Sequence record: OR608733.1
Strand: one strand, 5' to 3'
Length of the DNA stretch: 64,000 nucleotides
Shown: piece by piece, positions 1 to 64,000 of the stretch
Layout: each line of letters begins with the position of its first letter
Position numbering within the stretch: position 1 is the first letter of the stretch
Position numbers and translations under genes: made by a program
Notes under the pieces: generated by a model
The model's database searches: none
What the model saw: the letters and a program-made list of their open reading frames with translations, nothing else
Told to the model about the DNA's origin: nothing

Positions 1-655
1 ATTTTTCATTATTTGAGTTAGCATAAGAGGTACCAGTTCTACAAGTAGATGTTAAACTAGAGTGTGTGGACTTATAATAAAGAATAGTGGCAGCAGATAC
101 CGTACCTCCTGAATATGAGTTATTGTTAATTTTGAAGTTTTCTTGTTCACCTTTACGTACTTGTGCAAGTTCTGTTTTAATTTGTGAATTCTCTTTATCG
201 CCGGCCTGTAGGAAAGCAGCTGCTTCACGTTCAGCCTGCATCTGCTCACCTTTAACACGCTTACGGTTTTTCACACCTTCAGCAATATAGATGGAGTGCG
301 TCGACTGTCTAACAGACTCTGGTAAATATGCGGTCATTGATGGAGATAATAATAGATTCTGTTTCTTAACACGGTTAAGGAAAGCCATAAATGAAACAGT
401 CTTTAATTCCCTATCACCAAACTTATTTTTATCTAGGATAGTTGCTACTGGGTTACGAAGTGCATATTCGCCATTTTGACGTAATTGTTCTTTAACAAAT
501 TCTTTACATTCTTCTAAACTAATATTTAATTCATCTTTTGTCATTAATTGAAGATATTTGGCATTATCATCAAGACATGCATTAATGATATCAATATCAC
601 GATGGTAATCATTGACATCTTTTAAAAACGGATTTGGTTGGGCAAATGCGGTCAT
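1..655 (-). CDS. Family B DNA polymerase subunit, 5' part (phiKZ gp50-like), runs off the window
   Basis: Manual translation from ATG at 655: MTAFAQPNPFLKDVNDYHRD...FKINNNSYSGG...STHSSLTSTCRTG, open to position 1; KxxxNSxxG and LTxxxR resemble PolB motif B. Absent from the track because the stop is outside the window. Confidence 0.75.
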   Translation of the reverse strand, partial: MTAFAQPNPFLKDVNDYHRDIDIINACLDDNAKYLQLMTKDELNISLEECKEFVKEQLRQNGEYALRNPVATILDKNKFGDRELKTVSFMAFLNRVKKQNLLLSPSMTAYLPESVRQSTHSIYIAEGVKNRKRVKGEQMQAEREAAAFLQAGDKENSQIKTELAQVRKGEQENFKINNNSYSGGTVSAATILYYKSTHSSLTSTCRTGTSYANSNNEK

Positions 656-855
656 TTCACATATCTCTCAGTATACTTATTTTTAATTATAGTGAATGAT
701 TTCTCTCTCTTTAACTAAAAAAGAAAAGGAAAGAATGGGTACCCTATACGGGCACCCTAAATTGAGAGGTAGCACATCAACTTACATTCACATTAGATGA
801 TGTAAGCAAGTAAAAATAATACAACATAAAAGGAGCCATAATGGCTCCTTTATAG

Positions 856-1281
<426 letters not shown>

Positions 1282-1306
1282 CTAAAATAGTTGGTTACAT
1301 AGGGTA

Positions 1307-1690
1307 TTACTCATCTAGTAATACAACTACACCAAACAGACCTTTTGTATCCATTGGCACTGTAATTAATACATGTCCATTTGGATATTTTTCTTTAAAG
1401 CTATTGATAAAGTCGGTACAATATTCAATAACATATCCTTTAGTAGAATAATTCTCTAACTCAATATCTTCGTCAGGATCATCAAATGAGTCATGTCCAT
1501 ACATCAGCATATGGATATATATGTCATTATTAAGCGTATCCATATAACTTAACTTACGTGATTCTTCAAATAAATCAAGTGGTGTTGGACAATCTGGATA
1601 TATCATTCGTTTTGTATATTCACGAAGCAAATGTTGCGAATATATTTCTGACTCTTTAGATTTAAATACGATAAATACTCGTTTTTCCAT
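1307..1690 (-). CDS. Hypothetical protein (127 aa)
   Basis: Track ORF, AGGAA upstream, operon context. Confidence 0.75.
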   Translation of the reverse strand: MEKRVFIVFKSKESEIYSQHLLREYTKRMIYPDCPTPLDLFEESRKLSYMDTLNNDIYIHMLMYGHDSFDDPDEDIELENYSTKGYVIEYCTDFINSFKEKYPNGHVLITVPMDTKGLFGVVVLLDE

Positions 1691-1762
1691 ATCGGTTCCT
1701 AGTAGGAAGCCTATGTGAACCGATAGGCTTTCCTATTTACGTCAATTGTTAATATGTGTCAC

Positions 1763-2299
1763 TTAATCCACATCATTGTAGCAGTCCATACCAAAGTCTT
1801 CACCTTCTAGAATATAACCTTGATTATGTTGATCAACTGCTATTGATTGGATTCTTTCTACACCATATCCATTCTGATAAAGATACGCTATTTCAGATTG
1901 TAGTTTACTAGCCAGTGTTTTACACACAGCTGCAAACCACATATTAAGAATACTCAATGCATATTTATCTTGCATAATCACAGGCGCTACTGATGGAAAG
2001 TATTCTTGTAAATAATAGTCAACCCCTATAATTGGTTGAGTAGGCTGTTGTGCTAGAAATTCAATATATGCATTAATCGCCTGATACCATAACTGTTCTA
2101 TAGATTGGTGTTCAGTATATGGGTAAGGAGTATTGTAAGACTTATTGACAACTACATCAGCCATTTTATTAACAATGGGCCAGATATCACTGATGTTAAT
2201 AACTACGAAACTCGTCATTCCTTGTTGGCCTGGAGTTATGTTATTAGCATCATTTATCCGCTGCATTTCTTGTTGTCTATAAAGAAGTGGATGCATCAT
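1763..2299 (-). CDS. Hypothetical protein (178 aa)
   Basis: Track ORF, 4-nt overlap with upstream gene. Confidence 0.75.
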   Translation of the reverse strand: MMHPLLYRQQEMQRINDANNITPGQQGMTSFVVINISDIWPIVNKMADVVVNKSYNTPYPYTEHQSIEQLWYQAINAYIEFLAQQPTQPIIGVDYYLQEYFPSVAPVIMQDKYALSILNMWFAAVCKTLASKLQSEIAYLYQNGYGVERIQSIAVDQHNQGYILEGEDFGMDCYNDVD

Positions 2300-2730
2300 G
2301 TTTGAGACCTCATAACTAATTTAGTTACCATCTTATATTTATCTACTTCTATACATTTAAGACTAGTAATAAGATTACCTGCTTGAATAACTTGTTTTTG
2401 GATTATCTCTAAGAAATCAGTTCCAAATAAATCCAATACCCTTTCGATAATCTCAGCAGATCTTAAGTGCCAATTGATAGTATTAGGATTTCCCTGATGA
2501 TCAAATACCATCATGCTCATCGGTCTATCTGGTTCTATATAGGTATCGCTTAAGTAATCTTCTAACCATTGCTCTAAAAAGGTAGGCCAATCTAATCTCT
2601 GCCAGTGGTTAAAGTATTCTACATATGCTGCTAGAAGTCTATTGATACACCACAGTACAAAGTCAGTCGGTTCATCTACACCTAGCTCTTCCGTAAAAGA
2701 ACGCGGTTTCAAAATTAGCAACAATTGCAT
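2296..2730 (-). CDS. Hypothetical protein (144 aa)
   Basis: Track ORF, GGAG upstream. Confidence 0.75.
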   Translation of the reverse strand: MQLLLILKPRSFTEELGVDEPTDFVLWCINRLLAAYVEYFNHWQRLDWPTFLEQWLEDYLSDTYIEPDRPMSMMVFDHQGNPNTINWHLRSAEIIERVLDLFGTDFLEIIQKQVIQAGNLITSLKCIEVDKYKMVTKLVMRSQT

Positions 2731-3130
2731 ATTGACTCCACTCTTTACCAGTGACTATAGTTAATAGAACAACTTTGTTATCTATTACACTAATGAACTT
2801 ATAGTCTATTAAATTCTTCGGTGTTCTATGTAGTAATTGGATTCCAGTTGTATAGAACAAATTAATGAACTCATCCCAATCTGGACCATTTCCTAGTTGT
2901 ATTGATATATCCACAAAAGGAATAACCGTATTATCCTGTTGTAATTTAGACATCATCTTAACAACCCATTGAGTTAATAAGACGATGACTGTAGCTTCAT
3001 CTTTATTTGTTAGGTAAGTAAATTTCTTTATCAATGTGATTAATTGTGGGAATACCACTTCGATTGGCAATACATATACCAGACGTTGTACTTCCTCCGA
3101 TGTACAATCCATCTCGTGCTTCTGTTTCAT
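2672..3130 (-). CDS. Hypothetical protein (start refined to MKQKHEM)
   Basis: AAGGA 8 nt upstream of ATG at 3130; track start 3187 lacks an SD. Confidence 0.6.
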   Translation of the reverse strand: MKQKHEMDCTSEEVQRLVYVLPIEVVFPQLITLIKKFTYLTNKDEATVIVLLTQWVVKMMSKLQQDNTVIPFVDISIQLGNGPDWDEFINLFYTTGIQLLHRTPKNLIDYKFISVIDNKVVLLTIVTGKEWSQYAIVANFETAFFYGRARCR

Positions 3131-3455
3131 ACCACAGTTCCTTAGTATTTGTTGGAATGAGGTGCATGATCTGCTCAGCACCCTCATCGAGAAGTTCTAT
3201 TAGTTTATGCATGAAATGAATGTCTTTAGCATATTCATAGAACATTTCTTCTTTAACGACCATTTGCATAAGCTTCTGTTCTGCCAATGCAACAAGCAAA
3301 TGCATTGCTTCGATATAACTAATATCTAAAAAGTCCAATACAAATCTTAGATAGTTATCATCTTTAATAAGTTTACTTTTAGTCGCTCTTAGTAAAAAAC
3401 GAGGTTGTGGTGTGGGTAATGGTGACGTATAGATCTTCTGGTTTCTCAGTATCAT
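3003..3455 (-). CDS. Hypothetical protein (up to 150 aa, start uncertain)
   Basis: Track ORF overlapping both neighbours. Confidence 0.55.
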   Translation of the reverse strand: MILRNQKIYTSPLPTPQPRFLLRATKSKLIKDDNYLRFVLDFLDISYIEAMHLLVALAEQKLMQMVVKEEMFYEYAKDIHFMHKLIELLDEGAEQIMHLIPTNTKELWYETEARDGLYIGGSTTSGICIANRSGIPTINHIDKEIYLPNK

Positions 3456-3768
3456 AAATAACCCTATTTAACTGGATGTTACCAGCTGATGGTAGAACTA
3501 CCCGGTTAGAACAATTATACAGATAAGTTGTTAAATCAATATCACAAATATCCCTATAACCCAGCATCTGATTAATTAGTTCTATGACATCATTAGATGT
3601 GCTACCCGATGCCCTCTCAGACGCTGCTGCCAATACAATTGTTAATGCATATTCTGCACCAATACTATTTTTTATAGATTTCCAAATATCAGAATGTTGA
3701 TCTTGTACAAAAGATCTTACTTCCATTCTGATACACATTGATGTGTCTTTATCATTAGATATGTTCAT
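3379..3768 (-). CDS. Hypothetical protein (129 aa)
   Basis: Track ORF, AAGG upstream. Confidence 0.7.
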   Translation of the reverse strand: MNISNDKDTSMCIRMEVRSFVQDQHSDIWKSIKNSIGAEYALTIVLAAASERASGSTSNDVIELINQMLGYRDICDIDLTTYLYNCSNRVVLPSAGNIQLNRVIYDTEKPEDLYVTITHTTTSFFTKSD

Positions 3769-3794
3769 TATAAAAACCTTATAATCGGTATAAA

Positions 3795-3812
3795 GCCCCC
3801 CATAAGGAGGGC
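3795..3812. terminator. Intergenic GC hairpin (terminator family)
   Basis: GCCCCCC-ATAA-GGAGGGC flanked by ATAAA/TTTAT, directly after gene stop. Confidence 0.65.
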
Positions 3813-3817
3813 TTTAT

Positions 3818-4891
3818 TTAGTATAGATTATTTTCTAAAATGTATCGCTCAGCTTGCGCTCGCTGATCATCAGGTAAATAATCACCACGTTGATATTCAA
3901 ATACTAATTTCTCAATAGGATAAGTTGCATTCTTATTCTTGTATACAGAAATTACATAGCTATGATACTCTAGTTCATACTTAACGTCATGCTCAATTCT
4001 GGTTGAAAAATATGCCATGTTAATAGAACTAACTAGAGGGCTAATATATTTCTCTTCAAATAGTAATAAATTATCAAGTCCTAAACTTGCAAAGAAATCA
4101 TGGTTAACCTTAGGTATTAGATAAGATACTTTAATATTACTATATTGTTTAACAATTACACCAATAAGTAATGCAGTTAACTGTTCTTGAATATATTCTA
4201 CTGCGATGTTATATGCATGGTTAGTGGTGATGTGGTCTTTATTTAAAGTATAGCTACCACCATTAGCAAGAGATAGCTGAGTTTTACGCCTAGATTCGTA
4301 GATACTATAACCTAGTGTTTGTAAATTAATTCTGTCAAAGCCATGGAAGAATGTACGGAGAAATTCACTAAATAAATAGTTTAATGGGTTCAGTAGGTTA
4401 AGTGATACCACTGCATGATCATCACCATTATCAATCCCATGGACACGATCATATTCCGCGATACGATAATCTTTGCCACTGATTAAAGTTATAACTGAAC
4501 CAGCTTTAACTACATCCCATTGGATCCATGTACCGCTATCGATATATTTAGCTACTTGTTTATAGATATCTAGATAGATAGTTTCTAGATAAGGTAGTTT
4601 CATTAGATTTTCTACCCAAGCAACTTTATTACTATCTACGTCAGTTACAGCACAATTAAAAATAGCTGCTGCCATCTTAAGATTGGTGTACTGGTCTTTG
4701 GCTGTTTTATATGAAACTAAACTCTCTACTATATTTTCAACCATTAGATGTAAAAACTGTTGAGCCACATCTTTACTCAATTTCACCCCAATCGCTTCAT
4801 CAATTGAAGCTGAAGCTGTAAGCTGACCTAGTAAATCGTATATTGCTTTTTCTTGGTGGCGCGTATCAAGTACAATGAGCTTATTCGACAT
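3818..4891 (-). CDS. Hypothetical protein (357 aa)
   Basis: Long ORF, GGAG SD. Confidence 0.85.
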   Translation of the reverse strand: MSNKLIVLDTRHQEKAIYDLLGQLTASASIDEAIGVKLSKDVAQQFLHLMVENIVESLVSYKTAKDQYTNLKMAAAIFNCAVTDVDSNKVAWVENLMKLPYLETIYLDIYKQVAKYIDSGTWIQWDVVKAGSVITLISGKDYRIAEYDRVHGIDNGDDHAVVSLNLLNPLNYLFSEFLRTFFHGFDRINLQTLGYSIYESRRKTQLSLANGGSYTLNKDHITTNHAYNIAVEYIQEQLTALLIGVIVKQYSNIKVSYLIPKVNHDFFASLGLDNLLLFEEKYISPLVSSINMAYFSTRIEHDVKYELEYHSYVISVYKNKNATYPIEKLVFEYQRGDYLPDDQRAQAERYILENNLY

Positions 4892-4904
4892 TATATTTCT
4901 CCAA

Positions 4905-5333
4905 TTAATTTTTTGGAATAGCGATCCAAACTGTGTTCTTTAACCGATAAAATATTACAAACTTACCTGCATTTACTCTAGGTATAATTTTTAATATATC
5001 CCAAAGATCAGATGCGGCCTCATGATTATCATGAAACCATTGGATTTCTTGAGGGGTGTTATTTATTGGATTATATCCAGTAGTATACATGAATTCAAAA
5101 GAGTCAATAGAATATTTAAAGAAGTCATCAATTAAGCTGTCCTCTACTGATTTAAATATATGCTCTAATGTACCATAGTCATCTGGATGTATTCCAAAGC
5201 TTTGGCACCTAATTGCTAAACGAGCATTTATTAGCTCTTTTGGCGATCTTGGTACTAACTTGGCTATCACCCTCGTTACATCTATTACATACAGGTCAGC
5301 TACTTGGGGAGTAGTCACAGTACAATCTCTCAT
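4905..5333 (-). CDS. Hypothetical protein (142 aa)
   Basis: Track ORF, operon context. Confidence 0.75.
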   Translation of the reverse strand: MRDCTVTTPQVADLYVIDVTRVIAKLVPRSPKELINARLAIRCQSFGIHPDDYGTLEHIFKSVEDSLIDDFFKYSIDSFEFMYTTGYNPINNTPQEIQWFHDNHEAASDLWDILKIIPRVNAGKFVIFYRLKNTVWIAIPKN

Positions 5334-5460
5334 TAAATGTTCAGGAACATGATATAGATCTAAAAATATTTTTAGTCAAATCTGTTCGTGGTAAGCCGAT
5401 GTATATTATACCTTAGTTGGGTATTATCTCCATCGAAAAAACGCGTACAGCGCATTATAG

Positions 5461-6270
<810 letters not shown>

Positions 6271-6294
6271 AAAAAAATAAAAAAAAGACATAAT

Positions 6295-6315
6295 GCCCTC
6301 CCATTGCGGGAGGGC
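6295..6315. terminator. Bidirectional terminator hairpin between convergent genes
   Basis: GCCCTCCC-ATTGC-GGGAGGGC with long A-tract at 6268-6286. Confidence 0.75.
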
Positions 6316-6378
6316 TTATGCCATTAAGATAATATCTAAATAACACTATATTTAAAAACATACTGGTATAACCCATCA

Positions 6379-6606
6379 TCAATTAATACTGTTGAGAATC
6401 TTTTTGATGAGATCACCAGGTGCAATACCAATACCTGAACAATACCGTCTAAAGTTATTACACGGTTGACATGCTTTCTTTTCAACGATATTTAATTCAA
6501 AGCAAATATTGCCACGTGAATCTAGAATGGATATAAATGCTTTGTTACCTGTTACGCGATATGTCTTACCGAATACAACAGTTGTTTTATATGCAAGGCT
6601 ATTCAT
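6379..6606 (-). CDS. Hypothetical protein (start refined to MNSLAYK)
   Basis: AAAGGA SD upstream of ATG 6606. Confidence 0.6.
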   Translation of the reverse strand: MNSLAYKTTVVFGKTYRVTGNKAFISILDSRGNICFELNIVEKKACQPCNNFRRYCSGIGIAPGDLIKKILNSIN

Positions 6607-6673
6607 GATTATTCCTTTAACATGGATTATTATCATGTTTGTAATATAGCCTTTAAATGTATTTAAATATTTA

Positions 6674-6961
6674 TTAAACCCCATAGCGATGAGCTATATA
6701 TGTTTTTAATACCTCATATGCCTTATCAGTTGCCATGGAACTATTGACAAAATCAGAATGATCAATCTTAATAATCTTACCGAATGAATCATAATCGATA
6801 GTTGTAACTGCTATTCGATCACTATCACGGATCAATAGTTTATTTTTATTTAAAACAAAAATATTCCATTTCTCGCCATCGGCTAAAATAACATCCTCAT
6901 CTTTAAGATTAAGACGAACAAACTGTTTTACATAAATACTTAACTGAGCAACTGTTGACAT
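6674..6961 (-). CDS. Hypothetical protein (95 aa)
   Basis: Track ORF, operon context. Confidence 0.65.
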   Translation of the reverse strand: MSTVAQLSIYVKQFVRLNLKDEDVILADGEKWNIFVLNKNKLLIRDSDRIAVTTIDYDSFGKIIKIDHSDFVNSSMATDKAYEVLKTYIAHRYGV

Positions 6962-7272
6962 AATGATTTCTCGATATCTGTTAATGAAATAATCATATCT
7001 TGGACATTGATGGTAATAACATTTTTATAAGTTAAATAAGTTGGATATGAACCCATAAATGTAATAGTCCCACAGATATGATTTTTATATCTAATATCAA
7101 CACATCCGTCATATCTCCAGATAAAATCAAATGATCCTTTAGTGTGGTGTTCAAGTGAAAGAATAGAACCACTAACTAATTTAGGATATTGTTCAAATTC
7201 AGACATTACATAATCTGCCAGTTCCTTAACCTCAGGATAATCAATCAATAATAGCATATACGTAAATCTCAA
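6940..7272 (-). CDS. Hypothetical protein (110 aa)
   Basis: Track ORF, overlaps neighbours. Confidence 0.65.
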   Translation of the reverse strand: MRFTYMLLLIDYPEVKELADYVMSEFEQYPKLVSGSILSLEHHTKGSFDFIWRYDGCVDIRYKNHICGTITFMGSYPTYLTYKNVITINVQDMIISLTDIEKSLCQQLLS

Positions 7273-7742
7273 TTAGTTAATATAACACCCCATCCAGGGT
7301 GGACTCTTTCGAAAAATGGTAATGTATTATTTCGTATACTGTCTGCATCAATATTTGGAATGTGGATGGTACAACAGTGGGGGTTACTGTCAATCTTGAA
7401 ATAGAAATTATCTTTTAAATCTTCAACCTTGGATGTTTGTAATGGATATAAAATACCATTCCCCCAAACATACCAACGTCTATACAGCTTATCGTTTAAC
7501 CGCTTCTCAATAACCGAATGCGATTTGAAACGAGGAACTCGCAAACGCATCCCGTTTACTTCAGCCCATTTGTCTACCCGATCATAGCTAATAATTCCAT
7601 CCTTAACCATTACAAAGATAAATCCCTCAACTATGTTGGGGAGACGAACTACGTGTTTCAGAACCATAGTAAACGGAGATAACGTCAGATCAAGTTCAGC
7701 TGCCATTTGCTCGTCGAGCTTTTTAGCAGTGTTCTTTGCCAT
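7269..7742 (-). CDS. Hypothetical protein (157 aa)
   Basis: AGGAG SD, operon context. Confidence 0.8.
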   Translation of the reverse strand: MAKNTAKKLDEQMAAELDLTLSPFTMVLKHVVRLPNIVEGFIFVMVKDGIISYDRVDKWAEVNGMRLRVPRFKSHSVIEKRLNDKLYRRWYVWGNGILYPLQTSKVEDLKDNFYFKIDSNPHCCTIHIPNIDADSIRNNTLPFFERVHPGWGVILTN

Positions 7743-7781
7743 CGGTTATCTCCTAATATACAGATTATTAATTATCGCTAG

Positions 7782-8264
7782 TTATTTAATATCTGCAAAA
7801 TTCTGATTTACTTTACCCATAAAAATACCATCGGCTCTATCGTCATAATAAAGCTTCCCTGCTTTAGCATTACATAAAACTCCATAAATGTGACCATTGT
7901 AACCATCAAAATTAAATAAAGATGGATTATGCGGTACATGAATGAATCCCATTTTATCGCACAGAAACTTAGCTACAGCAGCCGATCGGCTAATACCTGC
8001 CTCACAGTGTACGAATAGGTGTTGACCCTTACCAAGAGCTTCACAGAAGGAAATAATACGTTGTGCATGCCGATGATCAAATAGATCATAAGAAGAATCA
8101 ACATAATCCTCAATGTCATCAACATTGATACGTAAATAATTAAGATGTTTTGCTGAATAAAGTGGGACTCTACCTTTCTCCAGTAGACAGATCATATTTC
8201 TAGGGGAATAAAATGATTCAGCTACATGCAAAGGAATATAAGTAACTGTATTTACTGGTTTCAT
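7782..8264 (-). CDS. Protein-tyrosine/dual-specificity phosphatase family protein
   Basis: Signature HCX5R loop: VHCEAGISRSAAVA; preceding acidic DD loop. Confidence 0.85.
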   Translation of the reverse strand: MKPVNTVTYIPLHVAESFYSPRNMICLLEKGRVPLYSAKHLNYLRINVDDIEDYVDSSYDLFDHRHAQRIISFCEALGKGQHLFVHCEAGISRSAAVAKFLCDKMGFIHVPHNPSLFNFDGYNGHIYGVLCNAKAGKLYYDDRADGIFMGKVNQNFADIK

Positions 8265-8292
8265 ATTACACCTCGTTACAAAAAAAATAAAA

Positions 8293-8310
8293 GGAGCCCC
8301 GAAGGGCTCC
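8293..8310 (-). terminator. Terminator after phuZ
   Basis: GGAGCCC-CGAA-GGGCTCC with T-tract on the minus strand (A-run 8280-8292). Confidence 0.75.
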
Positions 8311-8318
8311 AGTATAAG

Positions 8319-9302
8319 TTAATCGAATACAAGACCACTACTAGTTGCTTGGTCATCCACATCTAGAGTAGACTGACGCTTACGCATATTAGCTTTGGCT
8401 CGATTCATCATTTCACGACGTTCTTCTAATCGCTTACGAATATCTTCAATAGATAGGCCATTGATCACAAAATGCATTTGATCGAAATCATATTTTTCAG
8501 GATCAGCATAACCAGTAGTACGAGTTAGAACTGTACTAATTGATACATCGCGATCAGGATCAGTGTATAGTGAAGCAATAGAAATTGGATCCAGAATAGC
8601 CTGAGCTTCTTGACGATCGAAACACACGTGTAATTGGACAGTCTGTACAGGTACATCATGGTGCTTATGGAAGTGTGCCCAGTTAGTGATATCCATTAGA
8701 TCAAGACTTTGGTGTTCTTGATTAAATAGAATTACTAGTGCATTTAGTACTTCAAGAATGTTTTGGTTCACCATTGATTGCGGTATACCTTCAACATTCT
8801 CATGATAGTTAATAATCATCGGAACTTTACTAACAGAGGAAACCCCTTCAAAAGTCTTAAGGCTACCACTGCTATTACGAAGACTAATATCACTGTCGTA
8901 AGATCCAATGACCACACTTACAACTACTTCACCTTGTTGTTGTAGATGACTAACAAGAGAAGGACCAATGGTTGAACCAGAAGCACCACCCATTGAGTAT
9001 ACCACGATGTTAGTATCCCCTGCTGGGAAATGATGGGCAATGGCAGGAATATGTGCAGAGATTAGTTCTGCGGCTGCCTTACGATCTTTACCCATACCGA
9101 TAGCACGTTTACGTGCAGTCTGGTCAGCTAGCTTAGTATCCGCTTCAATAATGATCGTATTATCGTCAGTATTGTGTTTGTGTTTATTCTGTACACTGGT
9201 ATCAATGTAGCAAACATCCTCATGATAACCATGGAATAGTTCACCAATACGGAAACCAGCACCACCACAAAAGTAAATTCGAGTTTTTACTTTAGACATC
9301 AT
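8319..9302 (-). CDS. phuZ: Tubulin-like spindle protein PhuZ/TubZ (phiKZ gp39-like)
   Basis: CGGAG N-terminal motif, GGASGS tubulin/FtsZ signature, 327 aa, C-terminal ...SSGLVFD; recognised as phiKZ TubZ. Confidence 0.95.
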   Translation of the reverse strand: MMSKVKTRIYFCGGAGFRIGELFHGYHEDVCYIDTSVQNKHKHNTDDNTIIIEADTKLADQTARKRAIGMGKDRKAAAELISAHIPAIAHHFPAGDTNIVVYSMGGASGSTIGPSLVSHLQQQGEVVVSVVIGSYDSDISLRNSSGSLKTFEGVSSVSKVPMIINYHENVEGIPQSMVNQNILEVLNALVILFNQEHQSLDLMDITNWAHFHKHHDVPVQTVQLHVCFDRQEAQAILDPISIASLYTDPDRDVSISTVLTRTTGYADPEKYDFDQMHFVINGLSIEDIRKRLEERREMMNRAKANMRKRQSTLDVDDQATSSGLVFD

Positions 9303-9352
9303 TACACCTCATTGTGATTAATATAATTTCATATACCAACTTGTAAATGGTA

Positions 9353-9865
9353 TCAGTGCTTAAAAGTAACGATCTCTTCATGAGTTCGTTCTTGATGAAC
9401 AATTAATTCATTAACCACTTTACCAGTATCAGATTTAAATTCGATTACCATCTTATCTCGACACATGTATGTTTGCCAAGTACCACCAGACTTAACACAA
9501 TCAATAATCATGTTAAGTACATTCTTAACTTCAATCTTACTAACTTTATAACGATAAACGTTTAGAAGTTCAGTAAGCCATTTCGTTTTTGGGATTTTGG
9601 CATTTTTACGTTCTTTTGAAATATCAAAAGGAATTAGTGCAATGATCTCACCATCTTTGTTGGTGAATTCAAATACCATTCCTTTTGAGTTAGCTAAAGG
9701 ACGAATGTTGTAATTGCCTTTAGCACTACATACTTCTTCAGATAACTTAACTAACCTATCTAGTTGAACATCAGATGCATGAATGTTATCTTCTTTAAAT
9801 GCTTTCTTTAGCTCATCATGAGTTAGTGGAGTACGTACTAGAGTGTAATCTTTCTGTTCAGACAT
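9353..9865 (-). CDS. Hypothetical protein (170 aa, gp38-like by position)
   Basis: Track ORF upstream of phuZ. Confidence 0.8.
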   Translation of the reverse strand: MSEQKDYTLVRTPLTHDELKKAFKEDNIHASDVQLDRLVKLSEEVCSAKGNYNIRPLANSKGMVFEFTNKDGEIIALIPFDISKERKNAKIPKTKWLTELLNVYRYKVSKIEVKNVLNMIIDCVKSGGTWQTYMCRDKMVIEFKSDTGKVVNELIVHQERTHEEIVTFKH

Positions 9866-10112
9866 TTTTCATTTTTTCCAATTTTTCTATTTTCAAATTA
9901 AACGGTATTGGCTCTTTATAGCCAATCCCTTATTACTAAAAGTATTAGATTCTCGAACTAAGGATAGGTTATACCCCATCTCTAATAATAAGGAATATTA
10001 TATGGGACCCCCCCAAAGGGTCCCCCCCACATAATATACTATTTATATAATTTTCTTTTTAGAAGAAAAGAGATAAATAAGAGAAATACAGTCTATTAAA
10101 GTAATGAATTTC

Positions 10113-10934
10113 TCAAAAATTAAATAGTACACCGCCCACAAATTTCGCCGGAAGGTCCTGCCGGACAACTGTCCGGATGTGCGAGAGTAGTGGGTTTTTC
10201 AAAAATACCTGCATTGCAGTTGAATTGAGTGGTTGATTGTAACGTACGATCTTAATGGTAAATAGAACTTCCTCAACATCTGGATGGCATCCTTCAAAAC
10301 TAAAATATACTTCAGTCCGATCAATAAACTGATACATTTCTACAGCTGGTTCAGCTGGATCTTTAAAGGCCAGCTTATTAGCGAAATAATCAGTATGGGC
10401 TAGAATTAATTCTTTTACATTAATTGCATTCTTCTTATCAACAAGGAATTCAAACTCTTCAAGGTTATCTGTTTTGAAAATACCTTGATAAGATGACGAC
10501 TCGATTAGTTCATCACTGATATCATCAACATGAACGCCTGGCATAAATTCAATGACTGGTAGAATAAGCTTGTTACCTCCTACGCCGTCAGCGATATGAA
10601 TTCCAATCACATTACCATCACTAATGTATTCGTCATCACCGCAAATAACGGCGCCGGCCGCTAGATATAAATTATCAACATATTTCAGATTATCGGCAAT
10701 AATGCGGGATAGCACATATTCTCGCACCATGGCATCATCTGGACTTGACTGCGGTTTAAAAGTATAGTGGGTGTTATGACTACTCATGGTCGCACATGTA
10801 ACAAAAACTGAAATATCTACTGGATTAAATACCCAATGAACGGAGATATCCTCTAATTTATGTGGATGATGTAAACCATCTAGCTTAGATAGGGCTTGGA
10901 GTTGTTCTTCCCAGGTAATGTTAAATTGAGTCAT
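10113..10934 (-). CDS. dip: Degradosome-interacting protein Dip (RNase E inhibitor, gp37-like)
   Basis: N-terminus MTQFNITWEEQLQALSKLDGLHHPHKLED recognised from memory; two genes from phuZ as in phiKZ; GAGG SD supports start 10934. Confidence 0.8.
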   Translation of the reverse strand: MTQFNITWEEQLQALSKLDGLHHPHKLEDISVHWVFNPVDISVFVTCATMSSHNTHYTFKPQSSPDDAMVREYVLSRIIADNLKYVDNLYLAAGAVICGDDEYISDGNVIGIHIADGVGGNKLILPVIEFMPGVHVDDISDELIESSSYQGIFKTDNLEEFEFLVDKKNAINVKELILAHTDYFANKLAFKDPAEPAVEMYQFIDRTEVYFSFEGCHPDVEEVLFTIKIVRYNQPLNSTAMQVFLKNPLLSHIRTVVRQDLPAKFVGGVLFNF

Positions 10935-10970
10935 TTTTTCTAACCTCTTCATTTATTAAAAATAATACAC

Positions 10971-11783
10971 TTATTTTACTTTAGCAGTTGATACTTCACA
11001 TACATTAACTAATTGTTCAAATAACGGTTCGTTATCTGGATCATTAACTAATTTTGATGTATTAATAATAATACCAGAATACAGCATATCGGTTACGTCT
11101 CGATCACTTGTTTTGCTGGTTACACCTTCCCACTTCCATCCATAGTAAATTAAATCAAATGATGAACCAATGTTAAAGATTAATTGAATAAATTTGCATG
11201 TACCATTTTCTTTTAACCAATCAGGTCTATATGGTTCATTTTTATAAAATTCATGCATGAGCACTTTAAAATCAGTTTTAATGTTTTCATGAATAATGCA
11301 ATCAATAGAATTAAGAGCTTCATCAAGAGCTGATTTAGACTCAATAATGATTTCTGATACATTGGCAGATTTTAGTGTAATCATGCCTAGTTCATCTGAG
11401 TGTGCTCTTCCGATTTGAAATACATTGAGCTTACCAATTGGTAAGGTGGCTTTTAATGGCAGATTAGTATAGTGAGATACATCGCTTTTATAACTGTCTT
11501 CATATGACTCAATTAAATTAAGCCATGCTCTTTCAATACGTGTATTCTCAAAATGCTGTTCTTCTTCTAGTAGTCTAGAAATTAGATGATTAATGTATTG
11601 AACATTATGGCCAGTACCTGTAATTGAATTATATTTCGTATTACCGGTAATTCCCCATTTATTATTTTCTTTATTTATCCAACCGTAGATTACACTGTTT
11701 TTAGGATATTTATTTTTAAAATTATCGTATATTTCTTTTAGATGTGGATTAGGGGTAAAACTAAAAGTAGTTGATTCAGTCAT
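10971..11783 (-). CDS. Hypothetical protein (270 aa)
   Basis: Long ORF preceded by TATATTAC early promoter. Confidence 0.85.
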   Translation of the reverse strand: MTESTTFSFTPNPHLKEIYDNFKNKYPKNSVIYGWINKENNKWGITGNTKYNSITGTGHNVQYINHLISRLLEEEQHFENTRIERAWLNLIESYEDSYKSDVSHYTNLPLKATLPIGKLNVFQIGRAHSDELGMITLKSANVSEIIIESKSALDEALNSIDCIIHENIKTDFKVLMHEFYKNEPYRPDWLKENGTCKFIQLIFNIGSSFDLIYYGWKWEGVTSKTSDRDVTDMLYSGIIINTSKLVNDPDNEPLFEQLVNVCEVSTAKVK

Positions 11784-11823
11784 TATAGATACCTATTTGA
11801 ATATTGTTTATTATTGCAAATAT

Positions 11824-11831
11824 GTAATATA
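11824..11831 (-). promoter_or_regulatory. phiKZ early promoter core TATATTAC
   Basis: GTAATATA on + strand, 40 nt upstream of 11783 start; matches the known phiKZ early consensus. Confidence 0.6.
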
Positions 11832-11886
11832 GATCTTAAACTTTTTTTAACTCAGCATAAAGCCTCCCCTAGGGGAGGCAATATGT

Positions 11887-12702
11887 TCATTTATCTATTT
11901 CAGCGTTTGGATCATACCAAGGTAATAAACTTAGTAATGCCGGTTGTTGTTTCTTCATATCCTCTAAGATTGTTGCTTCACTTGCACCTTCTAACATAGT
12001 GGTGAAAGTAATCATGTTCTTAGAGTTATATATCGGACGTAGACCATTACCAAAGAATTTTACCTGTTGAACCATTATTTTGAAATCAGGGTTATCGACT
12101 ACATCTGGGATATAGATAGCAGGTGGCGCACTGAAATAACGTTTAATTAACTCAATAGCCCAATACGTTGGTAAATCACCAAACTGTGATTTCACTGTAG
12201 CTAGGTTTAATTGGAATGCTTTAGGTTCTTCAGGCGGTGGTTCCACCGGATCAACTGGATCAGTGGGTTCTTCAGGGTCAGTAGGTTCAGTTGGCTCTTC
12301 AGGATCCTCTGGATCGCCTTCTGTTGGCTTTTCTTCAGATGTGCCACCATCAGGGTCACCTGAACCATCATCATCTTCAACGGGCTCCTCAGGCGTTTCT
12401 ATAGGCTCCTTCGGATCTTCCTGATTCTCCGATAGATCGGGCTCTTCTGATTCCCCATCTCCATTTGCTTCAGTAGAAGACGTGTCTTCTGATTCTTCAT
12501 CTGTTGTCGAGTCAGTTGCGGCTGTGTTTTCTGAATCGGCAGTGGTATTTTCATTTTCACTTGATTCAGTAGAAACAATTTCAGTAGGAGTGGTTTCAAG
12601 TTCATTGACACTATCCTCTGCATTAGTTACTTCATTAGGGATTTCACTAATTTCTAATAATGTTACTGGTGCACTTACTGCGCGAGCTTTTCGTTTAGCC
12701 AT
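11887..12702 (-). CDS. Acidic Pro/Glu/Asp-rich virion protein (gp35-like, probable head decoration)
   Basis: Low-complexity acidic N-terminal two thirds with EPT/DP repeats, globular C-terminus; identity by synteny. Confidence 0.65.
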   Translation of the reverse strand: MAKRKARAVSAPVTLLEISEIPNEVTNAEDSVNELETTPTEIVSTESSENENTTADSENTAATDSTTDEESEDTSSTEANGDGESEEPDLSENQEDPKEPIETPEEPVEDDDGSGDPDGGTSEEKPTEGDPEDPEEPTEPTDPEEPTDPVDPVEPPPEEPKAFQLNLATVKSQFGDLPTYWAIELIKRYFSAPPAIYIPDVVDNPDFKIMVQQVKFFGNGLRPIYNSKNMITFTTMLEGASEATILEDMKKQQPALLSLLPWYDPNAEIDK

Positions 12703-12711
12703 GGTTGTACC

Positions 12712-13491
<780 letters not shown>

Positions 13492-13577
13492 CTACAATTA
13501 TATTTGAGTTATTGTACTACAGATGATAAAAGAGAAAATACATCATAAGCCCTCTCCATAAGGAGAGGGTATTATAT

Positions 13578-13781
13578 TTACATAGTGTTAAAACACGCAT
13601 TAAATTTAGATAAAGAGCAACCAGTATAAATTAATGATTGCTCTAGTTGTATGATGACATCGCCATTACTATCAAAATCAGCAGCAACAAAAGTAGATTC
13701 AGTTATCTTAAAAGTAGATGGCAACATTTCTAAATAATTAAATATTGCTTGATTATCGATGTCATGAGGATTTAAATCCAT
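13578..13781 (-). CDS. Hypothetical protein (67 aa)
   Basis: AGG SD, followed by hairpin 13549-13570. Confidence 0.6.
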   Translation of the reverse strand: MDLNPHDIDNQAIFNYLEMLPSTFKITESTFVAADFDSNGDVIIQLEQSLIYTGCSLSKFNACFNTM

Positions 13782-13788
13782 ATGTTAC

Positions 13789-14658
13789 CTATACATAGAT
13801 AGTTATGGACCAAATATTAACAGGGCTGCATAAGACAATTGTGATTAAATCTCCATGAGTTCTCTGATAATGGTTGGAACACATAACTTTGATTAACTTT
13901 AATTTTTTAGTTTCTTTATTTTGAATTTCTTTGATAAGTGATTCAATAAGATCAGTAGTAATAAGTGAATGACCATCAATAAATGGTTTTATACTTACTA
14001 GCGAATCTTTGTTAAATAGAATTGCATCATCATATTCACATGTAGATGCGGTCTTGTATATGGATGCAACTTTATTAACTTTGTCATTAGTGACTATAGA
14101 AAAATTAAATTCACTCTTAGTTTTACTCAACGATGTTTCAAATAATTTATATTTATCAATAATAGTTTTATTATCAATAAATGATTTCATTCCAATATTT
14201 AAATCTATGTCCAGGGTATAAGAGTTATGTATTAATCCAACTGATAGTTGAGTTTCATTACCACTATTGTTAAACTTAATATTATTAACTGAACATATCT
14301 GATTATTAATAAACGATAATAATAGTTTAGAAATAGTTTTAATAACATTAACTTCATAATCATTATTAGTACAAGCAAGTGCAGTTGTCATGTATCGACT
14401 AACTTGACCAACATCTAGTTTCTGATAGGGATTATCACTATCTATCCATGGGTCAATAGTTAAATTAATCCTTAGACTAGCTAGAATATCAGAAGATGTT
14501 TCAGAATAAATGAAAAACACATTATTGTTAAGATCATCTTTTAGCCAACCACTAGTTCTAAGATTTTCTAGATCTTTTTCATTAGATACCGATTGACTTA
14601 ATTGCTGAATTAAACTAGGGTTAGCTAGGTTTAATAAACTAATCATTTTATAAACCAT
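13789..14658 (-). CDS. Hypothetical protein (289 aa)
   Basis: GAGGA SD, very AT-rich long ORF. Confidence 0.8.
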   Translation of the reverse strand: MVYKMISLLNLANPSLIQQLSQSVSNEKDLENLRTSGWLKDDLNNNVFFIYSETSSDILASLRINLTIDPWIDSDNPYQKLDVGQVSRYMTTALACTNNDYEVNVIKTISKLLLSFINNQICSVNNIKFNNSGNETQLSVGLIHNSYTLDIDLNIGMKSFIDNKTIIDKYKLFETSLSKTKSEFNFSIVTNDKVNKVASIYKTASTCEYDDAILFNKDSLVSIKPFIDGHSLITTDLIESLIKEIQNKETKKLKLIKVMCSNHYQRTHGDLITIVLCSPVNIWSITIYV

Positions 14659-14748
14659 TTTATTATCCTCTAATTTATGTAATTACATGGAATAAATAAC
14701 ATAAGTACTTTTATGACTTATGATTTGATTCTCCAGGAGGTTTTCCCA

Positions 14749-15987
14749 ATGGCAACTATTAAAGAAGTCCTTGATAGAAATTTTAAGGATGTTCAATTTG
14801 ATCGCGATTTATGTAAAAGAATTATTGACTTTACTATCAGTTTTATGAATAGGAATGCTGATCACTCTGCTTTCTTTGGTGGTGTATTACTAGGTGTACA
14901 ACAAGTTAAATTCTTCGATACGGATCGTGAGATTTGGTATGATGATGTTTTACGAATTGATGAAGCGCTGTTAGTCCAAGATTTTAAGTCAGTTGAATTC
15001 ATTGACCCTAACCATCGTGTAATGTCAGATGTATTCAATCATCTTCCTGCCTATATTTGTTCTAGGCTTTTAAAAACAACTAATGTTCCTTTGAATATTA
15101 GACATGAAGCAATGGTTAGTTGTTTCATGGTGTTGCATTTTAAATATCTAACATCTTTACTTGTACCACGCTTTAAATATCCTGCACGTAAAGAAGTAGC
15201 CGAAGCTGCATTCGCCGCACTCAATTATCGATTTGACATTAAGACAATTGGGTCATGGGAGAAACTATTTAGGCAACGGGCTGAAGGTATCATTGCACCT
15301 GATTCTATTTATGCACCTTTCTTAACTGGTAAAACACAAGAACTGGATTATTGGTCTGGTCGTGTGGTATCTGATACTCAAACACGTCTACGTGAATTAA
15401 TCAACAAGTACTATGATGTTTATATCAGAACACTGCAATCAGGTGGTAAATTAGTTATTTCATCGGATATGGCTGTTAATTCTGATGGTGAGCAGATTCT
15501 ACGCGATAAGTCTACTGGGTATCGCTCATATCTTACTTATATCCATCAAGTTGCGCAACAAGAACAAAATTTCATTAGACCTGAGCTAGTCGGTATTATT
15601 GAAAAGATAATGCCCACAATGCCTCCAGAAATGTTCATGGCAACGCTTAGACACCTTTCCCGTAACATCGGTCAACCTAGAGCACAAAAGCTTGAGAAAC
15701 TCGTAGATGAGTGCTTATTGTATGCTTTCGATTATATGCAATCACTCCGTACAATGGTTGCTAGAAATAATGATCTACAAACATTGCTTGTAAAAATACG
15801 AGCAAAGATAATGGCATCTAAAACAGAAAATGCTCAAGTTATTTTCATGCGTGAAGAAGGTGAGAAGTTAGTTAGGGATGCGACTAATTCTAGGGTACCT
15901 GCATATATCGCAGCAACTAGGACTGGGTTGATGTTGTATTTAATTCTACGTGCTATGACTAAGAATTACTATACAAAAACAAAATAA
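14749..15987 (+). CDS. Conserved jumbo-phage protein, probable virion component (gp32-like)
   Basis: AGGAGG SD upstream of ATG 14749 (track start 14713); long ORF with terminator. Confidence 0.8.
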   Translation: MATIKEVLDRNFKDVQFDRDLCKRIIDFTISFMNRNADHSAFFGGVLLGVQQVKFFDTDREIWYDDVLRIDEALLVQDFKSVEFIDPNHRVMSDVFNHLPAYICSRLLKTTNVPLNIRHEAMVSCFMVLHFKYLTSLLVPRFKYPARKEVAEAAFAALNYRFDIKTIGSWEKLFRQRAEGIIAPDSIYAPFLTGKTQELDYWSGRVVSDTQTRLRELINKYYDVYIRTLQSGGKLVISSDMAVNSDGEQILRDKSTGYRSYLTYIHQVAQQEQNFIRPELVGIIEKIMPTMPPEMFMATLRHLSRNIGQPRAQKLEKLVDECLLYAFDYMQSLRTMVARNNDLQTLLVKIRAKIMASKTENAQVIFMREEGEKLVRDATNSRVPAYIAATRTGLMLYLILRAMTKNYYTKTK

Positions 15988-15994
15988 ACATAAT

Positions 15995-16015
15995 GCCCTC
16001 CCGCAATGGGAGGGC
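15995..16015. terminator. Bidirectional terminator hairpin
   Basis: GCCCTCCC-GCAAT-GGGAGGGC between convergent genes. Confidence 0.75.
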
Positions 16016-16033
16016 TTATGCTGTTAAGTAACA

Positions 16034-16396
16034 TTAGCTAGATTGATCATTACATAAATTTTTCAGAGCATCGTAAATAGCCACATAAGTAAAAATAGTT
16101 AAACTATCTTTAATTTCCTTACGCGGGGTACCACTGAATCCACCCCATGATACATTTGTATTACTAACGCATACAGTGCTAATAGCTGGCTCATGATAGC
16201 CACCATCCACTTTACGCTTTGCATAAACCTTAGCCGTAATTTCTCCACGTAACTTTTTGAAGAAAACTAGAGCACCCGGAACGACTATACGTTTATTACC
16301 AATCTTCGTAATAAATTCTTTACGATTAGTAAAGTGCTCTTTTAATAAATCATTAATAATTTTAGTTAAACTATCAATTTCATTCTTCATCGACAC
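16034..16396 (-). CDS. Hypothetical protein (120 aa)
   Basis: AAGGA SD, overlaps upstream stop. Confidence 0.7.
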   Translation of the reverse strand: MSMKNEIDSLTKIINDLLKEHFTNRKEFITKIGNKRIVVPGALVFFKKLRGEITAKVYAKRKVDGGYHEPAISTVCVSNTNVSWGGFSGTPRKEIKDSLTIFTYVAIYDALKNLCNDQSS

Positions 16397-17583
16397 GTTG
16401 TTAGTTCCTTACAAATAAACTTGATAACGTGATCACTTACAAATTTCAATGGACCAGAACAATTAGATTTCTCAATAGCGGTTTCAGTGTATGAAATTAT
16501 TTGATTTCCACTTAAGGATAATGAATCAAATAATTCATAAGAGTTATTATTTTTATTCTTAAAGGATACTGCATATTGACTATTTTCACTATTGATGCAA
16601 AATAGGTTAATAGCTGGGATAGATACAGAGTTATCTGAAGTATGGCTATTTTCCGTAATATTCCAATTACTGTATACAGTGAAAATATTTGCAGCTAGTA
16701 AAAGGTTGGCATTAACCGTTTCTAAACTAACATACTCCACAGAAGTACCTTTATGCCAATATAGTTCAATTGGATTAACCCAAGTATACCCAATGGTTTT
16801 ATAGAAGGCATGCATTACATATTCTCGCCAACGTGTGGGTTTCTTATTATCAGTTAAAACACACGTAATATTGCCTGACGGATAAATGTGGTGGATGCTA
16901 CATGCATTAATTTCATCTCTAACATTAGTTGTTTCAGTAATATTAGAATGATCCTGTTTGAATAGCCATTTTAAATGACTATTAGTTGTGTCATCACCTT
17001 CCCCATTTGCAATGTCATTTTCTAACCACTTTTCAAATGTAGCTTGTCTATCAGGTGTTGGCATTCCCCAATAGGTAGCTAAAATGAAACGATAATAGTA
17101 TCGAATAATATCATCATCGTTAAGAATATTTTTATCCAGTTTCCAGTGATGTTGATACTCGTATACTTCGCTTGGAATATTATTTACTTGATACCATGTA
17201 TTAATTAATACTTGAATTGTTAATTGCCGAATACTCTCACTTGTTAGAGTGTAATATTCCCTGCTATGCGGCTCTTCAATTGTCACTTCTTGATCAGTAT
17301 AACCAATGTATTTAGGTTTACCATCGATGAGTGCAAAATTAACATTCCATGATGTATCATTACTAAAAGTGATATTAATAAAACCTTGTTCAAAGCTAGG
17401 CTTCACTACGAAACTGACATCATCCTTCTGATATGTCATTTGCGTTAGAATACCAAAATTAATTTTAGATGTAAATTCTTTATCGAAGTTATGTTTATAA
17501 AGTAATCCTAGTAAACAATCAATTTTATTAATAGTGTGGTTTTCTAATAATAAATCAGTATTTGTAAGTTCATTAATTTTCAT
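16387..17583 (-). CDS. Hypothetical protein (398 aa)
   Basis: GAGG SD, long ORF, TATATTAC at 17637-17644. Confidence 0.85.
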   Translation of the reverse strand: MKINELTNTDLLLENHTINKIDCLLGLLYKHNFDKEFTSKINFGILTQMTYQKDDVSFVVKPSFEQGFINITFSNDTSWNVNFALIDGKPKYIGYTDQEVTIEEPHSREYYTLTSESIRQLTIQVLINTWYQVNNIPSEVYEYQHHWKLDKNILNDDDIIRYYYRFILATYWGMPTPDRQATFEKWLENDIANGEGDDTTNSHLKWLFKQDHSNITETTNVRDEINACSIHHIYPSGNITCVLTDNKKPTRWREYVMHAFYKTIGYTWVNPIELYWHKGTSVEYVSLETVNANLLLAANIFTVYSNWNITENSHTSDNSVSIPAINLFCINSENSQYAVSFKNKNNNSYELFDSLSLSGNQIISYTETAIEKSNCSGPLKFVSDHVIKFICKELTTCR

Positions 17584-17636
17584 TTTAACCTCTCTAAAAT
17601 TTACAATCTAGTTTTACTTATTGAATAAGCAAACAT

Positions 17637-17644
17637 GTAATATA
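17637..17644 (-). promoter_or_regulatory. phiKZ early promoter core TATATTAC
   Basis: GTAATATA on + strand just downstream of terminator 17685-17702. Confidence 0.6.
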
Positions 17645-17710
17645 TATCTTAATTATTTTTTAGCATAGTTTTTAACAACATAAAGCCTCCCCGAAGGGAG
17701 GCGATATGCT

Positions 17711-17892
17711 TTAGCTTTTTTGGTTAGTACCGACAGTCTGCTCATTCTTTTCAGTTTGAGCATTTCGCCGAAGTTGACTAACCAGACCATTGCCAGCCGC
17801 AACTACATCGGGAGAAAAGAATGCATTGATATCAAAGTTCTGATCTTGGTTGCGAGTCTTCCCAGGTGGGACCATCGGATATACTTTTGCCA

Positions 17893-17893
<1 letters not shown>
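17711..17893 (-). CDS. Small protein downstream of tail tube (60 aa)
   Basis: TAATG stop/start coupling to tube gene, ends before terminator. Confidence 0.65.
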
Positions 17894-18774
<881 letters not shown>

Positions 18775-18805
18775 TTAACTTTTCCTCATTCTGAAAGCCA
18801 CCCAC

Positions 18806-20944
<2,139 letters not shown>

Positions 20945-21021
20945 CTAACAGTCAATCATAGATATTAATCATAGTTGACCATACTAGTTATTTTTTACTA
21001 TCCATTTAAGGAGTAGCGGTA

Positions 21022-26352
<5,331 letters not shown>

Positions 26353-26491
26353 ATATACTGCCCCCTAGGAACCACCTAGGGGGCTTTATAACGTCTTTTA
26401 ACACATTATCCATATGAGACTATACTTTACAATTGCCGTTCAATACGGCTTTATTATGGCACATTAAAATAAGTACCTTAAAGGGCAGTGT

Positions 26492-28645
26492 ATGGACGTT
26501 ATACTTTTCAATAGTGATTGGGATAAATACTACAGCGCTAGTGTTGATCTTACTACTAAAAATAAATCTTTTATAAAGTTAGCTTTAACTTATAAAAAGA
26601 TGGGTATTAAAAATTACAAATTTATACTAGCTATATTGGACCAAGGTTTAATTGGGGTGGATCCATATGACCCTAATCTTAGCGAAGAAATGAAGTTTCG
26701 TATTAACATGGAATGCAAATATAATCCTTGGTATTTTTTTAGGGAAGTGGCAAGAATCCCCCCTAACTCGGGTAATAATCCAATTCCATTCCAAGCTAAC
26801 CGTGGTAATATTGCTTTATTCTGGTGTTATTTCAATCACGTAGATTTTGGTTTATTACAGCCTCGTCAGACAGGTAAGTCCGTATCAACTGACGTGCTCA
26901 ATACAGGCATGATGTATATCTGGGGTGAGAACACTAAGATTAACCTTATTACTAAAGATAACAAACTACGCAATGCTAACATCGAGCGTCTAAAAGTAAT
27001 GCGTGATTTGTTACCAGAGTATATCCACTATACTGATCCATTAGATGCGGATAACTCCGAATTGATGACATGTATTAGATTAGGTAATAGGTATCTAACA
27101 GCTGTTGGTCGAAATGATGTTAACGCAGCTGATAAATTAGGTCGTGGTCTTACAGTACCAAATATGCACTTTGACGAACTTGCATATATTAACTTAATTG
27201 GTGTTTCACTACCTGTTGCACTTGCATCAGGTTCAGCAGCTCGTGATGAAGCTCGCCGTGAGAACCAGCCTTATGGTAACATCTATACAACTACAGCTGG
27301 TAACATCACTACCCGTGATGGTGAATTTGCATATCACTTCTTAACAGGTGGCTGCCCATGGTCAGAGGAATTCTTTGATCTACCAGATCAGAAAACTCTA
27401 CATCGTGTTGTAGAAAAAGGCACTACTGGAAAGAAACCTCTAGTTTATGGTGCATTTAACCACCGTCAATTAGGACGTACCGATGAGTGGTTATATAACA
27501 CACTTCGTGAATCAGGTTCATTCGGTGAAATTGCCGATAGGGACTTCTTCAATATCTGGACAGTTGGTGGTGAAGGTTCACCCTTATCATCAGATGAGAA
27601 AGATAAACTTAAAAACAATATGCGTGAGCCAAGCTGGACAGAAATCACGGATGATGGTTACACACTTCGTTGGTATATACCAAAAGAAGAAGTAGCCTCA
27701 CGGATGATGAAGGGTAGGTTCGTTATGGGTACCGACCCATCTGAACTTCTTGGTGAAGATAATGACGCCACCGGCACAGTTGTAGTTGATGTAGAAACAC
27801 ATGAGGTTATGTGTGTTGGTAGATACAATGAATCATCAGTGCCATCAATGGGTAATTTCTTTGCAACAATGCTATTGAGATATCCTAATATTCTTTGGAT
27901 ACCAGAACGTAAATCAATAGGTATATCGTTAATTGACCATGTTATCTTGATTCTACATACTAAAGGAGTAGATCCATTCCGGCGTATCTTTAACAGAATT
28001 GTCAATGAATCATCAGAAAGAGAAAATGATTTCAGAGACATTCAAACTCCGTTATCAGCAAGACAACCATCGTTCTATGATAGGTTTAAACGTTATTTTG
28101 GCTATGCAACGTCAGGTACTGGCGAGTATTCTCGTGATAATCTATTTAAGGTGGCATTACCATCAGCAATGCATTATGGGGTAAGGACCATCTATGATAA
28201 ACCACTTAGCACGGAGTTATTAGCACTTACTATCCGTAATGGTAGAATTGACCATGCTAAGGGAAACCATGATGACTTAGTGGTATCATTATTATTAGCC
28301 CATTGGTTATTAATACAAGGTAAGAATTTATCTTATTATGGTATCAATGTTCCCATCTTAGGTAAATCAAAATTACGTGATAAAGAACCAAGTCAACTTG
28401 AAAAATATCATGAAGAGAAAGAACAGCAAGGTCGCAAAGAATTTGAAGAGATAATTGAGCAGCTTCGCGGTGAAAAGAACCCGATGATTGCAGCTAAATT
28501 AGAAATGCGTTTGAAACAATTGTCTAAACGTGTTAATATTGATGATAGCAGTGGTGTAGGTATTGATGCCATGTTAAATCAAGCTCGTGCAGAGCGTACA
28601 CGTAGAGTGCGTATTAACAGATATTCTAGAAATAGTTGGTATTAA
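26492..28645 (+). CDS. terL: Terminase large subunit
   Basis: Walker A PRQTGKS, Walker B HFDE, RNase H acidic motifs FVMGTDPS and HDDLVVS. Confidence 0.93.
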   Translation: MDVILFNSDWDKYYSASVDLTTKNKSFIKLALTYKKMGIKNYKFILAILDQGLIGVDPYDPNLSEEMKFRINMECKYNPWYFFREVARIPPNSGNNPIPFQANRGNIALFWCYFNHVDFGLLQPRQTGKSVSTDVLNTGMMYIWGENTKINLITKDNKLRNANIERLKVMRDLLPEYIHYTDPLDADNSELMTCIRLGNRYLTAVGRNDVNAADKLGRGLTVPNMHFDELAYINLIGVSLPVALASGSAARDEARRENQPYGNIYTTTAGNITTRDGEFAYHFLTGGCPWSEEFFDLPDQKTLHRVVEKGTTGKKPLVYGAFNHRQLGRTDEWLYNTLRESGSFGEIADRDFFNIWTVGGEGSPLSSDEKDKLKNNMREPSWTEITDDGYTLRWYIPKEEVASRMMKGRFVMGTDPSELLGEDNDATGTVVVDVETHEVMCVGRYNESSVPSMGNFFATMLLRYPNILWIPERKSIGISLIDHVILILHTKGVDPFRRIFNRIVNESSERENDFRDIQTPLSARQPSFYDRFKRYFGYATSGTGEYSRDNLFKVALPSAMHYGVRTIYDKPLSTELLALTIRNGRIDHAKGNHDDLVVSLLLAHWLLIQGKNLSYYGINVPILGKSKLRDKEPSQLEKYHEEKEQQGRKEFEEIIEQLRGEKNPMIAAKLEMRLKQLSKRVNIDDSSGVGIDAMLNQARAERTRRVRINRYSRNSWY

Positions 28646-28698
28646 ACAAAAAAAATAATAATACGTTACCCTCTTCGCAATGAAGAGGGTATTTGAAG

Positions 28699-28965
28699 TT
28701 AAGCAACTCTAGCGAACAAAAGATTACTGGAGTTAGAATTAATATGATAGTTAGACGATCCGTCAATCCATTTAGCATCAGAAATCTTGTTTACAAGCTG
28801 ACCATTGCCAATGTAACCTAGGAAAGTTTTATTATCATATACAGCAATTTTGATTAGCTCATTTCGTCCGTAGACTAGTGGCTTACCATTGAATGCTGTT
28901 ACTTCTAAACCAGCCATGTATCCATAAATTGGATCAGGTCTGGAACTTGTTTCAAAGACTTTCAT
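28699..28965 (-). CDS. Hypothetical protein (start refined to MKVFET)
   Basis: GAGGAG SD upstream of ATG 28965. Confidence 0.7.
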   Translation of the reverse strand: MKVFETSSRPDPIYGYMAGLEVTAFNGKPLVYGRNELIKIAVYDNKTFLGYIGNGQLVNKISDAKWIDGSSNYHINSNSSNLLFARVA

Positions 28966-29059
28966 TCGAAGTCTCCTCTGCAAGAAAGCCCATTTTGGGC
29001 GAAAATGTCAAGCTTAAACTTGACGACATATAGCCCTCCTGTTGCACCAGGAGGGCTAA

Positions 29060-29243
29060 TCTTTTTCAGAACTTACGGTATTGTTATAATACTGCTAGCG
29101 AAAATGCCCACGAGGGGTAAGTAGCTAATCCGCAGTTCTCTTGGATGACACCTACTGACAGTGTAGTCGCGAATGCACTGTTTGGAACCCCATTGGTTTA
29201 GCGGCCAATGGGGAATTCCTTTTATGTTGTCTCGACCTTCTTT
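29060..29243 (-). ncRNA. Candidate structured ncRNA / 3' UTR element
   Basis: ORF-free GC-rich segment with stems 29188-96/29205-13 and 29158-65/29174-81, ending at terminator 29033-29056. Confidence 0.35.
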
Positions 29244-29660
29244 TTAGTAGGCTTTTTTGTACTTCCATTTGTACAGTTGGTGCAGGATGAAACTCGGAAC
29301 ACCTAAAGCCAGTACACCTGCAATGGCCGTACCGACGATCTCTTGGGGTGTGATTGCATTGAACTCGGTGCCGAAAACAACCCGAGTAATGATAATGACA
29401 ATCAAACCGATCAGAGTGGTGATCCAGAGGTGCGGGTGCAAGGAACGGCTCAGGCGAAGACCTGGAGCAGAAACACGTTCCATCCGAGTTGACCAGGTGT
29501 GGTTACGGTAGTACATCATGTCAGTGAAGTAATCACTGTAGATGTGCAACAGTTCCCCGCGTTGGTCACCAGTACCATGAGCCAAGCCATGGTAATAGTA
29601 AATCCCACCATCCTCTTTGTGGGTGTAAAGTTCAGCATCCTTTTTATGTTGCATCGCCAT
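29244..29660 (-). CDS. Hypothetical membrane protein with two C-terminal TM helices
   Basis: Hydrophobic LWITTLIGLIVIIITRVVF and IVGTAIAGVLALGVPSFIL segments. Confidence 0.75.
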   Translation of the reverse strand: MAMQHKKDAELYTHKEDGGIYYYHGLAHGTGDQRGELLHIYSDYFTDMMYYRNHTWSTRMERVSAPGLRLSRSLHPHLWITTLIGLIVIIITRVVFGTEFNAITPQEIVGTAIAGVLALGVPSFILHQLYKWKYKKAY

Positions 29661-29688
29661 TATTCATCCCACCCTTTTACTTCGTACC
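29657..29688. repeat. 32-bp gene-junction repeat, copy 1
   Basis: CCATTATTCATCCCACCCTTTTACTTCGTACC, 31/32 identical to 31040-31071. Confidence 0.9.
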
Positions 29689-30227
29689 GGAGTCAGTTGT
29701 TTGAGAGCATTGATGATACGGTGAACAGTATCACGTGCCAGTTCTCGGGTATGGAAGTTATTGGATATTTGGTAACGCAGTTCGACTTCTCCATTTTCAG
29801 AGTTCCGGTCGAAATCTTTTACGATGTATTCGCTATCCAGAATAGCTTCCACCATTTCTTTGTTAAGTTCGAACTCAGCGATAGTCGGTGAAACCAAACG
29901 ACCCTGAAGATTTCTGATTACTTCGTTGCGGAATGCAATGGCGCCTTCTGCAATCTCCAGTCGCTCTTCTGCGGAGATGAACGGGTTCTTCCAGAGTTCG
30001 GTTTCCATGGTAGGTCGAACAGAGGCTTTCTCCCATGCAATGCACCAGTAGAACCAACGTTCTTGAATTTCTTCGTTGGCTTTATCGAATGCTGTTATCG
30101 CGTTTTTATTACGGTGACAATCCAGAGGACGAGTAGCCTTCGGAAGCCAGGTGTCAGTCTTCTCACAGTAAACGAAACGATCAACACCAGGGGTCACTGC
30201 TTGGAATTCCTTCAATTTTTTGTCCAT
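29664..30227 (-). CDS. Hypothetical early-region protein (187 aa)
   Basis: GAGG SD, track ORF. Confidence 0.8.
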   Translation of the reverse strand: MDKKLKEFQAVTPGVDRFVYCEKTDTWLPKATRPLDCHRNKNAITAFDKANEEIQERWFYWCIAWEKASVRPTMETELWKNPFISAEERLEIAEGAIAFRNEVIRNLQGRLVSPTIAEFELNKEMVEAILDSEYIVKDFDRNSENGEVELRYQISNNFHTRELARDTVHRIINALKQLTPVRSKRVG

Positions 30228-30234
30228 GATGACC

Positions 30235-30570
30235 TCAGATATTTACCATGTTCATAAATTCGGTGTAGTTGTAGCCGGTATTCATATCGAGGTAGTCTTG
30301 TTCGACCATGTCGTCATTCAGGTACTTGACGTAAGCCTCGGCGTGAGCAGTGGCTACCGACTTGGTGAAGAAGTAACGAGCGTGTTGACGGTTCTGTTCG
30401 AACCGACGCAGATTAGTAGTGGCCTGACCGCCGAAACCATTGACCTCCATTACCCCGTAAACAGTACGATCATCCAGAGTAGTGATCTGTGCAATCACTA
30501 CACGAGAAGCATTTTCCGAATGGTCGATGAACGTCATACTGTAAATCTCGATTTCTTTGAAGTCTTCCAT
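30235..30570 (-). CDS. Hypothetical early-region protein (111 aa)
   Basis: AGGA SD, track ORF. Confidence 0.75.
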   Translation of the reverse strand: MEDFKEIEIYSMTFIDHSENASRVVIAQITTLDDRTVYGVMEVNGFGGQATTNLRRFEQNRQHARYFFTKSVATAHAEAYVKYLNDDMVEQDYLDMNTGYNYTEFMNMVNI

Positions 30571-30631
30571 TAGAATTTCCTGTTAAGAAATGAATAGACA
30601 ACCCCTACCCGAAGGGAGGGGCCTTATATCG

Positions 30632-30748
30632 TTACTTGCTGTGAAGATTTTTCTCGCGTACAGCGTCTGTTAACTGACGTGGCGGGTTGAGTTGATCTGA
30701 CAGGAGCTTCCGGAGGTTATCCAGACCGATTACTTTCTTCTTGGATAT
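30632..30748 (-). CDS. Putative 38-codon ORF with ATA start
   Basis: AAGGAA SD 8 nt upstream of ATA; reads (M)SKKKVIGLDNLRKLLSDQLNPPRQLTDAVREKNLHSK*, stop just before a hairpin. Confidence 0.4.
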   Translation of the reverse strand: MSKKKVIGLDNLRKLLSDQLNPPRQLTDAVREKNLHSK

Positions 30749-30770
30749 TGAGATTATTCCTTTTGATATA

Positions 30771-31043
30771 TTAAATAGTTTTGATTATTTCGGTGTGAAT
30801 AAGAGAGTTGAAACGAACATCGAACGTGCCGTACATATCCGATGTTAGTTCCTCGAAGACTGGACTATCCATGAATAGTTCCAGTGCGCGACGAGCCGCA
30901 AGACGCTTATCGCCTTCACCATTAGCACCGGGATAAACCGAATTACCCTCACCTGGCTTAGCAAAGCCATCAAAGACATGTGACTCGCCTTCACGGTCAG
31001 TCACAGTTGCTTTAACGGAATAGCCTGCGTAACGGAGTCCCAT
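30771..31043 (-). CDS. Hypothetical early-region protein (90 aa)
   Basis: TAATG coupling to upstream gene. Confidence 0.75.
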   Translation of the reverse strand: MGLRYAGYSVKATVTDREGESHVFDGFAKPGEGNSVYPGANGEGDKRLAARRALELFMDSPVFEELTSDMYGTFDVRFNSLIHTEIIKTI

Positions 31044-31071
31044 TATTCATCCCATCCTTTTACTTCGTACC
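31040..31071. repeat. 32-bp gene-junction repeat, copy 2
   Basis: CCATTATTCATCCCATCCTTTTACTTCGTACC. Confidence 0.9.
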
Positions 31072-31276
31072 AGAGACAGGCACTATTGTATTCAACAATG
31101 TAACCGTCTTTACGGAGGATTTTCGCTTGACGATTATTCATCTTCCCTTCAACTGGCGTATTCTCATTGTTGTAATCGAAGTTTACCACTGAATCACCAG
31201 CGAGCGCCCGTTGCTTAATTTTAGCATGGATTGATTCCATTTTATAAAGAAGTTCACGCAGCTCTTGTAATGTCAT
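31043..31276 (-). CDS. Hypothetical early-region protein (77 aa)
   Basis: ATGA overlap with upstream gene. Confidence 0.7.
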   Translation of the reverse strand: MTLQELRELLYKMESIHAKIKQRALAGDSVVNFDYNNENTPVEGKMNNRQAKILRKDGYIVEYNSACLWYEVKGWDE

Positions 31277-31494
31277 GTAACTACACCTACAATAAAGACT
31301 CGACTGATTTCATTAAGGTATGCAAGCATTAGGAGAATACCTGCCCAAATAACAATTTTTCGAGTAGTCTGTTTTTCTATTACACCTGGGTGTGATTCAT
31401 GAATACTACGGTAACAAAATACATAAAACAGACACAGACTCATTGTGATGAAAATAATGGTAAACCAACCTAAATAGATCATTTTCTTCACCAA
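31273..31494 (-). CDS. Small membrane protein, 2 TM (73 aa)
   Basis: Two hydrophobic stretches. Confidence 0.65.
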   Translation of the reverse strand: MVKKMIYLGWFTIIFITMSLCLFYVFCYRSIHESHPGVIEKQTTRKIVIWAGILLMLAYLNEISRVFIVGVVT

Positions 31495-31565
31495 TTGGAT
31501 TTATGTATTTAGGAGGGAGTTAACACAACGTGTCGAAATTGTGTTAACTCTTTAACCTATGTTAG

Positions 31566-31835
31566 TTAGCTCTGATTACCCACTGCCATGATTTCGACAT
31601 GGTAGGGCTTATCAGAATTATGCCCAATGCAAGTCTCGCATTTGAAGATACGCCAGAACCCATAAGAAGGGAGTTCACGGTTTTTCACATACATGTAATC
31701 ATGTGCAGCCGCGAGGTACTTTTGTTGGATAGAGAATTCACAAGTGATATAACCTTTCTCACGAATGAACTCTTGAGTCATCTGATCAAAAGTCTTTTTG
31801 AGTTCATCAGTAAGATCGACTTGGATTGCGAACAT
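31566..31835 (-). CDS. Hypothetical early-region protein (89 aa)
   Basis: AAGGAA SD. Confidence 0.7.
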   Translation of the reverse strand: MFAIQVDLTDELKKTFDQMTQEFIREKGYITCEFSIQQKYLAAAHDYMYVKNRELPSYGFWRIFKCETCIGHNSDKPYHVEIMAVGNQS

Positions 31836-31872
31836 TAAAACATTCCTTTTAGTATATTGAATAATAATAAAT

Positions 31873-32244
31873 CTATTGTTTTGTCAATAGAAAGATCTCT
31901 TTTAAAGCTGCATCAATCTGATGATACGGCCATGAATCAACACGAGGTTCGTTATCAAGGTATGTCCAAAGTTGGATACCTTGAAGTTTATTGTAGAATA
32001 CCTTGATTTTGATTCCTTCGTGGCCAACAAGACCTTCAATGTAAGCTACACCATGTACGTATGTAGCCCTAAGTGCGTACTCACTATCTTCACTGTCGCG
32101 CTGCATATATCTGGAATAGATGAAACTCTCATGATCAAATGGATCAGCTTGAACAATGTGGTCAAAAAATTTCTTTAGTTCAGATTTTTCAATATTGGTC
32201 ATTACATTATCCTCATGATTATTGAAATGATTTATTAAGTCCAC
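31873..32244 (-). CDS. Hypothetical early-region protein (123 aa)
   Basis: AGGAGG SD, GTG start. Confidence 0.7.
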   Translation of the reverse strand: MDLINHFNNHEDNVMTNIEKSELKKFFDHIVQADPFDHESFIYSRYMQRDSEDSEYALRATYVHGVAYIEGLVGHEGIKIKVFYNKLQGIQLWTYLDNEPRVDSWPYHQIDAALKEIFLLTKQ

Positions 32245-32276
32245 CTCCTAGAAGATAGACTTAATACTATTCGATG

Positions 32277-32669
32277 TTATTTTAAGACGCCTGCCTTGTA
32301 ACCTTTAACAACATTTCTAGCTTCTAACACACTGATCTCGCCAATGTGTTTACGCAGTGCTGTAATAGCATTGATGGTGGGTTCATTATCTGCGATATGG
32401 CGCCAGTTTCCCTTACCCCTAATAAGTTCAACATCCTGGACATATAGACCATCTTTAACTAGATCCATTGTTTCCACCAACTTTTCGACTTCTTTAGTTA
32501 GATGCGTATGAAGACTGGCGAGGGACATGTCAGTCATTTGATGCACGTCATAGAGAAAATCTCTATTATCAGAAGACGATAAAATCTCTTTGGCGAGTTT
32601 ATTTACAGTGTCGATGTTTGCTGCAATTGAAATTAGCAGCCCGGCATATTTCTCTGCGTTATAATTCAT
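32277..32669 (-). CDS. Hypothetical early-region protein (130 aa)
   Basis: Track ORF, operon context. Confidence 0.75.
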   Translation of the reverse strand: MNYNAEKYAGLLISIAANIDTVNKLAKEILSSSDNRDFLYDVHQMTDMSLASLHTHLTKEVEKLVETMDLVKDGLYVQDVELIRGKGNWRHIADNEPTINAITALRKHIGEISVLEARNVVKGYKAGVLK

Positions 32670-32697
32670 TAATACATACCCCTATTTAAAATTGGAT

Positions 32698-32841
32698 TTA
32701 GTTTAGTGCAGTGATACTACGAATATCCAATTCATGTAAATCAAATTTCATTAGGAACTCATTCACCGCTTGCTGAATAGTGTACCCACTCGGAGATTCC
32801 CACTGGGTACCATTAAAAGCAATAATACGATAACCTACCAT
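32698..32841 (-). CDS. Small protein, 47 aa (not in track)
   Basis: GAGGAA SD; MVGYRIIAFNGTQWESPSGYTIQQAVNEFLMKFDLHELDIRSITALN*. Confidence 0.65.
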   Translation of the reverse strand: MVGYRIIAFNGTQWESPSGYTIQQAVNEFLMKFDLHELDIRSITALN

Positions 32842-32897
32842 TTTTTATTCCTCTAATCACAAAATAAAAGCCCTCCCGAAGGAGGGTATTTATATCG

Positions 32898-33377
32898 TTA
32901 CCAACTGATTACCGTGACAAGCTCGAATACCTGACACAATTCTTTATCACGGGGGGCATGGTGAAAAGGCTTACCTTCAATACCGCAGTACGGATAAAAC
33001 AATTTTCGGTGTTCCGTGTCGCCAAACCAGAAGGTGGTGTTATTGGAATCAACCACACCATGGATAGCCACATCACGGATGTACTGAAATACATGAACTG
33101 CCTTATCAGTGATCACTCGCAGTTCTACACCGTGTTCCTTCATCATAGCCAGGATGTCGTCCTTGGTGTAATCCACTTGTTCAGCACTGATCATGATCTC
33201 GTGAGTCAGAGAACGCTTTTCCTTGTCACCGAAACAGATACAGACCAATTGCACCAACTGACCTTCTACCTTGAGACCATTGGTCGGTTTTAGTAGAATG
33301 AACTCATCATATTTGTAATCATTGGTGACAATCAGTGCCGACTTATTGCGAGTGACAATGCCTAGGTTATACGACAT
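32898..33377 (-). CDS. Hypothetical early-region protein (159 aa)
   Basis: GAGGAAG SD, followed by hairpin 32870-32887. Confidence 0.8.
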   Translation of the reverse strand: MSYNLGIVTRNKSALIVTNDYKYDEFILLKPTNGLKVEGQLVQLVCICFGDKEKRSLTHEIMISAEQVDYTKDDILAMMKEHGVELRVITDKAVHVFQYIRDVAIHGVVDSNNTTFWFGDTEHRKLFYPYCGIEGKPFHHAPRDKELCQVFELVTVISW

Positions 33378-33389
33378 AATTAATCTTCC

Positions 33390-34391
33390 TCATTTTAGAG
33401 TATGTTGAACCTTGTGGATGTCTTCCAGGCTAGTACCCAGACCAGAAGCCATGTAGATATGTTCCTGGCCTACACGCTTGTGGAAACCAAGCAGAGCATC
33501 TACCGGATTTTCAATAGGGAAGTATTCAGTGTTGTTGCAGTCCCAAGCGAACTCCCATTCTCCATCACGAATTTCTATTTTGTTAGCACTGAGGTAAGTG
33601 ATATTGATGGTATTTACAGTGGCATTACTACCAATGAGGTAGTACGATCCTTCATTGCTACGAACATCGATCCTGCCGCCGTCGATAGTATCCTGATAGT
33701 AGAAACCACGGTCGAAGAATAACTTCAGCATCGAAGTGAAGTAGCTGTTCAATACAGCTTGAGCATCTTTCTCTTCGACCATCCATTTTCCATCAACGAT
33801 GTTATTCAGGTAATTACGATCATGATTGATCCCGACATTATCCACGATGTCAGCGTAGTTCTTATGGAACTTAGCAATCTCGTACAAACGTTCCAGAGTA
33901 GCAAAACGGAAAGGACTGGTGGGATGCAGAGCCAGAATGATCCGACCTACGCTCCACAAACCGGTCCCGTTGACCTCGTAACTTTCTTCGAGGTAACCTT
34001 TGATACCACAGTTAACTTCAAGTTCATCTGCTGGGAAACCGGTGCGGAGCCGCCTACGGATAGCCAATAGTACCGATTCGGATTCTTCCGGATCGAACAG
34101 GTCTATGCCGAAAGTAATCCAGCTACCACGTACTTTGTGCTGGTATGCCAGGCGTACAGTATCACCAAATGGAGAAATGAACCAGCGTTCGTCTTCCGAT
34201 ACGACCAAATGGCAACCACATTGCCACAGGGTACTTAGAGGATCGTTAGAGGCGAGAATGCGCTTGGTGTCGTTCATATCCGACGAAGTAGCATCTGGAC
34301 TGCCATGTAGGTGTGTCAGAATAAACAGAAGCGATGATTCTGTAGTTTGAGCACTCAACATTGCGCGAGTGATGGTTGCATTGATGATCAT
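33390..34391 (-). CDS. Hypothetical early-region protein (333 aa)
   Basis: AAGGAAG SD, long ORF. Confidence 0.85.
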   Translation of the reverse strand: MIINATITRAMLSAQTTESSLLFILTHLHGSPDATSSDMNDTKRILASNDPLSTLWQCGCHLVVSEDERWFISPFGDTVRLAYQHKVRGSWITFGIDLFDPEESESVLLAIRRRLRTGFPADELEVNCGIKGYLEESYEVNGTGLWSVGRIILALHPTSPFRFATLERLYEIAKFHKNYADIVDNVGINHDRNYLNNIVDGKWMVEEKDAQAVLNSYFTSMLKLFFDRGFYYQDTIDGGRIDVRSNEGSYYLIGSNATVNTINITYLSANKIEIRDGEWEFAWDCNNTEYFPIENPVDALLGFHKRVGQEHIYMASGLGTSLEDIHKVQHTLK

Positions 34392-34495
34392 GAGATATCT
34401 TCCTTTTTACAGTTTATGAATATATTGCTAAATAAAAAAATATTACGATGTAGAAAATAAAAGGGAGTCCGAAGACTCCCATTATTGCGTGTAAT

Positions 34496-35608
34496 CTATT
34501 TGATGATAACCGCTTTAGAAAGAGTTTCCATACTTCCAATAACTAATTTGGATTTCTCTTCTTCAGGGTTCTCCATTGCTTCACGCAGGAGTTCACCAAT
34601 AGTTTTGGGTTGAACATCATCACTGATTTCACGCGAGCATGCCGAGTCGTCGTACATATCAAACACATTCAGATCATCATCATCCAGGGGCGTGCTGTCA
34701 TTCCATGAATAGCTTGATTCATCCGAGGTATCATCAGACTCACCATACTGTTCACTGAGGTCACGGTCCAGTTCAGCCTCATACATCTCGCTAATTGCTT
34801 TATCGTCTTCTTCTTGCGCCTTACGACGAGAAGTCTTGTAGAACGGAAGCAGGCGTTGCAGGACTTTATGGAACTTCTTCTTGCTGATCAACCAGCTAAC
34901 AGAGTAGCGAGACAGCTTTACTTCAGCTGCTTTGATAGTCGGATCGGAGTACAGCGCCATGACTAGCTTGTCCAGTTTGTGCAGATGATCTTTAAACGAG
35001 TTTGCATAAGCAGGATGTTCCCGAAGAGTGAACATCACAAACGAACGCATGTCAGTGATATAGTACTGACTGTGATGTTTGTTGATTTCGATGTATACCG
35101 GATCTACTGCGCGGTTATAATCGAATTCCTCTGCCCAGGTAAGGCTACGTACTTTAGTAGGACGAGGACCTTCTGCCCAACGAACAGTCGGATGTTTCTC
35201 ACGGATGTTCCAACCATGATTGCGATCATACTCGGTTGACTCTTCTTTGAACCAGGTGAAATTACCTTCACCGCGCGATACAATACCACGGCACCAACTG
35301 ACGTTGATTGCCTTGTTACGGCTTTCAGTAAGATCACAGGGCATGTCCAGAATAGCGACATAACTGTTATGACCATTGGCCACAACGCCGAGAACAGTAG
35401 CTTCGAATGTCTCGTAGCGCTGTCCAGGATACACACGTTCATTCTCATCCAGGTAACGAAGGGAGCAGGATTCGAAGATAGCACGAGTACCGGCAGGGAA
35501 ATGGGCACGACCGAAAGGTTGTTCGGCCTTTCTTTCTTTACGACGGCTGATAACCCATTCCAGTTTTTCTTTGGTCAGACGGGTTACGGGTTCACGATAT
35601 TGTTTCAT
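34496..35608 (-). CDS. Early protein with basic N-terminus and acidic tail; probably the phiKZ014-like ribosome-binding factor
   Basis: 370 aa, Arg/Lys-rich start, Asp/Glu/Ser-rich C-terminus; phiKZ014 assignment from position and recalled length only. Confidence 0.55.
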   Translation of the reverse strand: MKQYREPVTRLTKEKLEWVISRRKERKAEQPFGRAHFPAGTRAIFESCSLRYLDENERVYPGQRYETFEATVLGVVANGHNSYVAILDMPCDLTESRNKAINVSWCRGIVSRGEGNFTWFKEESTEYDRNHGWNIREKHPTVRWAEGPRPTKVRSLTWAEEFDYNRAVDPVYIEINKHHSQYYITDMRSFVMFTLREHPAYANSFKDHLHKLDKLVMALYSDPTIKAAEVKLSRYSVSWLISKKKFHKVLQRLLPFYKTSRRKAQEEDDKAISEMYEAELDRDLSEQYGESDDTSDESSYSWNDSTPLDDDDLNVFDMYDDSACSREISDDVQPKTIGELLREAMENPEEEKSKLVIGSMETLSKAVIIK

Positions 35609-35757
35609 GGTGTATTTTCCTTTTTACGATTAATTTGGATTATGTACATCCCAATGCATCCTTTCCAAGATACATTGGGATGGAGTCTCCGAAGAGTCCC
35701 ATCTTTTATTCCTGGGTCAGTTCTTTGACAGTACCCTCGGGCGCTGGTTTATTCATA

Positions 35758-36165
35758 TCACAGAAGCTGAGAGAGAATTGGTAGCATGAAAGTCTTTATC
35801 TTATTGCGATACATATTTACCCATGCATTGGACTCATCCACGTGAGTGGATGTGTACTCAGCTACCTTAATATATTCTAAAAAGCCAACAGCATCCGGGC
35901 CTTGATCAACATAGACCATCTTGTTGAAAAGACCTATACCAATGAGCGAGAGACGCTCTGCTTTTATGAAGGCGATAGTATCTTCGATGATAATCTTTAC
36001 TAGGTCCCTGTACTTAACATGGTCGTTATGGATCAATGCCAACATGTCATCAACCTGTACAGTCAACAACATGTCTTCATTACGACGGTTGACCAGTTCA
36101 TTGGTCTGTTCTTGGGTGAACACATGGTCCACGTTTTGGAAGACTCTCGACAGACGACTATCCAT
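35758..36165 (-). CDS. Hypothetical early-region protein (135 aa)
   Basis: GAGGAA SD. Confidence 0.8.
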   Translation of the reverse strand: MDSRLSRVFQNVDHVFTQEQTNELVNRRNEDMLLTVQVDDMLALIHNDHVKYRDLVKIIIEDTIAFIKAERLSLIGIGLFNKMVYVDQGPDAVGFLEYIKVAEYTSTHVDESNAWVNMYRNKIKTFMLPILSQLL

Positions 36166-36306
36166 TTATTATTCCTCAGTAATAGTAAATACAAACATAG
36201 TACATTTCGGTTTAGCCGGCTGTTGACACCATTCCTTCGAAACTTTACCTTCGGGTTTGGTCAGTTCATAATAGAACTGCAAGAAAACCTACCACTATTT
36301 TGGTTT

Positions 36307-36705
36307 TCACTTAGTGATGATCCGTTGCACGAAATGTTGGAGATTTGCAACCAGTCGATCGAACTCTTCCACGGTCAGCTGATCACGATGAGATTCCAGA
36401 AGTACTTCTACCTCTGGAAGAATGTTGAGCGCGATGTCCAATTGGGTCCGTGAGATGAACTCTGCGACATCCAACTCGTGATCTCGACGAAGATGATTTA
36501 CCAGCTTGCGATGTTGTTCACTGTTACGGTAGGTGGAGATCTTATCGATAAGAATATCAGAGATACTGCTTTCGATCTGTTCGGCTACAGCCTGACCGTC
36601 TTCCTTTACGGTAGCTTTGACCGCGAGGATGGCAGCAACGGCTGTTGCGCCAACTGCCAGTGCAATAAGACCAAGACCAAGTGCGTTTTCTTTGATGAAG
36701 TTCAT
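36307..36705 (-). CDS. N-terminally membrane-anchored protein (132 aa)
   Basis: ALGLGLIALAVGATAVAAILAV hydrophobic helix, AAGGA SD. Confidence 0.75.
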   Translation of the reverse strand: MNFIKENALGLGLIALAVGATAVAAILAVKATVKEDGQAVAEQIESSISDILIDKISTYRNSEQHRKLVNHLRRDHELDVAEFISRTQLDIALNILPEVEVLLESHRDQLTVEEFDRLVANLQHFVQRIITK

Positions 36706-36710
36706 ATTGA

Positions 36711-37052
36711 TTATCCTTTCAAAGTTGCATCATCATTGAAGATATCAGGACCCACCGAGAGACTTCCCAGAAGATCCGGAGCAATGTAAACAGAGTTGAG
36801 GGTTTCGTATACACCGGTAACAGCATCTACGTTAACCAGGCTAGAACTGCGCATGGGTACCCATTCACCGTTACGGAAGGCTTCACCGACCAGTACACGA
36901 ACATCATCTACGTCAGTGCGGTTCGGCCATAGATCCTTACCTTCTACTATTTTTACATTACGAGCATGGTAGACCAGTTTACCATTCATGCGAGCAACGA
37001 TATTCGGACGGCACATGTTGTCGATTACTTTAACTGCTACGGACTTTTCCAT
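36711..37052 (-). CDS. Hypothetical early-region protein (113 aa)
   Basis: Track ORF; C-terminal VYETLNSVY beta-rich motif. Confidence 0.75.
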   Translation of the reverse strand: MEKSVAVKVIDNMCRPNIVARMNGKLVYHARNVKIVEGKDLWPNRTDVDDVRVLVGEAFRNGEWVPMRSSSLVNVDAVTGVYETLNSVYIAPDLLGSLSVGPDIFNDDATLKG

Positions 37053-37062
37053 TTTTATTTCT

Positions 37063-37212
37063 CTATTTAGTTACGAGCATTTCTTGACCATTGGGACCGA
37101 TACGATGACCGAGGATAACAGTTTCATTAGAAATAGTTTGCTCTTCAAACTTAGCGTTTACAAACAGTCCACCAAAAGTCAAACCAATAACCACTAGTGC
37201 GAATGCTTTCAT
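37063..37212 (-). CDS. Small signal-anchor protein, 49 aa (not in track)
   Basis: MKAFALVVIGLTFGGLFVNAKFEEQTISNETVILGHRIGPNGQEMLVTK*, directly downstream of an early promoter and AAGGGA SD. Confidence 0.7.
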   Translation of the reverse strand: MKAFALVVIGLTFGGLFVNAKFEEQTISNETVILGHRIGPNGQEMLVTK

Positions 37213-37222
37213 TTTTAAAGTC

Positions 37223-37275
37223 CCTTTTTACATTAATTGAAGGTTAAATATCAAGTTAGTAATATACTGTTTAAA
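37223..37275 (-). promoter_or_regulatory. Early promoter plus 5' UTR cassette, copy 1 of a perfect 53-bp repeat
   Basis: Contains TATATTAC (37259-37266); identical to 39074-39126. Confidence 0.85.
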
Positions 37276-37302
37276 TATGTTTGAATAAGGGAGTAGTAGT
37301 TA

Positions 37303-37563
37303 TTACATATCGTGCAGGTAGGTCTCATCAATGATGGCACGGGCTAGCTCAATGAGACTATCTTCATCAACAACAATGTTACCATCTTTCCAGGTAGCGC
37401 TATGGGATAACCAGTTACGGTAATCCTTACCTCGTACAGGATTGATGCATACCTGACGAGTAGCTGCATCACGGTCACCACGGAAACCCATGATAGCACG
37501 TGCACGACGGATTGCTTCTTTCTCCAAGTCTTCGTCAGATTTAAAAGTCAGGAAAGTTGTCAT
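37303..37563 (-). CDS. Hypothetical early protein (86 aa)
   Basis: AAGGAA SD; own promoter variant at 37609-37640. Confidence 0.75.
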   Translation of the reverse strand: MTTFLTFKSDEDLEKEAIRRARAIMGFRGDRDAATRQVCINPVRGKDYRNWLSHSATWKDGNIVVDEDSLIELARAIIDETYLHDM

Positions 37564-37608
37564 AGTTTGATTCCTTTTTACTGATTTAATAGGTTTAATT
37601 ACACTGTT

Positions 37609-37640
37609 GTGATATACTGGTTAAAATGGTTTGAATGTAT
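37609..37640 (-). promoter_or_regulatory. Early promoter variant (TATATCAC core with conserved upstream TTCAAAC...TTTAAC)
   Basis: Aligns with the 37259, 39110, 39614 and 55190 elements. Confidence 0.6.
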
Positions 37641-37644
37641 TATT

Positions 37645-37977
37645 TCATTTCCACAGACGACAATAGTCATCTACATGTCGAGTGATTTCTGCAACAGCCC
37701 TGAGTCGCCGGCGGCCAGTTAATTTAGAGCAGTGTTTATTAACTAATGTATCAACAGTTTTACGTAACCTAACACAGCGTTCTTCATTAGGTATATCTTG
37801 TTCGATAAACAGGCTAGTTAATTTATGGATTTCCATATGGATTTTCTTACATACATCGTTAGCCGATTTTTCTTCATTTAATTTGTTGTATGATTCGACT
37901 AACTTAACAATAGTTGTAGCAACAGTAGTTGCGGCAACAAAAATTTGAATACCATTGATAAAATTTTTATTAAACAT
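37645..37977 (-). CDS. Hypothetical protein with N-terminal hydrophobic segment (110 aa)
   Basis: GGAG SD; IQIFVAATTVATTIV. Confidence 0.7.
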   Translation of the reverse strand: MFNKNFINGIQIFVAATTVATTIVKLVESYNKLNEEKSANDVCKKIHMEIHKLTSLFIEQDIPNEERCVRLRKTVDTLVNKHCSKLTGRRRLRAVAEITRHVDDYCRLWK

Positions 37978-38078
37978 TTTTAAACTCCAACTAATGTATT
38001 AAAAAAATATGTCTATATTGAAAATAAAGCCCTCCCCGAAGGGAGGGTGTATGTCGCCAATAAGTGTTACTAATTTAT

Positions 38079-38291
38079 TTAGTTAGTTTGACCATACGTT
38101 CTTTCAAAGTTGTTTACATCATAACCTGAGTGGTGTGTTGCAGAACCACCTGAAGTAGTATCTATAATCTTAACTACCACTTCATCATTTTCAATGTAAA
38201 CCGACAGTTTATCTCGCATAAAATCCACGTGGTCATTTCGAGAACGTAGATATTTCATTACAGCTTCGCCACTGATTTTACTGTTAGCCAT
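38079..38291 (-). CDS. Hypothetical protein (70 aa)
   Basis: GAGGA SD, coupled to upstream stop. Confidence 0.7.
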   Translation of the reverse strand: MANSKISGEAVMKYLRSRNDHVDFMRDKLSVYIENDEVVVKIIDTTSGGSATHHSGYDVNNFERTYGQTN

Positions 38292-38293
38292 TA

Positions 38294-38530
38294 TTATTTC
38301 CTCGATTGATTCCAGTTAAAATTATCTTTTGCATTTTTAGTGAAGAACCCGTTACCCCAACCAAATGAGTATCTAAAGTCCTTGATTACACCAACATCCG
38401 AATCGATAACCTTATATTCAATGACTTTATCACTATTCTCCAGAATGACTAAGATCGCGATAAGATCTTTAGGATCACCTACAGTCAATTCATGTCTTTC
38501 AGACTCGTCTCTGTGGATAACGATGTACAT
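38294..38530 (-). CDS. Hypothetical protein (78 aa)
   Basis: GAGGA SD. Confidence 0.7.
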   Translation of the reverse strand: MYIVIHRDESERHELTVGDPKDLIAILVILENSDKVIEYKVIDSDVGVIKDFRYSFGWGNGFFTKNAKDNFNWNQSRK

Positions 38531-38547
38531 GGTACTTTATCCTCTAA

Positions 38548-39063
38548 TTATACCCATTTAGTTACTGGGAGTTCGAAGGTTTCACACAAGTCGAGTACTT
38601 TACGATGTTCCAAGTTATTTTCTGGATAGAAGGTAATGGGTGTAGTCGGACTACCCCAATTAACACGACATCCAGTTTCTTTATGGATTTCGCCAAGTAC
38701 AGTATATGCACCTGCCCCATCTGCATAACCCATTTGATTAGGGTTAACGCAGATTTGAGTAAAACGCTCCGTCAATACTCGATTAATAGTGATGGTCAAG
38801 AGACGAACGAACTCACGAGTCTTCTCGATGTCGTCTACCCAGAATTCCAGAAGGATCCATTTCCCATGAGGGTTATCATGCCCACCTTGGAAGAATACAC
38901 AGAAACCTTCTTTTGCCTTATAAAACTCGTGATTGGTAATGTTACATTCAACCATTTGTTTCACTGCATGCCATACACGCTCGGTGACATAATCACCATA
39001 AAGTTCGATGCAGTGACCACGGCCAGGGAATTGTTCTTTTTTAGAAAATTTAATTTCGAACAT
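38548..39063 (-). CDS. Hypothetical early protein (171 aa)
   Basis: AAGGAA SD, downstream of early promoter. Confidence 0.8.
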   Translation of the reverse strand: MFEIKFSKKEQFPGRGHCIELYGDYVTERVWHAVKQMVECNITNHEFYKAKEGFCVFFQGGHDNPHGKWILLEFWVDDIEKTREFVRLLTITINRVLTERFTQICVNPNQMGYADGAGAYTVLGEIHKETGCRVNWGSPTTPITFYPENNLEHRKVLDLCETFELPVTKWV

Positions 39064-39073
39064 GGTATAGATT

Positions 39074-39126
39074 CCTTTTTACATTAATTGAAGGTTAAAT
39101 ATCAAGTTAGTAATATACTGTTTAAA
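39074..39126 (-). promoter_or_regulatory. Early promoter plus 5' UTR cassette, copy 2
   Basis: Identical to 37223-37275; TATATTAC at 39110-39117. Confidence 0.85.
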
Positions 39127-39157
39127 ATGGTTTGAATGTATTATCGGTAGGGGAGGG

Positions 39158-39571
39158 TTACCCTTTTAACTTTTTAATACTGTTGGATAAGTACATGACA
39201 CTACGGAAAATTTTGAATCTTGAAAAGTATTCACGTACTTCTTCTTTAGTCAATACAAGTCTTCCATCTTTATTTACATTATCACCAAAGACAATTTCCT
39301 GAGTATTCTTCCATAAAGATCTATAAAGATAACAGCCATGTGGTGCATCACACCAATCATAGATCTTAAGTTCAAATTCAACTTTGTCGACAATATCGTC
39401 ATCAAATAAAATAGTATTTCCTTTACTATTTAACTCCATTAACTCATTTGCACAATTTATTGCAAACTCAACCGCTGCCCAGGTTCTACCACCACTGAAC
39501 ATATCTTTACTTAATTTACTTAGATCGATTGCATTATAAGTTGTTTTCTTAGAGTTTTTCATGGACTGCAC
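39158..39571 (-). CDS. Hypothetical early protein (137 aa)
   Basis: GAGGAG SD, promoter at 39614. Confidence 0.75.
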   Translation of the reverse strand: MQSMKNSKKTTYNAIDLSKLSKDMFSGGRTWAAVEFAINCANELMELNSKGNTILFDDDIVDKVEFELKIYDWCDAPHGCYLYRSLWKNTQEIVFGDNVNKDGRLVLTKEEVREYFSRFKIFRSVMYLSNSIKKLKG

Positions 39572-39613
39572 TCCTCAATAATAAATAGAATAATCTATAT
39601 TTAATTCACCTTT

Positions 39614-39642
39614 GTAATATACTGTTTAAATATGTTTGAATA
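39614..39642 (-). promoter_or_regulatory. Early promoter TATTCAAACATATTTAAACAGTATATTAC
   Basis: Identical to 37259-37287. Confidence 0.8.
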
Positions 39643-39678
39643 CATGACATAAAGCCTTCCCCTGGGGGAAGGCTATTA

Positions 39679-40200
39679 TTATGTTTTAATCCAATGGGTA
39701 TATGTACATAGGTCAGTTTCTTTAATAATGGTTGATTTCCATTTATCCCATTTAATGATTTCTTTAGGGAAATAAACACAACTACTATTATCTATTTCCA
39801 TCTTGACAGTAGTAATGTACATTTCGTCTAAAATATCCTTTTCAATGACTTCTTTATAAAGTTGAGAACCGCCAATGATCCATACATCCTTTCCAGTTTC
39901 TTTATTGAAATGAGTGGCATAAACAATAGCTGCACTTAGATTAGGGAGTACACCTAATTTATTATCATAGGCTACTGGATAATTACCGTTACGATATAAA
40001 CTTGATGATACAACAATGTTATTACGATTAGGTAACGGTTTACTACCTAAGGATAAGAAAGTATTTTTACCCATGATAACACAGCAACCAGTTGTCATTT
40101 CTTTAAAGAAAGCTAAATCCTCAGGTATATGCCAAGGTAATAGATTATTATATCCAATGACACCATTTAGGTCATGGGCAACGATTAATTTAATAGCCAT
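39679..40200 (-). CDS. folA: Dihydrofolate reductase
   Basis: LIVAHDLNGVIGYNNLLPWHIPEDLAFFK, VIMGKNTF, LPNRNNIVVSS, IIGGSQLY motifs. Confidence 0.95.
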   Translation of the reverse strand: MAIKLIVAHDLNGVIGYNNLLPWHIPEDLAFFKEMTTGCCVIMGKNTFLSLGSKPLPNRNNIVVSSSLYRNGNYPVAYDNKLGVLPNLSAAIVYATHFNKETGKDVWIIGGSQLYKEVIEKDILDEMYITTVKMEIDNSSCVYFPKEIIKWDKWKSTIIKETDLCTYTHWIKT

Positions 40201-40706
40201 TAATTTTCCTTAGGCCAGAATTTACAAGATACTTCATTATCTTTAAATTCAATAGCCCAACTACAGCAAGTGAAATTAGTTTTAAACTTAAATGTAGACG
40301 CTAATAGGTAATTAATTTGAGCCATTTGTAATAGCGTTAATTCACCATATACTTTCTCATCAATCAATACACCAGGTCTTTTATGTTTAATAACTAATTC
40401 ATTCAACTTAATATCTTGTTCAATATAGAGGTATTCCACTTCGCCTTTTTCTAGTATAGGCATGTCCCAAAGAATCAGACTAATCTGTTGTGTGAATTCC
40501 TCAATACTAGTTGTAATATCTAGTCCTTCATAACCTATCAATAGATTTATAAGTACTTGTAGACTAATCAGATTAACAGGTAAGTCTTTTAAATCGTCTT
40601 CTTTAATAGTTGTTCTAAAATAAACAGTACCATCTAAGTTTTTAACTAATAATCTATTTAATAGATGATTGACTTCTGATTTAATCTGATAATCCAGTTT
40701 GATCAT
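40200..40706 (-). CDS. Hypothetical protein (168 aa)
   Basis: AAGGAG SD, TAATG coupling to DHFR. Confidence 0.75.
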   Translation of the reverse strand: MIKLDYQIKSEVNHLLNRLLVKNLDGTVYFRTTIKEDDLKDLPVNLISLQVLINLLIGYEGLDITTSIEEFTQQISLILWDMPILEKGEVEYLYIEQDIKLNELVIKHKRPGVLIDEKVYGELTLLQMAQINYLLASTFKFKTNFTCCSWAIEFKDNEVSCKFWPKEN

Positions 40707-41265
40707 TAGCTAACTCCTTGAGTCTAGTCATGCCGTTACTAACTTCAATAATGTAACTAAAGTCAAAACTATATTTCATCATTTTGAATTCTTCTTTAAA
40801 GTTAGCGATATTTCCAGACAGAGCAATTTGTTCAAATCGACTAAAATCAGTGATAGTTTCATCAAACATTAGTTCTCTTGCAGTAATATCCGGATCATAA
40901 TTAGGATGATCAACTACAGTACCTTCATGATTTAAAGTACCTTGAAAATTCAAAGTCTTCTTAACATGGTCTACAGTTATTTTCCAGCTAGTCGCAATAT
41001 ACCGAGCTTTAACTAAATTAGGAGCATACCTGTAAATACACCATTGTAGTGGAGTGCCAACAGTTTGTGTGTCATGTGTGGCTTTTATAACTTTAATAAA
41101 ATTCTCAAGTTGATCAAATGTAACATTCCTAGTTACGCCATCACTAGTGGTTATATTAAGAGATGGTCGAAGACCAGTACCAAGATCATTGGTGATGATT
41201 ATATCCTCAACTAAAGCTTCATATAACTTTAGTCCTTCTTTTCTGGATCCAACATCATTGCCCAT
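40681..41265 (-). CDS. Hypothetical protein (194 aa)
   Basis: GAGGAAG SD. Confidence 0.75.
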   Translation of the reverse strand: MGNDVGSRKEGLKLYEALVEDIIITNDLGTGLRPSLNITTSDGVTRNVTFDQLENFIKVIKATHDTQTVGTPLQWCIYRYAPNLVKARYIATSWKITVDHVKKTLNFQGTLNHEGTVVDHPNYDPDITARELMFDETITDFSRFEQIALSGNIANFKEEFKMMKYSFDFSYIIEVSNGMTRLKELANDQTGLSD

Positions 41266-41618
41266 TGTTTAGCTTCCTCTTTTGTTACCAGTTGATAAAG
41301 TTTATTAAATTCACGTTGACGCATTAATTTGTAATCTAATATACGCCCATTATTTTTACGAATTAAAATAATAAAATCACCCGGACAGACAATTTTATCT
41401 TTATCTGAACCCACACGTAAAATACCATGACTAGATTCAGTTAGATTACATAATGGACAGATAGCATTACTAAGAGTAGACTCTTTAGTAGGTATAGCAT
41501 AACCAACAATAGCACCTTGGTTGATATTATTGATAACGCCATCACCAGGTATATCACCGTTCTTTTTCCATTCGATTGCTTCAATTGGATCGGTGTGTCT
41601 CGGTAGATAAAAAGACAT
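41229..41618 (-). CDS. Conserved phage protein with CxxC and VCPGD motif
   Basis: IEAIEWKKNGD...CPLC...HG...IVCPGDFII resembles a widespread phage SH3-like family. Confidence 0.7.
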   Translation of the reverse strand: MSFYLPRHTDPIEAIEWKKNGDIPGDGVINNINQGAIVGYAIPTKESTLSNAICPLCNLTESSHGILRVGSDKDKIVCPGDFIILIRKNNGRILDYKLMRQREFNKLYQLVTKEEAKQWAMMLDPEKKD

Positions 41619-41962
41619 TCTTAATTAACTCCGATAAATAATAGTAGTATAGTAAAAAGCACTTAGGTATATTTCTATTTTAAGCTATATTGCTGATAAA
41701 ATAAAACCTAAGGGTACATAGCGGGTTATTGTTTAAAGCTCTTAAATAGCACGGTAGAACGATATTGGACTATATAGCTGTAACCCTTATGGCACTAAGG
41801 CTACATAGGTTTTTAAGATAAAGATATCCAATGTACCATAATATGCTTTTACAATAGATCAACTAAATTCATTTAAAATGGGTCGTAAAAATACTTAGTT
41901 GATCTAAAGATATGTTGAATACTTTTTCACATGAACTTACGACTCACAATTGGAAATTAACA

Positions 41963-44251
41963 ATGTTAAAAACTATCATTAAACTAGACGGTACTGAAGA
42001 AGCATACTCACCTGCTAAGATTAATGGTTGGGGTGAATGGGCAGCCCAACATCTTGGCGATAAGGTGGATTGGAGTAGTGTTGTAATGGATGCTGTTCAA
42101 GCTCTTGGTGATAAAACTTCATCACAAGAACTACAATTACAACTTATTGAAGAATGTTTAAATCGTAAGACATGGTCTTATTATCTAATGGCTGGTAGAC
42201 TATATGCGATTTATCTTCGTAAGAAGTTCTATGGTCTAAATGGCATCCCAACTGTTAAAGCGCTTCAAACCAGGATGCGTAAAGATGGTATCATTGTTAA
42301 ATTAGATTATAGTAGTAAAGAATACGCTCAGATTGAAAAGATCATTGATCACGATCTTGACCTACTTTGTCCGCATTTTTCACTTCATCACATTCGTGGA
42401 AAGTATGCTCTACGTAATCGTAAAACTGGTCAAGAATATGAGACTGCCCAGTTTGTATATATGCGAATGGCAATGGCTCTAGCTGAAAAAGAGCCAGCTG
42501 AAACTCGCATGACCCATGTGGAGAATTACTATAAACTACTTTCTAATAAAATTCTTAGTGCGCCAACACCTAACTACGTTAACCTAGGTACTAAGCTTCG
42601 TGGTTTTGCATCATGTTGCCTATTTGCTTCTGGTGATAATGGTGTATCACTGGCAATGGGTGATTATATTGCTAACATCATGACCCAATCATCAGCAGGC
42701 ATTGGTGTTAACTTAATGACTAGGTCAATTGGTGATCCTATCCGTAATGGCCTAATCATTCACCAAGGTAAGAAACCATATATCGATGTAATAGGTAAAG
42801 CAGTAAGGGCTAACCTACAGAATGGTCGAGGTGGTGCTGTTACGTGTTACTACAGTGCTTTCGATCCTGAAGCAGATATGATTACTCAGCTACGTAATCC
42901 ACGTTCTACTGAGGATAGGAAGAACCGTGATCTTCACTATGCATTCCTAAGTAATAAGTTCTTTGCTAAGAAAGCGGCGCAGAAAGATGGCATGATCTTT
43001 GTATTCAATCCATTTACTGCACCAGATCTACATGAGGCTTTCTATAGTGGTAATATTGATAAGTTTATTAAGCTTTATGAAAAATATGAAGCAGATCCTA
43101 AATTTGAGAAAACCTATGTAAATGCTCGGGATCTTCTCAAATCAATGCTAGTTGAAGCATATGAGACTGGAACCATCTATTCAGCTCAAATTGATGAACT
43201 CAATCATCATACACCATTTAAAGAACCTATTTACAGTTCTAACCTCTGCCTTGAAATCGCAGAACCCACTAAGCCTTACTATCGAATGGAAGATCTTTAT
43301 TCTAGTGAGGATCATGGTCGCGGTGAAATTGCTACTTGTTCACTGGCTGCTATTGCAGTGGATAATGTTCCTGATAAGCAAACTTATGAAATGGCAGCTT
43401 ACTACGCACTTAAGATGATTGACTATTGTATCCTTAATGCAGAGTATGCTTTCCCACACCTTGCACTAACCGCTAAGAATCGAATGAGTGCTGGTGTTGG
43501 TATCATGGGTCTAGCTACGCATATGGCACGTGCTGGCCTTAAATATAGTAGCGATGCTGGTAAAGCTGAAATCCACTTCATTGCTGAACGGCATATGTAC
43601 TTCCTTATTAAGGCGTCACTTAAGATTGCTAAAGAACGTGGTAATGCGCCTTGGATTCATAAGACTAAATGGCCAGAGGGATGGACTCCACGTAAGACTT
43701 ATAATAAGTCAGTGGACACTATCATTGAAGGTGGTTTTGAAGAACTTTATCCATGGGATGAGCTAGAGAAAGAGATTAAGGAGAATGGTGGTATTGCACA
43801 CTCCGTACTAGCTGCATACATGCCGGGTGAGGCGTCATCTAAAGCACTAGGATCAACTAATGGTCCATATCCGGTACGTCGTCTAATTCTTAATAAGACT
43901 GATAATGGCGCACGTGTACTATGGGCTGCTCCATATGGAGATGATGATTCTTATGTGTATGAATCAGCTTATGATATCCCCACTAAAGATCTTATTGATT
44001 GCTATGCCATTATTCAAAAGTGGACTGATCAAACAATCAGTGCGGACCTCTATCGACGCATTGTAGGTTCTGAAAAGATCTCTTCTAATGAAATGCTAGG
44101 TAATCACTTCTACATGGTGAAACGTGGAATGAAAACCCGGTATTATGTAAATCTAGAAACAGCAGCAGGACTTGATATTAAATCACTTGAACGTGCTGTT
44201 GAGGTAACTAATGCCGAAGTTGGGTGTGCAGGCGGTTCGTGCACTCTTTAA
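41963..44251 (+). CDS. nrdA: Class Ia ribonucleotide reductase alpha subunit
   Basis: ATP-cone-like IIKLDG, SAPTP, SCCL, NLCLEI, MPGEASS, KTRYY, C-terminal CAGGSC; start refined to MLKTIIK. Confidence 0.95.
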   Translation: MLKTIIKLDGTEEAYSPAKINGWGEWAAQHLGDKVDWSSVVMDAVQALGDKTSSQELQLQLIEECLNRKTWSYYLMAGRLYAIYLRKKFYGLNGIPTVKALQTRMRKDGIIVKLDYSSKEYAQIEKIIDHDLDLLCPHFSLHHIRGKYALRNRKTGQEYETAQFVYMRMAMALAEKEPAETRMTHVENYYKLLSNKILSAPTPNYVNLGTKLRGFASCCLFASGDNGVSLAMGDYIANIMTQSSAGIGVNLMTRSIGDPIRNGLIIHQGKKPYIDVIGKAVRANLQNGRGGAVTCYYSAFDPEADMITQLRNPRSTEDRKNRDLHYAFLSNKFFAKKAAQKDGMIFVFNPFTAPDLHEAFYSGNIDKFIKLYEKYEADPKFEKTYVNARDLLKSMLVEAYETGTIYSAQIDELNHHTPFKEPIYSSNLCLEIAEPTKPYYRMEDLYSSEDHGRGEIATCSLAAIAVDNVPDKQTYEMAAYYALKMIDYCILNAEYAFPHLALTAKNRMSAGVGIMGLATHMARAGLKYSSDAGKAEIHFIAERHMYFLIKASLKIAKERGNAPWIHKTKWPEGWTPRKTYNKSVDTIIEGGFEELYPWDELEKEIKENGGIAHSVLAAYMPGEASSKALGSTNGPYPVRRLILNKTDNGARVLWAAPYGDDDSYVYESAYDIPTKDLIDCYAIIQKWTDQTISADLYRRIVGSEKISSNEMLGNHFYMVKRGMKTRYYVNLETAAGLDIKSLERAVEVTNAEVGCAGGSCTL

Positions 44252-44351
44252 GTGTATACACCCTCCCTTAATTGGGAGGGTGTTATTCCCAATTTATACT
44301 AACCTCTATTATTTATTGTAAGAAATATTTTTAAATTGTAAAGGAACTGAC

Positions 44352-45515
44352 ATGTCTACTAAATCACAACTACCAAAGAAAATCTTCAATGCGGCTAAGA
44401 GTGATTATCATCTACCAGAAATTATTCTTGGAGATGACCCAGGTCTACTAGATTCAATCCACACTCATTATCCTAAAATGTGGGACCTATATAAGCGTCT
44501 AAAAATGCTTGATTGGGATGAGTTAGAATTTGACTTTTCTACTTGTCTAGTAGAATTTGAAACATGTGATAAATCAACTTATGACATGATGATTAAGACA
44601 CTGGCGTGGCAATGGGAAGCTGACTCTGTAGCCAGTCGTTCCATTGTTAATATTCTATCACCTGTCATGACTGATTCACGAGTATGGGCAGGATATGTAC
44701 GTATTAATGATAATGAAGACGTACATGCTTTAACTTATTCTGAAATTGTACGTAATAGCTTTAAAGATCCTAAAGTTATTCTAGATGAAATTCTTAGGGT
44801 AGAAGAAGCACAAGAACGGATGGTTGCAGTAGCCCGCACTATGGGTGAAGCACATGACGCAGTTCACGCGTATGCTCTTAATCAGGTACCCAATGATCAA
44901 GAACTTTACAATAAGGTATTCATGTTCTTCATCGCTCTATATTTCCTTGAGCGTATTCAGTTCATGGCATCCTTTGCTGTGACTTTCGCTATTGGTCGCA
45001 CCGGTGCATTCCAGCAAATTGCAGCTGCTGTTAAGAAGATTGCCCAAGACGAATTCGAAATCCATGCGCAATATGGCCAAGAAGTTATTCGTGCACTACT
45101 AGCAACTGAACGTGGTAAACTCGCTTATAGTCAATGTAAAGATAAAATCATTGAACTACTATGGGAAATTGTAAAGACTGAAGTCACCTGGGTTAATTAT
45201 CTATTCTCTGAAGGTCGTGAACTAACTGGCGTTAATGCGACTAAACTTATTAACTGGGTACTTTTCAATGCTAATGCCGCAGCAACATTCCTAAGTGTTG
45301 AAAATGATATTGTAGAACAGTATCAAGTAGAGTTTAAAGAATCGGCTGGATTTGATTTTGTTTGGCCAGAGAAGAACCCACTTCTTTATATGGAAGACTA
45401 CCTAGATATTTCATCAACCCAAGCATCTCCTCAAGAAGAAGAGAAACCTGATTACATGGTTAACGTTGTGAATGATGTTGGCGAAGAAGAAGAATTCGAA
45501 GTGGATTTCATGTGA
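44352..45515 (+). CDS. nrdB: Class Ia ribonucleotide reductase beta subunit
   Basis: WEADS, NEDVHALTY (radical Tyr), LERIQFMASF, DEFEIHA diiron motifs. Confidence 0.93.
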   Translation: MSTKSQLPKKIFNAAKSDYHLPEIILGDDPGLLDSIHTHYPKMWDLYKRLKMLDWDELEFDFSTCLVEFETCDKSTYDMMIKTLAWQWEADSVASRSIVNILSPVMTDSRVWAGYVRINDNEDVHALTYSEIVRNSFKDPKVILDEILRVEEAQERMVAVARTMGEAHDAVHAYALNQVPNDQELYNKVFMFFIALYFLERIQFMASFAVTFAIGRTGAFQQIAAAVKKIAQDEFEIHAQYGQEVIRALLATERGKLAYSQCKDKIIELLWEIVKTEVTWVNYLFSEGRELTGVNATKLINWVLFNANAAATFLSVENDIVEQYQVEFKESAGFDFVWPEKNPLLYMEDYLDISSTQASPQEEEKPDYMVNVVNDVGEEEEFEVDFM

Positions 45516-45928
45516 TGAATAAATTAATTCTTGTACTATCCTTAGTACTCGCATCTATGATTCTTGAAGCCAGTGAAATTAAAACAACCACTAATGGGAT
45601 TATTAAACAAGTCGATTGCCAACTTGTAGCTAAAGATAATAGTATCGCTGGTGCAACTATTGGAGGTACCGTAGGAGCTGCTGCCGGTGCTGCGGTAGGT
45701 AAAGCACTTCTTGGTAAATCGGGTAGTTGGATTGGAGGTCTGATTGGTGGGGCAGTCGGCGGTGCTATCGGTAATAACATGGCTGCAACAGAAACTTACC
45801 AATGTAAGATGATCATTGAAGATCATGGTAAACTGTACATGAATCAAATCGTCACAAATAAGAAGTTAGAACCAGACATGTCTGTAACTATTGTAGAAAT
45901 GTCTGATGGTACCTACGAAATAATGTAG
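45512..45928 (+). CDS. Exported glycine-zipper protein (SlyB/2TM-like)
   Basis: Signal-like N-terminus, then GATIGGTVGAAAGAAVG...GGLIGGAVGGAIG GxxxG repeats. Confidence 0.75.
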   Translation: MMNKLILVLSLVLASMILEASEIKTTTNGIIKQVDCQLVAKDNSIAGATIGGTVGAAAGAAVGKALLGKSGSWIGGLIGGAVGGAIGNNMAATETYQCKMIIEDHGKLYMNQIVTNKKLEPDMSVTIVEMSDGTYEIM

Positions 45929-46013
45929 CCATAATGACCCTCCCTTAATTGGGAGGGTTTATGCTAACAATTCTATAGCACTCTTATTAACAGTCATCAA
46001 CGAGAGAGTAGAC

Positions 46014-47906
46014 ATGAATAAAATGCTAAACTTCCTAAACCGCACGCTATATAGCGGTACTGAAAAAGTATCTTCAAAAGCTACGCCGAGTCTAGAACAC
46101 TTTAAAACAAATGTTGAGCAAGTCGATAAAAAGATTCTACAACCCTTTAGTACTAAATTTAAAACCATTCTAAAAGAATGTTACAGTAATGAAGAGTGGG
46201 TTGAAGAACAGTCATTTATTGAAGAACCTATTGATCTTGGTTCAGCTGCACGCGGTCTTACCGAGCGCGGTATTATGCGTGGTGATTGGGGACGCTTAGC
46301 GCATTCCACTATTAAAGAAGCAGAAGGTATGATGCGTACTTATAGTGGTCGTCTAAATGAAGATATGGAGGCATCTGAAATTAATGAAGTAATTCAAGAT
46401 ATGCCTTATAACTTCACAGCTGGTTCAGCTAATACCAGTCGTTTAGAAGAAGATGATTCTATTTTTGTTGAGGCTGATACAACTGTAGTTGAACCTCTAT
46501 CTAAGCAGACTCTGCCAAAAGTAGCAGAGCTTACTAATCAATTAGTGGAAGTCTATAATCGAATTACCGAAGAATTTACAGAAACTGGTATTGCTAAAGT
46601 TGAACAAGTTGAGCAACCAGCAGTACTTGTAGCACTTGGTGAGATCATTAGTAGTTTTAATAAACTAATTGATTTATCGTGCGGTGCTCTACCAGTGGAA
46701 GAAACTGTTATTGTAGAAGAAGATCCGTTACCTGCTATTGTTACTGGTCCAACTACTGAACCCATTGATGGTGAAATCCCACCGGTTGATGCTATCAATA
46801 ATACCGCATTAGAAGAGTTTATTGAAGAAGTACTAAGTACTAATCCAGAATTTATTAAATACCAAAGTATGGGTGATAGTAATATTGATTCATATCTAAC
46901 TGGGGATGACTGGATTATACTAAAATTTAAAGATGGCTCTTATTATTTATACAATGCCCAAAGTGCTGGTGAAACGAATATAGAAATCATGAAAGATATG
47001 GCCGAAACTGGTAGTGGTCTTAATGGTTTTATAAATCGCGTTGTCCAGGGTGGCTATGTAGAGAAGACCATCGTTAATGAAATCGATAATAATCCCGGCT
47101 TTATGTATGTCTCAAATGAAGGTCTTATCGACACCATTAAGAGTATCTTCAACTCTGGCCCTGAGATCAATCTCGATAAAAAGAAGAAAGCTATTGCTAC
47201 GCTGAAAAGTACCTATGGTGACGCCAAATGGGTGGCAGAAGCAAAGCTTAAAACCGGCGAAGTAAAAGTATCGAGTTACGAGACGTTCGCGTCCAATGAT
47301 CCTAAGGCCGCAAAAGCCAATATCACTAATGCTGTAGCTAAAGCTGATCGTCACAACCAGAAAGTTCTAGATGAGAACAGTAAGATGCTAGCTCCCGTGG
47401 TTAATCTGTTCAAAGGGAATGATTGGCAAGACCCTAAGAAAGTCGCTACTCTTTTGGCCGAATGGAAACCTGATGTAAAGACAAACTTCCAAGAACCCAA
47501 ATGGCCCGATAATGCTGGTACTAAGATTAAGTTACTTGATGCTACCGGTATTGTGGAAGCAGCTAACGTTATCATTGATGTTCTGTCTAACAACACTAAG
47601 ACTATTGCGGACGCTTGGTTAGCCCAGTATCCTGACCTATCTGTCAATGGAGATATCTACAAACATAAGCTATCCACTATTAAAGATAAAGACGCTCTTG
47701 AGGACGTATATCTGCTGGCTAAACGGGCCGATAATATCATTCTTAACATTCATGCAGCGTACGACGATGCTAAGGTCGAATCTACCTATCGAGTATTTGC
47801 TATCGATATGTTGAAACTAATGCAAGCGTCTATCAGTAGCTTCCCAAGTGGTTCATCCGTAGAGAACACTAATGAACGCAATACGCTCATTGGTATTGAA
47901 GAATAA
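46014..47906 (+). CDS. Head/ejection protein (gp303-like), likely processed by prohead protease
   Basis: Internal VSNE-GLIDTIKSIF resembles the phiKZ S/A/G-X-E cleavage context; two LKxxYxxxxWVxE repeats; KTSC-like middle segment. Confidence 0.65.
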   Translation: MNKMLNFLNRTLYSGTEKVSSKATPSLEHFKTNVEQVDKKILQPFSTKFKTILKECYSNEEWVEEQSFIEEPIDLGSAARGLTERGIMRGDWGRLAHSTIKEAEGMMRTYSGRLNEDMEASEINEVIQDMPYNFTAGSANTSRLEEDDSIFVEADTTVVEPLSKQTLPKVAELTNQLVEVYNRITEEFTETGIAKVEQVEQPAVLVALGEIISSFNKLIDLSCGALPVEETVIVEEDPLPAIVTGPTTEPIDGEIPPVDAINNTALEEFIEEVLSTNPEFIKYQSMGDSNIDSYLTGDDWIILKFKDGSYYLYNAQSAGETNIEIMKDMAETGSGLNGFINRVVQGGYVEKTIVNEIDNNPGFMYVSNEGLIDTIKSIFNSGPEINLDKKKKAIATLKSTYGDAKWVAEAKLKTGEVKVSSYETFASNDPKAAKANITNAVAKADRHNQKVLDENSKMLAPVVNLFKGNDWQDPKKVATLLAEWKPDVKTNFQEPKWPDNAGTKIKLLDATGIVEAANVIIDVLSNNTKTIADAWLAQYPDLSVNGDIYKHKLSTIKDKDALEDVYLLAKRADNIILNIHAAYDDAKVESTYRVFAIDMLKLMQASISSFPSGSSVENTNERNTLIGIEE

Positions 47907-47925
47907 CTTACTGAGTATGTAATGA

Positions 47926-48063
47926 TATGTAGAAATAATCCCTCCCCCTTGTTTCTACATTAGTCATAATAGATCGGAGCCAGTCCCCCTTCCAACTGGC
48001 TCCCAGAGAGTAAAACTCTTTGCTGGGCATTAATGACGATATATCGCCTCCCTTCGGGGAGGC
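47926..48063 (+). ncRNA. Candidate sRNA with C-rich loops
   Basis: Own TATG promoter, perfect 9-bp stems 47927-35/47952-60 and 47976-84/47995-48003, third hairpin, closing stem, terminator 48046-48063; no ORF. Confidence 0.6.
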
Positions 48064-48126
48064 TTTATATTTTGTTTTTACGTATGTATATTAAAATATG
48101 TATAAACAACATAGAGTAATTATAAA

Positions 48127-48579
48127 ATGATCAAAAATGAACTTTTACCAGGGCTAATCTATGCCCAAAAAGAATTTGATAAAATTGCAGCTAATGTAAA
48201 AGACTATGATAAGTATAAAAGACGCGAAGCTGGTAGGGCAAGTGCCGTTTTAAGAAGTCTAGTGAGCAATATTGTAAATCAGAATAAACCATCCTCACTT
48301 GAACATGAAGGCAAAGTTAGTACTACTAATACTAATGAATATTTAGAAGAAGTTAATAATTACTTCTTTAACATTAATAATATTAAATTAATTTCTCCTA
48401 AACTCATAAAAGAGAAATTAACAATTGATCTAATGAATATTTATGTTAAATGGAATATGATTGGAGTGGCTGGCCGAAATGATGTTCCAATTATTGAACA
48501 CAGAATTAATGATTGGTGCGAAGTGACCGATGTCTACATTAATGGTAATAAGATAACTTCTTTACAATGGCCACGTTGA
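48127..48579 (+). CDS. Hypothetical protein (150 aa)
   Basis: Track ORF, GAG SD. Confidence 0.75.
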   Translation: MIKNELLPGLIYAQKEFDKIAANVKDYDKYKRREAGRASAVLRSLVSNIVNQNKPSSLEHEGKVSTTNTNEYLEEVNNYFFNINNIKLISPKLIKEKLTIDLMNIYVKWNMIGVAGRNDVPIIEHRINDWCEVTDVYINGNKITSLQWPR

Positions 48580-48637
48580 ATTTAAAATAAGTTGTAATAA
48601 AATACCTAGCATTACATGTTATGTATTGAAGCACAAT

Positions 48638-48722
48638 GCCCGAATGGTGAAATTGGTAAACACAGAAGACTTAAAATCTTCCGGCTACGGTCTTGTCGGT
48701 TCGAATCCGACTTCGGGCACCA
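48638..48722 (+). tRNA. tRNA-Leu(UAA)
   Basis: 85-nt cloverleaf, anticodon loop CTTAAAA, long variable arm, GGTTCGAAT, encoded CCA. Confidence 0.95.
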
Positions 48723-48731
48723 ATTTAAATA

Positions 48732-48807
48732 CGGAGTGTAGCGCAGTTGGTAGCGCGCCTGCTTTGGGAGCAGGATGTCGGGAGTTCGAGTCTCCCCACT
48801 CCGACCA
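48732..48807 (+). tRNA. tRNA-Pro(UGG)
   Basis: 76 nt, loop TTTGGGA, encoded CCA. Confidence 0.95.
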
Positions 48808-48828
48808 TTTTAATAATAGGTAAATAGG

Positions 48829-49122
48829 ATGGATAATAAATGGATATCATGGGAACATCAAATTATAGGAACAGCTCTTTACGCTATTCTTAGTGACCCT
48901 GAATTAACTAATATTCAATTAGCTCAAGGCTTACACTATCTAACAGAAGCAAAGTCTTCTGTATTACATGTTTGTAATAACCATATTACATTCACTGTAA
49001 CCTATCCACATGGCACATTTAGAACCAATGTAATTAGAGAGTGCCCTGCTAGTGATACAAATACATTCAAATGGTCAGGTGTATTAGTCCGTCAAAAAGA
49101 TGGAACATTCTTACCAGAATAA
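48829..49122 (+). CDS. Hypothetical protein (97 aa)
   Basis: Track ORF between tRNAs. Confidence 0.7.
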   Translation: MDNKWISWEHQIIGTALYAILSDPELTNIQLAQGLHYLTEAKSSVLHVCNNHITFTVTYPHGTFRTNVIRECPASDTNTFKWSGVLVRQKDGTFLPE

Positions 49123-49129
49123 ATAAAAA

Positions 49130-49206
49130 GGGCCTATAGCTCAGTTGGTTAGAGCAGGCGACTCATAATCGCTTGGTCGCAGGTTCAAGTCCTGCTGGGC
49201 CCACCA
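49130..49206 (+). tRNA. tRNA(CAU), most likely tRNA-Ile2 (lysidine) rather than Met
   Basis: 77 nt; GGCGACTCATAATCGCTTGGTCGC matches the gammaproteobacterial ileX-type arm. Confidence 0.8.
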
Positions 49207-49258
49207 TATACTAGCCTCCCACTTGGGGGAGGTTTTATACTGTCTCATTGAGGAAAAC

Positions 49259-49480
49259 ATGAATACAGTAATAATGTTGGTATTATCTATCAAAGTTGGA
49301 TTATTTGGTTTCATTTCGACTAATGAAAGTAATATCCTATTTGAAAATAGGGAACAGTGTATTTCTCATCTGGATATTCTGGAACATAAATACAAGTCTC
49401 TTGAAGTTATTCGAAATGAGAATACTCTAAAGATAACCGAAAGAGATAACCATTCTATTTATATTTTTAAATGTCTCTAG
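49259..49480 (+). CDS. Small exported/membrane protein (start refined to MNTVIML)
   Basis: GAGGA SD, hydrophobic N-terminus. Confidence 0.65.
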   Translation: MNTVIMLVLSIKVGLFGFISTNESNILFENREQCISHLDILEHKYKSLEVIRNENTLKITERDNHSIYIFKCL

Positions 49481-49488
49481 GAAAATAC

Positions 49489-49776
49489 ATGGAACATCAA
49501 GAACAAAAAGAACTATTGAGACAACCATTACAAACACTTTATAATCTTACTTTTAGTCCCCGTTTACGTAATGGAGCGAAGGCTCCCGATTGGATTCACC
49601 TGACCGATGAAGTAACCCTATTCCCAAACGGATTAGATATTACAATCAACGCTGTTACACGTTGCATCAAATGGGAACTTATCGGCGAGGATGTAAGTAA
49701 CATTACTTATGTTGAAGCTATGTTCTTTAATAAAGGTCTTAAAGCAGTTAAAGCCTATCTCAAACATACGGAGTAA
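49489..49776 (+). CDS. Hypothetical protein (start refined to MEHQEQ)
   Basis: AGGA SD upstream of 49489. Confidence 0.7.
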   Translation: MEHQEQKELLRQPLQTLYNLTFSPRLRNGAKAPDWIHLTDEVTLFPNGLDITINAVTRCIKWELIGEDVSNITYVEAMFFNKGLKAVKAYLKHTE

Positions 49777-49778
49777 AT

Positions 49779-50126
49779 ATGGATCATCTAACCCCAACGC
49801 AGAGCGCTGTATATTTCACATTTATTAGCCCTGAGTTTATAAAGCTAACTCTTGTTGAATCTTTTGTAGCGATCCACAAGAAACATCCAGAAGTAAAGCA
49901 TTGCGTTAAGAAAAAGATTAGTGCTAATGAAACGCAGTTTATCTTTATCTTCAAAGATGGGACTGATAATTTAATCATTACACGTAAAACTGAACCTTGC
50001 CCTGAACTGGATAGCCCAGTAGGCGATAGTATTAAGTTGTCCGGCGAAGAACTTAAAAATATTCTTGCTAAGTACGATCGTCCCAAGGATGGTAACTATT
50101 TCAAGCACTGGACTGATCGCCCGTAA
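49779..50126 (+). CDS. Hypothetical protein (115 aa)
   Basis: GGAG SD, coupled to upstream stop. Confidence 0.75.
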   Translation: MDHLTPTQSAVYFTFISPEFIKLTLVESFVAIHKKHPEVKHCVKKKISANETQFIFIFKDGTDNLIITRKTEPCPELDSPVGDSIKLSGEELKNILAKYDRPKDGNYFKHWTDRP

Positions 50127-50178
50127 TAAAATATTACTGGTTATGTAATACTATGTAGGAAGTCATGTCCATACGTTT

Positions 50179-50255
50179 GCGCTCATAGTTCAGTTGGTTA
50201 GAATACCCGCCTGTCACGCGGGTGGTCAGGGGTTCGAGTCCCCTTGGGCGCGCCA
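50179..50255 (+). tRNA. tRNA-Asp(GUC)
   Basis: 77 nt, loop CTGTCAC, G73, CCA. Confidence 0.95.
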
Positions 50256-50261
50256 TTTAAT

Positions 50262-50337
<76 letters not shown>

Positions 50338-50421
50338 TATTCTAAAGAGTAGCTTCGGCTACTCTTTTATGTTGCCATGGGTTATCTTATGAATTAAAAT
50401 GATTTACTTGAGAGCACACTC

Positions 50422-51429
50422 ATGTTTGAATTACTATTATCACCAGATATAGGCGAAGAGTTACCCTTGGTTGGATTTAATGAAATTATTAAATTAGGTG
50501 ATCTACCTGTAGCGTTAGCTGGTACAATGTCATATGTGGATGGAAATACACTGTATGTTGGATCTGGTCATCATACTGAAGGACAAACAGCTGCAACTGT
50601 GTTCAGACGTTTTACCATATCGCCATTTGCCGATATAGGTGCAACTGCTTCTGGAACATTCTTACCAGGGGTATCTTTAGGATTTGGGACATTACATAAG
50701 AATAACTTTATTGTTTATGGCGGTATTACTGGATGGAACTCGGCTGGTAATGGTGGTACGGGAACATCTAACTTTATACAACATTTTGATATAGCTACAG
50801 GCAATAGGGTTGAGCGATATAGTGGTCCCGTACCACTTTGGGGCACAGCCTCCGCATCAGATGGTAATGATCTTATTCTATGCGTTAACCCAATTGGCGT
50901 AAACGCAATGCGATTAAAACCATCAAGTAAGTCTTGGCTTAGCGGGCAAGACTATTCAGGTGGTGCTCGTTCAGGTCAACAGTTATTCTTTTATAATGGT
51001 TACTTTTACCATTTTGGTGGTTGGGATAATACAAAGAACATACCTAATCTTGAAGTTTATCGATATAATGCAACTACCTTAATATGGGAGCAAACACCTT
51101 GGATGATTATACCTGCTGATAAAGGAACAATCTGGCAAGGTAATGGTTATGTAGATGGGGACTATTTTAATTACCTTAACGCTGTTGATGTCGGCGGTGT
51201 AACTAAAATGTTTGCACAACGTTTTAATATTAGGCGCCGGAAATGGGCTGAACCATTTGAACTAGGTATCGGATTCCTTAATATTTCATCTATAGCTAAA
51301 GGTCCGGATAATAGCATGATCATTGTAGGTGGATCTAAAATGCCAGTTGGTGGTGGAGCATATATGTTGAAAAGCCAATTGTTATCAGGTATCTATCAGG
51401 TAAAACTAGCACCATTAATCATTGATTAA
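50422..51429 (+). CDS. Kelch-like beta-propeller protein (probable virion/tail-associated)
   Basis: Repeated GG...Y/F...W units (LYVGSG, FIVYGG, FYHFGG, IIVGG). Confidence 0.75.
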   Translation: MFELLLSPDIGEELPLVGFNEIIKLGDLPVALAGTMSYVDGNTLYVGSGHHTEGQTAATVFRRFTISPFADIGATASGTFLPGVSLGFGTLHKNNFIVYGGITGWNSAGNGGTGTSNFIQHFDIATGNRVERYSGPVPLWGTASASDGNDLILCVNPIGVNAMRLKPSSKSWLSGQDYSGGARSGQQLFFYNGYFYHFGGWDNTKNIPNLEVYRYNATTLIWEQTPWMIIPADKGTIWQGNGYVDGDYFNYLNAVDVGGVTKMFAQRFNIRRRKWAEPFELGIGFLNISSIAKGPDNSMIIVGGSKMPVGGGAYMLKSQLLSGIYQVKLAPLIID

Positions 51430-51713
51430 AATAATAATATTTATAACTATTTAGATAATTATACTGGCACGATGATATTATGTAAGAGTACTATAATAAA
51501 GTATTCTTAAATCTATCCACTAAACACACTCGGTGGTAGAACTTATTATAGAGTGTGTCTAAATGCCAGGGGTTTGCCACCCCTGGTTATATTCATTGTT
51601 ACTATTATAAATTCATTTATAGATGAGAAAAGGTTTTATCACCTTTTCAAAATCGGCATTTAATTCCAGTTAAAAAACTGAATCTATGCTACATTGTAAT
51701 AAAGGAGTCTATT

Positions 51714-52226
51714 ATGACTAACTCTAATCCGTTTGTAAGAACTATTGTAAAGTACCAAGATATCCTAGATGCTTTAATTCAAAAAACGAATGAGAACTGG
51801 GTTAATTATCGATCTAATTCTATTGGTCATATTGTTATTCGTGAATACAGGACTGTTGGATTATTTGTAGGTCGGCAATGTGGTAGTACAACTGCATTGA
51901 TTGAGTTTGCTAATCGTCACCCTGGCGAATGTCTAGCTGTATTTGTAGAAGATAAAATTAAACAGGCTGTACTGGCTAAGTTCCAGAATGCTAAAGATAA
52001 TATTGTTTCTTGTTTAATTACACACCAACTCCGCAAATATATTCATCAACCTGAAGAATCATCTATTCAAAAAGATATTAAAGAAGAATTAATATCGTCT
52101 GTAAAATATATTCTTGTTGACAATGCCTCATTTAATCTGAACCTACGCGGTATCACTGATAAAGAATTTAACCAGTGGGTTGCAGATACTTTTGGTACAG
52201 AGGTAATGGTGGTTCGTTTTAGTTAG
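51714..52226 (+). CDS. Small P-loop-like protein with degenerate Walker A
   Basis: AAGGAG SD; GLFVGRQCGSTTAL and YILVDN resemble Walker A/B with the Lys replaced. Confidence 0.6.
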   Translation: MTNSNPFVRTIVKYQDILDALIQKTNENWVNYRSNSIGHIVIREYRTVGLFVGRQCGSTTALIEFANRHPGECLAVFVEDKIKQAVLAKFQNAKDNIVSCLITHQLRKYIHQPEESSIQKDIKEELISSVKYILVDNASFNLNLRGITDKEFNQWVADTFGTEVMVVRFS

Positions 52227-52387
52227 AATTAGTAACTTTGATAGTTTCTAATAAGATTAACTACACGTTATTTACATAATGTCATAACAAGAAATAAATA
52301 ATACTCAGATTGTAATAATATGTAGTTATTACATATCTATATTAGGTTGTCAGTAACTCATCTCTAATATAAAATCGCCATAATTCT

Positions 52388-52424
52388 TCCGTGATAGCTC
52401 AGTCGGTAGAGCAAATGGCTGTTA
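52388..52424 (+). pseudogene. tRNA-Asn 5' fragment (nt 1-37)
   Basis: 35/37 identical to 50262-50298; differences lie in the anticodon stem. Confidence 0.85.
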
Positions 52425-52433
52425 CGATTTCAT

Positions 52434-52520
52434 TGGTAAGTACCCGAGTGGCAGCAGGGAGCGGACTGTTAATCCGTTGGCGAAAGCCCACCGTAGGTTC
52501 GAATCCTACCTTACCAGCCA
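52434..52520 (+). tRNA. Class II tRNA with GUU anticodon on a tRNA-Tyr-like scaffold
   Basis: 87 nt; acceptor TGGTAAG/CTTACCA, G73, CCA; loop CTGTTAA; variable arm GGC-GAAA-GCC; T arm GTAGG-TTCGAAT-CCTAC. Confidence 0.88.
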
Positions 52521-52526
52521 ATTTCT

Positions 52527-52550
52527 AAAAGTAGCCAGCTGGCTACTTTT
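52527..52550 (+). terminator. Perfect palindromic terminator after the class II tRNA
   Basis: AAAAGTAGCCAGCTGGCTACTTTT. Confidence 0.75.
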
Positions 52551-52603
52551 ATCTTGTTCTATAGATCGAACTAGCTATCTATTTTTTAAACCCTAGGTTC
52601 GAT

Positions 52604-53162
52604 ATGAAAGAAAAAAATAATTAATGGTTATCGGGCTCTGTATTTACCTGAACATCGGCAGGCAAAAGCTAACCCCAAAATGTTTGGATGGGTATACGAA
52701 CACCGTGTAGTCGGTGAAGATACAATCGGAAGATCTCTTTACGATGACGAAGAGGTTCATCATTTGGATGAGAACAAACTCAATAACCATCCCGATAATC
52801 TTTTGATCCTCCCTCAATCACAGCATCTAAAACTACATGCATGGATGAAACGACTGGGCATTGATCCAAAGAACTATCCTACAAAACTTTGTGGTGCTTG
52901 TGGTAGGGTAATGAATCATAAATTGATTAAATTCTGTAACCCTGAGTGTTCTGCCAAAGGTCGACGTAAGGTTGATCGACCATCTAAAGAACAACTCGTC
53001 CTTGACGTTACATTGTTATCTCTTGTGAAAATAGGAGAAAAGTATGGGGTATCGGATAATGCAATTCGTAAATGGTGTCGGTCATACAAAATCAATATTC
53101 CAGCTAGGTTTATTAGGGTCAGCACTAATGGGGGTATTAGCACCTTGGCCCCCACACAATAA
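52604..53162 (+). CDS. HNH homing endonuclease with Zn-ribbon and HTH; frameshifted at A7 near the 5' end
   Basis: YEHRVV...EEVHHLDENKLNNHPDNL...H; CGAC...FCNPEC; KYGVSDNAIRKW. Track frame starts at 52680 but is open back to 52608. Confidence 0.85.
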
Positions 53163-53196
53163 AAATATACTCGATGTAGATTAATATACAAAAACA

Positions 53197-53237
53197 TAAT
53201 CACTGGGTCCCTGGTTCGAGTCCAGGTCACGGAGCCA
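53197..53237 (+). pseudogene. tRNA-Asn 3' fragment (nt 36-76)
   Basis: 41/41 identical to 50297-50337, including CCA. Confidence 0.9.
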
Positions 53238-53368
53238 ATTCATAGTTTTAGATTTAGTTATATTTCACTACTATGTAAACTATAAAGGCAGCTAATGCTG
53301 CCTTTATGTCGTCTTGTAAAAGTACCCAGTAGTTGAATCTTATAGCTGAATACAAATAGGGTAAAGAC

Positions 53369-53554
53369 ATGTCACTTAAAGCATTGCAAGATATAGTTAG
53401 TAGTGTTCCTACAAATGAACAAAAGGAACGATTAGTTAAAGTTCGGAAAACGATGGAAGAGCTAAATGAGTCTATTAAGAATCAGATTCGTAATAAACGA
53501 CCTAGTCAAGCTCTTCTCGACAAAACGATAAACTGGGGTACCAAGTATGGCTAA
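53369..53554 (+). CDS. Hypothetical protein (61 aa)
   Basis: Track ORF, overlaps next start. Confidence 0.65.
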   Translation: MSLKALQDIVSSVPTNEQKERLVKVRKTMEELNESIKNQIRNKRPSQALLDKTINWGTKYG

Positions 53555-53837
53555 GACATTAGTTCGTGCAAAGCTGATTACTGAAGCTGGTCAATGGATG
53601 TCGTCTGACTGGGAATGTGGTTTCCGTGCATGTCGATTCGTGAAACTTGGTAATGATCATGTAAACATAAAAGACTTTGAGGCTATGATCACGGCATTCG
53701 AAGTTGGTGACATGTTAGTGATTTGGCCAAATGGGCTTAGAACTTCGTATAGTGTGGATAATTTCAATAAGTACTTTTCCCATATCAAAGATGAATACCA
53801 TGAGACTGATCTCCGTCCACTCTTTTACCCCAAGTAG
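53547..53837 (+). CDS. Hypothetical protein (96 aa), SH3-like GDxLV motif
   Basis: FEVGDMLVIWPNG...F..YF. Confidence 0.7.
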   Translation: MAKTLVRAKLITEAGQWMSSDWECGFRACRFVKLGNDHVNIKDFEAMITAFEVGDMLVIWPNGLRTSYSVDNFNKYFSHIKDEYHETDLRPLFYPK

Positions 53838-54308
53838 TTGAGCTTATGATAACTATATTCGTGTATAAATACATTACATTCGTTATACCCTTTAATTGAT
53901 TGAAATCAAGCTACATAAAAGTGATTGAATGGTCCATGTAGGTGATAATTTTAATAAAGGTAAAGGATTTATCAGAGAATATCTCAGTGCATTTAGGTAT
54001 TTTATCACTCGCCTATCTAAATCACATAAAGCCCTTTACCGAGGAATGTGAGAATGTTGGTTGCGATTGATAATACTGGGACAGAATATGATGTCGACCC
54101 AACTGATGAAGTAGACGTAATGTTTGTATTTAGACCCACACTAAAATAACTTTATATGACTTAATACCCCTCTATATAGAGTGGTCTATGTATAAGTAAA
54201 ATTATACATAGAGTTAATATTATTTGTAGATTAGTTCTACACATAACTCAACTTGAAACCGGGTGTTAATAAAATTTAACACTACGGAAAACATAAAGGT
54301 GTATAAAA

Positions 54309-54938
54309 ATGGCTTTTCATTTTACTGAAGTAGATTTAAATGATTTTATCAATGAATCAGGTAAAGACTTAAAAATAAATGTTGGTAAACAAACACTAGC
54401 GGTTCATGATATCAATAGGCTAAATATTGTTAATTCAGCTATTAATAAACTAGTTTATAATGAACCTATAAGTGAAGAACACATAGACGCATCACTTACA
54501 GATAATTCATTAAAAGAGCTTAATGATTATTTACTAAATGTTGGTGTTACTGAAAGCGCTAAAATGATGATTGATGCTGTGTTAGAATTAAGCGATTATC
54601 ATAAAAGTGATGAATACTTTAACCCAGTGATGTATAAATTAAAAAGTATGCACACTAAAAATACAGATGGTGTTTATTTGATATTTTTACCAACATCTAC
54701 TATCGATGATCACATTAACGCCATGCAAGGGTACATTATCAATAAATCCGGTAATCTCATTAGGACTACTGTACAGTCATGACGATTTGAGAAAATTGAA
54801 TTCAAAGACTTAGCCAAACATGATAGACGTTGGTTATTTATTGAATATTACATTAATGTTAAACAAACGAAAAATAATATAATCAAAGAACAACAAGATG
54901 AATTAACTAAATTTATTTATTATAGTACCCCAAGTTAA
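54309..54938 (+). CDS. Hypothetical protein, 157 aa, with a 51-codon in-frame continuation past TGA 54780-54782
   Basis: Frame stays open to TAA 54936-54938, just before terminator 54961-54987. Confidence 0.55.
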
Positions 54939-54995
54939 AACAAATAAAAAAATAAATATAAGAGCTAGCCCCTAATGGGCTAGCTCTATGTTATC

Positions 54996-55133
54996 TTACT
55001 CTGCTACATCTTTTACATCAGGTTTATTATTCCCACGTACTGCTCTCACAATACCATACGTAAGAATAAGAGCACCTACGGCGCCAATAGTGGTGCTAAT
55101 AATAATGCCAAGAGTTTTTGGGTCGATATTCAT
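54996..55133 (-). CDS. Small single-TM protein, 45 aa (not in track)
   Basis: MNIDPKTLGIIISTTIGAVGALILTYGIVRAVRGNNKPDVKDVAE*, AGGAA SD, own early-type promoter. Confidence 0.7.
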   Translation of the reverse strand: MNIDPKTLGIIISTTIGAVGALILTYGIVRAVRGNNKPDVKDVAE

Positions 55134-55189
55134 ATTTAGTTTCCTATTTACAATTAATAGAAAATATTACTTTTAGTAATATCAAGTTA

Positions 55190-55218
55190 ATGATATACTG
55201 TTTAAATATGTTTGAATA
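55190..55218 (-). promoter_or_regulatory. Early promoter variant TATTCAAACATATTTAAACAGTATATCAT
   Basis: Upstream block identical to the 37259 and 39614 promoters. Confidence 0.75.
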
Positions 55219-55280
55219 TAACTTTATTTATTATAATAAATAAAATAATACTTTCATATACACTATATGTAGAAGATTCT

Positions 55281-55357
55281 GCCGCTATAGCTCAGCTAGG
55301 TAGAGCAACGCACTTGTAATGCGTAGGTCCTCCGTTCGATTCGGAGTGGCGGCACCA
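55281..55357 (+). tRNA. tRNA-Thr(UGU)
   Basis: 77 nt, loop CTTGTAA, CCA. Confidence 0.95.
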
Positions 55358-55486
55358 AATTTACTGAGGTTTAAACTATTCTTAAATATATTAGTTAGGA
55401 TGGGATTGAACGTGAAAGACTCAGTAAATCATATTGCCCCTCCATATGGAGGGGCTTATGTTTGTCATTAATCAGGAAAATATAAA

Positions 55487-55663
55487 ATGAGTCATCTATT
55501 ATTTATCATCCAAGAATATATTACTAATAAATTTGAGATAACACGAATTGACATGAAGACAGGCAATAGAATGTTACGTGTATGTGTATACGGTCAACAT
55601 GATGGAAAAGGTTTCGTCCGTGTAGATTTATGGTCAGTTGGTTATCGTATTACAAAGAAATAA
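55487..55663 (+). CDS. Small protein, 58 aa (not in track)
   Basis: CAGGA SD; MSHLLFIIQEYITNKFEITRIDMKTGNRMLRVCVYGQHDGKGFVRVDLWSVGYRITKK*. Confidence 0.65.
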   Translation: MSHLLFIIQEYITNKFEITRIDMKTGNRMLRVCVYGQHDGKGFVRVDLWSVGYRITKK

Positions 55664-55705
55664 TACTCCAGATTATTTAATATGTATTGATCAAAGGAGT
55701 TTATA

Positions 55706-56116
55706 ATGAGTAATGAAACTAACTATCTAGGTTATGAATGGAAAACAGATATAACTACTTCAAATCTTAATAGAGTAGTTGATTTATATACACTTGAATT
55801 AGCATGGCTAAAAGAAGATTTTAATGATACTCTTTTTATAAAGTCTTATAAAGTACTAGAGGGTTTATTAGAAGAGCCATCTAGGGCAATCCATGATGAT
55901 ACAGTGTCCATTCAAAATCAATTAGATGAATTAAATACTGTTTTTAAATTAGTATTTGGAAAAGATAATGATGTAGAGTTATCAATTAATAATGATTCAA
56001 TTATTGTAATCGGCACTACATATGCAACTAAAGAAAAGTTAGAAGTAGAGGTACGTGAGTTTGCATATAGGAAATCATTAATTGATGAACGTTATCCAGA
56101 TATTGTAACGGATTAA
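55706..56116 (+). CDS. Hypothetical protein (136 aa)
   Basis: AAGGAG SD. Confidence 0.8.
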   Translation: MSNETNYLGYEWKTDITTSNLNRVVDLYTLELAWLKEDFNDTLFIKSYKVLEGLLEEPSRAIHDDTVSIQNQLDELNTVFKLVFGKDNDVELSINNDSIIVIGTTYATKEKLEVEVREFAYRKSLIDERYPDIVTD

Positions 56117-56196
56117 AATACTTACAGCTATCTAGTATGTAACTAGGCGGATTGCCATTTGTAAATTATCTATTTAATCAAACTGAGGAAATACTA

Positions 56197-56586
56197 ATGA
56201 AACAATTCTTTCAACTAATTCTAAGTCTGCTTTTCAAGCTACCCATTCTATCACACATTGCTGAGAAAAAACGACTAGAGAAAGAGAAAAAGGAAGAAGA
56301 GAAACGCCAGCAGAAGCAGCGTCAGAAAGAACTACTTGAAGTCCTACGTCGGGAACAGGAAGATCAATATCGTAAGACTGCATATGCACGCTTAGCAAAA
56401 CTTATTCATACTCGGTGGTATGATGAGTTTAATGCATACGAAAAGAAACTAGTTGATCTTGCTGTATCGAGTGGTAAAGCAGTTAGTGTTAAGTATGGTA
56501 AAGTTACTAAGATGCAACACCCTCAACAATTTAAACTACTTAATGATTGGCTGGATGATATTCCAGTAGAAGATTATTCTAAGTGA
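56197..56586 (+). CDS. Hypothetical coiled-coil protein (start refined to MKQFFQ)
   Basis: GAGGA SD; charged helical EKKRLEKEKKEEEKR. Confidence 0.75.
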   Translation: MKQFFQLILSLLFKLPILSHIAEKKRLEKEKKEEEKRQQKQRQKELLEVLRREQEDQYRKTAYARLAKLIHTRWYDEFNAYEKKLVDLAVSSGKAVSVKYGKVTKMQHPQQFKLLNDWLDDIPVEDYSK

Positions 56587-56647
56587 GTTTAAATAAAGAA
56601 AATAAAGACATAGCCCCTCTCCATGCGGAGAGGGGTTTATGCCGTAA

Positions 56648-57328
56648 TTATACACTCACTTTGATAAGATTTTTAATATCAGTGAGATGGGTATATGTTG
56701 CCTTTTTATCTTTGTGAACCAGTAAGCAACAGGTGCCTTCATTTACTGTATTGGTTTGTTTTAATGGGATATTTAAAGCATACTCAAATAAATCGTCCAT
56801 CCAGTTAAATGCCATGAACTTATTGATAAGGACATGATCGAAATCAATTAATCCAATAAACAAATCGATCTCAGATTGATAATATTCTACAACCATCTTA
56901 GACCATTCTTTGTTTATCGCCTCAATGACATTAGGATTATTTATTTTATTAAATAATTCAATGCGTTCCTGAGTAGGTAAACTGAGATAATAATTAATAT
57001 TACTCCTAACGATATCTGGATTAGTGATATCCATTTTTACTGGTAAGTTATATTTACTATCTACATAATTCTTAGTTTCTGGTGTCATTCTCCAGCAACC
57101 ATAATCAGCAGTAGTACTCGATAGATCTACTCTAGTCTCTACTACTTTAGAAAATACATCTACATATAGATTAACAGATTCGTATATATCAGGTCTGATT
57201 TGATTAAAGTTTAAACTTTTAATAAGACCCCTAACTGGTCGAGTACCAATTAGACAATGCAATTCAAGCTTAACATTTTCCTCTTTAGCCATCTTAAATA
57301 TATCAACAAAACTTAGCTTTTCTGCCAT
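56648..57328 (-). CDS. Hypothetical protein (226 aa)
   Basis: AAAGG SD, ends at hairpin 56613-56636. Confidence 0.8.
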   Translation of the reverse strand: MAEKLSFVDIFKMAKEENVKLELHCLIGTRPVRGLIKSLNFNQIRPDIYESVNLYVDVFSKVVETRVDLSSTTADYGCWRMTPETKNYVDSKYNLPVKMDITNPDIVRSNINYYLSLPTQERIELFNKINNPNVIEAINKEWSKMVVEYYQSEIDLFIGLIDFDHVLINKFMAFNWMDDLFEYALNIPLKQTNTVNEGTCCLLVHKDKKATYTHLTDIKNLIKVSV

Positions 57329-57478
57329 TTAGAATATACCTTTTATTAATTGGACAAATAGATTAGATACACATAGCAATAGAATAAACCATAAACCTAG
57401 TCTTTGTAATTTATCTATACGCTTAGCTTTTTGTTTCCTCTTTAATCTAACTAATAATGTATTTTTAATATCATTCAT
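57329..57478 (-). CDS. Small basic single-TM protein, 49 aa (not in track)
   Basis: MNDIKNTLLVRLKRKQKAKRIDKLQRLGLWFILLLCVSNLFVQLIKGIF*, stop abuts next ATG. Confidence 0.55.
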   Translation of the reverse strand: MNDIKNTLLVRLKRKQKAKRIDKLQRLGLWFILLLCVSNLFVQLIKGIF

Positions 57479-57496
57479 TAAATTATCTCAGATTCT

Positions 57497-58027
57497 TTAG
57501 ATGGTGTATAAACCCTCAGTATTACATGTTGTTATGATGTTGTAAAGACGATGCCAATAGCGATCATACGTATTTTTACGTTTGTAGCTATTGGTGCGGA
57601 TAATTAGATTGGCGACCCAGTGATTTTTATCAATGGTCTCATGTAGATGCCCGAAATAAACCCCCAGTTCAATTTCGAATGGGATCTTACACTCACGCCC
57701 CTTACACATTGCTTCACGCAATAAACGCATTACAGAATTCTCTGCATTGGTATCTTGAAATAAAATACTAATGTATCCAGGGCTACCACCAGTTTCTTCA
57801 TCAACATGACCTGAACAGCAATAAATAGTTGCAATATTGGTGAATTGGTTAAACCATTTAATCAATGGTCTACATGCTTCATCAATAAGATCTTCATATT
57901 CAGGTTTATACATTACTTTAACAGTATCATCTGCCCGTTGTTTCACATGATGAAAATATTGCTCCCAATTTACATTAGTGTAATATAGCATATCCATATT
58001 AGAATTACTCATACAAATCAACCCCAT
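57497..58027 (-). CDS. Protein with TYW3/Taw3-like T-x-x-C-C-S-G-H motif
   Basis: IDEACRPLIKWFNQFTNIATIYCCSGH; family assignment is inference. Confidence 0.55.
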   Translation of the reverse strand: MGLICMSNSNMDMLYYTNVNWEQYFHHVKQRADDTVKVMYKPEYEDLIDEACRPLIKWFNQFTNIATIYCCSGHVDEETGGSPGYISILFQDTNAENSVMRLLREAMCKGRECKIPFEIELGVYFGHLHETIDKNHWVANLIIRTNSYKRKNTYDRYWHRLYNIITTCNTEGLYTI

Positions 58028-58749
58028 ATGTTATTGGCATATTCGCGGTCATTGAAAATGCGGGTAAGATCCATCCGCTTTTGAATGCGCGCTAGTATCC
58101 ATTTTAGTTGTTTAGTTGATAGTTCTTGATTTTGCTTGTACTCACCTGTAGCATGGATGTAATAATCAAATTTACGACTTACAGTAGTAGTATGTGCACA
58201 TGCAATAGCAAATGCTTCAAGTGCAGTTAGTTTGGTTGATCCATTATCATTACAATTAGGGATAAACTCAAGTACACTATTAACTGCATCTACACCACTA
58301 CCCAAATGAGCCCAATCTTTCTTGGTGATGTTGATACCCATGTCTTTAAGAATAACTGTATATATGTCACCATTCTCCATAGTGAACATCATAGAAGTAT
58401 TACCATTAAACAACCTGCGTTCTATGACTGGCAAGATATTTACTTCAACTTTAAACCAATCAGCTAAATCAACACCTGCGGTAAGGGCATTCAATAGATC
58501 ATAAACATTATCTATAGTTCCAGCAAAAGCCATAGTTTTAACACGTTTACCTTGCCAAGTAACTGTCGGATGAAAAATTATCTTGTGGCAATCATTGTAA
58601 TATACATCTACACCTTCAGCTTTAGCAGTTAGATCAATATAACCGTTATCTAATACTGGAAGTCGCCCAATGCTATCAGTTGCATTATTCCGCTCAATTA
58701 ATAGGCAGTCTGCAATCATGACTTTACCATCATTTACGATATATGTCAT
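58018..58749 (-). CDS. Ntn-hydrolase / proteasome-beta (HslV-like) fold protein
   Basis: AAGGAG SD favours ATG 58749, giving N-terminal Thr: TYIVNDGKVMIAD, AFAG, LGSG, ALEAFAIA. Confidence 0.6.
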   Translation of the reverse strand: MTYIVNDGKVMIADCLLIERNNATDSIGRLPVLDNGYIDLTAKAEGVDVYYNDCHKIIFHPTVTWQGKRVKTMAFAGTIDNVYDLLNALTAGVDLADWFKVEVNILPVIERRLFNGNTSMMFTMENGDIYTVILKDMGINITKKDWAHLGSGVDAVNSVLEFIPNCNDNGSTKLTALEAFAIACAHTTTVSRKFDYYIHATGEYKQNQELSTKQLKWILARIQKRMDLTRIFNDREYANNIWG

Positions 58750-58915
58750 TTTCACTCCTTATAATAAAATAAATAGGCTTAAGCGAAATAATGCCCTCCC
58801 CGAAGGGAGGGCATTATCAATAGGTGGGATCTCGGCGGCACCTTCATTTGCGGACGGGAACGCTGAAGGGAGATAGTCCGGGAGATCCCGATTTGGGTAT
58901 TCTTTACATATGGTA

Positions 58916-59296
58916 TTACTGCAAGTATTTGTTCCCCGCAGTATAATCACCATTGATCCAATTTTTGATTACAACACTGATCCCTTCATTTTCTTTAACG
59001 GTAACCCCCAACTCAAGATCGATTGATTGATAAGCTACAGCCGCCAGTGTTAACCGAAGATAAACGGATCCATCTTTTTCGATATCGTAGGATACTACGA
59101 ACCCGTCTTGTAGATTTTGTAGCTGGAATGTATTAGCATGTTGTGGGTGGAGACGATCCATATTGTACTCGACGACATCTAGTAGATATTGCCGAGCATC
59201 AGTAGCATTATCAAATCCGAGATCGCACAGACCGATCGGATAGCGAGCTTGCGTGCATGTAACTTTCATAGATACTACACGATGTTGTTTGCACAT
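58916..59296 (-). CDS. Hypothetical protein (126 aa)
   Basis: GAGGA SD. Confidence 0.75.
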   Translation of the reverse strand: MCKQHRVVSMKVTCTQARYPIGLCDLGFDNATDARQYLLDVVEYNMDRLHPQHANTFQLQNLQDGFVVSYDIEKDGSVYLRLTLAAVAYQSIDLELGVTVKENEGISVVIKNWINGDYTAGNKYLQ

Positions 59297-59437
59297 TATA
59301 TTTTCCTCTTAGATGTCAAAAACCCTCCCCGATCAGGGGAGGGTATCTCATTGGTACTTCTTCAGCAAAACTGAAACTAAGATAAAAGAGCAATCGTAAA
59401 GGAACTACATAGAATAGTGTATTTCTTTTACTATTTT

Positions 59438-59851
59438 TTACATAACCTCTTTAGATGGGGGTTCTTTATGAATCCAGTCTAAAGTTGTTGGTAAACTATT
59501 ATCTGATCTGAAGGTACACACCGTCCGGAACCGAGAGTGATCAACTACAGATAATTGCCCGTTAATCGCAGCCTCATATTGCCTACACAACTTCACACAC
59601 CTTTTCTCTAGATCAGTTGGTTCGTAACCTTCTTCTCTTGGTTCAGTGTATGGTCCATCCCAAAAGAATATTAATCTAAGATCAATCCCAGATTTATACT
59701 CCGCTTGGTATGAATATTGATGAACATCAAAATCATCTAATTCTTCAACTAGATGTGATGTTATTGTTCTAGGATGTTCATGAGTTAATTCACTGTATAT
59801 ATGTTTATTTCTAGGGTTTTGTAAATCAACTACGATAAGTTGACTAGTCAT
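59438..59851 (-). CDS. Hypothetical protein (start refined to MTSQLIV)
   Basis: ATG immediately after upstream stop. Confidence 0.7.
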   Translation of the reverse strand: MTSQLIVVDLQNPRNKHIYSELTHEHPRTITSHLVEELDDFDVHQYSYQAEYKSGIDLRLIFFWDGPYTEPREEGYEPTDLEKRCVKLCRQYEAAINGQLSVVDHSRFRTVCTFRSDNSLPTTLDWIHKEPPSKEVM

Positions 59852-59852
59852 T

Positions 59853-60506
59853 TTAACTTTTATCCAGATGTCTATTACGAGTGCGTTCCACTGCTGTAGG
59901 TTCGACAGTGGCTCGCGGTAGATAAGTAATCTCCGGGAAAGTCTTATTAAGAGCATCTTCAATTAGCTCTTTAGCAATCTCTGCATCGATGTAATGGTTT
60001 AGAATAATACCACGATGATACAGGAAGAAGTTATATTCTTCATAACCATGGCGAAGACTTACTTTACCACGATACCCACCATAGGTTAGAGTATCTTCGT
60101 TAATTTCATTCCGATAAATATCAAGTTGAATATTATTTTGAAGATGCATTTGAATGAAGTCATTACTATCACCGCCGAATAGGGTTGGTCGTTTCCGACC
60201 AGTAACAACATCTTGGATGGAATCCATTAGTCGGTTAATGTCTGTTTCTAATCGTTGGATATCACATTGAGAATTCATTGCTTCATGAAAACGAGTTACA
60301 ACTGCATTAAATTCTTCTTCAGTCCAACCGCTGGTACGTTTTTCATAATCAACAATGATAATACCGAACCAGGCATAACCGTTAGAATGTTTTACTTTAA
60401 CACATAGATGAGGTACATTATCAGCACCTGACTGATGGTTAACAGTGTAATTATTATTACGGCTGATTACTAGTTTGATAAAAGGTAGACTAATGATTGA
60501 CGCCAT
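59853..60506 (-). CDS. Hypothetical protein (217 aa)
   Basis: AAGGAA SD. Confidence 0.8.
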   Translation of the reverse strand: MASIISLPFIKLVISRNNNYTVNHQSGADNVPHLCVKVKHSNGYAWFGIIIVDYEKRTSGWTEEEFNAVVTRFHEAMNSQCDIQRLETDINRLMDSIQDVVTGRKRPTLFGGDSNDFIQMHLQNNIQLDIYRNEINEDTLTYGGYRGKVSLRHGYEEYNFFLYHRGIILNHYIDAEIAKELIEDALNKTFPEITYLPRATVEPTAVERTRNRHLDKS

Positions 60507-60654
60507 GGAAATATTCCTTTTGTATTTTTTAAATTAAAGTAGGAGTTATTATTGAGTTTCAACTCAATACATCAATAACTCCAGTATGTTTTCAAAATTA
60601 AATACATGTATTTACAGTTACATTGTAACCAGTTAGTTTTGCCAACAATACAAA

Positions 60655-60843
60655 TTAGCGAACCTGTTCGATTTTTTCAGAAACAATGAAAATATGTGCA
60701 ATACGATCCTCATCAACATACCGATATCGAAATGAGGTATAACTAGATGACACATCCGTATCGTTTAAATAGGTGATATTAAAATCATCTACTTCCCTAC
60801 CATTAGCAGCCGCAACGGTATTTAGAATGTTGAGTAGACTCAT
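60655..60843 (-). CDS. Hypothetical protein (62 aa)
   Basis: AAGGAA SD. Confidence 0.65.
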   Translation of the reverse strand: MSLLNILNTVAAANGREVDDFNITYLNDTDVSSSYTSFRYRYVDEDRIAHIFIVSEKIEQVR

Positions 60844-60866
60844 TTTACAGATTCCTTTTTAGTATA

Positions 60867-62393
60867 TTAATATTTCAATAGACTATTGATAAAAGCATTA
60901 GGGTCATAACGGTTATTTGAAAAAGCCGCCATTACATCACACCCTGGCTGATCTTTAAATCTGATATCTTCAGGAATATCGAAGTCAGGGAACATTAGTT
61001 TAATATACTCCCTAACTTCTTGATCTCGTAGATATGGAATCTCCACCATGTAATCAACGCGACCTTTCCTTAGAAGTGCTTTATCGATATTCTCAGGATG
61101 GTTTGTAGTTAGAATGGTCATAGTCTCATCTAGTGGAACAATGCCATCTAGCCCATTTAATAGAGCTGACAAAGTTAATCCATTGGTTGACTGTTCATTT
61201 ACTGTTCCACTTTTCGCAAAATTCTTTAATTTCCACCATCGCCTAATAGTGGTAAATAATGGGTCATTTTCATCCGCCCATTTCGAAACCCCAAATTCAG
61301 CCAGGAGATCGCCACTTAACCCATAGCCTTCGTCAATACCTTCTTCATTAAAAATATAAATAGTATCGTTCACCCCAACCATTGCAAAACCATCATAATC
61401 ATCTTTGAGGTCATTCCATGTAGCTGGGTATTTTTCAGCCAGATCAACAAACGAATACTCTTTTTCTAATGATTTTATCTCTTTATCTATTTTGACTGGA
61501 TCACTTAAAACGCGATCTTTAACTGCCGGCGTATCGTCAAAGTCTTCGATTAAAAGAATATTTCCTTTAGGTAATGTAGTAAATGCCCTTCTAAGACTAT
61601 CGTTAGTCATCGAGGCTAGTGATAGCGCACTAACATTTTTATTGAAATGTGAAGCAATGGCTTTACTGATAGATGTTTTACCAGTACCAGGAGGACCTGT
61701 TAGAACACAAGTGAATTTATACGGTAATCCACGATCATCGTACCATTTCCGATCAGAATAAAATTCTTCGATTTTGCTAAGAAATTCTTCCTTGATGTCT
61801 TTACGTAGAATTACCGTATTGATGTCACGTTTAGTAACTTCAATCTCATTGCCCCAACGATTACCGTCCCAATGTGAAATAGTCAAACCCCTTTCACTTG
61901 GGCGCCAATGATAAGCATCTACTAAATCAATAATTAGTTTACTACTCCTAGACAATCCTCGAATAGTAATATCCATTTGATCTCTACTGGCAATTTGACT
62001 ATCCCGACGTGCTTTTACAAACCAGAATAACCTACCTTTAAATAGAAAGAAATGTAAGCCAAAACCAACACCAATTTTCTGTTTAGTTGCACTATAACTT
62101 TGCTCATCAACGTTGGTTGAAAAACGGCGATTAAATCCAGCTAATGGTTGTTTAATATACCACTCCATAAATGAGTCAAAGTTTTTCTCATTTAAACCAT
62201 TACCAGTATTAGTGATATGTAAACTAACTGTAAATTGATTTAATGCGAACCTAGCTAGTTTACTTGGTAAGCCTCTTAGAGTGGTCCAGAATAAACCACC
62301 AATTGCCATTCCGATAGCTCCACCCATAACCATATTCTTCTGAGAGATATCGATGAACATGGCGTAATATTGCAATAAGGTTTCTATAATCAT
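60867..62393 (-). CDS. Membrane-anchored Bcs1-like AAA+ ATPase
   Basis: N-terminal TM, Walker A GPPGTGKT, Walker B LLIEDFD, LSALLNGLDG, TTNHPENIDKALLRKGRVD. Confidence 0.85.
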   Translation of the reverse strand: MIIETLLQYYAMFIDISQKNMVMGGAIGMAIGGLFWTTLRGLPSKLARFALNQFTVSLHITNTGNGLNEKNFDSFMEWYIKQPLAGFNRRFSTNVDEQSYSATKQKIGVGFGLHFFLFKGRLFWFVKARRDSQIASRDQMDITIRGLSRSSKLIIDLVDAYHWRPSERGLTISHWDGNRWGNEIEVTKRDINTVILRKDIKEEFLSKIEEFYSDRKWYDDRGLPYKFTCVLTGPPGTGKTSISKAIASHFNKNVSALSLASMTNDSLRRAFTTLPKGNILLIEDFDDTPAVKDRVLSDPVKIDKEIKSLEKEYSFVDLAEKYPATWNDLKDDYDGFAMVGVNDTIYIFNEEGIDEGYGLSGDLLAEFGVSKWADENDPLFTTIRRWWKLKNFAKSGTVNEQSTNGLTLSALLNGLDGIVPLDETMTILTTNHPENIDKALLRKGRVDYMVEIPYLRDQEVREYIKLMFPDFDIPEDIRFKDQPGCDVMAAFSNNRYDPNAFINSLLKY

Positions 62394-63175
62394 ACTAGCA
62401 TCCCTCTGGATAGCTTAGGAAAATATTGTCCACAGATCATGTATTCACGTTCTAGAAAATCTAGAGTATGACTTTCAAATATTTCACCTACATCTTTACC
62501 ATAGATTTCCGTATACCCATTTTTGAATACGGCCATTACATAAACATCAGACATAGTCATGCCGTAGTTATAAATTTGATTGTCTCTGTATTTTGGATGA
62601 AATAGGTCATATAAAAAACGAGTCATTGAACTATTGGCAACAGTTGTCACCCCTTTCTGCTTTAAGGCATAACGTACTTGTTTAACCACATAGTTAACTT
62701 TAGAGCGCTCGCCAAATACCGTCAGTTTATCTACATTGCAATTACGATATCCCATAACTTCAGGATTAGCTATCACGGTGTGTTTTGGAACACGTACATC
62801 AAAGATAATGCCATTAGGGGATAGAATAATCTTTTCATGGTTAAATAGAACATGAAATAAATGTCGTTCTGGTTTAGTGATTTTGATACTTAACCCAATC
62901 ACCCCACTAATCTTTCTTTCTAGATCTTCTAGTGACTGCATCACCATGTGATATTGATTGAAGAAAGCATTGTTCTTATATTGATCTAATTCAAAGTATT
63001 TCCAACTTCCACGAAAATGAATAGCATGGCTTTTGGTATAACCTTTAGTTAATCGACACTTGAGTTTGTCAAACCAGCTTTCAAGATAACTCTCGACTGT
63101 AAAACCAAGTGGGTTATTATTAATAAGTTTATTGGAATATGATAAGCTAAATCTGTACATAGTTCGACGATGCAT
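62390..63175 (-). CDS. Hypothetical protein (start refined to MHRRTMY)
   Basis: CAGGA SD; track start 63250 crosses a hairpin. Confidence 0.75.
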   Translation of the reverse strand: MHRRTMYRFSLSYSNKLINNNPLGFTVESYLESWFDKLKCRLTKGYTKSHAIHFRGSWKYFELDQYKNNAFFNQYHMVMQSLEDLERKISGVIGLSIKITKPERHLFHVLFNHEKIILSPNGIIFDVRVPKHTVIANPEVMGYRNCNVDKLTVFGERSKVNYVVKQVRYALKQKGVTTVANSSMTRFLYDLFHPKYRDNQIYNYGMTMSDVYVMAVFKNGYTEIYGKDVGEIFESHTLDFLEREYMICGQYFPKLSRGMLV

Positions 63176-63231
63176 TTTATATTCCTGCCAAATAAAGAAA
63201 AAATAAAGGGCTCCGAAGAGCCCTTTATGTA

Positions 63232-64000
63232 TTAGATTTTTACAGACCAACTTTGCTCGAATTCCTGATATAGGAAATTGTCTGACGCATTATCCCAATT
63301 TTCTCGATCAGTTACACCATAATAATGGAATTCTAGTTCAGTAGGTCCACCAACAAAACCATTCTTAGCATAGCTATAAACTTTGCCATTGGTTAGCTTA
63401 ATCAGTGTATCCACATAGAAACTATTACGGTTCCATATTTCATTGTGGATGTACTTAAATACCACACTGTGGATATACTTAAATTGCGCACTTGGTTTTC
63501 CGAGTACACTCCAATAGAATTTACGGATACCTATTTCGGTCTTGAAATTAAACTCACCGTTGCGAATGCTGTTAGAAACAATACGTGCCAGTTTATTAAC
63601 CCGATTTTCTTCACCGATTAGATAGATCCCGGAAACATTACATCCATCTCCTATTGATCCATTATTAACTAGTGGATCAACACCATATTCATCAGTGAAA
63701 ATGGTTTTGATAACCTCTTTACCTTCTCGACGCACTAACATATTCAGGTGACCATCTTCGATATATGACATATGGCTAGGCTGAATATATTCACTTGTAT
63801 CGACGATAACATCATTCGCCATTACATTAAACTGTAGATGGTTTACCAGATCACTAATACCTTTAAAACGAATGGCTTGGTTCGCTGTATTTAGATCGAC
63901 ATACACCACGACATCAATAATTCCTTGTTTTAGTGATTTGTCATCTTTGTCAGTAGTTGTATCAATTTTTACGTAATTTTGATATAGTTCACTAAAACAA
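63232..64000 (-). CDS. Hypothetical protein, 5' end outside window; possible paralog of the downstream gene
   Basis: Frame is open from 63909 to the window edge. Confidence 0.7.
   Translation of the reverse strand, partial: CFSELYQNYVKIDTTTDKDDKSLKQGIIDVVVYVDLNTANQAIRFKGISDLVNHLQFNVMANDVIVDTSEYIQPSHMSYIEDGHLNMLVRREGKEVIKTIFTDEYGVDPLVNNGSIGDGCNVSGIYLIGEENRVNKLARIVSNSIRNGEFNFKTEIGIRKFYWSVLGKPSAQFKYIHSVVFKYIHNEIWNRNSFYVDTLIKLTNGKVYSYAKNGFVGGPTELEFHYYGVTDRENWDNASDNFLYQEFEQSWSVKI

Follow-up and report, generated by a model that had tools for sequence, protein, structure and literature searches.

A small RNA gene between gp303 and gp302

The window analysed here, a stretch of 64,000 nucleotides from sequence record OR608733.1, belongs to a phiKZ-type giant phage of Pseudomonas aeruginosa. 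Between the homologue of gp303 (46014–47906; PHIKZ303 is a head protein) and that of gp302 (48127–48579) lies a gap of 220 nt which holds a small RNA, intergenic, on the gene strand and directly upstream of the PHIKZ302 homologue; a tRNA-Leu/Pro cluster begins at 48638, beyond the gp302 homologue. In BLAST comparisons the small-RNA region is 100% identical to that of phages 124.01, 2PS and 6B, and phage 6B matches the window at 100% wherever the two were compared. Identity to phiKZ is 98%, the corresponding segment there (273948–274163, minus strand, 98.1% identity) lying between PHIKZ303 and PHIKZ302. The features of the locus, and of a second unit elsewhere in phiKZ to which we return below, are as follows.

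47916–47929, plus strand: promoter core TATGTAATGATATG with two TATG boxes; transcription from the G of the second box, which the ONT adapter abuts at 47929
47929–48071, plus strand: whole non-coding RNA, about 142–143 nt; published transcript and ONT adapter and poly(A) junctions; in phiKZ about 274149–274009, minus strand
47929–47958, plus strand: hairpin 1, GUAGAAAUAA/UUGUUUCUAC, a 10-bp stem with the 10-nt loop UCCCUCCCCC at 47939–47948; MFE fold
47963–48037, plus strand: three-way junction closed by stem P2, GUCAU (47963–47967) with AUGAC (48033–48037); covariation
47976–48003, plus strand: hairpin P3, GGAGCCAGU/ACUGGCUCC, with loop CCCCCUUCCA at 47985–47994; covariation
48004–48022, plus strand: hairpin P4, CAGAGAGU/ACUCUUUG, with an AAA loop; MFE fold
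48046–48071, plus strand: intrinsic terminator GCCUCCC-UUCG-GGGAGGC followed by UUUAUAUU; phiKZ consensus, poly(A)-tailed contig ends at 48070/71
48083–48089 and 48097–48103, plus strand: two TATGTAT promoter-like boxes, outside the RNA and before the gp302 homologue; read from the sequence
phiKZ NC_004629, about 212,850–213,040, plus strand: second conserved small-RNA unit, gp203/gp204, outside the window

An earlier reading of the letters alone (the sequence-only reading) had described at 47919–48063 an ORF-free unit with its own promoter and terminator, and every element that it listed is present in the sequence. The absence of coding capacity is borne out, the gap between gp303 and gp302 holding no ORF that is conserved on either strand when phiKZ, PS119XW and PhiPA3 are compared. 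A 40-aa ORF on the minus strand (47908–48030) does appear in the ORF scan and is annotated in phage 6B as hypothetical protein CDS0376. However, phiKZ, PS119XW and PhiPA3 lack it, no ORF of at least 15 aa occurs on either strand inside the 142-nt phiKZ RNA, the substitution pattern is that of RNA-type covariation, and both the published transcript and the adapter and poly(A) junctions indicate the plus strand. That this ORF is a real gene is thus exceedingly improbable, and it is most likely a mis-annotation.

The surroundings of the small RNA are mosaic. The gp304 homologue (45512–45928) is 99% identical to the version in 6B and 124.01 but 55.8% identical to phiKZ gp304, and the 3′ end of the gp303 homologue (46014–47915) is unrelated to that of phiKZ until 14 nt before the RNA start site; the small RNA itself is 98% identical to its phiKZ counterpart despite these flanks. 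A transposon study of phiKZ found the region from about orf184 through orf304, together with orf1–20, to be largely dispensable, reported that an orf302 insertion mutant adsorbs to strain Env201 and yields no progeny on it, and called gp302 a defence inhibitor (10.1101/2025.11.23.690004). The small RNA therefore lies in an accessory neighbourhood concerned with host interaction.

The transcript and its ends

Whether this RNA had already been reported for phiKZ was a question that the sequence-only reading had left open, and the answer is that it had. A 141-nt transcript upstream of PHIKZ302, labelled TU237 and ending at terminator T131, was described by Putzeys et al. (2024; microLife 5:uqae002, PMC10914365, Fig. 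6B), whose northern blot bore out both its length and its abundance and displayed a longer read-through form as well, the short form being dominant. TU237 is one of 17 phiKZ ncRNA candidates from 5′ UTRs in that study, was classed as a product of premature termination within a 5′ UTR and was assigned no function (PMC10914365). An RNA from this locus was not reported in two previous studies, of which one predicted a single 75-nt phiKZ sRNA (Wicke, 2020) and the other described the 3′ UTR of PHIKZ298 and the 5′ UTR of p40 (Gerovac, 2021), and our literature search found no later functional work on it.

Twenty public runs from eight studies include 13 registered as RNA that carry the stretch, and ends and levels were read from Logan contigs, which cannot formally prove either. 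In two ONT cDNA runs the letters of the 5′ adapter (..TATTGCTGGG) are joined directly to GTAGAAATAAT, placing the 5′ end at 47929, and poly(A) tails follow positions 48070 and 48071 in ONT cDNA contigs; the RNA accordingly spans 47929–48070/71, or 142–143 nt, with the G of the second TATG as its first nucleotide. The summed contig depth over 47938–48073 is 100–500 times that over 48074–48617 in the two ONT cDNA runs, with depths of about 114,000–129,000 at the small RNA against 47–640 downstream in run X13, and of 1,800–2,300 against 15.5 in run X9. This suggests that read-through past the terminator is rare, under 1% by contig depth, which is a weak measure. In the contigs of run X9 the 5′ adapter also abuts the first base of tRNA-Leu (48638) exactly, marking a mature or a primary 5′ end.

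The RNA of the window, like TU237 with T131, is a discrete transcript of about 141 nt with a TSS of its own, ending at an intrinsic terminator; it comes from the same locus and is 98% identical in sequence. It is the known phiKZ transcript TU237, real and very abundant. The proposal of a phage sRNA of about 135 nt was therefore right in substance and already published with a northern blot, with which the ONT contigs agree, the discrete species in public cDNA contigs being 142–143 nt. Its boundaries needed adjustment: an RNA does lie at 47919–48063, but it starts at 47929 and ends at 48070/71, in the U-tract. Whereas Putzeys et al. treat TU237 as derived from a 5′ UTR, we read it as an independent gene conserved beside gp303. 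Secondary structure, covariation, loop motifs, occurrence outside the genus and function do not feature in their main text, and these are the subjects analysed here. The transcript itself is thus known, and what is new is its conserved fold, its distribution over three genera and its motifs resembling the 16S rRNA tail.

Promoter and terminator

The claim that the unit has a promoter and a terminator of its own stands, the former being of the TATG type and the latter a canonical phiKZ terminator. The promoter, TATGTAATG(A/T)TATGTAG, is kept in Phikzvirus variants, in Pawinskivirus and in PhiPA3, where it reads TATGTAATGTTATGTAG; phiKZ itself retains only TATGTAG. A scan of IMG/VR with the promoter pattern returned one PA7-like contig only. 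The UUUAUAUU at the 3′ end of the small RNA is a poor tail of the Hfq type. The terminator, GCCUCCC-UUCG-GGGAGGC-UUUAU, conforms in textbook fashion to the consensus BCCYCCCCHWWDGGGRRGGBYTTAT, derived from 61 phiKZ terminators (PMC10914365), and parts of the region consequently match about nine places per genome in BLAST. The two TATGTAT boxes lie between this terminator and the start codon of gp302, which therefore probably has promoters of its own.

A fold supported by covariation

The region is predicted to fold into a 5′ hairpin, a three-way junction with two hairpins and a terminator hairpin. Positions 47919–48076 fold at −56.4 kcal/mol (z = −6.6 against dinucleotide shuffles), the mapped 141-nt RNA gives z = −5.6, and none of 200 shuffles folded as well; the Pawinskivirus homologues fold into the same architecture. 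In ten distinct sequences from three genera, compensatory changes were found in 12 of the 32 base pairs of the model. Standard pairs fill 95.6% of cells, against 37–46% when partners are slid by one to three columns, and the observed covariation value was reached by none of 500 shuffles. The alignment of these ten sequences was fitted to the model, and with so small a sample the support from covariation is good, not statistically formal.

The evidence is spread over the individual helices. Five of the ten pairs of hairpin 1 and four of the five pairs of P2 have changed on both sides, with 100% of cells paired in P2. P3 is likewise paired in 100% of cells, with compensatory changes in two pairs, and six of its nine stem pairs never vary; in P4, paired in 92.5% of cells, one pair has changed on both sides. 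Judged from this alignment, compensatory changes maintain four predicted helices across the three genera, and the conservation among relatives that the sequence-only reading had named as a check on its structure is present. The closing stem GTCAT/ATGAC, the second hairpin (P3) and both C-rich loops are as it drew them. Hairpin 1 does carry a C-rich loop, but since the RNA starts at 47929 and not at 47919 its arms become GUAGAAAUAA/UUGUUUCUAC, enclosing UCCCUCCCCC. In the third hairpin the inner stem CAGAGAGU/ACUCUUUG is supported by covariation, whereas the outer extension CCCAG/CTGGG overlaps the 3′ arm of the second hairpin, is not kept in relatives and has been dropped.

Distribution in related phages

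Two covariance models were built, R1 from five Phikzvirus variants and R2 from Phikzvirus and Pawinskivirus together. R1 recovers the Pawinskivirus copies at 49–53 bits, and R2 recovers at 58.8 bits a copy in PhiPA3 (Miltoncavirus), just past the gp303 homologue. With these models one copy per genome is found in phiKZ, PA7, PS119XW, PA1C, HPP-Temi and PhiPA3. The three genera that carry the RNA all infect P. aeruginosa. In Phikzvirus, Pawinskivirus and PhiPA3 the RNA always directly follows the gp303 homologue, whereas its downstream neighbour differs: gp302 for Phikzvirus, gp374 for PhiPA3 and, for Pawinskivirus (PS119XW, PA1C, HPP-Temi, LBG22 and others), tRNA-Leu, which comes straight after the RNA, gp302 being absent there.

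The covariance-model search found no copy in 201phi2-1, EL or Psa21. A match in RVTF4 (15.6 bits) was discarded as a chance hit, being weak and antisense to a coding sequence. In 201phi2-1 the gap after gp455, the gp303 homologue, holds a different short unit on the minus strand, with the box TATATGTAAC, the terminator AAACCCACAGC..GUUGUGGGUUUUAU and no C-rich loops; it could be a small RNA of different descent at the equivalent site. Other short RNAs of the phiKZ family, namely the 3′ UTR of PHIKZ298, the 5′ UTR of p40 and the sRNA upstream of gp182 (in 201phi2-1, EL and PA3), detected by Grad-seq or ONT-cappable-seq, are likewise short, structured and bounded by terminators. They differ from the present RNA in locus and sequence, and the present RNA is absent from 201phi2-1 and EL.

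Exposed C/U-rich motifs and the search for targets

The loops hold constant where the stems vary. The P3 loop carries CCCUUCCA, invariant in all ten distinct sequences from the three genera, and the loop of hairpin 1 keeps CUCC(U) in all three genera; UCCCUCCCCC and CCCCCUUCCA are unpaired in both the MFE and the centroid folds. The predicted Pawinskivirus fold also leaves UCACUCCU, AACCCUUCCA and a CU-rich linker single-stranded. Pawinskivirus and PhiPA3 share the single-stranded linker UCUCCUUGUUGUGUUGAUG (UCUCCUU), which is lost in Phikzvirus, and the Pawinskivirus linker adds GGUCCCCUCCUUU (CCCCUCCUUU). The 16S rRNA of the host clade, as read from an rRNA operon of Pseudomonas paraeruginosa, ends in ..CUGGAUCACCUCCUUA (..CACCUCCUUA), and the C/U-rich motifs resemble this 3′ tail. 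The Phikzvirus loops read CCCCCUU and would mismatch the canonical AAGGAGG. Stems that drift around loop motifs that stay fixed form the pattern expected of functional single-stranded seeds.

Staphylococcus aureus RNAIII and RsaE, Rhodobacter CcsR and the alphaproteobacterial cuckoo/ar14 RNAs are trans-acting sRNAs with C-rich, anti-Shine-Dalgarno-like loops. Like them, the present RNA is short, ends at a terminator and exposes several C/U-rich motifs in loops or linkers; unlike them, it is encoded by a phage, is predicted to be made by a phage RNA polymerase and has yielded no RBS targets in our searches. The likeness to cuckoo/ar14 RNAs drawn in the sequence-only reading is one of kind and not of homology, the ar14 family (RF02344) scoring 18.6 bits against a gathering score of 58.8 (E = 1.1). 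Among the curated Rfam families searched over 47891–48144 all matches are far below threshold and only the neighbouring tRNAs pass; permissive-threshold matches to ar14 (the same 18.6 bits), SNORD20 and the Phe leader were rejected as chance.

The sequence-only reading had proposed a repressor of host or phage mRNAs at G-rich RBSs. In a duplex scan based on crude gene calls for phiKZ, PS119XW and PhiPA3, the loops pair with phage start regions only 0.3–1.4 kcal/mol better on average than with gene interiors, and one loop segment pairs worse with start regions than with gene-internal windows. Among 155 orthologous triplets from the three genera no conserved target stood above chance, the best triplet reaching 2.4e-5 against a null median of 7.9e-5, which is within chance. 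An exact-complement search with both loops found no long complement in phiKZ RBSs, the matches in phiKZ falling only on the antisense strand of the gene itself, in terminators and in coding sequence. A GGAAGGG site which seemed conserved in PS119XW and PhiPA3 was rejected as antisense to a conserved gene. The genome of P. paraeruginosa, a close relative of the host, contains 16 exact complements of the P3 loop, all inside long ORFs; two of the 16 are followed after 16 nt by an in-frame start codon, and none of these exact matches was found at a start site. Target prediction thus returned no target in phage start regions, in orthologous triplets or among exact complements in P. paraeruginosa. 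Of the earlier interpretation the phage sRNA stands; repression at G-rich RBSs is plausible in kind, is still conjectural and is not favoured by these scans.

A second small RNA with an opposite motif

Between gp203 and gp204 phiKZ carries a second conserved unit, with a promoter box AATGATATAG, a long-range stem CAAGGCA/UGCCUUG and a terminator of the phiKZ type. Its segment CUUUAAGGGGGUGAUCCAG, which carries AAGGGGGUGAUCC, has the sequence complementary to the tail at the 3′ end of host 16S rRNA and is invariant in eight genomes of the Phikzvirus, Pawinskivirus and PhiPA3 genera, phage 6B included. The unit is absent from 201phi2-1, EL and Psa21 and occurs in RVTF4 as GAGGAGGUGAUCC. This predicted second RNA shares with the present one the same three genera, a similar promoter box and a phiKZ-type terminator, and its AAGGGGGUGAUCC is complementary to the C/U-rich motifs described above. 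The polarity of the motifs is opposite, however: that of the second RNA is G-rich and antisense to the 16S tail, whereas that of the present RNA is tail-like. The two also differ in RVTF4, which has the second RNA and in which the present one was not found.

It is conceivable, if distinctly improbable, that the present RNA mimics the 16S tail, that its partner is the second RNA and that together they form a two-RNA switch. The second RNA would then engage or block the end of host ribosomes that finds mRNAs, and the very abundant tail-mimic would sponge the second RNA, or would vie for it with ribosomes, at a fixed time of infection. Counting both strands (560 kb), phiKZ has just four copies of AAGGGGG, to which CCCCCUU of the Phikzvirus loops is a perfect Watson-Crick match: one lies in the second RNA, two lie on the strand antisense to the present gene and the fourth is at another site. 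When accessibility is taken into account, the top-ranking interactions of the two RNAs run through the stretch of the second RNA complementary to the 16S tail in all three genera. Their net energies (−5 to −8 kcal/mol) rank 3/45, 1/45 and 14/45 against mRNA 5′ segments, and are unremarkable beside the 45 such segments taken from each genome. It also counts against a switch of this kind that C-rich and G-rich stretches pair by construction, and that RVTF4 has the G-rich RNA with no detectable tail-mimic.

A proposed trans-acting RNA and its alternatives

Exposed and conserved C/U-rich motifs on a stable, abundant scaffold point to a trans-acting RNA in which the loops would be the working parts. 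The reading that we tentatively put forward is that the locus may be an independent gene whose product, an abundant and stable non-coding RNA, acts in trans through pairing of its motifs with G-rich RNA. The phage's own RNA polymerase would transcribe it from the TATG-type promoter and the standard phiKZ intrinsic terminator would halt transcription efficiently. The RNA would then act late in infection, its C/U-rich motifs pairing with G-rich, Shine-Dalgarno-like RNA. Candidate partners would be the RBSs of host or phage mRNAs, or the second phage small RNA with its AAGGGGGUGAUCC. Against this reading stand the empty target scans, the poor Hfq-type tail and, in Phikzvirus, the mismatch of CCCCCUU to AAGGAGG.

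The invariance of the P3 stem does not sit wholly with pairing, since six constant pairs out of nine, conserved beyond what pairing needs, would also fit a protein-binding site. P3 and the C/U-rich loops might then act as a decoy or scaffold that binds, titrates or recruits an RNA-binding protein of host or phage, such as one with a preference for C-rich or pyrimidine-rich RNA, a function to which the invariant CCCUUCCA, the very high abundance of the RNA and the empty scans for RNA targets would be suited. No candidate protein is at hand, however, the Rfam search found no known protein-binding RNA motif, and the 16S-tail-like motifs stand at different positions in each genus, which looks more like a pairing seed; we regard a protein decoy as unlikely.

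The same RNA could be the terminated product of a cis-acting leader whose terminator, lying in a 5′ UTR, conditionally gates transcription into gp302 and the tRNA cluster. That it precedes gp302 and tRNA-Leu/Pro, and in Pawinskivirus sits immediately before tRNA-Leu, would agree with this, as would the premature-termination class given to TU237 and the read-through form on the northern blot (PMC10914365). What is conserved, however, is the position after gp303, the downstream gene varying by genus. Two TATGTAT boxes lie beyond the terminator, inspection of the sequence and its folds revealed no upstream G-rich segment complementary to the 5′ arm of the terminator, and the contig depth, weak as it is as a measure, suggests read-through under 1%. 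The conserved domain moreover folds independently of the terminator, and the conserved loops lie outside it. The variable downstream gene, the additional boxes, the lack of a visible antiterminator and the minimal read-through together weaken the case for a leader, which is rather improbable. It is more doubtful still that the RNA is a functionless by-product, a strongly folded fragment that accumulates by resistance to RNases. phiKZ does yield 17 such short RNAs from 5′ UTRs (PMC10914365) and the surrounding region tolerates transposon insertions (10.1101/2025.11.23.690004), but a by-product would hardly be expected to have a conserved promoter of its own, four helices maintained by compensatory changes around fixed loops in three genera, and a synteny that is kept despite mosaic flanks.

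Implications

The RNA described by the sequence-only reading is therefore real and was already known as a transcript, and the corrections to its boundaries and to its third hairpin are slight. To our knowledge, a function is known for very few small RNAs of virulent phages and for none of those of the nucleus-forming giant phages. Few short transcripts of phiKZ are as abundant as the present RNA, which lies in a dispensable region rich in host-interaction genes, beside the putative defence inhibitor gp302. Its fold, the constancy of its loops and the resemblance of these to the 16S tail make of an anonymous northern band a testable candidate regulator of translation during infection and, if true, pairing with the second phage RNA would be a new viral way of handling host ribosomes.

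Follow-up and report, generated by a model that had tools for sequence, protein, structure and literature searches.

How can a phage carry a canonical tRNA gene that is interrupted at its anticodon loop by a nuclease gene and a second tRNA gene of the same specificity? The question is raised by a 64,000-nt stretch of record OR608733.1, hereafter the window, which comes from a phiKZ-type Pseudomonas phage and holds an intact canonical tRNA-Asn gene (locus #1) and, 2 kb downstream, a split one (locus #2). Free-standing homing endonucleases usually lie between genes, or within genes only where an intron or intein splices out. The HNH cassette family described here appears to use a third solution, in which an RNA gene is broken permanently and a differently built gene with the same function is carried along. 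The literature that we searched held no mention of PHIKZ296 (gp296), of a split tRNA-Asn in phiKZ or of a long-variable-arm tRNA-Asn in phages. The explanation that we favour, and consider probable though well short of secure, is that the insert is a free-standing HNH homing cassette seated in the anticodon loop of a canonical tRNA-Asn gene, with its cargo tRNA as the replacement; cutting, homing and resistance of the cargo are steps that we infer from its organization and distribution.

RESULTS

A canonical tRNA-Asn gene is split at the anticodon loop

As listed in Table 1, locus #2 consists of two tRNA-Asn pieces separated by an insert, which measured exactly 774 bp when compared with the empty allele of phage Wadjak 2. 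The TA at the junction is common to both pieces, and neither half was matched to copy #1 by chance in any of 100 shuffles. The first-pass annotation, which had given the coordinates, identities and shared TA of the halves and had described an insert of about 770 bp with an 87-nt tRNA(GUU), a terminator and an HNH/zinc-ribbon/helix-turn-helix gene, was accurate on all these points. The intact gene at locus #1 is identical in 33 Phikzvirus records and is presumably the type of gene that the cassette targets.

Table 1. Features of the two tRNA-Asn loci and of the insert, in window coordinates
Feature	Position	Strand	Description
Intact canonical tRNA-Asn(GUU), class I, 76-nt, locus #1	50262..50337	+	ARAGORN; Rfam 70.3 bits; adjoins tRNA-Asp
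5' half, nt 1-37 of locus #2 tRNA-Asn	52388..52424	+	35/37 identical to copy #1 (G28A, A31G)
Linker CGATTTCAT, 5' half to cargo tRNA	52425..52433	+	
Cargo tRNA-Asn(GUU), 87-nt, long variable arm	52434..52520	+	ARAGORN; Rfam tRNA 53.7 bits
Intrinsic-terminator-like hairpin 3' of cargo tRNA	52526..52551	+	Homologue of the hairpin that follows tRNA-Asn at locus #1
Former HNH start codon, now a 6-codon stub	52604..52624	+	MKEKNN, then stop
HNH reading frame (PHIKZ296)	52608..53162	+	HNH_3, CxxC...CxxC zinc ribbon, C-terminal helix-turn-helix
Cassette 3' spacer	53163..53196	+	Mostly missing from PA1C-type phages
3' half, nt 36-76 of locus #2 tRNA-Asn	53197..53237	+	41/41 identical to copy #1

The identities in Table 1 are values for the window strain specifically: the 5' half matches copy #1 at 37/37 positions in Brmt and at 36/37 in phiKZ (G28A), and the 3' half carries three T-loop differences in both of these phages. 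G28A and A31G had been proposed as 'immunity' marks of the donor, but Brmt has neither and phiKZ only one, which points to decay; compared across the carriers, with its changes appearing stepwise, the 5' half of locus #2 reads as a decaying pseudogene fragment. Acceptor-stem pairing between the split halves is still perfect, with pairs that differ by lineage (T5-A68 in phiKZ, C5-G68 in PA1C and L156, A4-T69 in L026 and L155), indicating that the halves derive from locally functional genes.

Apart from the presence of repeats, nothing suggests that the halves arose by mis-assembly of the two tRNA-Asn copies. Ten separate Phikzvirus depositions, the original phiKZ genome (AF399011) among them, show the same structure, as do four PA1C-like genomes and metagenome assemblies unrelated to these, leaving an artefact of this kind with a negligible probability. 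An integrase-mediated island was considered and rejected: the insert holds no recombinase gene or integrase-sized ORF, its sole ORF of more than 60 aa being the HNH frame, and the two tRNA-Asn pieces are complementary parts of the gene with no direct repeats of the tRNA 3' end.

The halves might instead be joined at the RNA level into a working canonical tRNA-Asn, as would be suggested by the anticodon-loop position of the insert, where group I introns of bacterial tRNA genes classically lie, and by acceptor-stem halves that are still complementary in five lineages. However, an Rfam scan of positions 48000-56000 returned only tRNAs and no Intron_gpI match at E<=1, four related loci (L023, L026, L029 and L030) likewise gave only tRNAs and no group I match at E<=0.1, and the 3' end of the insert is A or T at every possible junction, as compared with the terminal G of group I introns. 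The tRNA and terminator of the insert would also put the halves on different transcripts, and stem-breaking changes are accumulating in the 5' half. In relatives, the anticodon arm cannot be rebuilt, since nt 35-41 are missing from the PA1C type, roughly nt 34/35-43 from L026 and L155, and more from L156. We regard an intron or split tRNA as highly improbable; the earlier statement that the insert lacks an integrase and any group I intron hallmark agrees with both the ORF check of the insert and the Rfam scan.

Filled and empty alleles coexist among Phikzvirus genomes

The search for empty alleles that the first-pass annotation had proposed yielded precise ones in seven phages. Wadjak 2 has an intact tRNA-Asn gene exactly at the site, with 80-nt flanks on each side identical to those of the window, and locus #2 is likewise intact in PA7, 30-1, Bobae, SL2, HUST_1 and Churi. 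In all seven the 774-bp gap falls precisely at the junction, with flanks at least 98% identical to those of the window.

These alleles bear on a different account of the locus, in which the insert is an immobile relic of a single ancestral entry, inherited vertically, with an HNH protein domesticated for phage competition or DNA processing. The polymorphism would then reflect ordinary recombination and gene conversion in which copy #1 overwrites locus #2, with no homing. Several points favour this account: in an alignment of 10 genomes over 3.4 kb spanning the site, haplotype blocks are mosaic, indicating that general recombination is frequent; the restored tRNA-Asn at locus #2 is identical to copy #1 in several empties; and position 53585 in the right flank, the one flank marker whose state follows the cassette, has the outgroup state in the carriers and a derived state in every empty. 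The last pattern is compatible with gain of the cassette, and equally with its removal through gene conversion that used copy #1 as donor. Against an immobile relic, the three phiKZ-type carriers lie on three left-flank haplotypes, each of which is shared with an empty phage.

The HNH gene is conserved and is frameshifted in phiKZ-type phages

The annotated HNH ORF runs from an internal ATG (52680) to 53162, and no stop codon interrupts its frame upstream as far as 52608. The ATG at 52604 is not in phase with it, an A7 run (52611-52617) having one extra A as compared with the intact PA1C gene. This +1 frameshift is common to all phiKZ-type carriers, including phiKZ and Brmt, and all 10 records align to the PA1C HNH protein only from residue 2. 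A complete translatable HNH gene is absent from the window genome and is found intact in PA1C-type phages, Psa21 and L012; the window protein shares 88% identity with that of PA1C, which is intact at 185 aa. Since the frameshift leaves the start codon of the gene outside its reading frame, the window copy is probably silent, or made only via slippage.

The window ORF matched the Pfam HNH_3 profile with 38.3 bits (E=1e-9; cut-off 24.8), the orthologues of PA1C and Psa21 scoring 41-45 bits, and it matched phrog_15471 ('HNH endonuclease') at E=4e-56. Residues H51, H52, N60, N64, H73 and H77 and the four zinc-ribbon cysteines are invariant across 52 homologues. An AF2 model reached a pLDDT of 91; its top Foldseek match, I-HmuI (1u3e), was non-significant (E=0.28, TM 0.31), and a PDB sequence search with the intact orthologue gave no match at E<=1, so the family assignment rests on Pfam, PHROGs and the conserved residues. 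The dN/dS ratio between phiKZ and PA1C was 0.054 and the phiKZ branch showed no relaxation, indicating strong purifying selection on the gene. Selection sustained over such a time is unusual for a purely selfish gene and counts in favour of domestication in an immobile relic.

The cargo is a long-arm tRNA-Asn

The cargo tRNA is a 'class II' tRNA-Asn, designated type A, with U1-A72, G73, an encoded CCA and a variable arm formed by a 3-bp stem and a GAAA loop. Across 12 sequences its cloverleaf shows compensatory double changes in the acceptor (5-68 region), D, variable-arm (2 of 3 pairs) and T stems, and almost no broken pairs. Type B, found as cargo in other lineages, is an unrelated long-arm tRNA-Asn; the D-arm of type A is Tyr-like, and the acceptor and T arms of type B resemble those of canonical tRNA-Asn.

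The anticodon GUU, G73 and U1-A72 are features by which a tRNA is recognized as Asn-specific and Asp-tRNAAsn is amidated, and G73 is reported to be an antideterminant for both TyrRS and LeuRS (PMC9976931). Among Pseudomonas-type phages, cargo tRNAs of both type A and type B have all three, and G1-C72 replaces U1-A72 in the T5-like relative. With all known Asn identity marks in place, the cargo tRNA is predicted to be charged with Asn, and mischarging by SerRS is possible. To our knowledge, P. aeruginosa has no AsnRS.

The long-arm tRNA itself might be the selected part, with the HNH gene as its vehicle, in the manner of SegB of T4/T6, and the split gene as collateral damage; the benefit would be a supply of Asn-tRNA for an AT-rich phage genome, or escape from a host defence nuclease that targets tRNA. 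Several observations point in this direction. Type A occurs without any HNH gene in phage tRNA arrays (Y1-MI, L013, L014 and L153), a related long-arm tRNA-Asn is found in T5-like phages, and the pattern is nearly absent from cellular genomes, with one match in 185,579 species genomes, inside a phage-like array. In OMKO1/HUST_1-type phages, locus #1 carries the 5' half, the same linker CGATTTCAT and the cargo tRNA, which has been retained although the HNH gene is gone; this layout is also the product expected if a break in copy #1 were repaired from a filled locus. SegB, for its part, amplifies phage tRNA-Tyr against Septu defence (PMC13096335). Escape from an anticodon-loop nuclease is nevertheless not obvious, the anticodon loop (CUGUUAA) being identical in the cargo and canonical tRNA-Asn, and the literature searched revealed no Pseudomonas defence that targets tRNA-Asn.

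The arrangement recurs in diverged large phages

The order of 5' half, long-arm tRNA-Asn, HNH gene and 3' half recurs in PA1C-like phages, in Psa21 and in several metagenomic contigs, mostly phages of more than 200 kb, and the HNH proteins are as little as 57% identical. PA1C and BRkr have halves of nt 1-34 and 42-76 and an intact 185-aa HNH protein; both tRNA-Asn halves are present in L026 and L155, and only the 5' half in L025, L027 and Psa21. Within the clade of at least 57% HNH identity, a long-arm tRNA-Asn lies directly upstream of the HNH gene in 11 of 11 lineages. In L156 and L030, whose HNH proteins are more distant relatives, tRNA-Asn is split but a cargo tRNA is absent. In all, phiKZ, PA1C/BRkr, L025, L026, L027, L155 and L156 have an insert in the anticodon loop of canonical tRNA-Asn, and empty counterparts exist in two to three further lineages, including L072 and L090, among the matches listed from an IMG/VR scan. 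A tRNA-centred origin leaves this constant location of the HNH clade inside canonical tRNA-Asn unexplained, and likewise the cargo-free L156 and L030. As the principal explanation we find it quite unlikely, and it is largely compatible with a homing cassette rather than opposed to it.

In the HNH tree, cargo types A and B each fall in two separate well-supported clades, and the cargo and HNH trees disagree, indicating that the cargo was exchanged at least twice with the site unchanged.

A recent arrival of the cassette is contradicted by the comparison of phiKZ with PA1C: nucleotide identity is 83-84% in the cassette and 85-88% in the flanks, and pS is 0.58 and 0.31-0.50, respectively, so that the cassette is at least as diverged as its flanks. 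Recent transfer between the two lineages was accordingly discarded, and the cassette is, by these distances, old rather than newly arrived. Divergence that equals or exceeds that of the flanks is also what an immobile relic would show. That account sits poorly, however, with the lineage-specific compensatory acceptor pairs, which speak for separate disruptions or at least for repeated exchange with intact genes, with the repeated swapping of cargo types at a constant site, and with the existence of versions with and without cargo besides the empty counterparts. On balance, we judge an immobile relic unlikely.

An intact HNH gene and the absence of canonical tRNA-Asn go together in BRkr (7 tRNAs) and Psa21 (8 tRNAs), neither of which has an annotated canonical tRNA-Asn, whereas the frameshifted phiKZ-type phages keep one; the comparison covers few independent lineages.

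DISCUSSION

The first-pass annotation had called the insert a 'disrupt-and-replace' element. The predictions of that idea that are visible in sequence held (empty alleles, the same site, and a differing tRNA-Asn nearly always alongside), and the sequences speak against a recent arrival and against donor marks. Under the homing-cassette explanation that we prefer, the HNH protein would, in a mixed infection, attack the intact canonical tRNA-Asn genes that relatives carry by a nick or cut in the anticodon loop or close to it, and recombinational repair from the carrier would copy the cassette, with homology supplied by the tRNA halves on either side. The cargo tRNA would maintain the supply for Asn decoding, and its gene would escape the nuclease through stems and a long variable arm that differ from the canonical ones. 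The intact copy upstream had been taken to imply duplication or self-protection; since its sequence is identical to the target, it would have no protection of its own, and the simplest reason for its survival 2 kb from the cassette may be the shared frameshift, which would have silenced the nuclease in this lineage and made the intact gene tolerable.

A more specific version of this explanation, which we hold only tentatively and would sooner doubt than accept, is a natural 'cleave-and-rescue' arrangement, in which the HNH protein would recognize the anticodon-stem/variable-loop region and the long arm, just 3' of the anticodon stem, would confer immunity. Such immunity would account for the repeated recruitment of two unrelated long-arm types as cargo, and for an otherwise unheard-of class II tRNA-Asn that is almost confined to viruses. 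ClvR is a synthetic 'cleave and rescue' gene drive, engineered with Cas9 in insects, whose nuclease destroys a needed gene and whose linked rescue copy is recoded and insensitive to the nuclease. In contrast to ClvR, the pairing in the cassette would be natural, would operate in phages and would have an RNA gene as both target and rescue, with a rescue copy that is presumed resistant. If this is true, the cassette would be the natural counterpart of synthetic cleave-and-rescue drives and a possible origin of the long-variable-arm tRNA-Asn, a class not expected for asparagine, and nuclease pressure from selfish elements would drive new tRNA architectures. Competition and marker exclusion among phiKZ-like therapeutic phages would, moreover, have a tRNA-gene-specific nuclease as one more determinant. 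Since phiKZ is a model phage, these ideas are directly testable.

The closest known system among phage tRNA genes is SegB of T4, which, like the cassette nuclease, is a free-standing endonuclease gene. SegB prefers a tRNA-Asn gene and drives its own gene and neighbouring tRNA genes into T2L, replacing the tRNA markers of the recipient (PMC2330249), and it has been linked to the spread and amplification of useful tRNAs (PMC13096335). It is, however, a GIY-YIG enzyme located between tRNA genes that cuts in the T-loop/3' end, whereas the cassette encodes an HNH enzyme located inside a tRNA gene at the anticodon loop. Unlike SegB, the cassette leaves both tRNA halves behind and brings a structurally different tRNA of the same specificity.

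The cassette enzyme shares its catalytic His/Asn/His domain with the HNH_3 homing endonucleases, such as I-HmuI of SPO1 and the intron-encoded HNH enzymes of nucleus-forming jumbo phages, as well as a modular DNA-binding tail with a C-terminal helix-turn-helix. HNH_3-type enzymes act in competition between co-infecting phiKZ-like phages (PMC12908238). It differs from I-HmuI-type enzymes in having a zinc ribbon between the HNH and helix-turn-helix domains. Those enzymes also lie within self-splicing group I introns, so that the host gene stays functional, whereas the cassette has no ribozyme and carries a separate cargo gene instead.

Group I introns in tRNA anticodon loops, such as those of cyanobacterial tRNA-Leu(UAA) and Azoarcus tRNA-Ile, occupy the same insertion site as the cassette, and they are selfish elements that must spare an important tRNA function. 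In contrast to them, the cassette lacks the intron core and terminal G, contains an internal terminator and has lost exon nucleotides in relatives; the damage is answered by splicing in the introns and by replacement in the cassette. Integrase-bearing islands and prophages in tRNA genes, which contain a duplicate of the 3' end that they displace, resemble the cassette in disrupting a tRNA gene and bringing a means of keeping its function. They insert through a tyrosine or serine integrase and restore the original tRNA sequence at attL, whereas the cassette has no integrase, leaves the gene broken and supplies a different tRNA body.

The split tRNA-Asn locus

The first-pass annotation described a canonical tRNA-Asn gene split by an insert carrying an HNH gene and its own 87-nt tRNA, and every detail of that description was confirmed, including the coordinates, the identities of the two halves, the TA common to both, the terminator and the HNH ORF (see the table). 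Neither match of the halves to the 76-nt gene is expected by chance. The region is 100% identical in the Pseudomonas phages 124.01, 2PS and 14Ps5-6 and 99.6% identical in phiKZ, where it is annotated as PHIKZ297, tRNA-Asn, PHIKZ296 (HNH endonuclease) and PHIKZ295.1. As had been proposed, the insert is neither an intron nor an integrase island: a group I intron was ruled out by a model scan with 0 matches (E<=1 at 48000-56000, E<=0.1 at four related loci), an insert end that is not G, the internal terminator and tRNA, and exon bases missing in relatives, and an integrase island by the absence of a recombinase ORF from the cassette. An assembly artefact, the caveat raised at the time, was ruled out by the recurrence of the split structure in many independent assemblies.

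Coordinates of the features discussed (window positions unless preceded by an L-number, which denotes a comparison locus from a named phage or a metagenomic contig)
Feature	Position	Strand	Remark
Intact tRNA-Asn(GTT), 76 nt	50262-50337		ARAGORN; adjoins tRNA-Asp
5' half, nt 1-37 of 76-nt gene	52388-52424		35/37 identical
Cargo tRNA-Asn(GTT), 87 nt	52434-52520		ARAGORN
Terminator hairpin within insert	52526-52551
TTCGAA-like motif	52564-52571, 52596-52603		same places upstream of HNH in L003, L005, L012, L023, L025, L027, L029
HNH_3 ORF within insert	52680-53162
3' half, nt 36-76 of 76-nt gene	53197-53237		41/41 identical
Rearranged locus #1	L004:3464-3596; L009:1502-1634; L021:1248-1334		OMKO1; HUST_1; Churi
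HNH-free long-arm tRNA-Asn	L007:1476-1558; L006:2503-2590; L013:5009-5096(-); L014:3924-4011(-); L153:2642-2729(-)		L007, Salmonella phage Shivani
BRkr HNH paralogue region	L016:41338-42054	-
Psa21 gp420/gp396 area	L157:3879-5141 and 8305-9305	-
Odd tRNA beside tRNA-Tyr	L026:1961-2036; L027:1477-1558; L028:427-508

Empty and rearranged alleles

The comparison of empty and filled alleles suggested earlier yielded precise empties: Wadjak 2, PA7, 30-1, Bobae and SL2 hold an intact 76-nt tRNA-Asn exactly at the site of the split gene (locus #2), and between Wadjak 2 and the window the 80-nt flanks are identical on both sides of a 774-bp alignment gap. A third arrangement was found beside tRNA-Asp at locus #1, the place of the intact copy in the window, in eight phages including OMKO1, HUST_1 and Churi. 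There, the 5' half (nt 1-37, with G34T) is followed by the linker CGATTTCAT, the same as in the cassette, the cargo tRNA and the locus #1 terminator, and neither HNH nor the 3' half is present in any of the eight. HUST_1 and Churi have an intact canonical tRNA-Asn at locus #2, and OMKO1 lacks this locus. The rearranged locus looks like an ectopic repair product: after a break near the anticodon of the locus #1 copy, a filled locus #2 would have served as the repair template, and the right-hand crossover would have fallen in the terminators, which resemble each other.

Among carriers (phages with a filled locus #2), the 5' half decays stepwise (no change in Brmt, G28A in phiKZ, G28A and A31G in the window), and the T-loop of locus #2 is polymorphic, reading GAGT in the window (53218-53221), GAAC in HUST_1 and Churi, and TAAC in phiKZ and Brmt (3' halves) as well as phage 30-1 (intact gene, L019:3339-3414), indicating that the halves behave as pseudogene fragments. 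The T at position 57, unusual for a working tRNA, may be the scar of a pseudogene phase. In 5/5 lineages with both halves, the acceptor stem between them is perfectly complementary through lineage-specific pairs (G4-C69/T5-A68 in phiKZ, C5-G68 in PA1C and L156, A4-T69 in L026 and L155), indicating that the halves come from tRNA genes functional in their own lineage. This pattern points to local alleles having been invaded more than once or to recurrent exchange with intact copies. The pairing is no sign of a working tRNA, as part of the anticodon arm is missing in relatives; the junction-proximal parts of the halves are worn by deletions and substitutions.

The HNH gene and its product

The open HNH frame begins at 52608, and its first codon is where the alignment with the intact 185-aa PA1C protein (88% identity) and the 188-aa Psa21 protein starts; the original ATG at 52604 lies in a different frame. 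Comparison of the A run near the start (ATGAAAGAAAAAAATAATTAA in phiKZ-type phages versus ATGAAAGAGAAAATAATTAAC in PA1C) revealed one extra A in the former. The frameshift is common to phiKZ, Brmt and the window, and phiKZ-type HNH records align from residue 2 only (10/10), indicating that it is real and slightly older than the phiKZ-type group. The copy in the window is probably disabled.

The protein comprises an HNH_3 domain, a CxxC...CxxC zinc ribbon and a C-terminal helix-turn-helix; across 52 homologues, H51, H52, N60, N64, H73, H77 and four Cys do not vary. In its confident AlphaFold model (pLDDT 91), a beta-hairpin and a helix (pLDDT about 95) are built from the 25 residues that the annotated ORF, with its internal start, leaves out. 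The closest structural neighbour was I-HmuI, a match that was not significant (E=0.28), and a PDB sequence search gave 0 matches. The dN/dS between phiKZ and PA1C was 0.054, and the phiKZ branch showed no excess of amino-acid changes (26.5 synonymous, 9.5 non-synonymous), suggesting that its function either was lost only very recently or persists at a low level. In all lineages, a TTCGAA-like motif (GATCGAAC, ATTCGAAC/T, GTTCGAAC) lies 30-70 nt 5' of the HNH start and could represent a promoter, an operator or what is left of a T-loop; GGTTCGAT stands immediately 5' of the ATG in the phiKZ, PA1C, L023 and L025 types.

The cargo tRNA

To our knowledge, a class II form is not expected of asparagine tRNAs, and a literature search for a long-variable-arm tRNA-Asn found no paper. 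The 87-nt cargo tRNA adopts a cloverleaf fold, its variable arm consisting of 3 bp closed by GAAA. Across 12 relatives (from Pseudomonas jumbo phages, the 93-kb phage Y1-MI, metagenomic phage contigs and a T5-like Salmonella phage), compensatory double changes were found in the acceptor, D, variable and T stems and broken pairs were almost absent, arguing for a selected, functional tRNA. P. aeruginosa is not known to have AsnRS and relies on the indirect route instead. The cargo carries GUU, G73 and U1-A72; the anticodon and G73 define Asn identity, G73 counteracts TyrRS and LeuRS, and amidotransferase conversion of Asp-tRNAAsn requires U1-A72 (PMC9976931). The Pseudomonas phages have U1-A72 as their 1-72 pair and the T5-like phage has G1-C72, which fits the indirect route of P. 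aeruginosa.

The type A cargo pattern (see below) matched only 4 IMG/VR contigs and 1/185,579 species genomes, the single match lying inside a phage-like tRNA array, indicating that the long-variable-arm tRNA-Asn is essentially a viral invention; the analysis thereby revealed, as a by-product, a virus-specific tRNA family. T5-like phages (36 records from Salmonella and Escherichia phages), Y1-MI and metagenomic phage contigs have such tRNAs (83-88 nt, 3-bp stem and GAAA loop) too, in tRNA arrays that contain no related HNH.

Conservation of the arrangement among HNH relatives

A search of 5.8 billion proteins returned 137 HNH homologues, and the surrounding DNA was examined for 15. In 11/11 lineages forming the clade at or above 57% identity (phiKZ-type, PA1C-type, L023/24, L025, L026, L155, L027/28, L154, Psa21, L012 and L029), a long-arm tRNA-Asn lies 5' of HNH, within about 70-160 nt. 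The canonical 5' half is recognisable in seven, ending in the anticodon loop, and four of these (phiKZ-type, PA1C-type, L026, L155) retain the 3' half as well, beyond HNH. The cargo is of type A (starting TGGTAAG, D-arm like tRNA-Tyr) or type B (starting TCCGAGA, acceptor and T arms resembling canonical tRNA-Asn), and the two type B lineages fall in separate well-supported clades of the HNH tree, each beside type A lineages, indicating that the cargo was exchanged at least twice at a constant site. At the precise position of the type B cargo and HNH in L023, the contig L072 (325 kb) carries an intact canonical tRNA-Asn. The deeper-branching L156 has both halves and HNH without cargo, L090 being its approximate empty counterpart, and L030 has HNH and a 3' remnant only.

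More distant relatives adjoin tRNA-Thr. In BRkr, the paralogue RVBP21_2480 (59% identity) has an intact tRNA-Thr(UGU) immediately in front of it and the PHIKZ295.1 homologue behind it, a place where HHBS36_1 has tRNA-Thr and tRNA-Asp without HNH (L010:4744-4918). L031, a metagenomic phage contig of 257 kb, has an HNH of 48% identity between tRNA-Thr and tRNA-Cys, and right after the stop of this gene comes sequence resembling the T-arm and 3' acceptor strand of a further tRNA (TTCTCAGTTCAATTCTGAGTGGTGGCTCCA, L031:2527-2570), suggesting that the clade may split other tRNA genes too. Psa21 has another HNH_3 endonuclease, gp420 (HTH_psq, NUMOD1), between tRNA-Leu(UAA) and tRNA-Leu(UAG), and about 3 kb away gp396, annotated 'tRNA splicing ligase', hinting at tRNA repair. 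In three contexts, ARAGORN reported an odd tRNA beside tRNA-Tyr, with a four-base anticodon (actg) or as an 82-nt tRNA-Ser(ACT), which may have an expanded anticodon loop or be a pseudogene.

Age of the cassette, and gain or loss

PA1C-type phages (PA1C, BRkr, phiHQ, phiLBG22) have the cassette at the orthologous place, with intact HNH and halves of nt 1-34 and 42-76. Compared with phiKZ, the cassette is 83-84% identical and neighbouring genes 85-88%, and the synonymous difference is 0.58 for HNH versus 0.31-0.50 for PHIKZ298, 299 and 299.1, indicating that the cassette is at least as old as the split of the two lineages. The three sequenced carrier types in Phikzvirus have three left-flank haplotypes, each also found in a phage with intact locus #2, and position 53585 is A in all carriers, G with intact locus #2 and A in the outgroup HHBS36_1; this fits a single old cassette haplotype recombining into various backgrounds or, equally well, a single loss that spread. 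Linked-SNP blocks in PHIKZ298 (50442-51411; e.g. 50878-50952 and 51144-51162) combine differently across ten Phikzvirus genomes, indicating fine-scale mosaic recombination in the region. Wadjak 2 has two tandem genes annotated as virion structural protein (1014 and 1008 nt, L001:557-2730) where phiKZ has one, PHIKZ298.

A putative homing element

From the anatomy of the cassette, its insertion polymorphism, its conserved site, its exchangeable, always long-armed cargo, the selection on the nuclease and the identity marks of the cargo tRNA, the cassette is best read as a homing-endonuclease element that would specifically target canonical tRNA-Asn genes and offset the damage through its cargo. 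HNH would cleave at or near the anticodon loop of these genes, the cassette would be copied via repair and the cargo gene would be insensitive to the enzyme. Canonical tRNA-Asn is absent from the annotation of BRkr and Psa21, two complete genomes with intact HNH, and phiKZ-type phages, in which the HNH start is lost, retain one identical in sequence to the split gene, a pattern that agrees with homing in few independent cases. The 'disrupt-and-replace' selfish element originally proposed is thus largely supported by comparative evidence, corrected in that it is old and that the window copy is probably disabled. We regard the cassette as a known type of selfish element in variant form, the enzymatic steps of which we infer. 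The closest precedent is T4 SegB, which prefers a tRNA-Asn gene, that of T2L, and carries neighbouring tRNA genes along (PMC2330249), although SegB is a GIY-YIG enzyme located between genes, whereas the cassette HNH lies inside a tRNA gene.

Follow-up and report, generated by a model that had tools for sequence, protein, structure and literature searches.

The 64,000-nucleotide stretch of sequence record OR608733.1 analysed here (the window, read 5' to 3' on one strand) carries a tRNA gene with the asparagine anticodon GUU and a long variable arm, and this gene and an HNH_3 open reading frame together make up one insert, which splits a second class I tRNA-Asn gene in its anticodon loop. On balance the sequence comparisons favour, by a modest degree of confidence, the view that the long-arm tRNA works as a decoder of Asn codons and travels in partnership with a homing-type nuclease. 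Among textbook bacterial tRNAs, a long variable arm is found only in the Leu, Ser, Tyr and Sec species. The features on which the argument is built are as follows.

50179..50255, plus strand: tRNA-Asp(GUC), first pair G1-C72, D loop of 9 nt including one extra base (ARAGORN, Rfam)
50262..50337, plus strand: intact class I tRNA-Asn(GUU) of 76 nt, at 'site 1' (ARAGORN, Rfam)
52388..53237, plus strand: second class I tRNA-Asn(GUU), broken (pieces compared separately with the intact genes, L053, L054 and L055)
52425..53196, plus strand: inserted cassette of about 772-774 bp, or ~0.77 kb (flank matches to empty-site relatives)
52434..52520, plus strand: tRNA with a long variable arm (class II type), anticodon GUU (ARAGORN, Rfam, minimum free energy fold, positional parse)
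52526..52551, plus strand: terminator-like hairpin, 6 nt past the CCA of the long-arm tRNA (consensus scan, sequence comparison)
52680..53162, plus strand: HNH_3 endonuclease ORF of 160 aa, homologue of PHIKZ296 (Pfam, frame comparison)

Positions 52434-52520 hold a real tRNA gene, far above chance and 95% conserved where its flanks are 74-83% conserved. ARAGORN calls an 87-nt tRNA-Asn(gtt) on the plus strand with the anticodon at 52468-52470, and Rfam RF00005 matches over its full model length with 53.7 bits (gathering score 29; E = 1.5e-9), assigning ~12 extra nt to the variable region. The minimum free energy structure computed with RNAfold is a five-arm cloverleaf of -28.6 kcal/mol (z = -2.3 against shuffled sequences), with an acceptor stem of 7 bp, a D stem of 3 bp, an anticodon stem, a T stem of 5 bp, and a variable region of 15 nt that folds into a 3-bp stem closed by a GAAA loop (GGC-GAAA-GCC). 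The acceptor pairs 5' UGGUAAG with 3' CUUACCA, and U1-A72, G73 and an encoded CCA can be read directly off the sequence. The original prediction, whose quoted 35-nt segment lies at 52443-52477, had described a class II tRNA with GUU, G73 and U1-A72 at this place, and gene caller, covariance model, fold and sequence all bear it out.

The window belongs to a phiKZ-type Pseudomonas phage: over the 2 kb surrounding the gene it matches phages 124.01, 2PS and 14Ps5-6 at 100% identity and phiKZ at 99.5%, whose tRNA cluster runs Leu(UAA), Pro(UGG), Met(CAU), Asp(GUC), Asn(GUU), a second 'Asn(GUU)' and Thr(UGU), and in whose GenBank record (NC_004629) the long-arm gene is labelled tRNA-Asn, PHIKZ_t02. 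The class I tRNA-Asn at 50262-50337 has U1-A72, G73 and a D loop of 8 nt, and its sequence is identical to that of the intact site-2 tRNA-Asn of relatives. The hairpin at 52526-52551 is similar to the hairpin that follows this class I gene after its end at 50337. Elsewhere in the region, ~51430-51713 is an intergenic stretch with homologues of PHIKZ298 and PHIKZ297 on either side; in phiKZ, an abundant RNA of ~100 nt from the PHIKZ298-PHIKZ297 intergenic stretch has been reported by Grad-seq (PMC8545117).

The identity elements of the relevant bacterial tRNAs are well described. Asn identity resides in the anticodon (G34, U35, U36) and G73 and can be transplanted, GatCAB requires U1-A72, and TyrRS identity consists of A73, G1-C72 and GUA, with G73 serving as an antideterminant for TyrRS and LeuRS (PMC9976931). 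With GUU, G73 and U1-A72 in place, the long-arm tRNA possesses the Asn set, including the GatCAB determinant, and lacks the Tyr set. Its likeness to bacterial class I tRNA-Asn lies in the anticodon loop CUGUUAA, G73 and U1-A72, and its anticodon stem-loop does not differ from the one in E. coli tRNA-Asn (L051), but it has a variable region of 15 nt that forms a hairpin, as against 5 nt, its D stem has 3 bp and its D loop is enlarged, and its acceptor and T stems differ. The small D loop and short variable loop that make up the docking surface of the GatB tail are thus features of the class I molecule and not of the long-arm one.

The resemblance to tRNA-Tyr, which had been proposed as the scaffold, was judged by nearest neighbour with the anticodon masked and by D-arm distance, with E. 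coli and phage tRNAs as comparators. Among the tRNAs collected, the nearest non-Asn relative under masking is E. coli tRNA-Tyr (60/75), and the closest non-Asn neighbours of the D arm among 1144 tRNAs are again tRNA-Tyr, at edit distances of 4-5, the nearest at 4, as the proposal of a Tyr-like D arm had anticipated. Bacterial tRNA-Tyr (E. coli L052 and phage) is like the long-arm tRNA in how long its variable arm is (median 14 nt) and in a D arm of the CCCGAG-GG-AGGG type. However, the two differ at every TyrRS identity position, with GUU, G73 and U1-A72 in the one and GUA, A73 and G1-C72 in the other. That the molecule is still a Tyr tRNA reading Asn codons, or that its GUU arose lately as a private mutation or through faulty sequencing, is a reading to which the D arm lends some colour and which is nevertheless close to refuted: G73, U1-A72 and U36 all oppose bacterial TyrRS identity, A73 is present in 31/31 phage tRNA-Tyr of the same data set, and GUU is found in every relative, in more than 20 independent records and in the diverged PA1C lineage. 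Since BLAST searches blind to the anticodon returned no relative with GUA, the GUU is neither a private mutation nor a sequencing error, and the reservation that the original prediction had attached to it falls away.

The long arm raises a different question, that of serine. SerRS ignores the anticodon and uses the long arm and G73, and bacterial tRNA-Ser keeps G1-C72 and G2-C71 (PMC9976931). Charging by SerRS, which would place Ser at Asn codons, would draw on the long arm, on G73, and on G2-C71 and C11-G24 in the phiKZ member, yet we consider it very improbable. The first pair is U1-A72 where tRNA-Ser keeps G1-C72; the 2-71 pair varies freely across the family of long-arm tRNAs described below (18 GC, 15 CG, 8 other); and the arm is short for a tRNA-Ser, with 15 nt and a 3-bp stem in the present gene and a family median of 15 nt as against 18 nt in phage tRNA-Ser.

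The long-arm GUU tRNA belongs to a broad phage family and is not a private recruitment by phiKZ. Sensitive BLAST searches with the 87 nt retrieved relatives from T5-like, T4-like (Serratia CBH8) and Phapecoctavirus phages, in the form of 80-86-nt 'tRNA-Asn' genes with the same anticodon arm, T arm and G73 and a variable hairpin of the CGAAAG type. A pattern scan of IMG/VR, in which a core pattern was combined with a gap exceeding that of class I tRNAs in length, matched 46 contigs, and the collection comprises 41 or more different tRNA(GUU) genes with a long arm, from unrelated phages. The anticodon stem and T loop were set by the search pattern, so their conservation is uninformative. The Asn marks are conserved throughout the family: G73 is present in 40/41, and 31 genes have U-A and 9 have G-C as the 1-72 pair. 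Pairing at acceptor positions 2-7 is kept in 39-41 of the 41 through compensatory changes, with 4-6 pair types at each, and the variable region spans 9-21 nt (median 15), often with a GNRA or UUCG loop; these pair statistics come from a positional parse, as some 5' ends were out of register in the MAFFT alignment. Many phage tRNA sets that are close to complete have the long-arm gene as their sole tRNA-Asn, beside a separate tRNA-Tyr(GUA) (among them L009, L013, L014, L017, L027, L031, L033, L041 and L046), while in L006, L016 and L028 it is found immediately downstream of a class I tRNA-Asn. In phages beyond the phiKZ group it is an ordinary array member, and no split class I halves were found around it there.

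The family also bears on the proposed recruitment of a Tyr tRNA to Asn. The Tyr-like D arm stands, but it is confined to a phiKZ sub-group (the phiKZ types, L042, L040, L043, L032 and L006), the D arms of the remaining branches being quite different and not Tyr-like, and the long-arm tRNA-Asn is specific neither to phiKZ nor to Pseudomonas phages. Furthermore, tRNAs with anticodons for Lys, Trp, Cys and Thr share the same architecture. A tRNA-Lys(CUU) on a similar long-arm scaffold is encoded by Caulobacter phage CcrColossus and Roseobacter phage DSS3P8 (L061 300-389 and L062 290-377; 77-81% identical to the phiKZ long-arm tRNA), and other phage arrays contain five-arm tRNAs for Trp, Cys, Thr and Ile. 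The discriminators of these long-arm forms (U73 in 4/4 Cys, G73 in 6/8 Trp and A73 in 6/6 Ile) track the isotype of the anticodon. The Tyr resemblance is real, and the overall pattern is a general phage habit of placing a long arm on short-armed isoacceptors that keep their own identity marks.

In cellular genomes the family is rare. A scan of one genome each from 185,579 bacterial and archaeal species with the core pattern gave 27 hits, about 6 of which are true long-arm genes, two of them in phage-like tRNA arrays (L071 and L089) and four single on their contigs. A chromosomal origin was considered and rejected, most of the 27 hits being class I tRNA-Asn loci with repeated units that resemble a 3' half, in Verrucomicrobiota. 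The long-arm phage tRNA-Asn family is apparently undescribed so far: the full-text literature yielded no mention of phage tRNA-Asn having a long variable arm, or of class II-type phage tRNAs of other isotypes, and papers on phage tRNAs and tRNA-targeting defences do not mention the long arm of tRNA-Asn.

The long-arm tRNA and the HNH_3 ORF form one insert in the anticodon loop of the second class I tRNA-Asn. The flanks match empty-site relatives at 99-100% up to 52424 and resume at 53197, with junctions that are ambiguous by 2 nt, and between them lie a 9-nt linker, the long-arm tRNA, the terminator-like hairpin and the HNH_3 ORF. Relative to the intact genes, the broken tRNA-Asn at 52388-53237 has the cassette in its anticodon loop as its one insertion and two substitutions in the 5' piece, and its 3' piece matches the intact copy at 50262-50337 without a difference. 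Phages Koomba 2, KEN19 and fMGyn-Pae01, which are without the HNH gene, have at site 2 an intact 76-nt class I tRNA-Asn identical to 50262-50337. Occupied and empty alleles of one site are therefore found among close relatives with one shared junction. The suspicion, voiced in the original prediction, of a connection between the tRNA and the HNH gene is thereby upheld as physical linkage, the tRNA riding on an HNH-bearing insert that is present or absent among Phikzvirus genomes.

An intron reading of the insert was tried and rejected. Rfam returned no intron family at E <= 1 between 47000 and 57000, the nucleotides of group I splice sites (a U preceding the 5' site and a G ending the intron) are missing at the junctions, a final G is absent from all three ways of reading the junctions, and in PA1C the relic halves are without the anticodon and part of its stem.

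The HNH ORF retains its HNH_3 domain (Pfam PF13392, E = 1.1e-9) within 160 aa and is 87-88% identical in amino-acid sequence to the homologues of PA1C and phiHQ. It is, however, 25 codons shorter at the 5' end than the 185-aa homologue of PA1C/phiHQ (L056 2998-3555), with one frameshift-type break; this break makes present-day nuclease activity doubtful, and the phiKZ lineage may be losing the nuclease. The HNH protein has relatives at 129 places in IMG/VR, and 77 of the 80 loci kept have tRNA genes no more than 2 kb away, nearly all of which share the strand. Long-arm versions of class I isoacceptors are enriched close to the HNH ORFs, with 10/64 within 150 nt as against 14/288 further off (Fisher p = 0.005), a figure that counts contigs irrespective of relatedness and is to be taken as a lead only. 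Several unrelated long-arm tRNA-Asn genes likewise adjoin ORFs of nuclease type, of HTH+HNH, zinc-finger+HNH or zinc-finger+DUF559 composition.

The nearest known counterparts of this arrangement are free-standing homing endonucleases: T4 SegB, which has its preferred site inside the tRNA-Asn gene of T2L (PMC2330249), and the T5 HNH enzymes hegA/C/D (AY543070), whose genes also lie among tRNA genes; the PHIKZ296 homologue is 30% identical to the hegD region of T5. Common to SegB, the heg enzymes and the present HNH protein are a target in a tRNA gene, putative in the present case, and presence or absence between related phages. Unlike SegB and the heg enzymes, the putative HNH nuclease accompanies a tRNA of the same anticodon and another architecture, and both lie inside the target tRNA gene. 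What is new is thus a cassette that would bring a same-anticodon substitute for the tRNA gene that it interrupts, and a tRNA gene moving with a homing-type nuclease into a paralogous tRNA gene would make a possible self-compensating selfish element.

A census of 51 records of related phages found the cassette at site 2 in 10, a PA1C-type arrangement in 4, a site-1 type in 8, an empty site 2 in 22 and other states in 7. The PA1C lineage (PA1C, phiHQ, BRkr and phiLBG22) has the same arrangement as the window, with relic pieces that have decayed further and an HNH gene of full length (185 aa), and its members contain the long-arm copy with no second match to a phage tRNA-Asn. In T2P, U1B, U5, phi9_PA9, OMKO1, fMGyn, Churi and HUST_1, the long-arm tRNA is found at site 1, after tRNA-Asp, with the same left junction as the cassette and without the HNH gene. 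As a separate observation, like terminator hairpins follow both types of tRNA-Asn (50338-50375 and 52521-52551), and this likeness coincides with the right-hand junction of the site-1 replacement in the T2P/fMGyn group.

Between phiKZ and PA1C the long-arm tRNA is 95.2% identical, as against 79% for the spacer, 83% for the HNH gene and 74% for the upstream flank, and its 4 differences fall 4/4 at unpaired positions, a pattern of sequence conservation indicating that it is under purifying selection. Because cassette and flanks have diverged to a similar extent, an old insertion followed by later loss or exchange, for which recombination between tRNA-Asn paralogues would offer a route, fits at least as well as recent homing.

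The distribution admits a reading in which the tRNA has little role in translation and serves mainly either as a filler allele that is immune to the nuclease and maintained through the spreading of the cassette itself, or as a decoy or competitor against a host defence that targets tRNA. The gene is missing in 29/51 related records and is therefore dispensable, tRNA and HNH gene are physically linked in one insert, and long-arm tRNAs are enriched near HNH ORFs in the proportions given above; moreover, in E. coli the PARIS nuclease AriB is known to attack tRNA-Asn(GUU) as a secondary target, and the same work raises the idea that phage tRNAs act as decoys (10.1101/2025.02.04.636281). We nonetheless hold a mainly non-decoding role to be quite unlikely, since identity elements would not persist in a filler, whereas the tRNA geometry, G73, anticodon loop and encoded CCA are kept across very distant phages and the long-arm gene is the sole tRNA-Asn in many arrays.

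In the explanation favoured here, that of a functional Asn decoder, the cassette occupies the anticodon loop of a resident class I tRNA-Asn gene, and the long-arm tRNA would thus stand in for the lost copy, as a working replacement for what the insertion destroyed. It would be transcribed with its own terminator and matured like the other phage tRNAs, and its divergent sequence would escape a nuclease aimed at the ordinary tRNA-Asn gene. P. aeruginosa has an ND-AspRS together with GatCAB as Asp-amidotransferase (PMC2330236); the long-arm tRNA would be aspartylated by the host ND-AspRS by virtue of GUU and G73, amidated by GatCAB by virtue of U1-A72, and would then read both AAU and AAC. The phage is AT-rich, and in the window's phage ORFs Asn codons number 63 per 1000, 70% of them AAU, which amounts to a high demand. 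As a pool, the tRNAs of phiKZ are expressed, depend on the nvRNAP, and co-sediment with ribosomal fractions (PMC8545117, PMC12571901); the phiKZ papers and their supplements make pooled statements about tRNAs, and no per-gene expression or charging of the long-arm tRNA was found in them. One awkward point for this explanation is that an intact, identical class I tRNA-Asn is present at site 1, if that is the sequence that the HNH protein cuts.

The weakest link of the explanation is the amidation step. The GatB tail docks on the D loop, beside the variable loop, and clashes with a single extra D-loop base (PMC2811023). The tRNA-Asp at 50179-50255 provides an internal comparator for GatCAB antideterminants, under the rule established in PMC9976931 and PMC2811023: between G19 and position 22 there are 2 nt in the phage's class I tRNA-Asn, 3 in its tRNA-Asp, which is of the rejected type, and 4 in the long-arm tRNA. 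With two extra D-loop bases and a variable region of 15 nt, amidation may be poor. The argument from GatCAB made in the original prediction accordingly holds for the first pair, where U1-A72 fits, but not for the enlarged D loop, as bacterial GatCAB reads this loop and refuses an extra base there.

It may then be asked whether the tRNA is aspartylated by the host ND-AspRS, for which GUU and G73 are suited, and, being a poor substrate of GatCAB, stays Asp-tRNA(GUU), to be largely kept out of translation or to cause a low level of Asn-to-Asp substitution. The geometry of the D loop and the seat of GatCAB beside the variable loop speak for such an outcome, and the evolutionary record speaks against it, so that we regard it as unlikely. 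U1-A72 is kept in the members from Pseudomonas phages, while members from enteric phages have drifted to G1-C72, which suggests selection for amidation, and in 9 Pseudomonas phage records of the census the long-arm gene is the only phage tRNA-Asn match, at 95% conservation. The long-arm tRNA-Asn poses a testable question of tRNA identity, in that class IIb and other synthetases, and the GatCAB transamidosome in Pseudomonas, may tolerate an arm at the docking surface.

Two other systems invite comparison. The nev-tRNAs of nematodes (class II, with Gly or Ile anticodons; PMC3333845) also combine a long arm with an anticodon of a class I family, but they have leucine identity and are charged with Leu, whereas the discriminator and first pair of the long-arm tRNA-Asn match the isotype of its own anticodon. 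The tRNA-Lys, tRNA-Thr and tRNA-Asn of T5, studied in relation to PARIS (PMC11464382, 10.1101/2025.02.04.636281), are phage isoacceptors of tRNAs cut by a defence, as is the present gene, but the T5 tRNAs evade through point changes in the anticodon stem-loop, and the stem-loop of the long-arm tRNA matches that of E. coli tRNA-Asn. The T5 tRNA-Asn helps to rescue the toxicity of PARIS/AriB (10.1101/2025.02.04.636281). This rescue was considered as functional evidence for the long-arm tRNA and dropped, because the T5 tRNA-Asn is a class I molecule of 78 nt (AY543070) and the result is not transferable. In T5 this gene (L059 6953-7030) is overlapped by ORF T5.069 (7007-7525), and the corresponding place in most T5-like phages is taken by an 83-nt long-arm tRNA-Asn, so the tRNA-Asn locus varies among relatives of T5 too. 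The existence of the long-arm form has a bearing on how annotators read phage tRNA sets and on studies of phage defences that target tRNA-Asn.

A more general scheme can be entertained tentatively, although we think it rather less than probable: long-arm versions of short-armed tRNAs (Asn, Trp, Cys, Thr, Ile and Lys) might be nuclease-immune replacements that travel with homing-type endonucleases, whose target would be the ordinary tRNA gene. If this were so, the cassette would act selfishly, disrupting a tRNA gene and supplying its own functional substitute, and the scheme would account for class II-type Asn tRNAs being found mostly in phages and rarely in cells.

Several minor observations concern the neighbourhoods of long-arm tRNAs and related loci. 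Small ORFs (HTH+HNH, zinc-finger+HNH, zinc-finger+DUF559 and HTH_38) lie 50-85 nt from long-arm tRNA-Asn genes on unrelated phage contigs (L035 110-649, L041 1717-2265, L028 1506-2183, L014 3585-4118, L019 453-992 and L031 12493-13068), the distance in L028 being counted from a class I tRNA-Asn that directly precedes a long-arm tRNA-Asn. In Verrucomicrobiota and other metagenome-assembled genomes, tandem units are found downstream of class I tRNA-Asn (L064 3874-3910 and 4198-4234; L069 5130-5166 and 5458-5494; L070, with three units; L080; L085), each consisting of the anticodon loop, a GC hairpin, the T arm and the 3' acceptor strand of that tRNA-Asn, and these may be relics of att sites or tRNA-derived repeats. 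Finally, in unrelated IMG/VR phages, five-arm tRNA-Trp, tRNA-Cys and tRNA-Thr genes whose discriminators fit their isotypes are located within 30 nt of an HNH-family ORF (L104 2286-2370, L126 2261-2345, L132 2268-2356, L130 2286-2370, L166 2422-2505 and L131 1581-1662).
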